Shown piece after piece: positions 1-32,000 of a stretch of DNA of 32,000 nucleotides. The position numbers and the translations under genes are program-made. Source of the stretch: Candidatus Saccharimonadota bacterium (GTDB lineage: Bacteria; Patescibacteriota; Microgenomatia; UBA1406; GWC2-37-13). The stretch spans positions 720,001 to 752,000 of the forward strand of contig MGBH01000001.1 in assembly GCA_001790095.1 (NCBI GenBank), written 5' to 3'. Below the pieces are notes generated by a model, which was not told the DNA's origin, made no database searches, and saw only the letters and a program-made list of their open reading frames with translations. How positions within the stretch are numbered: the first letter of the stretch is position 1; the number at the start of each line of letters is the position of its first letter.

Positions 1-2
1 GT

Positions 3-620
3 GTTGTACAAACTGTCATCTATACCTCAACCAATAATACTCCTAACATGTATGTGTGTGAGATAAAGGATAGTGAACCAACTATTACCAATACTCCTAC
101 ACCAAAACCGACGGTTATACTACCCTCACCTATTACTGCCCCTACCTCTTCTGTCTCGTTTAATACAGACGCAGGTGTACATTGCTATATTAAAGGAACA
201 ATAAAATATAAAACAGATTCAACTGACCAACCTCTTCCAAGCACCCTTCGGATAGGAGTACGATTAAGAGAGATTAATCCCAGCACAAGAGAGCTTATTA
301 GCAGTTTAAAAGGAGAGACAGACGTCTATGACCCTGTAAATAATCAATCTTATCACTTCTTTATTGACGGATTAAAAAGAGGTAAAACATATAATGTATA
401 TGGATATATTGAAGATTATGGTAGCAATCAAGGCATCAATATTAAAAATGGATCAAACATTTTCCAGGTATTTGACTGTACAGGAGAAAAAAGCTATCGA
501 TACAGTAATGGGGAGCCCATACAGAATTTTCCTGTCTGTGATCTAAAGCCAGTCTGTGACACCATGTCAAAGATAGATAATAATGTTAATTTCAGATTAA
601 ATCCACAGGACTTTAAGTAG
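3..620 (+). CDS. 3' part of a secreted/surface protein (open at the window's 5' edge): a Pro/Thr linker followed by a Cys-containing C-terminal module
   Basis: Frame 3 is open from nt 3 (VVQTVIYTSTNNTPN precedes the Met at 48), so the track ORF 48..620 is probably the tail of a longer gene. It has a TNTPTPKPTVILPSPITAPTSS linker like those in the 2237..5158, 13305, 25491 and 28006 products. No catalytic motif recognised. Confidence 0.55.
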   Translation, partial: VVQTVIYTSTNNTPNMYVCEIKDSEPTITNTPTPKPTVILPSPITAPTSSVSFNTDAGVHCYIKGTIKYKTDSTDQPLPSTLRIGVRLREINPSTRELISSLKGETDVYDPVNNQSYHFFIDGLKRGKTYNVYGYIEDYGSNQGINIKNGSNIFQVFDCTGEKSYRYSNGEPIQNFPVCDLKPVCDTMSKIDNNVNFRLNPQDFK

Positions 621-636
621 AATCTATAAAACAGGA

Positions 637-2253
637 TTATTCTTCAAACTTAATCCTTATTTCTATTGAGTTGTTAATCGTATCTTCCTCCCCCACTGTG
701 ATCTGTAGCTTATTTATAGTATCATGAAATATCTCATTACCTTGCATACCGTAAGGTTCTTTTCCCATAGCACGAAGGACTACCATACTTTTTTGATCTT
801 TCATTAAATAAATAAAAACCACTCTGTTTTTTTTGCTTTCAGTAAAGTACCCTTTTGATCTATATTCTAGATAATAAAACTCGTTTGTATCTTTTTTTCT
901 TATCTTTATCATCCTTGGCTGTTCTGGTCCTATGAGAGTTACTGAATTGTTTGCATCCAGTAGTTTAAGCTTCTCTGTCTTTGTTACTTCGTATACCGAT
1001 GTCGATGTGGGTACCCATTTTAAAAAACGTTTATACATCCCATTCATAGAAGAATAAAGACCTGATCCTCCCATTATGTCATAAGGATTGCCATCTTCTT
1101 TGTATACACATGTTTTTTCATCAAAAGCAATCCTTTCTCCAGAACAATCAAGCGATCCTGAGTGTTCAAGTCCCAGATTATGCCCAATTTCATGTGAATA
1201 GTCTCCGGAAAAGTTGAAACCGTTTATCCATATTTTTTTCCCATTCATCTCACCCATTCCCTCCCACTTACAATAAAGATTTTTTGGGAATAGATATATC
1301 CTTCTTTGGTATTTTTTGTATGAATTAGAAAGCTTATCAACCTGGATATCTGCCTCTTTACTCCACTGACGAAAAGCACAATTACCCTCTGCGTCTACCA
1401 TATCAAAAGATAGTGTTATAGGAACCCATTCTGATGCAACTTCACCACTTAAAAATGCTTTGTTTGAGGACATAGTATAAATAAAATTACGGGTTGAATA
1501 TTTGTTTTCAAGCGAGAAAACCTCATTTTCTATCTGTTTTTTTGTATAAGGAGGAGTGTATACCGTATCACCACTACCGGGTGATTTAAAATAAAAAGGT
1601 ACCACAAGATAATCAAGAATAGTAGATGGTGTAAAGAAAGAAAGAGGATCATCAATCTGAGATAGTTCATGTGGTATATATATACGATCTCCCAAAATCA
1701 TTCCTTTTTGTATGTGTATTGTTGAGCCGGATGATATTGATTGATCAAAGTCTGTTATCATCTCGTATTCCTTCTCACTTTGAGAACCCGATAAAGATGT
1801 AAATAGTACCGTTATTTTTTTTGAAGACGTCTTACGCGATCGCCAACTATCCATCTGATACACCTTTATGATGCCTTCCAGATCTTGAACGTATTGTTCC
1901 AATAATCCTTTTTTTCTCAAAGACAAAACATAGTCTTGAGGCATCGCATTGATCTCATCCTCACTTAATAATTCAGGTTTGACGAATATGTTCTTTGGTT
2001 CTTTAGATAACAATGATATTAACTGGTTTTTTCTGGCTGTAGCTTGTTGTATGGTCAATCTTTTATTTAATAGATCTTCTTTATATACCATCATTTGATT
2101 TGGAGCGGCTTTATTATCCAAAGTCTGTCTTGATGTAATAAAGATTTTTGAAAAAATAAGATAGAAAGCTATACATATTATCCCAATAGTAAGCAAAATC
2201 AAATTTGTAGAAATACAGATAGATTTATGCATATTTTTACCTACACTTCTCAT
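637..2253 (-). CDS. Membrane-anchored metzincin-type zinc metalloprotease (shorter paralogue)
   Basis: N-terminal TM helix (LILLTIGIICIAFYLIF). HEIGHNLGLEH (HExxHxxGxxH) is encoded at 1162-1194, followed by a candidate Met-turn (YDIMGG). The N-terminal ~130 aa are collinear with the 973-aa neighbour. An alternative start is ATG 2232 (MHKS...), which would remove the 17-nt overlap with the upstream gene. Confidence 0.75.
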   Translation of the reverse strand: MRSVGKNMHKSICISTNLILLTIGIICIAFYLIFSKIFITSRQTLDNKAAPNQMMVYKEDLLNKRLTIQQATARKNQLISLLSKEPKNIFVKPELLSEDEINAMPQDYVLSLRKKGLLEQYVQDLEGIIKVYQMDSWRSRKTSSKKITVLFTSLSGSQSEKEYEMITDFDQSISSGSTIHIQKGMILGDRIYIPHELSQIDDPLSFFTPSTILDYLVVPFYFKSPGSGDTVYTPPYTKKQIENEVFSLENKYSTRNFIYTMSSNKAFLSGEVASEWVPITLSFDMVDAEGNCAFRQWSKEADIQVDKLSNSYKKYQRRIYLFPKNLYCKWEGMGEMNGKKIWINGFNFSGDYSHEIGHNLGLEHSGSLDCSGERIAFDEKTCVYKEDGNPYDIMGGSGLYSSMNGMYKRFLKWVPTSTSVYEVTKTEKLKLLDANNSVTLIGPEQPRMIKIRKKDTNEFYYLEYRSKGYFTESKKNRVVFIYLMKDQKSMVVLRAMGKEPYGMQGNEIFHDTINKLQITVGEEDTINNSIEIRIKFEE

Positions 2254-5158
2254 TTACCTTATTTTCTTCCCATATTCCTTTATTACAATAGGCACAGTTC
2301 ATATTGAGAGTCTTCCATGCATAAGAGAAATCAGGATAACAAAGAGTATCTGAGATGCAGTAATATTCTGGACAAGGATTATCAGAGGAAGAAGATTTAT
2401 TCTTTATTTCCTGCTTCCTTACATAGAGAGAAAGAGTGAGATTCTTAGGAGGATTAAATTCTATGTATGAAGTTGTATTATTGTTCCCAAATTGAACAGG
2501 AAGTCTTGAAAGAAGAGTATTGTCTACGTACACATCTATATCCATCCCCCGATGTGCACCTCCCCATTCATTGGTTGATGCTCCGATATATAACCGGTAT
2601 TTATTGTTTTTGTAGAGCTTTTTATTATTCAAGATGGTAGTATCTTGAGTAAGATTATAGTCATAAGGAAAGGATTCGATATATACTTTACCCTCTTTCT
2701 TTGCAAGATATATGTTTTGTGATCCAATGAGCACATGCTCTCCTCCATTATTTTGATATAGCTCCAGATGAACTGCCTTGACCGAATCCTTTATCTCCTG
2801 TTGATACATAGTTACTTTACTAAATGTTAGCTTTACCTGAGGTGAAAGAGTAATGGTAGGAGTGGGTGGAACAGGAGTTAAGGTAGGGGTTGGATTATTA
2901 TCATCAATAGTGATATTAAAAGTAGCAAAACCAGGAGGGGAAAACTCACAAAACATACCATTGATACTTCCTGAACATTCCCCTATCTTTGTTTGTCCCA
3001 ACAATAACATTCCTCCTCTTTTTCCTGCAACCCATGCTCTATACTTTTTTTCTTTATTTAATGTAGAAATATCTGATTCATTAATCGTTGTTTTATAAGG
3101 AATCTCTTTTTCTGGTGTATTTGCAACTACTTTATCAAATATTTGAAGCCAAGTTCCATCTAGCTGTTTTTCATCTATATAAAAATGAAGGGTTTCAGGA
3201 CGGACAGTATTATAATCAAGGGTAGCTGAAAGTTCCAAAGGAAGTAATCCTTTGTTTTCTACAGGACATATTGAAGGAAGAGGTGTCTTATCATCTCCTT
3301 GATCATTTATGCACATTTGACAATCTGCATACCATGCACATCCAAAACCTCTATTCTGGCTAGCCACGCATCCGGCCTTATTAAAATTAAATTGACCACA
3401 GTAATTTGGACAGACAAAACTCATCTTTGTACCCTTTAATGCACATCCTCCACAGGAAGTAAAATACTCACACCCATATGTACGAGTACAATCATTTGTA
3501 TGATTATTACAATAACTAACTCCTCTTGTTTCGATATATCCCTTGTTTGGAAATGGAGTCGTTTCGATTTGATTGAATAAAACTTGTACAATCCCTTGAT
3601 TATTTGTTATTTCTTTAAAAGAAATAAGCATGTTCGTATGAGTGTCATAATATGACTTTCCTACTTTGAGTGGTTTGGAAATAAGTCCGGTATTTCCGTC
3701 TTTCAACAATGCATTGATCAGAAGTACATTCTTATCCTCAAAATCAGCAAATGTGTCATAGTTAGTTGGAGTACGCATTTCAAGATATAGATCGTTATCA
3801 GAATAGAGAGGATTCTTTAATTTCAGAATTTTTCTTGGTTCAAGCGTATAATTGTTTATTGGATTTGTATTATTTATGGTTTTAGCATTCACTTCTTCAA
3901 CCAGTTTATTGCGTGTTTGAAAAATGCCGTTAACTGAACCATAGGGTGGATTTGTCGCATAACTCATAGGATCATAATAATTCCCATATTCCTCAAACGA
4001 GCATGGAGATGATGAACACTTTAATTTCCCGGCATGATTGTATCCGAGGTGATGTCCGATTTCGTGAATAAAAGTCTTATAGGCTACTTTATCTTCAGTA
4101 TTGAAGTTTGGAAACCAAATATGGAGTTTACCGTTTATATCAGGATCATGGGTCCAAGCATACCCACTGTATTTACATGAATTTTTATTAAATAAATATA
4201 TAAAATGAGAATATTCAGAATCAATTTTGAGAATTTCTCTAGATTGTTTTGCATGATAGCCATAGTCACAGGGATGATCTGTGGTATTTTCAGGAATAGT
4301 AGTCCAGTCGTATACTTTGAACGTAATCTTGATTTTGTCATTTGATATATTTTTATAATAATTTACTACTGAATTTGGGTCTGCCTGGTCGATGAGTACT
4401 TTTTCTATATCTTCTTTTGTATAGGGCGTTGTTTTATCATCGTTAAAGTTATATAGGATTACTGCATAGTTTATAGCGATTTCACTGGCTTCACCAAGAA
4501 CATTGTTATTAACAATTCTTATATTTTTGCTTTTTACAACTATATCATTGGCAATTTTCACTCCTTTTCGTATGTTAATAGATGAATTTTTTTCAAATGC
4601 AGTCACATTATCAGTATGAATGTAGTTATAAGTATTTGGCGTCTCAAGAACATATTCATATGTTACCTTTTTATTAATAAAGTCATCCATGTGTACTATA
4701 TTTAATCTTCCTGAAAGATTGTCTACATACTCCTCCATATATCCCTTTTTTTGCAGTTCTTCTACATATGATAGGTTTTGAGATCTTAACGTATTAAGCT
4801 CACCTTCACTTAGTAAGATGCCGTTACTTAATATCTCTTGGGGATTTTGTTTTAGTTGATCTAGTATCATATTCCGTCTTGCTAAAGCATTTTTTGTTGT
4901 GAGCATACCTTTTATGAGTTGTCCTTTGTATGTCATGATCTGATTTAAAGCTGCCTTTCCTTGATACGGTGTCTCAGGTCGATTGAGAATATAGCTATTA
5001 ATAAAGGCAAATCCTATAGAAAAGAAGAGAATACCGAAAAAGACTAGAAGCGTTTTTTTGTTGAGGGCTGCCTTACGAATCAAGATCTTTATGCGTGGAG
5101 AGCAATAATACACATACTCTTTTGCTTTTTCAATGACTCGCTGTAGTTCATCTTTCAT
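2237..5158 (-). CDS. Large membrane-anchored metzincin-type zinc metalloprotease with a Cys-rich module, PT linker and C-terminal Cys knot
   Basis: TM helix (LLVFFGILFFSIGFAFI). HEIGHHLGYNH is encoded at 4034-4066, followed by YDPMSY. A dense Cys cluster (CNNHTNDCTRTYGCEYFTSCGGCALKG...CPNYCGQ...CAWYADCQMC) is followed by the linker NPTPTLTPVPPTPTITLSPQ and a C-terminal CPEYYCISDTLC...CAYCNKG. Confidence 0.8.
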   Translation of the reverse strand: MKDELQRVIEKAKEYVYYCSPRIKILIRKAALNKKTLLVFFGILFFSIGFAFINSYILNRPETPYQGKAALNQIMTYKGQLIKGMLTTKNALARRNMILDQLKQNPQEILSNGILLSEGELNTLRSQNLSYVEELQKKGYMEEYVDNLSGRLNIVHMDDFINKKVTYEYVLETPNTYNYIHTDNVTAFEKNSSINIRKGVKIANDIVVKSKNIRIVNNNVLGEASEIAINYAVILYNFNDDKTTPYTKEDIEKVLIDQADPNSVVNYYKNISNDKIKITFKVYDWTTIPENTTDHPCDYGYHAKQSREILKIDSEYSHFIYLFNKNSCKYSGYAWTHDPDINGKLHIWFPNFNTEDKVAYKTFIHEIGHHLGYNHAGKLKCSSSPCSFEEYGNYYDPMSYATNPPYGSVNGIFQTRNKLVEEVNAKTINNTNPINNYTLEPRKILKLKNPLYSDNDLYLEMRTPTNYDTFADFEDKNVLLINALLKDGNTGLISKPLKVGKSYYDTHTNMLISFKEITNNQGIVQVLFNQIETTPFPNKGYIETRGVSYCNNHTNDCTRTYGCEYFTSCGGCALKGTKMSFVCPNYCGQFNFNKAGCVASQNRGFGCAWYADCQMCINDQGDDKTPLPSICPVENKGLLPLELSATLDYNTVRPETLHFYIDEKQLDGTWLQIFDKVVANTPEKEIPYKTTINESDISTLNKEKKYRAWVAGKRGGMLLLGQTKIGECSGSINGMFCEFSPPGFATFNITIDDNNPTPTLTPVPPTPTITLSPQVKLTFSKVTMYQQEIKDSVKAVHLELYQNNGGEHVLIGSQNIYLAKKEGKVYIESFPYDYNLTQDTTILNNKKLYKNNKYRLYIGASTNEWGGAHRGMDIDVYVDNTLLSRLPVQFGNNNTTSYIEFNPPKNLTLSLYVRKQEIKNKSSSSDNPCPEYYCISDTLCYPDFSYAWKTLNMNCAYCNKGIWEENKVNEKCR

Positions 5159-5214
5159 GACAGATTTGCCGTATAATAAATGATGATTGTGTTTATTGTA
5201 ATGAAACTGAAGCT

Positions 5215-5739
5215 ATGATACAACAGATTTCTCAATTTGACACGCTTATTACCAACCAATTATTCTCCCTTATCCCCCACTCTTCTTTTTTTGACTTGTT
5301 TTTTCAAACATTTTCATACATTGGGGGCTCAATGATCGTTTGGGTTGTCCTTATGTTCTTTTTAATCATATTTGAGGAGATAAAAAAACACGTATTTATT
5401 CTTTACTTTAGCCTTGGCAATGGACTCACCTGGATTCTCACCGAAATCATATTAAAAAATATTTTTATGCGCCAAAGACCGATGATCACTGATATATGCC
5501 CTACTGATTTCTCACTCCCCTCCACTCATGCCTCAACAGCATTTGCATCTGCGGTCATACTTTCCTCTTTTGACAAAAAACGAAGATATCTGTATTACTT
5601 GGTAGCATCACTCATCTCATATTCACGCATATATTTAGGATGCCATTACTTTCTTGACATAGTCGTAGGGGGGCTTGTAGGTGCAGTTATCGCTCAAATT
5701 GTACTCCATATCGATATATCCTATAGAAAGAAGAAGTAG
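5215..5739 (+). CDS. PAP2-family (acid/undecaprenyl-diphosphate type) membrane phosphatase
   Basis: All three PAP2 motifs are present in order: KNIFMRQRP (Kx6RP), PSTHAS (PSGH variant) and SRIYLGCHYFLD (SRx5Hx3D). The protein is multi-TM. Confidence 0.8.
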   Translation: MIQQISQFDTLITNQLFSLIPHSSFFDLFFQTFSYIGGSMIVWVVLMFFLIIFEEIKKHVFILYFSLGNGLTWILTEIILKNIFMRQRPMITDICPTDFSLPSTHASTAFASAVILSSFDKKRRYLYYLVASLISYSRIYLGCHYFLDIVVGGLVGAVIAQIVLHIDISYRKKK

Positions 5740-5765
5740 AATGTTCTTGAAAGTTGAACAAAGTC

Positions 5766-7106
5766 TTATATTGTTTTTTCCACGGAGTAAAATTTGACTC
5801 TATCTCCTCTAAATAGGAGGTCCAATTCTCCTACCGGTCCATTACGATGTTTGGCGATGTATAGTTTGACCATGCGTTTGCTCTGATCTAGAAGATCCTC
5901 GCTTTCATCCTCGTAATATAAAAACATGACTACATCCGCATCTTGTTCGATAGCTCCGCTTTCACGCAGATCTGCCAGCTGGGGTTTTTTCGTACCTCGT
6001 GACTCAACGGCACGGTTTAGCTGGGAGAGCGCGATCACTGGAATACGTAACTCGCGCGCAAGGTTCTTTAATCCTTGAGAGACAAATGATACTTCCTGGA
6101 CCCGGGAATCAAAACGACGCCCTGCATCTGCCAACTGAAGGTAATCAACAATAATAAGTTTGATATCGTGCTCTACTTTGAGTTTGCGTGCTTTGGTGCG
6201 CATCTCAAGTATTGATGCGCCAGGAGTATCATCGATAAAGATGGGAGCCTCGGACAACTCACCCATCGCTTGAGTCAATCTCTTATAGTCATCGTCTGAT
6301 AATTTTCCGGTCTTAAGGCGCCATGCGTCGATGTCAGCTTGGCCTACAAGCAGACGATCGACCAACTCCTCCTTACTCATCTCAAGTGAAAAAAATCCAA
6401 CTGGCGTTTTGGATTTGAGGGCCACATTGGCTGCGATATTGAGAGCAAATGTCGTCTTTCCGATACCAGGTCTTGCGGCAAGGACAAGTAGATTTGAGTC
6501 TTGCATACCAGCTAATTTATTGTCAAGCTCCGTATATGAGGTTGGTACTCCTCGCAGTTTGCCTCCAAGCTTCATAAACTCCTCCAATCGTTCAAAACTG
6601 GTGGCCAAAATTTCTTTTAGTTCGATAAAATCGCGATGGGAATGTTGTTGAGCAAGGGCAAATATCTCTGACTCTGCATTATCAAGTAGTTTCTTTACGT
6701 CTCCTTTTTCATCAAATGCCCGCTCTATAGTACGAGATCCAAGTTCGATAAGGCGTCGTTTGACAAAGTGATTCTTGACTATATTGGCATAATGTTCAAC
6801 GTAAGCTGAAGTAGGTACGCTATTTATAAGATCTGATAGATAAGAAGACCCGCCTACTGCTTTGATGTGCCCTTCATGTTGAAGTTGGTTTTTTAAAGTA
6901 ACTACATCTATCGGCTGCTGTTTTTCAAAAAGGCGCAGTGCCGCTCCGTAGATAAGTTGGTTTTCGCGTCTGTAGAAATGTTCCTCCCGTAAGAACTCAG
7001 CGACCGTATTAATGGCTGATGAATCGATCAGGATTGCGCCAAGTACCGACTTCTCCGCCTCGATGTCTTGAGGTGGGACTTTGAGAGCATCTAATGCGAT
7101 AGACAT
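5766..7106 (-). CDS. dnaB: Replicative DNA helicase DnaB
   Basis: Typical N-terminus (PPQDIEAEKSVLGAILID), Walker A ARPGIGKTTFALNIA, Walker B LIIVDYLQL, and the C-terminal IAKHRNGPVG motif. No intein. Confidence 0.95.
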   Translation of the reverse strand: MSIALDALKVPPQDIEAEKSVLGAILIDSSAINTVAEFLREEHFYRRENQLIYGAALRLFEKQQPIDVVTLKNQLQHEGHIKAVGGSSYLSDLINSVPTSAYVEHYANIVKNHFVKRRLIELGSRTIERAFDEKGDVKKLLDNAESEIFALAQQHSHRDFIELKEILATSFERLEEFMKLGGKLRGVPTSYTELDNKLAGMQDSNLLVLAARPGIGKTTFALNIAANVALKSKTPVGFFSLEMSKEELVDRLLVGQADIDAWRLKTGKLSDDDYKRLTQAMGELSEAPIFIDDTPGASILEMRTKARKLKVEHDIKLIIVDYLQLADAGRRFDSRVQEVSFVSQGLKNLARELRIPVIALSQLNRAVESRGTKKPQLADLRESGAIEQDADVVMFLYYEDESEDLLDQSKRMVKLYIAKHRNGPVGELDLLFRGDRVKFYSVEKTI

Positions 7107-7122
7107 AAGGTTTGATCTAAAC

Positions 7123-7761
7123 TCACGCTTTCAATACTATTACTTTCATCTCTTCTTCCAGTTCATCTTTTTTCACAACTAGTTTTTCACTTGGTATGAC
7201 CTGTTCTATCCCAATTTTTTTAAGGAATTGTGAAAGAGGCGCTAATTCTTTGATGGCAATTTCATCTGAACCGTAGTGCATGGGGACTACGATGGCTGGT
7301 TCGACTTTTTTGATAAGATCTATGGCCTCTTCTGCATCTATGGTATAGAAACCTCCAACCGGAACAAGCAGCACATCAACATCCCCTATCTCATCAAGAT
7401 ATGCATCATCCGGAACCACTCCTAAATCCCCACAGTGAAGAACAGATATGCCCTCAGCCTCAAATTTATACATCACATTGTCTCCTCGTTCAGCTCCTTG
7501 TTTTTTATCATGGAATGTCTTAAATCCCCATATGCGTATACCTTTTTTTTCAAACTGTCCTGGCCAATCAAATATAGTAGGTGTTCCTTCGACTCCATGC
7601 ACTTGATTGTGGTCTTTGTGATCGTGTGATACAGTGATAATATCTGCTTCGACTTTAGGAAATTTTAATCCCACCATCTTTGGATCAAAGGGATCCGTAA
7701 CAATACGAGCATCCTTGCTTTTAATAAGAAATGAAGAGTGTCCTAAGTATTTTATTTCCAT
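7123..7761 (-). CDS. Metallo-beta-lactamase-fold hydrolase (UPF0173-like)
   Basis: MEIKYLGHSSFLI N-terminus and an HDHKDH (HxHxDH) motif. The track start at 7800 is a TTG adding a hydrophobic 13-aa extension, so the ATG at 7761 is preferred. Confidence 0.8.
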   Translation of the reverse strand: MEIKYLGHSSFLIKSKDARIVTDPFDPKMVGLKFPKVEADIITVSHDHKDHNQVHGVEGTPTIFDWPGQFEKKGIRIWGFKTFHDKKQGAERGDNVMYKFEAEGISVLHCGDLGVVPDDAYLDEIGDVDVLLVPVGGFYTIDAEEAIDLIKKVEPAIVVPMHYGSDEIAIKELAPLSQFLKKIGIEQVIPSEKLVVKKDELEEEMKVIVLKA

Positions 7762-7856
7762 AAGTAGAAAAAGAATACCAAACAAAATCGTAAAATGCAA
7801 TTACGAATAGAGGTGGGTCGTGTGGTAAAATAGAAGCTGAATTATTGGTGGCTAAT

Positions 7857-7935
7857 GGTGACTGTAGCTCAACCTGGTTAGAGCGTCGCCCTGTGGAGGC
7901 GAATGTTGCGGGTTCAACTCCCGTCAGTCACCCCA
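7857..7935 (+). tRNA. tRNA-His (anticodon GTG) with encoded G-1 and encoded CCA
   Basis: Cloverleaf folded by hand. G-1 is at 7857. Acceptor GTGACTG (7858-7864) pairs with CAGTCAC (7925-7931). D stem is GCTC/GAGC. Anticodon stem is TCGCC/GGCGA with loop CTGTGGA (GTG at 7893-7895). T arm is GCGGG-TTCAACT-CCCGT. Discriminator is C7932, which pairs with G-1 as in bacterial tRNA-His. CCA is at 7933-7935. Confidence 0.9.
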
Positions 7936-7972
7936 GTTTTAATTCTTTTTTATTTCACAAGATGCGCCGATC

Positions 7973-8034
7973 GTTGCGGGCTTTGTCCCTCGAAGCCCGA
8001 AGGGCGAAGTGGGATTCAACTCCCGTCAGTCACC
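7973..8034 (+). repeat. Degenerate direct copy of the tRNA-His 3' portion (att-like scar or tRNA pseudogene fragment), interrupted by 34 nt
   Basis: GTTGCGGG (7973-7980) equals tRNA 7905-7912, and TTCAACTCCCGTCAGTCACC (8015-8034) equals tRNA 7913-7932 (20/20). The two blocks are separated by CTTTGTCCCTCGAAGCCCGAAGGGCGAAGTGGGA (7981-8014). No matching 5' acceptor strand (GTGACTG) lies upstream, so it cannot fold as a tRNA. Confidence 0.6.
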
Positions 8035-8461
8035 TCAGTTGAAGTACTAATCTTGGTTCTCCGTCACCATAATAATTATCTTTCCATTCCCTTATCTGGA
8101 AACCGTTTTTGAGATATAAGATGATTGCAGCAGTGTTCTTTGGATGAGTAACAAGCTGTATTCGACTACCTCTAACTAACTCTAGAAGTTTTTTTACGAT
8201 CAGTGTCCCATAACCCTTTCCCTGAAAACCGGGAAGAACAACGATTTGTTTCACCTCTACTTCCTCTCCACTTTTTTTATACGCAAAAACTCCTATTGGA
8301 ACATCGTCTTTATAGACAAGATATACTGTACAGTTTTTTAAGTAATCGAGAGTAGTTTTAATCGAAGTGGAGGGATAATCAAAGCTTCTGCAAAAAGCTT
8401 GAGCGTCCATTTTAAACAGAAGCTCTCCATATTTTTTAGGATTAATTTTTTTAAACTCCAT
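8030..8461 (-). CDS. GNAT-family N-acetyltransferase
   Basis: Acetyl-CoA motif A VVLPGFQGKGYGTLIVKKLLE. Size of 143 aa. KNGF near the C-terminus. Confidence 0.8.
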   Translation of the reverse strand: MEFKKINPKKYGELLFKMDAQAFCRSFDYPSTSIKTTLDYLKNCTVYLVYKDDVPIGVFAYKKSGEEVEVKQIVVLPGFQGKGYGTLIVKKLLELVRGSRIQLVTHPKNTAAIILYLKNGFQIREWKDNYYGDGEPRLVLQLR

Positions 8462-8471
8462 AGTATCTGAC

Positions 8472-9179
8472 TTATTTATTGAACTTTAATGCAAGGATAC
8501 GCGGGATTTTGACTCCGTTTTTTACTTCAGGCAGTTCTTCAATATCAAACAAACTCAATCCCGCCTTTACAAAGGGCATTATGTAATCACCCACTGTCTT
8601 CGGGTACCATGTCAGCATCACTTTATTCCACAAAGATAGCTTGGCATGTTCCAGACGACTAAAGTAATCATTTAATACCCCATACCTTGGATTGGGCTTT
8701 CCCGCAACCTGTTGTGCATAATAAAACTGGGTGTTAAATGGGTGATCGACTGCGACGATGAGGATCCCGTTTTTACCCAAGACTCGAAATGACTCCTGTG
8801 CAAATGTCGTAATTTGAGAAACATACTGCAACACCATTTTTGAGATAATCACATCAAATGATGCATCTTCAAAAGGCATTTTTTTTGCAACATCATGCTG
8901 TATAAAATCAAGATTTTTGACATTTCCATATTTCTTTCTACAAATATCAACAAACTTCTTTGAAAAATCTGTGCCTGTCACCTTTTTTGCTTTTTTTGCA
9001 AGCTCCGCGGTAAAATATCCGCTTCCACACCCTGAATCAAGTATCATTTTTTTTGCATAATCGCCCATCATGCTCAAAATAACAGGCTTAATCATTTCTT
9101 TATTCATATGGTCCCCTTCTTCCCCCATGTTTTGATTATAGAGGTTAGAGGCCGAATCCCATTGTTGAAGAGTTTTCAT
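8472..9179 (-). CDS. Class I SAM-dependent methyltransferase
   Basis: Motif I ILDSGCGSGYFT, post-I acidic residue (GTDFS) and motif II FDVIISKMVLQY. A TATAAT (9189-9194, minus strand) lies 9 nt upstream of the ATG. Confidence 0.8.
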   Translation of the reverse strand: MKTLQQWDSASNLYNQNMGEEGDHMNKEMIKPVILSMMGDYAKKMILDSGCGSGYFTAELAKKAKKVTGTDFSKKFVDICRKKYGNVKNLDFIQHDVAKKMPFEDASFDVIISKMVLQYVSQITTFAQESFRVLGKNGILIVAVDHPFNTQFYYAQQVAGKPNPRYGVLNDYFSRLEHAKLSLWNKVMLTWYPKTVGDYIMPFVKAGLSLFDIEELPEVKNGVKIPRILALKFNK

Positions 9180-9216
9180 TTTATGAATATTATACCAATT
9201 CCTGCCTAGCCGGTTG

Positions 9217-10761
9217 TTATAGGTTTTTTAGTCTTTCACGAAGATCTTTTCTAAGCCATATACCAGTTTTTTCGTTGTTTTTTACGACAGGTATGTAATC
9301 TTTAGTTAGGTCAGGAAAATAGATAGCATAATGATTAGGGTCATTCTGATAACCCAAGCTTCCAATATATACGACAGATGGTGGATTTTTTTTAAGCGCA
9401 TATAAACGTTCTATTTTATACTCTGAATAAGCATTTATCCAAGGAAACCAGTAGGTAAATCTGTCAGGCGGCATCCGGTCGGCAAAATAATACAAATCAA
9501 CATCGTGAGGATACATAAGGACCGACTCCGTGGGTAGAGATAATGACTTGATGATTGCTCCCCTATCCTGTCTATAACTCCAAAATACATGATAGTTGTA
9601 ACCTGGCTTAAGCGATTGAAAAAGGATCTCTTGAAAAGTAAAAAAATTGGCGATGATTATCACAATACATAAAAGGCAAGCAAATAATCTACTCTTTAAC
9701 TTCCCAGATCTAAATAAATTAAAAATTAAAAAGATAAAGCAAACGCTTGCAAATAGTATAAATGGATATATGCCCACATCAAAAGATGTCCCAACGACAG
9801 CCTTAACTTCACGAATACGTGAGGCCAAGAAAATAAGCAATAATAAAATTATATGACGAATATTTTTGCTCTTAATAGTCTTATATATAATCCACAAAAA
9901 GGAAAGATGAAAAATAAACTGCACTATCTGCAGTGGATTTGACAGTCCTGTAAGAAATTCAAACTCGTTTTTAATAAAAAGTGCGATTAACGATAATAAA
10001 TGATTGCCTTTTAACCCAGCCATATCATAATAGTAGGGTGAATAGACAAAAAAATTAAAATATATTCCTTGAAATAAAAAATCATATAGCTGTCCATTCA
10101 TATAAAAGAAGAGCAATGGAATCGTATTTAAAACTAGTGTGAAGATTAACAATCTTATCTTTGTTCTTTTTTCATGAATCATTAAAAAAGGAACTAATAA
10201 TAATAAAATGAGCATTGGTTGAGTCCAAAAAGCCAAAGATCCCATCACGATAAGTAAGATATAGGTGAATATGCTAGGCTTTTCCCACTTAAATAATATG
10301 GGTAAAGTAATCCATACCATACTGCTTATGAATATCGCATCAAAAGTATCGGTAAGAATTACGTACCCAAGATACACCACAAAGAAAAGCGAGATAAGGA
10401 TAATCCATGCTGAGAAGCTGTATTTGGATTTATTATTTTTAAAAGTTAAGAAAACCAAGACATAACATATGAGATATAAAATAAGCAAAGATAGTCTAAA
10501 GACTGCCATTGTCTTTGCTGGCGAAAGGGCCGACCAAAGGGGAGTAAATAAGTATATCCAATAATAAGGAAAGGGGAAATGGTTGGTAAAATGCTCTGAG
10601 TATAGAGCTCTTCCGTTTTTCATTAGGTATCCAGCCACTATATGGTCAGTCTCATCAAAACTTCCCATAAATGTTCGATTAAGAAAAAAGATTAGTGCAA
10701 AAAACAAGAGAGAGAGTGAAAAAATTAAAATAGGGATAAGTTTTTTTTTATAATCCTTCAT
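9217..10761 (-). CDS. Polytopic membrane protein, GT-C-fold glycosyltransferase-like (ArnT/PMT-like)
   Basis: More than 10 predicted TM helices and an acidic first-loop motif (SFDETDH) after TM1, as in GT-C enzymes. A soluble C-terminal ~110 aa follows. The functional call is by architecture only. Confidence 0.5.
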   Translation of the reverse strand: MKDYKKKLIPILIFSLSLLFFALIFFLNRTFMGSFDETDHIVAGYLMKNGRALYSEHFTNHFPFPYYWIYLFTPLWSALSPAKTMAVFRLSLLILYLICYVLVFLTFKNNKSKYSFSAWIILISLFFVVYLGYVILTDTFDAIFISSMVWITLPILFKWEKPSIFTYILLIVMGSLAFWTQPMLILLLLVPFLMIHEKRTKIRLLIFTLVLNTIPLLFFYMNGQLYDFLFQGIYFNFFVYSPYYYDMAGLKGNHLLSLIALFIKNEFEFLTGLSNPLQIVQFIFHLSFLWIIYKTIKSKNIRHIILLLLIFLASRIREVKAVVGTSFDVGIYPFILFASVCFIFLIFNLFRSGKLKSRLFACLLCIVIIIANFFTFQEILFQSLKPGYNYHVFWSYRQDRGAIIKSLSLPTESVLMYPHDVDLYYFADRMPPDRFTYWFPWINAYSEYKIERLYALKKNPPSVVYIGSLGYQNDPNHYAIYFPDLTKDYIPVVKNNEKTGIWLRKDLRERLKNL

Positions 10762-10767
10762 AGATTT

Positions 10768-11388
10768 TTAAGTTGTTCTGCAAATACATTTTACTGTTCC
10801 CTCCCCTATCCTTTCCCATTTCCTTGGATACTCTTTGATGTTTATACATATAGCTGTTGCTTCATCAAGACCAATACCATATTTTATATTCCCCCTTTTC
10901 ATTTCCTCTGGCAGTAACACGTGCCTATTACGCTCTGTATAATGAGGTTCGATGATTGTATCTGGTAATAGTCCCAACCCCTTGATAAGAGGACTGTTGG
11001 GCGGCTGACCCATCCGTTGGAAAGACCCAACCACCATAGATCCTGCTGACTCACCAATATAGTATTTACAGTTGCGGATTAAATGTTCTAGTATTTTATT
11101 ACTCTTTATTTTTCTTATTAAACCAACATGATCTCTCCCCCCTAAAACAAATATTAAGGGGTTGTTTGCCTTTAACAAACCTGTCTTTTCCATAGCGTTA
11201 AGAACGTCAACTGATTTGAGTGATGTGGTAAGTAGTTTATAGCTTGTTGCAGCATGCTTATCTGTGCGACTTGCAAATGGAATAAATAATAGCTGTGATG
11301 GCTTGATTCTATCTATAACATTAAAAATATGCTCCCATTGCTCTTGCGAATTATTCGGGCCTCCCCCTCCAAATAGATAAAGAATCAT
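10768..11388 (-). CDS. Peptidase S51 family (dipeptidase E / cyanophycinase-like)
   Basis: Collinear with PepE landmarks: FIPFA, VLGGRDHVGL (GGGNT region), nucleophile motif YIGESAGSMV, and IEPHYT (His region). Confidence 0.75.
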   Translation of the reverse strand: MILYLFGGGGPNNSQEQWEHIFNVIDRIKPSQLLFIPFASRTDKHAATSYKLLTTSLKSVDVLNAMEKTGLLKANNPLIFVLGGRDHVGLIRKIKSNKILEHLIRNCKYYIGESAGSMVVGSFQRMGQPPNSPLIKGLGLLPDTIIEPHYTERNRHVLLPEEMKRGNIKYGIGLDEATAICINIKEYPRKWERIGEGTVKCICRTT

Positions 11389-11394
11389 ATGCTA

Positions 11395-11400
11395 ATTATA
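11395..11400 (-). promoter_or_regulatory. -10 box (TATAAT) 6 nt upstream of the S51 peptidase ATG; predicted leaderless start
   Basis: The minus strand reads TATAAT-TAGCAT-ATG. No SD sequence. Confidence 0.45.
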
Positions 11401-11429
11401 TAATATTTCATTTCGGCTTGTCATACCAA

Positions 11430-11456
11430 TCTAGTACACTTCCGAAGTGTACTAGA
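11430..11456. promoter_or_regulatory. Perfect 27-nt palindrome (13-bp arms, 1-nt centre); candidate dimeric-regulator operator in a divergent promoter region
   Basis: TCTAGTACACTTC-C-GAAGTGTACTAGA lies between the divergent genes 11388(-) and 11589(+). Its left 20 nt recur at 12192-12211, and the half-site TAGTACACTTC recurs at 22239-22249. Confidence 0.5.
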
Positions 11457-11554
11457 GCCTTGCTACAAGCTAAAAACATATTTTTACTTCTTGACATGAT
11501 ATAACTGACTCTTTTATATCCTATATAAGCAGGTTATTAACTCAAATACTTTAT

Positions 11555-11583
11555 TTGAATTATCTTATAATATTAGATATAAT
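11555..11583 (+). promoter_or_regulatory. Near-consensus sigma70-type promoter (TTGAAT-17 nt-TATAAT) ending 5 nt before ATG 11589
   Basis: TTGAAT at 11555-11560 and TATAAT at 11578-11583. No SD, so the mRNA would be leaderless or nearly so. An additional TTGACA sits at 11491-11496. Confidence 0.6.
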
Positions 11584-11588
11584 CTCAT

Positions 11589-12137
11589 ATGACCGAAAGA
11601 AAACCTTTCAATCTTCGAAATCGCACCACTTTGCGAACAGGGACTGATCTAAGTATAATGGCATTTTTTGCCCTCAAACAATTTGAGGCGGAAATTAAAA
11701 AATTTCTTTCCACTAACTCTCTAGAAGATATACATAATCCAATAACCAGAAGTATGGTGGATTTTACTCACCATCTATTTGGCAGTCGATCAATCGATTA
11801 TGAAAGCGACAAATTCACACCCGAGATGATGGATAGGTTCAGTACTATAGCCTGGGAGTTGTTCCAGGGAGGTTTTTTTGCTTCTGTTGGAATAGGCGCA
11901 TCACACCTTGTGAGTCACGGTATATCAAAACTTCAAAAAAGACAGATTAATCCAGTCGCCCAGCTAGGAATGGATGCGGGAGGGGCAATCAGCTCATATA
12001 TTGTGTTCACTCAAATATTTGGACCCTATATCCACGACCTACTTCAAACAGAAGCACCTATCACCATACCCCTTCTCATACAGCGCTTAGGACAAGTGGC
12101 ACAATCGCTTCCTTTTCTTACCCCTTTAATTCCCTAA
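11589..12137 (+). CDS. Hypothetical protein (182 aa); C-terminal half has two Gly-rich hydrophobic segments
   Basis: Long ORF immediately after a consensus promoter. No motif recognised. GGFFASVGIGASHLV and GGAISSYIVFTQIFGPYI look like membrane or amphipathic segments. Confidence 0.6.
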   Translation: MTERKPFNLRNRTTLRTGTDLSIMAFFALKQFEAEIKKFLSTNSLEDIHNPITRSMVDFTHHLFGSRSIDYESDKFTPEMMDRFSTIAWELFQGGFFASVGIGASHLVSHGISKLQKRQINPVAQLGMDAGGAISSYIVFTQIFGPYIHDLLQTEAPITIPLLIQRLGQVAQSLPFLTPLIP

Positions 12138-12191
12138 ACTTTCTTAGAGTAGTGTAATCATTAAGTGACCATGTTTGGATTATCATAACGA

Positions 12192-12243
12192 TCTAGTACA
12201 CTTCCGAAGTGGATTTGAATTATCTTATAGTATAAGATATAAT
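12192..12243 (+). promoter_or_regulatory. Second copy of the operator half plus promoter cassette
   Basis: TCTAGTACACTTCCGAAGTG (12192-12211) is identical to 11430-11449. ATTTGAATTATCTTATAGTATAAGATATAAT (12213-12243) matches 11553-11583 at all but 2 positions, with TTGAAT at 12215-12220 and TATAAT at 12238-12243. The 5-nt spacing to ATG 12249 is the same. Confidence 0.6.
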
Positions 12244-12248
12244 AGAAT

Positions 12249-12677
12249 ATGGCTGAAAAAGGACCCCATTATACTCATCTTACTAACCTTGTTTCCGACC
12301 CTCACGATGGCACTCCAATCTATTATCGTGTTACCAAAAATGGACAGTTGATAGGTTTTCCTACCGGAAAAAAGGGTCAGTTTACTCCTTTGCATGTTGG
12401 AGGTTTTTATAGATTAACTCAAACTCATCCCGGACTCCCACCCGTAATAGATACGGGGGGGCTAATATCATTTAAACCTGATCATCACAGACATACGATT
12501 TCAGGTAGACTTGAGAGAATTGATCAAACAAGGATATATACAGAGGATGGAACTCCTGTTTTTGTTGCTTCTTTATCAACTCGTGAAGATAAAAATAGTA
12601 GCAGTTCAGACAAACATCTACATTTACTTGCTTTTGCCCTAAATGCAATACGAGTACAAGAAATAAAGCATCTATAA
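12249..12677 (+). CDS. Hypothetical protein (142 aa)
   Basis: ORF directly behind the duplicated promoter. The first codons (MAEKGP) resemble those of 11589 (MTERKP). No family recognised. Confidence 0.6.
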   Translation: MAEKGPHYTHLTNLVSDPHDGTPIYYRVTKNGQLIGFPTGKKGQFTPLHVGGFYRLTQTHPGLPPVIDTGGLISFKPDHHRHTISGRLERIDQTRIYTEDGTPVFVASLSTREDKNSSSSDKHLHLLAFALNAIRVQEIKHL

Positions 12678-13268
12678 CCCAAGTTCTGGAGCGATTTTTT
12701 GCATTGAAGTAAGACAGATCTCAACAAACTTCTCAAGCGGCAGGTTCAGACCCTCAGGTTTGCTACACATGGCCACCTCATCGCGCCTCGTACCTGCGGC
12801 AAACTTCGGTTCTTTTAAAAATCGTTTCAAAACAGATTTAAGTTTTACATCGGCCAACTTTTTAGTGGGAAGAATAAGAGCTACTGCGATGATCAAGCCC
12901 GTCAAGGAATCTGCGCAAAATATAGACCAATGAGCTTTGGAGACAGGTTTTATACCTGTCAAATCAGGAGCATGCGCCTTTACGATCTGCATAACTATAT
13001 CTGATACTTCAAGATGGTATTTTTCCAGCGCTTCCCTAGTTTTTGATGGATGAGACACTTTAAATTCACCGCCAAAATCAATATCATGGATAAGTCCAGC
13101 CAAAAGCCAATCTTCTCGAGCCGGTTCATCTGCTCCTAATAGATTTCCAGAGGCAAAAAAATCATAGAGCCCTCCCATACAGACCTCAAGAGCGAGAGAG
13201 TGTTTAACTATATTTGGCTCAAGTTGCGATTTGATCGCTTCGAAAAATAGCTTTCTGTCATATATCAT
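12672..13268 (-). CDS. HD-domain metal-dependent phosphohydrolase
   Basis: LAGLIHDIDFG (HD dyad) with an upstream His (VKHSLA). The track start 13313 is a TTG. ATG 13268 is preceded by TGTTATAAT plus 6 nt. Confidence 0.75.
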   Translation of the reverse strand: MIYDRKLFFEAIKSQLEPNIVKHSLALEVCMGGLYDFFASGNLLGADEPAREDWLLAGLIHDIDFGGEFKVSHPSKTREALEKYHLEVSDIVMQIVKAHAPDLTGIKPVSKAHWSIFCADSLTGLIIAVALILPTKKLADVKLKSVLKRFLKEPKFAAGTRRDEVAMCSKPEGLNLPLEKFVEICLTSMQKIAPELGL

Positions 13269-13274
13269 GGATTG

Positions 13275-13298
13275 ATTATAACAAAAAATATATATAAT
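13275..13298. promoter_or_regulatory. Back-to-back divergent -10 elements in a 36-nt intergenic gap
   Basis: On the minus strand, TGTTATAAT (13283-13275) lies 6 nt before ATG 13268. On the plus strand, TATAAT (13293-13298) lies 6 nt before ATG 13305. Confidence 0.5.
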
Positions 13299-13304
13299 AA
13301 ATAA

Positions 13305-13997
13305 ATGGAACAAAATCCACCCCCCATATCAACCGCTCAGATGGAACCGGAAGTAGTCGAAGATATTGTTGAATTACCTCACCCCCCTCCCCCCCCTCCT
13401 CCATCTGTCAGAAAACCCCCCGTTATTTTAGTTATCGTTTCTTTGGTGTTCATTTTTCTTTTTGTTGCCGGTATTATCATCATCGCCATTGGAACAAAGG
13501 GCAAAAATCAAACAGCCTCTCCTCAATTGCCAACTGCTACACCCACCTCCTCCCCTCCCTCACCTACCATGAAAGTGGAACCAAAATGGAAGACATATAT
13601 CTCACCAAACAAAGACTTTTCTCTTGATTATCCTCTTGATAAAACGCTTTTTATTGATACAAAGGATCCATCTATTGAGTTTTGCGATATCGGGAAAGGG
13701 ATTGTCTCATTTGAGATAAAAGACCTATCAGTAGTCGTTGCCTCTCAATCCGCAGAAGATCAAACTCCGCTTAGTTGGGTAGAGACATACTGCCCCCCAC
13801 TTCTTGAGCAAGACTTTGAACAAGGAATCATACAGGATGGCCCTGTATCCGGACTAAATTATACATCTCCTATTCTTAATGTAACCGTCGTCCAAAAGGC
13901 AAAAAAACTTTATTTCATCTATGCATTAGGACAAACTAAAGAGATTATGGACTCAACATATCAGCCTATGCTCTCTAGTTTTACGCTTACGCCATAA
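13305..13997 (+). CDS. Membrane-anchored protein with an N-terminal poly-Pro tract and PT/S-rich linker
   Basis: HPPPPPPPS, then TM VILVIVSLVFIFLFVAGIIIIAI, then PQLPTATPTSSPPSPT, then a ~140-aa globular domain. No family recognised. Confidence 0.65.
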   Translation: MEQNPPPISTAQMEPEVVEDIVELPHPPPPPPPSVRKPPVILVIVSLVFIFLFVAGIIIIAIGTKGKNQTASPQLPTATPTSSPPSPTMKVEPKWKTYISPNKDFSLDYPLDKTLFIDTKDPSIEFCDIGKGIVSFEIKDLSVVVASQSAEDQTPLSWVETYCPPLLEQDFEQGIIQDGPVSGLNYTSPILNVTVVQKAKKLYFIYALGQTKEIMDSTYQPMLSSFTLTP

Positions 13998-14838
13998 GTA
14001 GTACCCCTATCGTGACAAAAACTGCACTTATTGATTTTTCTAACAATCCTTTTCGCTCTTTTAAGAAAATGGTGGCTAAAATGACTGTTACGATGATCGA
14101 GGCACGGCTAATCGGCGACATCTGCGAAACAGGAGCGCCGCTTTCAAGTGACAAATAAAACGAAATCGCAGCTACAGCATAAAAAAGCGAATACAGGAAG
14201 ATGTGCTGCATAGATCTGGGTTGAAAAATTGTTTTGACTTTCTTCAGACTTTTGATATTGGTGATCGCGATTATCAGTCCTGGAATAATCGTCATCATAG
14301 GTACAAAGGAGATAGCATTATAAGAACGCAAGATATATGAATCATTTACGACAGCTACTCCGTAGCATAACGCGCTTACTAAAGCAAACCATACTCCTTT
14401 GTTTATCTTCATCCTTTCTTTGCCATAAAGGATGAATGTCGAGGAAAGGATCAAGACCGTACCTAACGATTTCACCAAACCAAATGGATTCCCGAGCAGT
14501 AAAACACCAAGTGCGATACTCACAAGTGTTCCGGATGCAGTGATGATCGTCATTTCACCAGCGCCGATGTATTTTGAAGCACGGAAATTACACACTACTC
14601 CTAACGCATATAATGCTCCGCTAAACAGAAAATTCGGCCAAAGGGTAGCAAATGGTGGAAATATAAAACCCTTATACAAAGCAAAAATAGATACGATAAT
14701 CGAAAGAGTGAATTGAAAAACAATGGAAAAGACGATCGGATCATTTTCCTCTTTTTTCATCATGGCACGAAGATAAAGAGATGCGATTGAACCTGCAATC
14801 ACACATGTAGCGGCATAGATATACCATAATTTAAACAT
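13987..14838 (-). CDS. EamA/DMT-superfamily transporter
   Basis: 283 aa with ~10 TM helices in two similar halves, which is typical EamA size and topology. Confidence 0.8.
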   Translation of the reverse strand: MFKLWYIYAATCVIAGSIASLYLRAMMKKEENDPIVFSIVFQFTLSIIVSIFALYKGFIFPPFATLWPNFLFSGALYALGVVCNFRASKYIGAGEMTIITASGTLVSIALGVLLLGNPFGLVKSLGTVLILSSTFILYGKERMKINKGVWFALVSALCYGVAVVNDSYILRSYNAISFVPMMTIIPGLIIAITNIKSLKKVKTIFQPRSMQHIFLYSLFYAVAAISFYLSLESGAPVSQMSPISRASIIVTVILATIFLKERKGLLEKSISAVFVTIGVLLMA

Positions 14839-14849
14839 ATGAAATGATA

Positions 14850-15797
14850 TTATACCTTAACTTCCCACAGCTGCTCTACGTCACAGATTGAATCAGCACC
14901 GGAAAAAAGCATAGCTAGTCTATCTATCCCTAGACCACATCCGGCATAAGAACCTTTTTGAAGGGCCTGTGATGCAGCAAGGAACTCTTCATCTATGGGT
15001 TGTGAACTACTTCCTCTTTGTTGCTTTTCTTTTTCGAAAACTTTTCTCATTGATGAGACATCAGTGTTTTCTGTATTTCCATTGGCAATCTCAATTTTAT
15101 CGATATAAAGTTCAAAACGTTCGGCCAAATATGGCTTATCTTGTTGTGGTTTGCAAAGCGGAGATAGAATCGCTGGGTAATCCGTAAGAAATACGGGTCC
15201 AGATGGAAGATTTTGTTCAATATCGTTTACAAATACTTGGTCCCAAAGCCCCCGCCATGTAGCGTGATTTGTCTTGTAATTTTTCTTTCTTGCGATGTCA
15301 AATAGTACACTTTCCTGTTTCAAAACTTCCATAAGGCTTACCCCCATATTACGTTTAAACACATCCTGCAAAGATACTATTTCCCAAGAGTGTTGAGTTG
15401 ACTTGATAATTTGCGACTCTTTGCCTAATGTAGACTGGATGCTTAAGATCAGCTGTTTGGTGTCCTTCATTATGCTCAAATAATCTGCATCGTGTCGATA
15501 CCATTCTAGCATCAGAAACTCTGGGATATGCCAAGACCCGCTTTTTTCCAGATTTCTAAACGACTTGGCAAACGCAAAACAATTACCCATTCCACGGGAT
15601 AGCATACGCTTTAATCCCCTTTCAGGAGATAATGAAAGAAAATACTCCCCAGTTGAAAACGGATATAGATTTGGTTCATGAGGTACGGTCTTATTTAAAA
15701 CTGGCACGATAACTTCGTGAAAGTTCTGTTCATAAAAAAACTTCCGTGCAGACCTGATAATTTCTTCTCTGATAAAAACTGGTTTGAAATTGATCAT
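14850..15797 (-). CDS. epmA: EF-P lysine ligase EpmA (GenX/PoxA; truncated class II LysRS paralogue)
   Basis: Collinear with E. coli EpmA: REEIIRSARKFFYEQNFHEV (motif 1 region), SPERGLKRML, AKSFRNLEKSGSWHIPEFLMLEWYR (motif 2), AERFELYIDKIEIANG, and GCGLGIDRLAMLFSG (motif 3). At 315 aa it has no anticodon-binding domain. Confidence 0.85.
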   Translation of the reverse strand: MINFKPVFIREEIIRSARKFFYEQNFHEVIVPVLNKTVPHEPNLYPFSTGEYFLSLSPERGLKRMLSRGMGNCFAFAKSFRNLEKSGSWHIPEFLMLEWYRHDADYLSIMKDTKQLILSIQSTLGKESQIIKSTQHSWEIVSLQDVFKRNMGVSLMEVLKQESVLFDIARKKNYKTNHATWRGLWDQVFVNDIEQNLPSGPVFLTDYPAILSPLCKPQQDKPYLAERFELYIDKIEIANGNTENTDVSSMRKVFEKEKQQRGSSSQPIDEEFLAASQALQKGSYAGCGLGIDRLAMLFSGADSICDVEQLWEVKV

Positions 15798-15799
15798 TT

Positions 15800-16696
15800 T
15801 TATGAAGACGACGATTGTTTTTTATGTAATAAAATAACTTCTTTCAATCCACACATAAATCCAGGCTGACTACACCCCATACCTAGTCCTCTTATTCTAC
15901 ATTTCAATTGATTAATTAATTGTAACGGAGTATCATCTATCTTTCCTAGAGCCTCAAATCCTTCACAACATCCATATACAGTACCATCCGATGCGAGCGC
16001 TACTTGATAGCATCCAAGTTCTTTGGGAGGAAATACTTTTTTCCTATGCTTCCAAAGCTCTCTCATTTCATCACCCGTAAGATAATCAAACCCTTGAGTA
16101 GTGCCGACTATGTTTGACTTGGGGTGTTGTTTCAAATATTCAGCTGGTTTTCGAGGATGAAAGGTTATATCAATTGGACCTATCTGATCATGTATTTGTG
16201 CCTCAAACTGATCAATATTTGGCAAATTTTGTTTGGTTACGATCGAAAAAATCTCCGTATGGAATCCTAACTTTTTTGCCTTTTTTAAAAAAATAATACT
16301 TTTATCGTATTGACCTGTTCCTCTATTACTGTCATGATACTCTCTTGATCCATCAAGGGAAACAATGAGGTTTATCATACCCGGATTGGCAAGTTCTTTC
16401 AGTCGATCGATAGTCCCATTGGTAATGCATTGGATGTAAATACCTCTCTTTACCAACCTATTAACCAGTTTTGGAAAGTAAGAAAGCGCCATCACTTCTC
16501 CCCCGCAAAATGTGATAACCTTGACTTCTACTACCTTTGCATATCTGTCAACAAAGTCAAAAATCTGATGTTCCGTCAATATCGATGAGGTTTTCTTTGT
16601 ATAACAGATTTTGCAATGCAGGTTGCATTTTTCAAGTGGGTTGATGTAAAGATGGTGTAGTACATTTTTTAAATGTGCCGTCCTATTATATTTCAT
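15800..16696 (-). CDS. Radical SAM enzyme with a C-terminal SPASM/twitch-like Cys cluster
   Basis: CNLHCKICY (Cx3Cx2C), GGEVMAL (GGE motif), and C-terminal GCYQVALASDGTVYGCCEG...CRIRGLGMGCSQPGFMCG. Its stop is 2 nt from the epmA start. A TATAAT (16706-16711, minus strand) lies 9 nt upstream of its ATG. Confidence 0.8.
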   Translation of the reverse strand: MKYNRTAHLKNVLHHLYINPLEKCNLHCKICYTKKTSSILTEHQIFDFVDRYAKVVEVKVITFCGGEVMALSYFPKLVNRLVKRGIYIQCITNGTIDRLKELANPGMINLIVSLDGSREYHDSNRGTGQYDKSIIFLKKAKKLGFHTEIFSIVTKQNLPNIDQFEAQIHDQIGPIDITFHPRKPAEYLKQHPKSNIVGTTQGFDYLTGDEMRELWKHRKKVFPPKELGCYQVALASDGTVYGCCEGFEALGKIDDTPLQLINQLKCRIRGLGMGCSQPGFMCGLKEVILLHKKQSSSS

Positions 16697-16735
16697 AGCT
16701 ATCTTATTATACCAAGCCGTTTTTAACCTCGTAGG

Positions 16736-17797
16736 TTAGAGGGAAGGGCTTTTCTCATCTTCATATATACGTATAAAGGAGTTCATGAGGAGAAACATCA
16801 CACAGCTTAGCACCGAAGTAACAATCAAAAAAATGTCTGGAATGTTTCGTTCGATGATTCCATTACCTAGAGTAGGTTTTGAGGAAAAAAATACCGTAAA
16901 GATCCGATCCGCAAAGGTAAAAGATGAAATAGAGATAAAGAGGTCTTCTTTCTTTGTCATACCCACTGTTTCATTGCTGTCTTCGTAAAACGCTATATTT
17001 TTTGGCAGCATATCCTCACTCAATTTTCCATCATATACTGCATAGCTCATTGGGTTGGTGCTATCCTTTAACAGACCGTCAAAAAGAGAGTCTGCTTTCA
17101 AGACAGAGACGACAAACCCCTTTAATTGTTGTTGTTTTTTTTCTTTTGTATCGGCTGCAGTTATGCTACCTGAGTAAATAGGTTGAACAATAAGCATACG
17201 TTTTAGATTAAACAGTTGTAGCTCAGGAGTAACGATGATGTCTCCGGAATCACGCGCCTGGTCAAAATAAGTATTTAATGTTGGATCCAATCCTATATCG
17301 TTACCAAAAAAGTTTTTAAACGTCTCATGAGGGACCATGTAATTGACAACGTAGTATTCTTTCTTTTCCTCCGAAACATGGATATTGAAAAAGGGATAAC
17401 CGTAAGGAGTAGTTGCTTTGTCTTGTCGCACCTTATCCACAAAGCTGTCTTTATCCAAAGCAGTCACTTTTGCCACATAAAGTATCCCTTCCATACCTTC
17501 ACCCACATCCTCTTCTTTGATCGCTTGAAAATAATCGTCAAATTCTTTTCTCGTCATGGTATCATCGATACGAAACCACCGCTTGCCCTCTTTCACGTTC
17601 TGAACATATCCTTTGATCCGATCTTGCATGAGTGTCTTAAGGAATTGACTCTCACTCATAAAACGCTCTCTTACATTATTCATGACTGCAGTACGCATGA
17701 CCTGCCAAGAGAAAAAATTCATCATCAATAAAATAAGAAGAGCTATGAGGCTTTTGAGAAAATCTTTTCGAATGGTTGAATATATATGTTCACTCAT
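16736..17797 (-). CDS. CHASE-like extracytoplasmic sensor domain protein bracketed by two TM helices, with no output domain
   Basis: TM1 (LIALLILLMMNFF), then a ~270-aa domain matching the CHASE pattern (N-terminal long helix ...RERFMSESQFLKTLMQDRIKGY; ...EYYVVNYMVPHE...GNDIGLDP...ARDSGDIIVTPELQL...LIVQPIY), then TM2 (IFLIVTSVLSCVMFLLM). The protein ends 15 aa later. Confidence 0.6.
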   Translation of the reverse strand: MSEHIYSTIRKDFLKSLIALLILLMMNFFSWQVMRTAVMNNVRERFMSESQFLKTLMQDRIKGYVQNVKEGKRWFRIDDTMTRKEFDDYFQAIKEEDVGEGMEGILYVAKVTALDKDSFVDKVRQDKATTPYGYPFFNIHVSEEKKEYYVVNYMVPHETFKNFFGNDIGLDPTLNTYFDQARDSGDIIVTPELQLFNLKRMLIVQPIYSGSITAADTKEKKQQQLKGFVVSVLKADSLFDGLLKDSTNPMSYAVYDGKLSEDMLPKNIAFYEDSNETVGMTKKEDLFISISSFTFADRIFTVFFSSKPTLGNGIIERNIPDIFLIVTSVLSCVMFLLMNSFIRIYEDEKSPSL

Positions 17798-17799
17798 GG

Positions 17800-18600
17800 C
17801 TATTTTAGTTTTTTTTGTAGCTCAAATGGACCCCTGCAACAACTGGTTATAAAAAAGAATAACAATATGCTACTTGCTACAAACATTAAGTCAGCTAAAC
17901 CACCGTTCCAATACGTTCCCAATAACTCTCCATATGTAAATGCATAATCGCCTATTGCCATAAATATAATAGATATGAGAAGCAGCATCATACTGCGCCT
18001 TGCTCTTCCCTCCACGATTTTATAGGTGATGAATGCCAAGATAAACATAAATATATCAAGCATTGGATAGGTGAAGTTGGTAATTGCCTCAACGAGGGTA
18101 AAACCACTTGCAATCGGAATACTTTTAAATACAAAGTAAACGACTCCATACCCAACTAATATGAAAAAAAAGGACTCAAAAATATTTCGACTTGTGATGG
18201 GGGCATCCGAATACTCCATAAGACGCCAACAACCCCAGCATATGAGCATAATCATAAAGATGTAAAAGGCATCAGCGATCGATGGAAAAGGAACCTCAAC
18301 ATGTAGCACAATATTGTAATACGCCCAGATCATGTCAGCTATCCCCCAAAAAAAAGCAGCCAGCACAAAATAATAGAGAGTTCTTCGAAAGATAGCATTT
18401 GCAGCCTGCTTTTTTATGAAGAAAAAACCAACGATTGCTCCAAGAAGGTGAAGAGAACTACTCCCCACATTGTATGCATCATTCCAGATCGTTTCTTTGT
18501 TTGGTATGACTTGAAGATAAATCCCCCAAGCAAGTATAAAGATGGCATAGATTACATATATCGCAATCCCCAAGTACTTTTTGATTACATCCCCGCTCAT
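17800..18600 (-). CDS. Polytopic (7-8 TM) membrane protein, function unknown
   Basis: 266 aa, almost entirely hydrophobic helices. Its stop is 2 nt from the CHASE gene start. Confidence 0.65.
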   Translation of the reverse strand: MSGDVIKKYLGIAIYVIYAIFILAWGIYLQVIPNKETIWNDAYNVGSSSLHLLGAIVGFFFIKKQAANAIFRRTLYYFVLAAFFWGIADMIWAYYNIVLHVEVPFPSIADAFYIFMIMLICWGCWRLMEYSDAPITSRNIFESFFFILVGYGVVYFVFKSIPIASGFTLVEAITNFTYPMLDIFMFILAFITYKIVEGRARRSMMLLLISIIFMAIGDYAFTYGELLGTYWNGGLADLMFVASSILLFFFITSCCRGPFELQKKLK

Positions 18601-18606
18601 ATTTTC

Positions 18607-18615
18607 ACTATAACA
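18607..18615 (-). promoter_or_regulatory. Extended -10 promoter (TGTTATAGT) 6 nt upstream of ATG 18600
   Basis: The minus strand reads CTGTTATAGT-GAAAAT-ATG. No SD. Confidence 0.5.
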
Positions 18616-18654
18616 GAAACGGCATGATAATAGTGATTCTATTTTCGTAATAGT

Positions 18655-18672
18655 TAGTAGTAAATACTACTA
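18655..18672. promoter_or_regulatory. Inverted repeat TAGTAGTA-AA-TACTACTA; candidate operator between divergent promoters
   Basis: 8-bp perfect arms, located between the minus promoter (18607-18615) and the plus promoter (18689-18716). It is adjacent to a TrmB-family regulator gene. Confidence 0.35.
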
Positions 18673-18688
18673 CTTATATAAACATCTC

Positions 18689-18716
18689 TTGACATTTTAT
18701 GCTCATTTGATATACT
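18689..18716 (+). promoter_or_regulatory. Consensus-like promoter TTGACA-16 nt-(TGa)TATACT
   Basis: TTGACA at 18689-18694, TG at 18708-18709 and TATACT at 18711-18716. Confidence 0.55.
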
Positions 18717-18744
18717 TCTATTGGTTGCAAACCATACAACTAAT

Positions 18745-19524
18745 ATGAATAATATTCTTTTGCGGCTTGGTCTCACCTCTAATGAATCATCCATCTACCT
18801 TACACTATTAAAACATAAAGAAAAAACGGCCGCCGAAATCGCACGCATACTCTCAATGGATAAATCCTCCTGCTACAGGGCGGTTGAGTCACTCGTAAAG
18901 CAAGGCCTTCTCATCACGATCCCCCGTCGTCGCGGTACCACACATACAGCCGCCTCTCCGCAGATTTTGAAAGAACTTATGAATGCAAAAAAGAGTGAGA
19001 TAAAGGCTCAGGAAAACGAGCTAGATATTTTTATAAAAAAATTGGTCAAGGATACAAGCGAAAACAGAAGCACGTTTATCAAGGTTGAACAGGGAATCCA
19101 AGCCATAAGAGACGGTATGGAACGCAACCTTGAAGCTGCAATCCAGTCAGATAAGATGATCAAAGAGCAATATCGACTCTCATTTCCCTATTTTAAATAC
19201 AAAGAACATGCAACTTGGGTAAATGAGTTTGCAAAGCGAAGAATAAGAGCTGGTGTTTCCATCCGTCAAATAGTTGACTTTGCAGGATCAAGTGCGTTTG
19301 CACCCATCATGAAAACGGACAAAAAACTCCTTAAAGAGATCCGCCTTATGCCTAAAGAGATGAAGACGCTCCATGGACTGCGCATATCCGGGGATATCAC
19401 CAACATCATAAGCTTTGATAAAGATAATAACTACATAGACATAACCATAAAAGATAAATACGTGACGGAACTTATTAACTCTATATTTGACTTTATCTGG
19501 GAAAGGAGCGAAAAATATATATGA
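18745..19524 (+). CDS. TrmB-family transcriptional regulator (winged HTH plus C-terminal effector-type domain)
   Basis: MNNILLRLGLTSNESSIYLTLLKHKEKTAAEIARILSMDKSSCYRAVESLVKQGLL is the canonical TrmB N-terminus. The track start 18721 is a TTG, so ATG 18745 is preferred. Confidence 0.75.
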   Translation: MNNILLRLGLTSNESSIYLTLLKHKEKTAAEIARILSMDKSSCYRAVESLVKQGLLITIPRRRGTTHTAASPQILKELMNAKKSEIKAQENELDIFIKKLVKDTSENRSTFIKVEQGIQAIRDGMERNLEAAIQSDKMIKEQYRLSFPYFKYKEHATWVNEFAKRRIRAGVSIRQIVDFAGSSAFAPIMKTDKKLLKEIRLMPKEMKTLHGLRISGDITNIISFDKDNNYIDITIKDKYVTELINSIFDFIWERSEKYI

Positions 19525-21197
19525 TCAAAGCGCTTATTTTTGATTTAGGAGAAGTTGTTACATCAAATGCCTGGCATTATAGATGTCCTGAAAAAGACAG
19601 GGAGTTTTGCAGTTATTTTAAAGTCACAATGGAGGATTTTGAACGAGGATGGCTTACTGCTTGGCCTTTATATGAACTGGGGAAGGTCACTGAAGATGAA
19701 TTCTGGACAATGTTTTTGACTCTTTCTGGAACAAAAAAGATTGATGTTGCACATGCAAGACTCCTTTGGAAGAAATATCAGTATCTTAAGCCTGGTATGT
19801 TGGATCTTCTAACGCGTCTTCACAACCGCTATCCTCTTGTTGCTTGTACCAATAATGGAAAAGAATGGGTCAACTTTTATAAACAACAATTTCATCTTGA
19901 CACTTTTTTTGACGCTATCATAAACTCCGGTGAGGTTCATATAAAAAAGCCAGATTCGGGTATTTATAAAATAGCCGTAGAAAAAACGGGGTACAAACCT
20001 AAAGAAGTAGTTTTCATAGATGATTCTAACGGACCAATCAAAGGAGCACAGGCTTTTGGACTTCAAACAATACAATTTAAAAATGCCAAACAGTTAGAAT
20101 TGAAATTAAACAAAATAGGAGTAGATACTTCTATCCTTGATATTTCAAGCCGAAAACATTCATTTTACTGGCAAAGCGACAGGAAGATTAGTGAATTCCA
20201 AATCAGGCAGATTTTTCAAAACCGTCACAGCTTTTTTGATAAAACAAACGCAGTGAAGGCTCTTGAAATAGGTTTAAAGCAAAAGGTAAAAGATATCATT
20301 CCCCCCATAAAGTCAGGGAGCATAAACAGTGTAGTAAGGGCTCGCATGGAAAATGGCGCTGATGTAATAATGCGCATGCATCCAAACGGCCTCAAAAACG
20401 GTTATTTTTGGGCAGAGAAAGCAGTCGCTGACGCGGCTTGCAAAGCTAAAGTACCAACATATCAAACATTATTCATCGACGATACTAAAGAATATGTTCC
20501 TTTTGATTATATGATCATCTCATGCCTATCGGGAGAAAACATGAAGCATGCAGGCCCCTTTTCCCCGAAAATCGACCAAAGATTGATCAAAGATACCGGA
20601 CGACTTATGGCCTTGACACACTCTATTAAAACAAAAGGATTTGGCTTTTTTGATAATAAACAGGCAAGGTCGGACAAGCTTATTGGCATACACAATAAAT
20701 GGACAGACCATATCTATGCATCGCTTGATGATAATCTCATCTATCTACAAAAAATGAAGGCAATATCTCCAAAAGAGAAGAGGTTTATAAAGCATATTTT
20801 TAAAACAAATGATCATATCATTGTGTGTGATTCGCCCCGTCTTGTACATAACGATATTGCAGATTGGAATCAGCTCACCGATGGAAAGAAAATAACCGGT
20901 TTTATTGACTGGGATGAGTCTTTTTCGGGCGATCCGATCTGTGACTTTTCTACTTATTCCGTATTTTTCGATGATAAGAGGCTTAATAACTTAATATCCG
21001 GATATGAAACCGTAACAAAGCTTCCGTCTGATTTTGAAGAAAAATTCCATCTGTATCGTTTGAGATATATCATATCCAAATTAACTCTCCGCACTAAAAG
21101 ATCTGTCTATGACAATACTCCTTTTGTAAAAACATTATTACAATATTCCCAAACGCTCCTCTCAAAAGAGCTTTCACATTATGACTACCGCGCATAA
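19521..21197 (+). CDS. Fusion protein: HAD-IA phosphatase (N-terminal) plus APH/choline-kinase-type phosphotransferase (C-terminal)
   Basis: HAD motifs are LIFDLGEVV (motif I variant), ACTNN and KKPD...VVFIDDSNGPIKGAQAFGLQTIQF. Kinase motifs are LVHNDIADWNQL (HxDxxxxN) and GFIDWDESFSGDP. The start overlaps the TrmB stop (ATGA). Confidence 0.8.
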   Translation: MIKALIFDLGEVVTSNAWHYRCPEKDREFCSYFKVTMEDFERGWLTAWPLYELGKVTEDEFWTMFLTLSGTKKIDVAHARLLWKKYQYLKPGMLDLLTRLHNRYPLVACTNNGKEWVNFYKQQFHLDTFFDAIINSGEVHIKKPDSGIYKIAVEKTGYKPKEVVFIDDSNGPIKGAQAFGLQTIQFKNAKQLELKLNKIGVDTSILDISSRKHSFYWQSDRKISEFQIRQIFQNRHSFFDKTNAVKALEIGLKQKVKDIIPPIKSGSINSVVRARMENGADVIMRMHPNGLKNGYFWAEKAVADAACKAKVPTYQTLFIDDTKEYVPFDYMIISCLSGENMKHAGPFSPKIDQRLIKDTGRLMALTHSIKTKGFGFFDNKQARSDKLIGIHNKWTDHIYASLDDNLIYLQKMKAISPKEKRFIKHIFKTNDHIIVCDSPRLVHNDIADWNQLTDGKKITGFIDWDESFSGDPICDFSTYSVFFDDKRLNNLISGYETVTKLPSDFEEKFHLYRLRYIISKLTLRTKRSVYDNTPFVKTLLQYSQTLLSKELSHYDYRA

Positions 21198-22200
21198 TAG
21201 GGTTTGTCTGGGCACGTTTCCCCTTTCTGGAGTTTATAATCCGATTTCGTCAAACGACGCGGAAAATCTGATCAGATATTTCTTTGAGTTAGGAGGATAT
21301 TACATAGATACCGCTCCCATGTATGGATGTGGAAAGGTCGAATCTCTTTTGGGAAAAGCACTAAGCGGAAAAAAACGCGAAGATTTTTATATCATTTCAA
21401 AGTGCGGAAAAGAAATACTCCCCTTACATAATACGTGGACATCAAAAGCAAGTTATCACGATGTTATAAAACAATGCCATGAATCACTCCAAAGATTAAA
21501 ACTTGATTATCTAGACTTGTATCTTATTCACTCGCCTGACAAGGAAACACCGTTTGATGAGACCGTTCAAGCGTTGCTTGACTTGCAAAAAAGCGGCAAA
21601 ATAAATGACTTTGGAGTTTCGAATGTTACCCTTGATGAGCTTAAAAAATACAGAGAATACGTAGACATCCGTTTTGTTCAAAACAGATTTAGCTTTGTAA
21701 ATAGAAGTATTTCAGACGAATATCTTTTATATCTAAAAAAATATAATATACAACTACTTCCCTATGAGATCCTGGAGATCGGTCAGCTCACCGGGTCAAT
21801 CATCGAAGAAAAACATCTGGGAAAAAAGGACGTACGAGGAACGACCCGTTGTTTCCAAGATGATGTACTGCACGAAACCAGAATATGGATAAAAGACTAC
21901 GTTTCCCCACTTGCGAAGAAAAATAAGGTAACGATAGGTCAACTTATAATCGCATGGACTCTTAATGAGCCCCAGATACCCTATGTACTTGTCGGGACAA
22001 CAAAGAAAGAGTACCTTACCCTTAATCTTGCTGCAAGTTCAGTAAAACTCACCGATGAAACTAAGGGAGAGCTTGAGACTGCCTATAAAAAGCTTGTTGA
22101 GATAATTCAAACAAAATATCACGCTTCTCTTAAAGAATTCCGGGGATTAAATGATAGATATTATAGCCAGTTTGATTTTAAGCGTTACAATATTTTTTGA
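21181..22200 (+). CDS. Aldo/keto reductase
   Basis: YIDTAPMYG, LDYLDLYLIHSPD, GVSN and VQNRFS motifs. 339 aa. Confidence 0.85.
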   Translation: MTTAHNRVCLGTFPLSGVYNPISSNDAENLIRYFFELGGYYIDTAPMYGCGKVESLLGKALSGKKREDFYIISKCGKEILPLHNTWTSKASYHDVIKQCHESLQRLKLDYLDLYLIHSPDKETPFDETVQALLDLQKSGKINDFGVSNVTLDELKKYREYVDIRFVQNRFSFVNRSISDEYLLYLKKYNIQLLPYEILEIGQLTGSIIEEKHLGKKDVRGTTRCFQDDVLHETRIWIKDYVSPLAKKNKVTIGQLIIAWTLNEPQIPYVLVGTTKKEYLTLNLAASSVKLTDETKGELETAYKKLVEIIQTKYHASLKEFRGLNDRYYSQFDFKRYNIF

Positions 22201-22330
22201 TAAAATACTACATGTTGTATACGAGTGATGCACATATTTAGTACACTTCAGTTCCTTTTCAGATTCCTATCATACACTTGCCTTTATTGGAAAACTTTAG
22301 TTAATTAACCTTGAAAGGGGGTGAAAATAT

Positions 22331-22606
22331 ATGATGAGATACTGGGGTTATTATCCACAACATATAGAGCACGGATTTGGGTTTAACATCGTTGGGTTTA
22401 TCATCGAAATACTCTTTTGGGTTTTGATCATTGCGGTCTTCATGACGCTCTTCAAACATTTTGGTCATATGAGAAGTGAAAGTACGACGCGCGACGGCGA
22501 TGAGTCCGATCATGCGTTGGAAATAGTAAGAGAACGCTATGCAAAAGGAGAGATATCAAAAAAGGAGTTTGAAGAGTTAAAAAAAGACCTCATAAGTACG
22601 ACATAA
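22331..22606 (+). CDS. Small membrane protein with a C-terminal SHOCT domain
   Basis: One TM (IVGFIIEILFWVLIIAVFM) followed by LEIVRERYAKGEISKKEFEELKKDL (SHOCT signature). Preceded by an SD-like GGGGGTGA. Confidence 0.7.
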   Translation: MMRYWGYYPQHIEHGFGFNIVGFIIEILFWVLIIAVFMTLFKHFGHMRSESTTRDGDESDHALEIVRERYAKGEISKKEFEELKKDLISTT

Positions 22607-22631
22607 TGCGTCAGTAAGCAGCAATGAGGTG

Positions 22632-22637
22632 TATAAT
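22632..22637 (+). promoter_or_regulatory. -10 box TATAAT 6 nt upstream of ATG 22644
   Basis: GGTGTATAAT-CTATAC-ATG. No SD. Confidence 0.45.
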
Positions 22638-22643
22638 CTATAC

Positions 22644-23558
22644 ATGCATCTCCTTGAGGTAAAACAACTTGTCAAAGACTTTGGATCATTTCGAGCAGTA
22701 GATGGAATCTCTTTTTCTATCTCAAAAGGTTCTGTTGTGGGGCTTTTGGGGCAAAATGGCGCTGGTAAAACTACAACCATACGTATGCTTTTAGGTATCA
22801 CTACTCCGACTTCTGGATCTTTGTCCTATTTTGAAAAGGATTTCTTTACTCACCGTGAAGAATCGCTCCAACGAATAAACTATATCTCTTCCTATAACAC
22901 TCTTGTTGGACGCATGTCTATATGGGAAAACCTTAGAGTATACGCAACCATGTATCAAATACATGCGCCGAATAAAAAAATTGCAGAGCTTCTTTCCTAT
23001 TTTGAGATATCAGACCTCAAAAACAAAATCTATGAAGATCTCTCCTCAGGTCAAAAAACGAGGGTAAATTTGGTAAAATCGCTTCTCAATGACCCTGAAC
23101 TTGTGCTTATGGATGAGCCAACTGCAGCGCTTGATCCTGACATAGCCGATAAGACACTTTCCCTTATTGAAACATGGAAAAAAGAAAAAAATCTGTCTAT
23201 CCTCTATACTAGCCATAATATGCAGGAAGTTACACGGATTTGTGACAAGGTTATCTTTCTTGCCAATGGAAAGATCATTGAACAAGATACCCCTCTTAAC
23301 CTTGCCAAAAAAGTGACCAAGGCGGAGCTCATACTTACCTATGAGAAAGATCCAAAACCAGCGTTTTCCTACCTCACAGATAGAGGCATTTCCCATAAAC
23401 ATAAAACACCAAATCAGCTGATCATCCAGACCAAAGAAGAAGATATCCCTCGTATTATCTTTGATATCAGCAAAACTGGGCTGTGGATGAATGATATAAC
23501 CATTAACAAACCTACACTTGAAGATTTCTTTTTGCAAATTTCACGAAAAAAGTCATGA
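22644..23558 (+). CDS. ABC transporter ATP-binding protein (ABC-2 exporter type)
   Basis: Walker A GQNGAGKTT, signature LSSGQKTR, Walker B LVLMDEPT and H-loop TSHN. The track start 22629 is a GTG. ATG 22644 (MHLLEVKQL) fits family N-termini and the promoter spacing. Confidence 0.9.
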   Translation: MHLLEVKQLVKDFGSFRAVDGISFSISKGSVVGLLGQNGAGKTTTIRMLLGITTPTSGSLSYFEKDFFTHREESLQRINYISSYNTLVGRMSIWENLRVYATMYQIHAPNKKIAELLSYFEISDLKNKIYEDLSSGQKTRVNLVKSLLNDPELVLMDEPTAALDPDIADKTLSLIETWKKEKNLSILYTSHNMQEVTRICDKVIFLANGKIIEQDTPLNLAKKVTKAELILTYEKDPKPAFSYLTDRGISHKHKTPNQLIIQTKEEDIPRIIFDISKTGLWMNDITINKPTLEDFFLQISRKKS

Positions 23559-24352
23559 ATATAAACCGGATTCGCGCCACTCTACTTCAAGAATATTATA
23601 TGGTCCAACGGAGTCTTGAAACCATTGTAGATGTATTTGTATACCCGATCATGAACATCATCGTATTCGGTTTTATCTCAAAATTTCTTCTTGGCTCAAC
23701 GGATCGGTCAGTATTTTTGTCTCTTATCGTTGCCATGTTATTTTGGCAGATATTCAGCACTTCCCAGTACACGATAAGTGTGGCAACCTTATGGAATATG
23801 TGGGCACATAATCTTACCAATCTATTCGCCACACCTACTACATTCCTTGAGTACTTTATCGCACATGCCATAACTGCCCTCATCAAAGCGCTTCTCGTCT
23901 TTTTTGTCGGAGCACTTATTGCCTATTTCCAGTTTGGATACAATGTTGTTAATATCCCCTTTCCCCTTCTTCTTGTCATCATGATAAATCTCTACCTCTC
24001 AGGGATTGCAATCGGACTTGTACTGGTTGGCTTTATATTTGCATATGGTACCCGTATACAAGCTCTTGCATGGGGATTTATCTCAATCATTCAACCCTTA
24101 GCATCTGTGTTTTACCCCTTAAGTGTTTTACCTGAGCCGTTCCAATCACTTGCCCGTTTTCTTCCTCTTACGTATATGTTTGAGGCTCTCCGTCAGATTA
24201 TTTCACAGACCGCTCCGCTCCCAATCATCCATACCCAGCTTATGATCGGATCATGTATCACTCTAATCTATCTTATTATCTCTTTTATTATATTTAAATA
24301 TCTTCTTGCCTATTCAAAAGACAGTGGACAGTTTGCCAAAAATGACCTATGA
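23555..24352 (+). CDS. ABC-2 type transporter permease
   Basis: 265 aa with 6 TM helices. The start overlaps the ATPase stop by 4 nt. Confidence 0.8.
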   Translation: MNINRIRATLLQEYYMVQRSLETIVDVFVYPIMNIIVFGFISKFLLGSTDRSVFLSLIVAMLFWQIFSTSQYTISVATLWNMWAHNLTNLFATPTTFLEYFIAHAITALIKALLVFFVGALIAYFQFGYNVVNIPFPLLLVIMINLYLSGIAIGLVLVGFIFAYGTRIQALAWGFISIIQPLASVFYPLSVLPEPFQSLARFLPLTYMFEALRQIISQTAPLPIIHTQLMIGSCITLIYLIISFIIFKYLLAYSKDSGQFAKNDL

Positions 24353-25446
24353 CAAAACAGCGTTTCATACTTGTGAGCGTCGTACCTCCATCCTGCACTA
24401 AAAAGCAGGCTGAAGACGATCTTCAAGAGATCCAAAGCCTTATTGATACATACGGTGGGGCTGATATCGTCGACATAATCCAACGAAGAGCCCGCCCTGA
24501 CGGAGGTACGTATGTCGGATCAGGAAAAGCTCAAGAAATCGCATCACTTGTGGAAAAAAAACAAATAGATGTGGTGGTGATAAACGGGATAGCCCGCGCA
24601 TCCCAGCTTTATCATATCTTGCAGCTTTGCTGGAAAAGCAATCCAAATATACAAGTCTGGGATCGGGTCGATCTTATACTCCACATATTTTCCCATCATG
24701 CGTCAACCGCCGAAGCCAAACTTCAGATTGAGCTTGCCAGCATGCGCCACATGGGTCCGCGTATCTACGGACTGGGAGCAAGTTTCTCTCAACAAGGAGG
24801 AGGAATCGGGACAAAAGGCCTTGGCGAAACCAACGTTGAGCTTATGAAACGACACTGGAGAAATGAAATGAGGAAAAAACAAGAAAAACTTGAAGAGCTT
24901 GAAAAAAACAGGGAACGCCAAGTGACTCGTCGCCATGATCAAGGCCTAATGACGATCTCAATCGTAGGGTATACCAATGTTGGTAAGACGTCGCTTTTTA
25001 ATTTGCTGACCGGAAAAGAAAAATTAGCGAAAAATGTATTATTTGCGACACTTGATAGCGTCGTTGGTAAACTATATTTTAAAGAGATTCAGAAAGAGGT
25101 CGTCATATCAGATACAATCGGCTTTATCCAAAACCTCCCCCCCACACTCATCAACGCTTTCAAATCAACGCTCATGGAGAGTATCCATGCTGACATACTT
25201 CTTCATGTTATAGATATTGCAGATCCTCATATGGAAACTAAAATTAAAGTAGTTGAAAAGATCTTAAGGGACCTAAAAATTGAAAATAAACCTATTTTTT
25301 ATGTGTTCAATAAGATTGATCGAGTTGATGGAAAAAGGATAGCTGAGTGTTCTAAAAACTATGGTGCTTTTTTACCTCAGTTTATATCAGTCCATACCGG
25401 TGTTGGTATAAAAGATTTGTACTACTTTATACAAGAAAAAATTTAG
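24349..25446 (+). CDS. hflX: GTPase HflX
   Basis: HflX N-domain (GSGKAQEI...), G1 GYTNVGKTSLFN, G3 DTIGFI and G4 NKID. The start overlaps the permease stop by 4 nt. Confidence 0.9.
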   Translation: MTKQRFILVSVVPPSCTKKQAEDDLQEIQSLIDTYGGADIVDIIQRRARPDGGTYVGSGKAQEIASLVEKKQIDVVVINGIARASQLYHILQLCWKSNPNIQVWDRVDLILHIFSHHASTAEAKLQIELASMRHMGPRIYGLGASFSQQGGGIGTKGLGETNVELMKRHWRNEMRKKQEKLEELEKNRERQVTRRHDQGLMTISIVGYTNVGKTSLFNLLTGKEKLAKNVLFATLDSVVGKLYFKEIQKEVVISDTIGFIQNLPPTLINAFKSTLMESIHADILLHVIDIADPHMETKIKVVEKILRDLKIENKPIFYVFNKIDRVDGKRIAECSKNYGAFLPQFISVHTGVGIKDLYYFIQEKI

Positions 25447-25490
25447 TTTTTAGTATATAAAAATCTTTCGTCAAGCAGTACACTGATACT

Positions 25491-26552
25491 ATGTCTAGAA
25501 AATTTCCTTATTACATAAAAATATGTATCACCTTTATAGGATCTTTTCTCATCTCTCAATTCCTTGTAAATACATTATTCATAACAAACACCACCACCCC
25601 AGACTGGGCATCTTTTCAATCAAACATTTTAGATATGAATCAAAATGTTGGATCAGCAGGCCAGACAATAATTGGTAACCTAATCGCTTCATTTACCCCA
25701 TCAAAAATAAACTCCTCATCTATTTCAGATACCCAACTACCCCCATCTCCCCTACCCACCTCCTCAAATCTGTTTGGCTTTGAAACCATCCCCACGAAAA
25801 AGCCCGTTGTGGCACAGCCCACTAATCCACCTTTTTCACTCCCCGCTCTACCCTTTATCCCAACACGTAAACCAACACAAAAACCGAAAGTATCCCCTGT
25901 ACCATCACCCAAGCCCAACCCCACCTCTCCTCCCAAACCAACTATACAACCTATTCCTATCGTTGAGTTTCCCAAGGTATCAGGAGACCCGCTTAAACAA
26001 ACCTGGTATGGAAAAAAATCATATGCATGTTACACTCAAGAACGATTTATTCAGGTCTATGCAAACGGAGTTAATCCTGATTCATGTAGAAGTAATGTAA
26101 AAAAAGCGATTGAGGCGCAAAACACAACAATCAAGCTGCTAGGAAAGACTATCACTATACATGAAAAAGCATATCCTGCATTTAAAGCAGTAGCTGACAC
26201 TCTTGAGCAATATAAAAAAGATAGTACTCATTATGACTTTCCAAGTAAGCCAAATTATGAGATAAAAAATGTAGGGGCATATGTATTTCGATGTAACGTA
26301 AACGCTTCAAAAAGCGGTAAAAATGAAGTATGCTCTCCAGATTGCGTACTTTCTCCCCACTCTTTTGGAATCGCAGTTGATATAAATTATGGCGAAAACT
26401 GCAACGGATGCAAAACATATGATATGCCAGAGGAAATCTGGAAGACGTTTGAGTCCTATGGCTTTCGTTGGGGAGGCCATTATCCCCTCATTAACTCCTA
26501 TATTGATCCTATGCATTTTGAGTATATGAAGGATCTGTGTGAGGGTATCTAA
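25491..26552 (+). CDS. Membrane-anchored D-Ala-D-Ala carboxypeptidase-like peptidase (M15 / VanY, LAS fold)
   Basis: N-terminal TM, a long P/T/S-rich linker, then SPHSFGIAVDIN (Hx6D zinc ligands) and DPMHFEY. Confidence 0.8.
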   Translation: MSRKFPYYIKICITFIGSFLISQFLVNTLFITNTTTPDWASFQSNILDMNQNVGSAGQTIIGNLIASFTPSKINSSSISDTQLPPSPLPTSSNLFGFETIPTKKPVVAQPTNPPFSLPALPFIPTRKPTQKPKVSPVPSPKPNPTSPPKPTIQPIPIVEFPKVSGDPLKQTWYGKKSYACYTQERFIQVYANGVNPDSCRSNVKKAIEAQNTTIKLLGKTITIHEKAYPAFKAVADTLEQYKKDSTHYDFPSKPNYEIKNVGAYVFRCNVNASKSGKNEVCSPDCVLSPHSFGIAVDINYGENCNGCKTYDMPEEIWKTFESYGFRWGGHYPLINSYIDPMHFEYMKDLCEGI

Positions 26553-27754
26553 TCAAACATTTCCTGCTCAATAGGAGAGAAAAAGAAAACAACAATAGGA
26601 ATAATGCCAATAAATAAAAGGGCACCGCTTAACGTTTTATCAGCTATAAATCCAACGAGGGGATTTAAAAAAACTAACACCAACCGACGTAGCATAGATA
26701 TTGATGACAGTATGGTTGCCTTTTGTCCTGATGGAATAAGTTTATTCATATAGGCCGTCATAAGTTCAAGCCGTGTCAATCCAAATCCCCCGGCCAATAC
26801 AACAAACAACATGACGGTAATAATGTTAGGAATCAAAGCTACCACAAAAAACATAAAAGATGTGATAAGAGCGCTAAATCGTAAATATTGTTTTGCCCCG
26901 CCAAAAAGTTTTTCCAATCGTACGAAGTTTGCTGCGATCAAAACCTCAGTCAAAGCCATGACAGCATGCAATAAACCAAAATATATGAGAGGAATACCAA
27001 GTGACTGCAATAATGGTTGATACAACCAGATAACAAAATAGGCAGCAGCTGCAACGATAACAGCATCAAGCGCAATAAGACGTAAAACGCGATGATGGTA
27101 AAAGAAATTCAATCCTGTTTTCAAAATAATCATATATCTTTTACTTTCCGATACTTTATCTTTTAGGATAGGTTCTTTTATATTCCAAGCTATGACTGCT
27201 GCAATAAAAAAAGGTATTGCACAAAATAACATAGGCGCATTGACGCCAAATATGGAAGCCATGATTCCACCGATCGGCGCTGAAATAAGCATGGCGATAA
27301 GCTGTATCGCGTGTGCTTTACCTGCAAGATGTTTTATCTCTCCCTCTCTTCCCTCTTCTTTGAGTGCGTCATACAACAATGCGTCATCCGCTCCTGACAT
27401 AAAAGAAAAGGCTGCAGCAAACAAAAACTCTCCCAGCAAAAAGACCGGGTAAGAAGGGACGCTCCCATAGATCAATGCGCCAAAGGTGACAACCAATGCT
27501 CCCATTGCCAGTGAGTATTTGCGGCCAAAATAATCCGCTACCACTCCTGTTGGCACTTCAAGGATAAAGATCCACAACATAAACCATGACTGAAGTATCA
27601 AAATCTGAAATTTACTGATATGCGCCCAGTTGGTATAGATAGGCACAAGTACTGCAGAAAAAAAATGCAGATTCACAAAAAAAGTAAAGGCGAAATAACG
27701 CCAGATAGTTTTAGAACTGTTTTTTACAAAATAGTGCTTAATACTTTTTTTCAT
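26549..27754 (-). CDS. MFS transporter
   Basis: 12 TM helices and MFS motif A GVVADYFGRKYSL between TM2 and TM3. Preceded by GGAGG 9 nt upstream of the ATG. Confidence 0.85.
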   Translation of the reverse strand: MKKSIKHYFVKNSSKTIWRYFAFTFFVNLHFFSAVLVPIYTNWAHISKFQILILQSWFMLWIFILEVPTGVVADYFGRKYSLAMGALVVTFGALIYGSVPSYPVFLLGEFLFAAAFSFMSGADDALLYDALKEEGREGEIKHLAGKAHAIQLIAMLISAPIGGIMASIFGVNAPMLFCAIPFFIAAVIAWNIKEPILKDKVSESKRYMIILKTGLNFFYHHRVLRLIALDAVIVAAAAYFVIWLYQPLLQSLGIPLIYFGLLHAVMALTEVLIAANFVRLEKLFGGAKQYLRFSALITSFMFFVVALIPNIITVMLFVVLAGGFGLTRLELMTAYMNKLIPSGQKATILSSISMLRRLVLVFLNPLVGFIADKTLSGALLFIGIIPIVVFFFSPIEQEMFD

Positions 27755-27757
27755 ACT

Positions 27758-27780
27758 AAAAAACCCTCCGATTCGGAGGG
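27758..27780 (-). terminator. Intrinsic terminator-like hairpin in the 5' leader of the MFS gene; its 3' arm contains the SD
   Basis: The minus strand reads CCCTCCG-AAT-CGGAGGG-TTTTTT-AGT-ATG. The stem is 7 bp (5 G:C pairs) and the T6 tract ends 3 nt before the start codon. Confidence 0.6.
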
Positions 27781-27802
27781 CTGTGCGTAATAGTTTATAA
27801 AG

Positions 27803-27895
27803 TTATCTTCCGCTATTACCACAGCCGCCGTGTTTAGCCTCGTTTTCAACGAGGGTATCCATGCGAAGTAAAGTGGTAATACAGAGATAAAACAT
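27803..27895 (-). CDS. Candidate leaderless leader peptide (uORF, 30 codons)
   Basis: ATG at 27895 sits 6 nt after TGCTATAAT and encodes MFYLCITTLLRMDTLVENEAKHGGCGNSGR*. It spans segments 1 and 2 of the alternative helices. No independent evidence of translation. Confidence 0.35.
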   Translation of the reverse strand: MFYLCITTLLRMDTLVENEAKHGGCGNSGR

Positions 27896-27901
27896 AAAGT
27901 T

Positions 27902-27910
27902 ATTATAGCA
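27902..27910 (-). promoter_or_regulatory. Extended -10 promoter TGCTATAAT
   Basis: Perfect TGnTATAAT on the minus strand, 141 nt upstream of the MFS start codon. Confidence 0.55.
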
Positions 27911-27951
27911 TACTAATACTCTTTAGAGCCGTGTTTACTGTTTGCTTGACT

Positions 27952-27973
27952 TTGTATTAATCTTGTATTAATC
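27952..27973 (+). repeat. Perfect tandem duplication of an 11-mer (TTGTATTAATC x2)
   Basis: Copies at 27952-27962 and 27963-27973, immediately after TTGACT (27946-27951), in the divergent region between the MFS leader promoter and gene 28006. Confidence 0.7.
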
Positions 27974-28005
27974 TTAAATTATAAGTTGATATAACATCTG
28001 ACAGA

Positions 28006-28743
28006 ATGACAACTAAATCTTCAAAGATCTGCATGAGTAAACAATTCCTTATTGTTTTAGGGATTATGTTTGGTCTTTTTCTGCTTATTATGGGCGTCAA
28101 TTATGTAAACTCCCTCAAGCTTTCCCAAAACACCCGTGCATCAGGTCAAGATAGATACGGACTTGAATTTTATAGACTAAAAGATCAAAGATTAGCGACT
28201 CCATCAGCCCTTCCTGATCTGACCATCCAAAATATTACTGCTTCTTCAACTGCAAATCCATCTGAATATATGATCTCTGTCATAGTAAAAAATCAAGGGG
28301 CTTCAGTAGCAAAGGATTTTAATCTCTACGGATATATTGATCCATCAGAGTATCCACCTACACCTCAAACCCCAGAAACATTTGCAACTTTTTCCGCCAA
28401 TTTAAATCCCGGTGAGCTATTTACCTATACATATACAGATTCGTTGAGTGAAGGAACGCATAATATATATACATGGGTAGACCGTGACAATAAGGTGGTT
28501 GAGTCTCGTGAAGATAATAACACCAAAGATTGCCAAGCTAGTATTGAGAATGGAGCAATCACTATGAAATGTTTTACTAAAATCTTCCTTCCCATCATCA
28601 ATAAAAAAACCAGCATCAACTGTATTCCTCCTATGACCTCTCCCCCCGTATCACAAAATACAGATAATAATATAGCCGATCTTCCTGTATGTACTCCCCC
28701 TCCTGATCTTCCGGACAGACCAATAACCCCTCCTAATCTATAA
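28006..28743 (+). CDS. Membrane-anchored CARDB-domain protein with a Pro-rich tail
   Basis: N-terminal TM (FLIVLGIMFGLFLLIMGV). The CARDB pattern is LPDLTIQNI...ISVIVKNQGASVAKDFNLYGYID...GTHNIYTWVDRDNKVVESREDNN. Confidence 0.7.
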   Translation: MTTKSSKICMSKQFLIVLGIMFGLFLLIMGVNYVNSLKLSQNTRASGQDRYGLEFYRLKDQRLATPSALPDLTIQNITASSTANPSEYMISVIVKNQGASVAKDFNLYGYIDPSEYPPTPQTPETFATFSANLNPGELFTYTYTDSLSEGTHNIYTWVDRDNKVVESREDNNTKDCQASIENGAITMKCFTKIFLPIINKKTSINCIPPMTSPPVSQNTDNNIADLPVCTPPPDLPDRPITPPNL

Positions 28744-28814
28744 GAAATTAGCGACTTGATCTACCAAACATAGATACACAGATTATTACAAGGCCACGTG
28801 TATGAAGATCTTTC

Positions 28815-28843
28815 TTGAAATAATCGAGGTGAAAGATTATAAT
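28815..28843 (+). promoter_or_regulatory. Near-consensus promoter TTGAAA-17 nt-TATAAT upstream of the MoaA-like gene
   Basis: TTGAAA at 28815-28820 and TATAAT at 28838-28843. This predicts a ~45-nt leader to ATG 28895. Confidence 0.55.
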
Positions 28844-28862
28844 ATGTATCTAATATGTATCT
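28841..28862 (+). repeat. Perfect tandem duplication of an 11-mer (AATATGTATCT x2) overlapping the -10 box and the predicted TSS
   Basis: Copies at 28841-28851 and 28852-28862. Confidence 0.7.
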
Positions 28863-28894
28863 CCGAATAAGAATATTTTTAAGTAGAAACTAAT

Positions 28895-29920
28895 ATGAAT
28901 GCTGAAACAATGACAATGAATCGACCATTTAATTTCTTACGCATAACAAGCGAGCCAAGCTGTACTTTTTTATGCAAGAAATGTAATCCTCAAGGAAAAT
29001 TTAATCCGCTGATGATGCCAACTCATGAAGTTCTTGAAACGGTTCAAGCAGCTGTTGAACTCGGCATTGATACCGTCCACCTTATTGGAGGTGAACCAAG
29101 TAAACGAAAAGATATCGTTGAATTAGTAGCCGGTATGAAAAAGGTAGGTATACAAACCATAGAAATGACCACAAACGGTGTTCCTTTTTACCGACTTGCA
29201 GAACCACTAGCAAAGGCTGGTTTAACAGGAGTCAATGTCAGCCTAGATACATTTGATCCTGAAAAATTCAAAGAACTTACGGGAAGAAGAGCCCTACCGC
29301 TCACGCTTGAGGCCATAAGAAAAGCAAAAGAACTGTTTAAAAAAGTTGCAATCAACATGGTTGTCATGAGGCGTAATTTCGACGAGATAAGAGATTTTGT
29401 TGAGTTTTCTAGAACTACAGGGATAATGGTCCGTTTTTGTGAACTAACACCGCATGGTCCGTTTATGGAAACCAATCCAGAATTTTTTGACGATAATCAT
29501 GTTCCTAAAGAGGAGATAATGGAAGCCCTGAAGGCAATAGCTCCTCTTGAGAATGCAAGCAAACAAGATATTGATACACAAAATGCCCATTCAGAGTATT
29601 ATACCCTCGGAGGAGGTTTTAATGGTATGAAGATGGGCGTCATAACTCAATATTCAAATGGATGGCCATGTCCTGGCCCCGAATGTACAAGGCTCCGTAT
29701 AGGACCAACAAGTGCAAATTCTTGTGTTGTTTTTCCTGACCATAACCTCATGGGCTTATCTTTAGCAGAAAAAAGAGCCGTTCTTCAAGAACTTATAGAA
29801 GAAAGAAGAGGACAGATGAAAGAAGGATTCCCGAAGCAACATGATCCAACAGATTCCTATCCTCTATATAGGTTTGGTCTACGCAAATCCGTAGATAATA
29901 TTCCAGTTACCCCAGCTTAA
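28895..29920 (+). CDS. MoaA-like radical SAM enzyme (GTP 3',8-cyclase family fold, divergent)
   Basis: Collinear with MoaA: LRITSEPSCTFLCKKCNPQG (Cx3Cx2C), LIGGEPSKRKDIVELV, MTTNG, AGLTGVNVSLDTFDPEKFKELTG, VRFCELTP, and a second cluster-like CPGPECTRLRIGPTSANSC. It lacks the MoaA C-terminal Gly-Gly, and the Cys spacing of the second cluster differs. Confidence 0.75.
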   Translation: MNAETMTMNRPFNFLRITSEPSCTFLCKKCNPQGKFNPLMMPTHEVLETVQAAVELGIDTVHLIGGEPSKRKDIVELVAGMKKVGIQTIEMTTNGVPFYRLAEPLAKAGLTGVNVSLDTFDPEKFKELTGRRALPLTLEAIRKAKELFKKVAINMVVMRRNFDEIRDFVEFSRTTGIMVRFCELTPHGPFMETNPEFFDDNHVPKEEIMEALKAIAPLENASKQDIDTQNAHSEYYTLGGGFNGMKMGVITQYSNGWPCPGPECTRLRIGPTSANSCVVFPDHNLMGLSLAEKRAVLQELIEERRGQMKEGFPKQHDPTDSYPLYRFGLRKSVDNIPVTPA

Positions 29921-30021
29921 TGCTCGTTTGCTACCCTTTAGTTTACAATGTTTCAAAAACTTAAGAGGAAAAATTAAGAAATGGAGTACAAGGCACAAAG
30001 GAAAATTAAAAATTCTTCTTG

Positions 30022-30027
30022 TATAAT
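30022..30027 (+). promoter_or_regulatory. -10 box TATAAT 6 nt upstream of ATG 30034
   Basis: CTTGTATAAT-TAGTGT-ATG. No SD and a poor -35. Confidence 0.4.
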
Positions 30028-30033
30028 TAGTGT

Positions 30034-30555
30034 ATGTCAGTCGGAATACTAACCCCACCAGAAGATGCAAATCTCATCGCCTTAGCTGAACAAATTATGA
30101 GAACTCTACAGGATGCATCTGGTAATACTCTTTCACTGGACGCAGGGCAACAACAAAAACTATTGATGACAATTTTAACTGACATGAAAATGCTTGGAAC
30201 AGGAGAAATACCCACAGCTTATCTCAATAATCCAACATTATTTGCAGAATTGGCAAAAGGATTAGTCCGTATCCCCGAAGAACTAAAACCTCCTGAGAAA
30301 CTTATAGCTCAACAATGTGCAGTCCTGGGATATAACGCTGTCTGTAGACAACTGGAATTTGCATATAATTACGATCCCACAGCTGGTTCACAAACATTAG
30401 ATCAAGCACATGCTAGAACACTAAGCAATACATTTGCAGGCATGCGTCAAAAAAGGATTAATCTATGTGACACAGGCGCATCATTAGCTTCGCAAGTTAA
30501 ACAATTCATAAAACCACAAGCAACACCAGCAGTTACTGCTTTACCTCAAGCTTAA
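30034..30555 (+). CDS. Hypothetical soluble protein (173 aa)
   Basis: ORF behind a -10 box. No TM helix and no recognised motif. Q/A/T/L-rich. Confidence 0.6.
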   Translation: MSVGILTPPEDANLIALAEQIMRTLQDASGNTLSLDAGQQQKLLMTILTDMKMLGTGEIPTAYLNNPTLFAELAKGLVRIPEELKPPEKLIAQQCAVLGYNAVCRQLEFAYNYDPTAGSQTLDQAHARTLSNTFAGMRQKRINLCDTGASLASQVKQFIKPQATPAVTALPQA

Positions 30556-30556
30556 T

Positions 30557-30886
30557 ATGTTAGAATCACCACAACAAGTCCAACCCCCTAAAAAAGAACA
30601 GCCACGGTCAGTTTCTGGTCTGGGAAGAATGATAATAGGATTGAGAAATTTTTTTTATCGCCCCGAAAAGACTCCACAAACTGCGCCTACACAAACAAAT
30701 CCTATAGACGTACTGATGGCACAAGTAAGACTTCATGCTGCGTCTGAGGTTGCTCTAGATGAGGCGTCAAGAGAAAACCAACGTCTTGATGCTGCTGTTG
30801 CAGCTCTTGAAAGAGCGACTCAACAACCAATAGAGGAAGATTCAGAAATACAGGCAATAATGAGGCAATTTAAATCACCTCAATAA
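30557..30886 (+). CDS. Hypothetical protein (109 aa); disordered Pro/Gln/Thr-rich N-terminal half and helical Ala-rich C-terminal half
   Basis: The ATG is 1 nt after the stop of 30034..30555, which suggests translational coupling. No motif recognised. Confidence 0.55.
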   Translation: MLESPQQVQPPKKEQPRSVSGLGRMIIGLRNFFYRPEKTPQTAPTQTNPIDVLMAQVRLHAASEVALDEASRENQRLDAAVAALERATQQPIEEDSEIQAIMRQFKSPQ

Positions 30887-30961
30887 ACTCCTATTTACCC
30901 GCCCATCAATACCATTCACTTTGAATACATGATCAAGCTTTATAAAGAAATATAGGACTTT

Positions 30962-30970
30962 TGATACAAT
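30962..30970 (+). promoter_or_regulatory. Extended -10 promoter TGATACAAT 5 nt upstream of ATG 30976
   Basis: TTGATACAAT-AAAGC-ATG. Confidence 0.45.
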
Positions 30971-30975
30971 AAAGC

Positions 30976-32000
30976 ATGTTGAGGACTTTCATAATAGCCT
31001 TTCTCTTGCTTTTCTGCATCGCCGTTGGTGCGTATCTGATCTTTCCCAAACAAAAACCTAAACCATTCATAAAAACACCAAAAAAAATAACATATGCTAA
31101 AAAAATGGCTTTCCATGTGTTTAGAAGAGGGCTACCCGATTTTAACGAAGATGTTGAGAAGTGGAATAAAGAGCAAAAACAAACAAGCAAGGTAGTAACA
31201 GTAGACTTTGATGGCAAAATCTCACAACTTGGTGCCGGTGAAACCTATCAAAAATATTATGAACAAGAAGCCACCTATACACAATATAAAAGCTATAGAG
31301 AGGTAATACGGGATGAATTCAAAAGACTCACCCGCCTGTCACCCTCTAACATTAATATAAACGCTTTGGATTACGAAGCCTTGAAAGCGCTTGTTACGGT
31401 ATACCAAAAAGAAACAGATGAGGTAAAAGAAGTTTGGACTGTTGACCCGGTTGCAAAAAGTGCTCGGAAAGTAATGTCTATAAAAAATGGTTACGATGTA
31501 TGTAACCATTTCATCGGCTGGGCGCATAAACAAAGCGAAATCTATGCATATGCGTTGTCAACAACCCCAGCTAACGAATATATCAGGGAATTTTGCATAT
31601 ATTCAGCGGATACTGGCAAAAAATTAAAGACTATTCCCCTTTCGGAGGAAAATTTGGAAAGGAATACTGCCCTATATTATGACCCAAAAAGCAGGATAGC
31701 GCTGACTGATGAAAACGCCGTTGATTTTTCATCTTTCAAATCGTATAAAGCTCCGATCCACAAACTTCCGGATCAAAGCATACACTGGTATTCTGCGCGT
31801 AATGGTAGAGTGGTTATTAGCTATGGCAAACCAACCACTTTTGCCATATATGACATTGGTACAGGCGCAACTTCATCCCCTATTATCCTAGAACCTCTTT
31901 TTTATGAGGAAAAAGGTTCAGTCACTGCTGAAGTATCGATTGATAACAGATATATTCTTTTGAAAAAAAGTCTTCCCGATTTCAGACAGTGTTATCGGGT
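30976..32000 (+). CDS. 5' part of a membrane-anchored hypothetical protein (open at the window's 3' edge); absent from the supplied ORF track
   Basis: I translated frame 1 by hand from ATG 30976 to nt 32000, giving 341 codons with no stop. An in-frame TAA at 30970-30972 sits just upstream. The N-terminal anchor is MLRTFIIAFLLLFCIAVGAYLIF. The track ORFs 30933..31217(-), 31339..31533(-) and 31709..31891(+) all lie inside it. Confidence 0.7.
   Translation, partial: MLRTFIIAFLLLFCIAVGAYLIFPKQKPKPFIKTPKKITYAKKMAFHVFRRGLPDFNEDVEKWNKEQKQTSKVVTVDFDGKISQLGAGETYQKYYEQEATYTQYKSYREVIRDEFKRLTRLSPSNININALDYEALKALVTVYQKETDEVKEVWTVDPVAKSARKVMSIKNGYDVCNHFIGWAHKQSEIYAYALSTTPANEYIREFCIYSADTGKKLKTIPLSEENLERNTALYYDPKSRIALTDENAVDFSSFKSYKAPIHKLPDQSIHWYSARNGRVVISYGKPTTFAIYDIGTGATSSPIILEPLFYEEKGSVTAEVSIDNRYILLKKSLPDFRQCYR

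Follow-up and report, generated by a model that had tools for sequence, protein, structure and literature searches.

A radical SAM partner for an EpmA-family ligase points to a further route of EF-P modification in Microgenomatia

In the established pathway of EF-P β-lysylation EpmA works together with EpmB, a PLP-dependent radical SAM aminomutase of the KamA family, and to our knowledge only three chemistries of EF-P modification are established in bacteria. Here we describe a pair of genes, located in a window of 32,000 nucleotides from a Microgenomatia genome, in which an EpmA-family ligase is accompanied by a radical SAM protein (rSAM) with a predicted fold of the SPASM/twitch type. The two genes probably constitute a cassette whose products modify EF-P at its loop-tip lysine, in place of the lone EpmA carried by related genomes. 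What was observed is the pairing of both genes, their co-inheritance, their exclusivity with lone EpmA, an occasional linkage to efp, the fold class of rSAM and the residue signatures of the ligase pocket. These observations point to a route not yet described, in which EF-P would be modified by an EpmA-type ligase that has an altered donor pocket and a new radical SAM partner; neither PMC11388002 and PMC12856214 nor the full-text literature searches mention an rSAM partner for an EpmA-type ligase. In a 2024 survey, no modification was known for about half of the Lys-type EF-Ps (PMC11388002). For Patescibacteria the cassette offers a concrete candidate for a further route, and a widespread one, being present in at least eight Microgenomatia families and in 362 metagenome relatives.

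The gene pair and its conservation

The pair belongs to a run of five co-directional genes (Table 1), in which 7TM, CHASE, rSAM, ligase and EamA genes are separated by 2, 39, 2 and 11 nt, respectively. The TAA stop codon of rSAM is followed, after 2 nt, by the ATG of the ligase gene, and the EamA gene starts 11 nt past the latter; the length of rSAM and both spacings had been given in an earlier note, made from the sequence alone, and were confirmed together with the coordinates. A scan for promoters and terminators returned signals no higher than those in shuffled controls. The genome from which the window comes (G000), with relatives labelled Candidatus Roizmanbacteria (CPR), is a single contig of 1.217 Mb at 98% completeness.

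Table 1. Genes of the co-directional run, with positions in the window.
Gene	Position	Strand	Remarks
7TM protein	18600..17800	minus	Genus-level synteny only, outside the conserved core
CHASE-domain protein	17797..16736	minus	Pfam CHASE; 39 nt upstream of rSAM; outside the conserved core
Radical SAM protein (rSAM), 298 aa	16696..15800	minus	PF04055 Radical_SAM, 66.8 bits
EpmA-family ligase, 315 aa	15797..14850	minus	PF00152 tRNA-synt_2, 145.7 bits
EamA/DMT transporter, 283 aa	14838..13987	minus	PF00892; outside the conserved core

In 40 relatives each clear rSAM orthologue is directly followed by the ligase (49–62% identity). Within the family (189 genomes) rSAM is encoded in 33 genomes and the ligase is directly adjacent in 31 of them, the rSAM gene of the remaining two being cut by a contig end. 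A sample of the whole class (401 genomes) contains rSAM in 37 genomes that represent at least eight families, mostly with the ligase adjacent; seven of these families are additional to the one just described, and the adjacency holds for most of their rSAM-positive genomes. A metagenome scan with a profile of the core rSAM family confirmed 362 relatives, and 80 loci were kept; 13 of these have no room downstream, and among the 67 that do, the ligase is found immediately downstream on the same strand in 59 (gap from -19 to +157 nt) and is missing from eight. The earlier note had proposed that the co-occurrence of both genes be followed across genomes, and these counts bear out an adjacency that is conserved in relatives and far beyond chance. 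In one genome of another class (G412) an rSAM of 40% identity and an EpmA of 281.7 bits are divergent neighbours. Furthermore, the two proteins co-diverge: pairwise distances of rSAM and ligase are correlated over 63 pairs (Mantel r = 0.72), with none of 999 permutations giving a value as high.

No neighbour beyond the pair is broadly conserved. Genes for GT2, uppP, NUDIX, GT4, BipA and Obg adjoin it in a lineage-local manner, and the 7TM and CHASE genes recur upstream of the pair in G003, being absent at the other loci examined. Downstream of the pair an EamA gene is also present in a genome of another family (G835, 30.6% identity), and none was found beside the pair in the 80 metagenome loci; the transporter is possibly an accessory gene of the pair. 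A function of EamA as a SAM importer was considered and dropped, G000 encoding metK.

The coupling has two kinds of exceptions. Ligases of the type found in the window (termed the A type) occur without any member of the rSAM family in G628 (100% complete), G601 and G700. In the genus g508 and its metagenome relatives rSAM lies between uppP and a gene for an MFS transporter, unlinked to any ligase, and g508 also has a lone EpmA adjoining efp, with the Ala gate described below and a score (311–331 bits) above the EpmA cutoff. The coupling of the pair is thus not obligate. In the rSAM tree the uppP-rSAM-MFS form constitutes one derived subclade, sister to the main ligase-linked clade, and linkage to the ligase is seen in both deep branches of the family.

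Features of the two proteins

The rSAM protein carries a CX3CX2C core (C24/C28/C31) and a C-terminal Cys-rich domain with the pattern C229-x13-C243, in which G238-x4-C243 is conserved, so that the C-x9-15-G-x4-C signature of SPASM/twitch enzymes is present. In alignments C24/C28/C31, C64, C229, C243, C244, C275 and C282 are, among others, invariant across the core rSAM family. The family consensus reads C-x13-CC ... C-x2-C-x6-C; the window protein, for which the pattern C-x13-CC ... C-x8-C-x6-C had been quoted correctly in the earlier note, is without the family Cys at consensus position 272 and has a Cys six residues earlier instead. We regard rSAM as a SAM-cleaving [4Fe-4S] enzyme, to which, from the number of cysteines, probably one auxiliary cluster may be added (twitch-like).

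The assignment of rSAM to the SPASM/twitch group rather than to KamA, which the earlier note had made, was upheld by searches of three kinds. In NCBIfam the matches of the protein are confined to the N-terminal cores of SPASM/twitch families, with scores that fall far short of the cutoffs. A KamA model is absent among the best 25 of 56 matches, and the Pfam SPASM model gave no match. A profile search against the PDB retrieved BlsE, SkfB, YydG, GDGT-MAS, viperin-like proteins and MoaA only. The AlphaFold (AF2) model (pLDDT 92.4, pTM 0.90), compared with known structures by Foldseek and VIA, aligned near full length with SuiB (Z 21.7), SkfB (Z 21.1), viperin (Z 20.4), BlsE (Z 20.0) and MoaA (Z 19.2), and over residues 10–298 with anSME (Z 20.9), while KamA is absent among the 50 structural matches listed. 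Hence neither by sequence (TIGR00238/TIGR03821) nor by fold does rSAM belong to KamA/EpmB, and its modelled fold is of the SPASM/twitch type. With the known enzymes of this group (SuiB, SkfB, anSME, BtrN-type, BlsE, MoaA, viperin) it has in common the fold, at Z 19–22, the CX3CX2C motif and the C-terminal C-x13-(G-x4)-C ... C-x2-C; it differs from them in identity, which is at best ~22% to any member, in its short length (about 290–300 aa) and in having no RRE or other extra domain.

The rSAM family, though large, is narrow. At 56–67% identity to the window protein, over 120 clusters (90% level) were found, all of them from Patescibacteria or Microgenomates and under generic names only, and at the 50% level only 12 representatives among 1.8 billion reach E <= 1e-30. 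Fused forms of rSAM were not seen among longer proteins, which is weak evidence, and comparison with a protein atlas returned generic rSAM/SPASM look-alikes only. We conclude that rSAM, an enzyme of the twitch/SPASM type, falls into no described family; with it, a compact and uncharacterised family is defined, the substrate of which can be narrowed to lysyl-EF-P or a lysine-like amino acid.

The ligase consists of the class II LysRS catalytic core without the anticodon-binding domain. PF00152 spans its residues 9–307, and it can be aligned end to end with Salmonella PoxA (3g1z) and E. coli GenX (3a5y/3a5z). Its collinearity with E. coli EpmA and its class II motifs, both claimed in the earlier note, were found as described, motifs 2 and 3 being visibly conserved (fRN..E..H.PEF and G.G.G.DRL) and the region of motif 1 collinear. 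The best NCBIfam model is that of EpmA (TIGR00462), at 237 bits under a cutoff of 286.9; NF006828 gives 199.1 bits (cutoff 264) and models of class II LysRS score less than EpmA, at 159–176 bits. In a maximum likelihood tree the ligases split two ways with 99% SH-aLRT support: one clade contains every rSAM-linked ligase except that of G412, and in the other one E. coli EpmA and LysU group with the lone EpmAs encoded next to efp.

The two clades differ at positions of the substrate pocket. At the position of E. coli EpmA Ala298, Gly is present in 64/65 rSAM-adjacent ligases and Ala in 21/22 lone EpmAs; at the position of Phe249, the former have Asn (62/65) and the latter an aromatic residue (21/22). 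The window ligase accordingly has Gly at the A298 position, and NGNTEN replaces NGFHEL. The Glu and Tyr by which the terminal amine of lysine is bound are kept in the rSAM-linked ligases. Two deviations were observed: in G412 rSAM is paired with an Ala-gate ligase, and in family f165, whose ligases are the basal-most of the rSAM-linked ones, the Gly gate is already present while the pocket residue is still aromatic. Class II LysRS (LysS/LysU) shares with the cassette ligase the core motifs, Gly at the equivalent of A298 and the Glu/Tyr for the lysine amine, but the ligase has no anticodon-binding domain and its pocket Phe is changed to Asn (NGFSEL to NGNTEN).

In E. coli EpmA, Ala298 was described as a backbone gate, and the A298G substitution changes the preference from (R)-β-lysine to (S)-α-lysine (bioRxiv 10.64898/2026.07.07.736966). 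The cassette ligase can be seen as a natural counterpart of this engineered α/β switch. Because Gly stands at the gate, the donor would be of the α type, though this rule was derived from E. coli EpmA and may not hold here; because the acidic and Tyr residues for the terminal amine are retained, it would be lysine-like. Judged from these residues, the ligase may be expected to activate an α-amino acid with a cationic side-chain end, not plain β-lysine, in a pocket that would be more polar than in lysine or β-lysine enzymes. The earlier note had named the gene epmA; this stands insofar as EpmA is the best-scoring family, and does not in view of the score below the cutoff, the separate clade, Gly at A298 and Asn at F249. 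The protein appears to work like EpmA, yet it scores below the curated cutoff and lacks both the Ala298 gate and an EpmB partner; for these three reasons it was classed not as epmA itself but as a separate branch within the EpmA family.

The cassette, lone EpmA and EF-P

Relatives without rSAM encode a different EpmA-like protein of about 335 aa, 29–38% identical to the window ligase, the gene of which is part of a block with the order dnaK, dnaJ, epmA, efp, a 207-aa gene and radA. The same block is present in G000 and five other cassette genomes, where dnaJ is directly beside efp with no epmA between them; a search for relics of lone epmA in the dnaJ-efp gaps of cassette genomes revealed none (best E = 0.94). 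Among the 189 genomes of the family the cassette-type ligase is found in about 34 and the lone type in about 100, and both in none. In the class sample exactly one EpmA-family gene is present in every genome with a match (a ligase match was recorded for 70 genomes, the only tally that G652 enters). Both kinds of genome nevertheless occur side by side within at least seven genera (g1, g352, g10, g366, g15, g376 and g389). Since the two forms exclude each other, the same cellular role is suggested for both. The lone Microgenomatia EpmA (dnaJ-epmA-efp) is found in the same organisms, with the same EF-P loop, and belongs to the same ligase superfamily, but it keeps the Ala gate and, in the pocket, an aromatic residue, and is not partnered by rSAM, whereas the cassette form is located elsewhere in the genome, together with rSAM.

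This replacement pattern, in which the cassette stands against an efp-adjacent lone EpmA, is the main reason for considering EF-P the target of the cassette. Direct linkage was also observed: efp follows the pair directly in metagenome loci L133 and L135, lies 1.3–2.3 kb downstream of it in L104 and L110, and in G895 is divergently beside the pair, where family relatives carry lone epmA. It is most likely that the cassette replaces lone EpmA in modifying EF-P.

The earlier note had pointed to efp, to the residue at the EF-P loop tip and to a genuine epmB elsewhere in the genome as informative. G000 has a single efp (G000:C1:180239-180784), away from the cassette, and its loop (...SPGKGSA...) has Lys at the tip (PGKG); the loop is identical in 6/6 cassette genomes and in most lone-EpmA genomes aligned. 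For KamA/EpmB the 98% complete G000 gave neither a TIGR00238 match nor a tblastn match with E. coli EpmB, and KamA was also not found in G412, G014, G016, G024, G699 and four g508 genomes. The LysRS of G000 is a clear class I enzyme, a class II LysRS not being found in the genome; the idea that the ligase stands in for a missing LysRS was dropped, as the class I enzyme is present.

Proposed reaction and competing explanations

According to the proposed mechanism, the ligase would attach a lysine-like α-amino acid to the loop-tip lysine of EF-P, and rSAM would contribute radical chemistry for which the lone-EpmA route has no need. We infer EF-P as the acceptor from the exclusivity and from the efp linkage in few loci, and the type of donor from the pocket residues; the order in which the steps would follow is likewise inferred. 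Two options can be considered for rSAM. It may tailor the residue already attached to EF-P, which we regard as a serious possibility that falls somewhat short of an even chance, or it may make a non-standard α-amino-acid donor that would be selected by the remodelled pocket (Phe249 to Asn), a suggestion to be held tentatively. The earlier note had contrasted a different acyl donor for EF-P with another acceptor for the ligase; exclusivity and efp linkage favour EF-P as the target, and a role of rSAM as the source of the donor stays tentative.

Donor synthesis has a precedent in EpmB, which acts on a free amino acid. The same option is suggested by the pocket, remodelled specifically in the rSAM-linked ligase clade, by the rSAM gene being first in order, by the small size of rSAM without a peptide-recognition domain and by transporter genes that adjoin rSAM in part of the lineages (EamA in the window and in G835, MFS in g508). 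Action after ligation is suggested by the basal f165 ligases, where the Gly gate is combined with an aromatic pocket residue, and by the nearest rSAM folds, which include protein- or peptide-modifying enzymes. Both exceptions to the coupling, namely A-type ligases without rSAM and the rSAM of g508 with lone EpmA and no KamA, are also easier to understand under post-ligation action. In its specific form, it can be proposed with some reserve that an α-aminoacyl group is put on EF-P by the Gly-gate EpmA-type ligase and then rewritten on the protein by the twitch-type rSAM, e.g., by epimerisation, amino migration, dehydrogenation or cross-linking. If on-protein rewriting were true, it would be a chemically new EF-P modification and the first case of a radical SAM enzyme working directly on a bacterial translation elongation factor.

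The nearest known system is EpmA/EpmB/EpmC of E. coli and Salmonella, responsible for (R)-β-lysylation of EF-P Lys34. Both systems have in common a ligase with class II LysRS core, the PGKG lysine of EF-P and a radical SAM gene beside the ligase; they differ in that the partner in the cassette is a SPASM/twitch protein and not a PLP-dependent KamA enzyme, with EpmB not found, and in the ligase features (score, clade, Gly at A298 and Asn at F249) given above. In EarP rhamnosylation, 5-aminopentanolylation by YmfI/YnbB/GsaB and hypusine formation, too, the residue at the loop tip of the factor is lengthened (PMC11388002, PMC12856214), but their enzymes are unrelated and none of these routes uses a twitch/SPASM radical SAM enzyme.

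One may ask if rSAM is simply a non-homologous replacement of EpmB, which makes (R)-β-lysine or another β-amino acid from free lysine for ordinary EF-P β-lysylation. It does hold the place of EpmB beside an EpmA-family ligase, KamA was not found in G000, G412 and g508, and in G412 (281.7 bits) and g508 (311–331 bits) rSAM is paired with Ala-gate EpmAs near or above the cutoff. We nonetheless consider this replacement unlikely, since the fold of rSAM is of the SPASM/twitch type with no similarity to KamA, and the radical SAM 2,3-aminomutases known to us are all PLP enzymes of the KamA fold. The ligases speak against it as well: the Gly gate, found in 64/65 of those adjacent to rSAM, favours α- over β-lysine in E. 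coli EpmA, and the change of Phe249 to Asn is at odds with a plain lysine or β-lysine side-chain pocket. Equally improbable is recruitment of the A-type ligase to an acceptor unrelated to EF-P, such as an envelope component, a small molecule, a peptide or even the tRNA acceptor stem. The score under the EpmA cutoff and the remodelled pocket would fit such a change of function, as would the uppP, GT2, EamA and MFS genes beside the pair in several sublineages and the rSAM that g508 keeps without a linked ligase; moreover, overexpressed E. coli EpmA A298G is able to charge tRNALys (bioRxiv 10.64898/2026.07.07.736966). However, the envelope-gene neighbours appear restricted to single sublineages in the tree, a class I LysRS is encoded by G000 itself, and efp is near or beside the pair in L133, L135, L104, L110 and G895. 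The A-type ligase and the lone EpmA next to efp are also strictly exclusive of each other in genera that contain both kinds of genome, each genome showing exactly one gene of the EpmA family.

That the adjacency of rSAM and ligase is incidental synteny with no link in function is extremely improbable; the general compactness of CPR genomes is the one point in favour of it. At least eight families and a second class have kept the pair, which occurs in two gene orders and in many different flanking contexts, and incidental synteny is effectively refuted by the adjacency counts and by the co-divergence of rSAM and ligase.

Lone EpmA genes and KamA in Microgenomatia

In Microgenomatia, a gene for EpmA without a radical SAM (rSAM) partner is widespread immediately upstream of efp (loci L041-L052, L142-L151 and L162-L163), and these efp-adjacent lone EpmAs carry the Ala gate of the β-lysine type, at the position of Ala298 in E. 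coli EpmA. KamA, the lysine 2,3-aminomutase family that includes EpmB, scored above the cutoff in only 5 genomes among the 40 close relatives searched, and none of the four g508 genomes (g508 being a genus) in which it was sought had a match, despite their lone Ala-gate EpmA. Long KamA-family genes, with frames of 435-454 aa, are found in a few relatives (G001, G003 and G004; L024-L026), of which two are cassette genomes, that is, they carry both the rSAM and the ligase. An EpmA-like gene never adjoins these long genes at the three loci, and they probably serve another purpose.

Surroundings and copy number of the rSAM

Near the C-terminus of the window rSAM (15800-15900), the C-x2-C-x6-C motif is without its Cys of consensus position 272, a residue kept in at least 90% of close relatives; a substitute Cys lies six residues before that position. 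The CHASE-domain protein encoded upstream is devoid of an output domain, and the 7TM and CHASE genes precede the rSAM-ligase pair also in G003 and nowhere else.

Features of G000, the genome holding the window
Feature	Position	Remark
7TM protein and CHASE-domain protein	window 16736-18600	co-directional with rSAM, just upstream
efp	L001:1489-2055	
Class I LysRS	G000:C1:259356-260921 (L006)	

The gene order uppP(bacA)-rSAM-MFS, with glycosyltransferases close by, was observed at L132, L134, L136, L137, L140, L152 and L153; at none of these seven loci does a ligase gene adjoin the rSAM. Their rSAMs form one monophyletic subclade. Among GTDB genomes this arrangement is that of genus g508, where the lone EpmA adjoins efp and scores above the curated cutoff. 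In one case (L117:4983-6941) a RimK-like ATP-grasp ligase, convergent with the rSAM family member, stands in place of the EpmA-like ligase. Two complete cassettes on separate contigs (G549:C31 and G549:C13) are present in one genome, G549; since its contamination is estimated at 6%, the doubling may reflect a mixed bin.

LysRS class within the family

No class II LysRS is present in G000, which uses the class I enzyme, whereas several relatives instead have open frames, ~690-700 aa long, whose core resembles class II LysRS; LysRS class therefore differs between members of this family.

Follow-up and report, generated by a model that had tools for sequence, protein, structure and literature searches.

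A candidate family of attenuators with leaderless upstream reading frames, found 5' of MFS transporter genes in Patescibacteria

Patescibacteria (the Candidate Phyla Radiation, CPR) are almost all uncultured. They are described in a 2024 perspective as short of inducible expression tools (PMC11665869), and a literature search for attenuators or leader peptides in CPR bacteria found no description of either. In the account given by PMC11857589, which cites Morbach et al. 2000, the leader peptide of the Corynebacterium glutamicum ilvBNC attenuator begins 1 nt from the transcription start site, and three alternative hairpins are described for its leader. Transport genes are represented among comparable systems by mef(E), which encodes an efflux pump and is accompanied by mel/msr(D) (PMC4335068), and by bmrCD, whose product is an ABC transporter (PMC4191407).

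The locus considered here occupies positions 27758-27910 on the minus strand of the window, meaning the whole 32,000-nucleotide stretch of DNA that was analysed, and lies directly upstream of an MFS transporter gene. With a probability of roughly three in four, it is a ribosome-mediated transcription attenuator with a leader peptide made from a leaderless mRNA. Observed here are the anatomy of the element and its conservation, the coding constraint on its upstream open reading frame (uORF) and the frequency of leaderless starts in the genome; which way regulation runs, and that the ribosome does stall, are inferred. The mechanism is a known one, while the family of regulator is new and absent from Rfam.

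Anatomy and genomic setting of the leader

Read on the minus strand, the element opens with an extended -10 promoter element, TGCTATAAT (27910-27902), for which the sequence offers no good -35 partner, followed by a 6-nt spacer (AACTTT) and by ATG 27895, the start of a predicted leaderless uORF of 30 codons plus TAA (MFYLCITTLLRMDTLVENEAKHGGCGNSGR; 27895-27803). Each of these parts had been placed by an earlier, sequence-only reading of the same DNA, and each was recovered where it had been put. In the RNAfold minimum-energy structure, segment 1, the 5' strand of the outer helix P1, corresponds to uORF codons 2-8 (27890-27873); it is succeeded by the 5' strand of an inner irregular helix, P2 (27866-27856), which reads AAnCAGCC in most relatives, by the P3 hairpin CCTCGTT-GAA-AACGAGG (27854-27838; codons 14-20, apex at nt 50), and by segment 2 (27836-27803), which comprises the 3' strands of P2 (27836-27825) and P1 (27822-27803) and within whose coordinates the uORF stop TAA (27805-27803) falls in the window. 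The helix joining segments 1 and 2 had been described as 9 bp between TATTACCAC (27881-27873) and GTGGTAATA (27822-27814); these pairs are present, but the length had been understated, as the full helix given by RNAfold (27890-27873 with 27822-27803) has 18 pairs and encloses both the inner irregular helix and P3.

Part of segment 2, GGCTGTGGTAATAG (27826-27813), doubles as the 5' strand of an antiterminator, as seen in the masked fold and the duplex energy; its 3' strand is segment 3, CTATTACGCACAGCC (27793-27779), which overlaps the 5' arm of the terminator. This alternative pairing, previously set out as 7+7 bp, was found as proposed: at -21.6 kcal/mol (z = -5.1), the 2:3 duplex takes in the 5' arm of the terminator. 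The predicted intrinsic terminator (3:4), AGCCCTCCG-AAT-CGGAGGGTT with its T tract (27782-27758), likewise lies where it had been located, its core CCCTCCG-AAT-CGGAGGG (27780-27764) being followed by T6 (27763-27758), AGT and the MFS start codon (ATG 27754), such that 9 pairs and six T residues stand 3 nt before the transporter gene; its 3' arm contains an SD-like GGAGG (27769-27765).

The 151-nt window leader folds to -50.1 kcal/mol, compared with -31.1 +/- 3.4 kcal/mol in dinucleotide shuffles (z = -5.6), and the 1:2 stem taken alone gives z = -5.05. Constrained folding, which the sequence-only reading had suggested together with an Rfam scan and a comparison of orthologous leaders, brings out the alternative helices: when the 5' strand is masked, the minimum-energy structure gains the antiterminator and loses 4 of the terminator's 9 pairs. 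The site ranks top among terminator-like sites in both scans of the window; the remaining sites are near shuffle expectation, with 13 (this site included) between 20 and 32 kb against 9.1 +/- 2.9 in shuffles and 17 between 1 and 20 kb against 11.6 +/- 3.1. The window contains one copy of the leader only.

The gene behind the leader (26549-27754, minus strand) is monocistronic and encodes an MFS transporter of 401 aa (Pfam MFS_1/MFS_3), whose relatives come nearly all from MAGs of Patescibacteria/CPR (Woesebacteria, Roizmanbacteria, Shapirobacteria, and the Microgenomates group), with some from DPANN archaea. The best NCBIfam matches are far below threshold (TetA(P), 50 bits against a cut-off of 750; TIGR00900, which carries the library name 'H+ Antiporter protein', 49 against 320), and Tet(40) is also among the weak sub-threshold matches, all of which reflect similarity at the superfamily level only; a PDB sequence search returned no close solved structure or informative homologue. 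That the protein might be an exporter is a weak guess from its sequence. A link between the leader and the adjacent HflX gene was considered and rejected, the synteny being confined to the closest relative.

The host genome appears to be largely leaderless. A TATAAT-like hexamer stands 4-10 nt before the start of 12 of the 30 long ORFs of the window, as opposed to 5.8% of all ATGs, and the uORF has the identical configuration (TATAAT, 6 nt, ATG). An SD core precedes the start of 2 of these 30 ORFs, one of them the MFS gene (GGAGG), which the leader places in the interior of its mRNA. The family of leaders provides in-genome evidence that these Microgenomates-like organisms lean heavily on leaderless translation and that intrinsic termination is in use among them.

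Conservation of structure and reading frame in related leaders

Comparison with orthologous loci, which supplied the decisive evidence, yielded 25 leaders (the window and 24 further loci), all of which lie 5' of orthologous MFS genes in Microgenomates-like Patescibacteria; a leader is present in 23 of 61 distinct MFS orthologues having at least 48% identity and sufficient upstream sequence. Since neither blastn nor nhmmer found primary-sequence similarity between the window leader and the first 54 orthologous loci, homology is visible as architecture only, namely a -10 box, an ATG, a short ORF, the P1/P2/P3 stem, an A-rich linker, and an antiterminator overlapping a U-tailed terminator. A sigma-70 -10 hexamer matching TATAAT at 5 or more of 6 positions ends 5-12 nt before the uORF ATG in 25/25 leaders, with a TG extension in 13/25 and a perfect TTGACA -35 in 6/25. 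The usual terminator of the family is AACCAGCC-loop-GGCUGGUUUUUUU; among all members, a tract of 6-9 U follows the terminator hairpin, and the distance from terminator to MFS start is 5-138 nt (mostly < 35 nt). A covariance model seeded with 23 leaders recovers the seed at E <= 1e-9 and all 25 leaders at E <= 1e-8, the two leaders outside the seed (L079 and L101), which were found by the model, starting with ATG and having ORFs of 27 and 30 codons; the terminator box pattern CCAGC...GCTGGTTTT showed no further occurrence in the retrieved orthologous loci. Among the orthologues that have no leader, 18 of 38 show a -10 box at a distance of 4-10 nt from an in-frame start in the neighbourhood of the predicted MFS start, this in-frame start being the predicted one itself in 14 of the 18, and a box so spaced implies that the MFS gene in these orthologues is probably leaderless itself.

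All members adopt the P1/P2/P3 stem (median z = -3.8 against shuffles, all z values negative). The covariation score of 0.320 is reached by 0 of 500 column shuffles (0.176 +/- 0.012), and slid pairings, used as a control, score 0.07-0.14. In the covariance-model-based alignment, compensatory changes occur in 25 of 35 pairs (99 cells), and all 9 aligned P3 pairs have them; MAFFT with RNAalifold recovered just P3 and the terminator, P1 and P2 having been obtained via per-sequence folds and the covariance model. The antiterminator 2:3 duplex has a median dG of -19.6 kcal/mol and a median z of -4.9 across the family, and in 22/23 members it extends into the 5' arm of the terminator; the exception, L071, is an artefact of the search window, its antiterminator appearing in the masked fold. 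A point against the attenuator reading is that, with segment 1 masked, the minimum-energy fold retains the terminator in about 10 of 23 members, where antitermination would have to be kinetic. The 1:2 / 2:3 / 3:4 attenuator topology and the leaderless uORF that had been called in the window are thus upheld, both being kept in 24 further orthologous leaders. A third proposal, that the terminator hairpin is also an SD trap, holds for the window, whose terminator arm does carry GGAGG, but elsewhere only for L059, as most members have GGCUGG; the trap is a lineage-specific add-on rather than the core mechanism.

Two further features are seen in the folded leaders. Most members, but not the window copy, contain a U-rich stretch 3' of P3, at which RNA polymerase may pause and so be brought into step with the ribosome. 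In several folds, the 5' AUGUU pairs with AACAU/GAACA beyond the stop codon, a pairing that, once the stem had formed, would block re-initiation; the same idea is part of the C. glutamicum ilvBNC model.

Searched against Rfam 15, the window leader matches no class at gathering thresholds; the matches at E <= 10 are limited to sub-threshold Trp/Phe-leader and tracrRNA hits that align the terminator (Trp_leader RF00513, 17.4 bits against a gathering cut-off of 41, and Phe_leader RF01859, 18.9 against 55, with the terminator alone aligning). T-boxes are not among the matches at E <= 10, and the leader is just ~135 nt long. In the sequence boxes of the family, segment 3 repeats segment 1 and segment 4 repeats segment 2. 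The conservation of the boxes AAnCAGCC (segments 1/3) and GGCUGGUU (segments 2/4) exceeds what pairing alone needs and could indicate a trans-acting factor. If attenuation depended on such a factor, the CCAGCC/GGCUGGUU boxes would be read by an RNA-binding protein or by uncharged tRNA, which would choose between antiterminator and terminator in the manner of PyrR, TRAP, or the T-box. Segments 1/3 and 2/4 are indeed unusually conserved in most members, considering that the MFS proteins are just 55-60% identical; nevertheless, the window, L059, L055, and L033 have other box sequences at the equivalent places and keep the architecture and the uORF, no conserved regulator gene was found beside the orthologous loci, neither a T-box nor another Rfam class was matched, and the conservation of the ORF and its phase would be left unexplained. 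The stasis of the boxes may instead be explained by the four-way pairing constraint (1~3, 2~4), and a factor of this kind is regarded as very improbable.

The uORF is under selection as a reading frame, and not just through its RNA. Frame 0 from the ATG is open for at least 20 codons in 23/23 leaders, or 25/25 with L079 and L101 (length 20-31 codons), as compared with 8/23 for frame +1 and 1/23 for frame +2, and the product of the per-sequence shuffle probabilities for this openness is ~1e-17, the sequences being not fully independent. No triplet other than the ATG is invariant over the first ~110 nt, and the invariant stem positions consist of the ATG and one G. Indels notwithstanding, the codon phase in the alignment is the same at the P2 5' strand and at P3 in 23-24 of 25 leaders, as against a split of 16/7/2 at segment 2 and 12/9/4 at the terminator. 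In a count that needs no alignment and takes the A of the ATG as nt 1, the apex of P3 falls on nt 41, 44, 47, or 50 in 18/18 odd-loop hairpins, which is codon position 2 throughout, whereas terminator apices are spread over the phases (5/3/3). The stop codon is always placed between segments 2 and 3, at a median of 7.5 nt past segment 2 and 9-37 nt before segment 3.

It is largely on these grounds that a riboswitch, to which the sequence-only reading had given equal standing, loses ground to a ribosome-mediated attenuator. In a riboswitch, P1/P2/P3 would be an aptamer that its ligand stabilises as an anti-antiterminator, which would lead to termination (an OFF switch), and the uORF would be incidental or secondary. 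Such an element would account for a three-part stem kept with covariation in front of a classical expression platform, for a transporter as the regulated gene, for a peptide of unconserved sequence, and for the conserved sequence of segment 2 (UGCUGGUUU). Against this, the junction and loop nucleotides are hardly conserved (column entropy is high in the junctions and in the P3 loop, and P3 loops vary freely), the Rfam matches at E <= 10 are only those sub-threshold ones driven by the terminator, and an aptamer in this place would be unfolded by a translating ribosome; furthermore, the stem lies wholly within an ORF whose conserved openness, phase, and leaderless start an untranslated aptamer leaves unexplained. 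Taken together, the ORF, its codon phase, the invariant ATG, the variable junctions, and the outcome of the Rfam scan favour the ribosome-mediated attenuator, and the riboswitch is judged improbable. P3, which had been termed aptamer-like, is better seen as a hairpin of variable sequence within what is probably a translated ORF.

The peptide itself is far less constrained than its frame, and selection appears to act on translation and its extent, not on the product. No amino-acid runs or control codons were found in the leader peptides; the commonest residue in codons 2-14 is Thr (10.5%, versus 5.4% in the proteome), and Cys is enriched in the family (4.9% versus 1.2%) but without runs. Conservation has no three-periodicity (column entropy 1.49/1.63/1.56 at codon positions 1/2/3), this test showing no selection on the peptide, and related members read segment 2 in differing frames, as AGF or LVS. 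The dipeptide [P/S]-A recurs at the P2 5' strand (CCA GCN), where it is inseparable from the RNA constraint. This pattern weighs against the proposal that the uORF is a small-protein gene (for a toxin, a RiPP precursor, or a membrane peptide) with its own terminator, the MFS gene being expressed through leaky read-through and the helices being incidental. An ORF that is conserved and probably translated, a Cys-rich peptide in the window clade, and a radical-SAM gene close by (28895-29920) would be consistent with that proposal, which is nonetheless a long shot: the peptide is unconserved and lacks codon-position periodicity, its C-terminal part is read in different frames among related members, and in 22/23 members the 2:3 antiterminator departs strongly from chance. 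A RiPP precursor in particular was rejected, given that the radical-SAM enzyme is MoaA-like and not syntenic at other loci, in addition to the lack of peptide conservation.

Proposed mechanism and its significance

In the ribosome-mediated attenuator proposed here, transcription would start ~7 nt after TATAAT, at or beside the A of ATG 27895, and a ribosome would load on the 5'-terminal AUG and translate the 30-codon ORF across segment 1, P3, and segment 2, with translation stopping between segments 2 and 3. If no ribosome were present, the 1:2 stem would form, segment 3 would pair with segment 4, and transcription would terminate 3 nt before the MFS start. An unimpeded ribosome that had reached the stop codon would lie over the linker and the 3' portion of segment 2, preventing or weakening the 2:3 pairing and thereby also leading to termination. 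Conversely, a ribosome slowed or stalled within about the first 12-14 codons (~3-14) would cover segment 1 and leave segment 2 accessible, whereupon segments 2 and 3 would pair (14-19 bp), the 5' arm of the terminator would be consumed, RNA polymerase would read through, and the MFS transporter would be made; in the window copy, the SD-like GGAGG of the terminator 3' arm would be freed as well.

A general slowing of early elongation, whether through translation inhibitors or through a shortage of aminoacyl-tRNA, is favoured as the trigger over a specific arrest peptide because the leader peptide is unconserved, without amino-acid runs, and free to vary. The 5' strands of P1 and P2 encode a segment, [S/I]-T-x...[P/S]-A, that recurs among the leaders, and it is conceivable, if unlikely, that the nascent peptide in the exit tunnel, or the P1/P2/P3 RNA under translation, constitutes a small-molecule sensor of a new class. 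The compound sensed could then be a metabolite of the host or a natural product that targets the ribosome, and it would switch on an exporter. Were this so, the Candidate Phyla Radiation would possess a natural inducible switch that reads RNA structure and leaderless translation together.

Under the favoured attenuation mechanism, transporter expression would be tied to the performance of the ribosome. The family represents a concrete, testable cis-regulatory element in Patescibacteria, and a native attenuator of ~140 nt could, given its inducer, serve as an inducible tool in these organisms. For RNA biology more broadly, it offers a clean case in which ORF-phase analysis tells a leader-peptide attenuator from a riboswitch.

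Comparison with known attenuators

The systems compared in this section are the nearest mechanistic relatives of the leader. Several resemblances to the ilvBNC attenuator of C. glutamicum are apparent from its description in PMC11857589: in both cases the start codon lies at the transcription start (here a predicted one) with no ribosome-binding site, and anti-antiterminator, antiterminator, and terminator hairpins are arranged such that the first can mask the 5' start codon. As described in the same source, IlvL has 15 aa and is rich in Ile/Val/Leu control codons, unlike the peptides considered here, which have 20-31 codons and no runs (PMC11857589). In further distinction from ilvBNC, the ORF extends across the two strands of the anti-antiterminator and has its stop codon between segments 2 and 3, the gene under control encodes a transporter instead of forming part of a biosynthetic operon, and the host is a Patescibacterium.

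With the trp, his, and phe attenuators of E. coli, the leader shares the 1:2 / 2:3 / 3:4 topology and a terminator directly before the regulated gene, as well as, by analogy, the proposed dependence of the outcome on the position of a ribosome on a short ORF. The E. coli leaders, however, possess an SD sequence and an ORF that ends before or at segment 2, which is not the case here, and their defining control codons are absent from the present family.

The leaderless polycysteine uORFs of mycobacteria provide another parallel, being short leaderless ORFs with which an operon mRNA begins and which act as cis attenuators of the genes downstream (10.1101/834739). Those uORFs contain consecutive Cys codons and respond to cysteine, whereas the leader peptides of the present family are enriched in Cys without runs; moreover, the mycobacterial uORFs apparently act on translation or on the mRNA and not via an intrinsic terminator (10.1101/834739).

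In combining a short upstream ORF, alternative helices, and a terminator before an exporter gene, the locus resembles mef(E)/mel (PMC4335068) and bmrB-bmrCD (PMC4191407), although the exporter role is putative here. Both of those systems are induced by the stalling of a ribosome, not by way of a repressor (PMC4335068, PMC4191407), and stalling would play the same part in the present leader. Their ORFs are SD-led and have defined arrest contexts where these have been studied, in contrast to the present leaders, which have no conserved arrest motif. Antibiotic-inducible attenuators of this kind also include those of cmlA and fexA and the cat/erm leaders. While it is by sequence a member of no curated family, the leader upstream of the MFS gene would, by analogy, work much as these systems do.

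Leaderless starts and a possible origin of the attenuator

The host genome appears to be largely leaderless: of the 30 long ORFs in the window, 12 carry a TATAAT-like hexamer whose 3' end lies 4-10 nt 5' of the start codon (e.g., starts at 10768-11388 (-), 11589 (+), 12249 (+), 13305 (+), and 30034 (+)), compared with 5.8% of background ATGs, and just two possess an SD core. In MFS orthologues that lack the leader (L004, L012, L015, L018, L032, L060, L072, L103, and others; L-numbers denote loci of MFS homologues), it is often the MFS gene that starts 4-10 nt 3' of a -10 box. The attenuator has the appearance of having been inserted behind a leaderless promoter, ahead of the MFS gene. What lies directly 5' of the MFS start in L003 (2950-2982) and in L115 is no more than a U run with a remnant similar to segment 2, the 3' half of the leader stem (TATGCTGGTTTTT); the leader may have degenerated there, or this may be its ancestral state.

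Start of the uORF and spacing to the MFS gene

The uORF opens with ATG-TT(T/C), encoding Met-Phe, in 12 of the 25 leaders (window 27895-27890). In several leader folds, AACAU or GAACA just 3' of the stop codon pairs with the 5' AUGUU, a predicted interaction that may sequester the uORF start codon once the leader has folded. Separately, an insertion of about 105 nt parts the leader terminator from the MFS start in L055 (838-947), whose orthologue is 81% identical, and likewise in L056; the L055 insertion has pronounced structure in the form of two hairpins (z = -4.8) and no match in Rfam.

Other leaders and neighbouring genes

Distant MFS homologues (~30% identity) of Saccharibacteria, WS6/Dojkabacteria, and Moranbacteria (L037-L053, L125-L137) are preceded by a second, different, and highly conserved leader, which lies about 100-230 nt 5' of the MFS start (e.g., L041:2770-3000), follows the layout GTGAATAGCCTCCAAATACGGAGGTTTTTT ... 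TATTTGGAAGTTATACACCCTCAA ... AAAAGGAGAA-ATG, and is without a match in Rfam. L094, L110, and L135 carry a third variant, AAGCCTCCGGAAACGGAGGCTTTTTT.

An HflX-type GTPase gene adjoins the MFS gene in the window (24349-25446, +) and in its closest relative (L057:2592-3728), a synteny not kept in the other loci. The radical-SAM protein encoded at 28895-29920 (+) is most similar to MoaA (GTP 3',8-cyclase), at a score under the equivalog cut-offs (163 bits vs 284); its presence in a CPR genome, reduced as it is, comes as a surprise.
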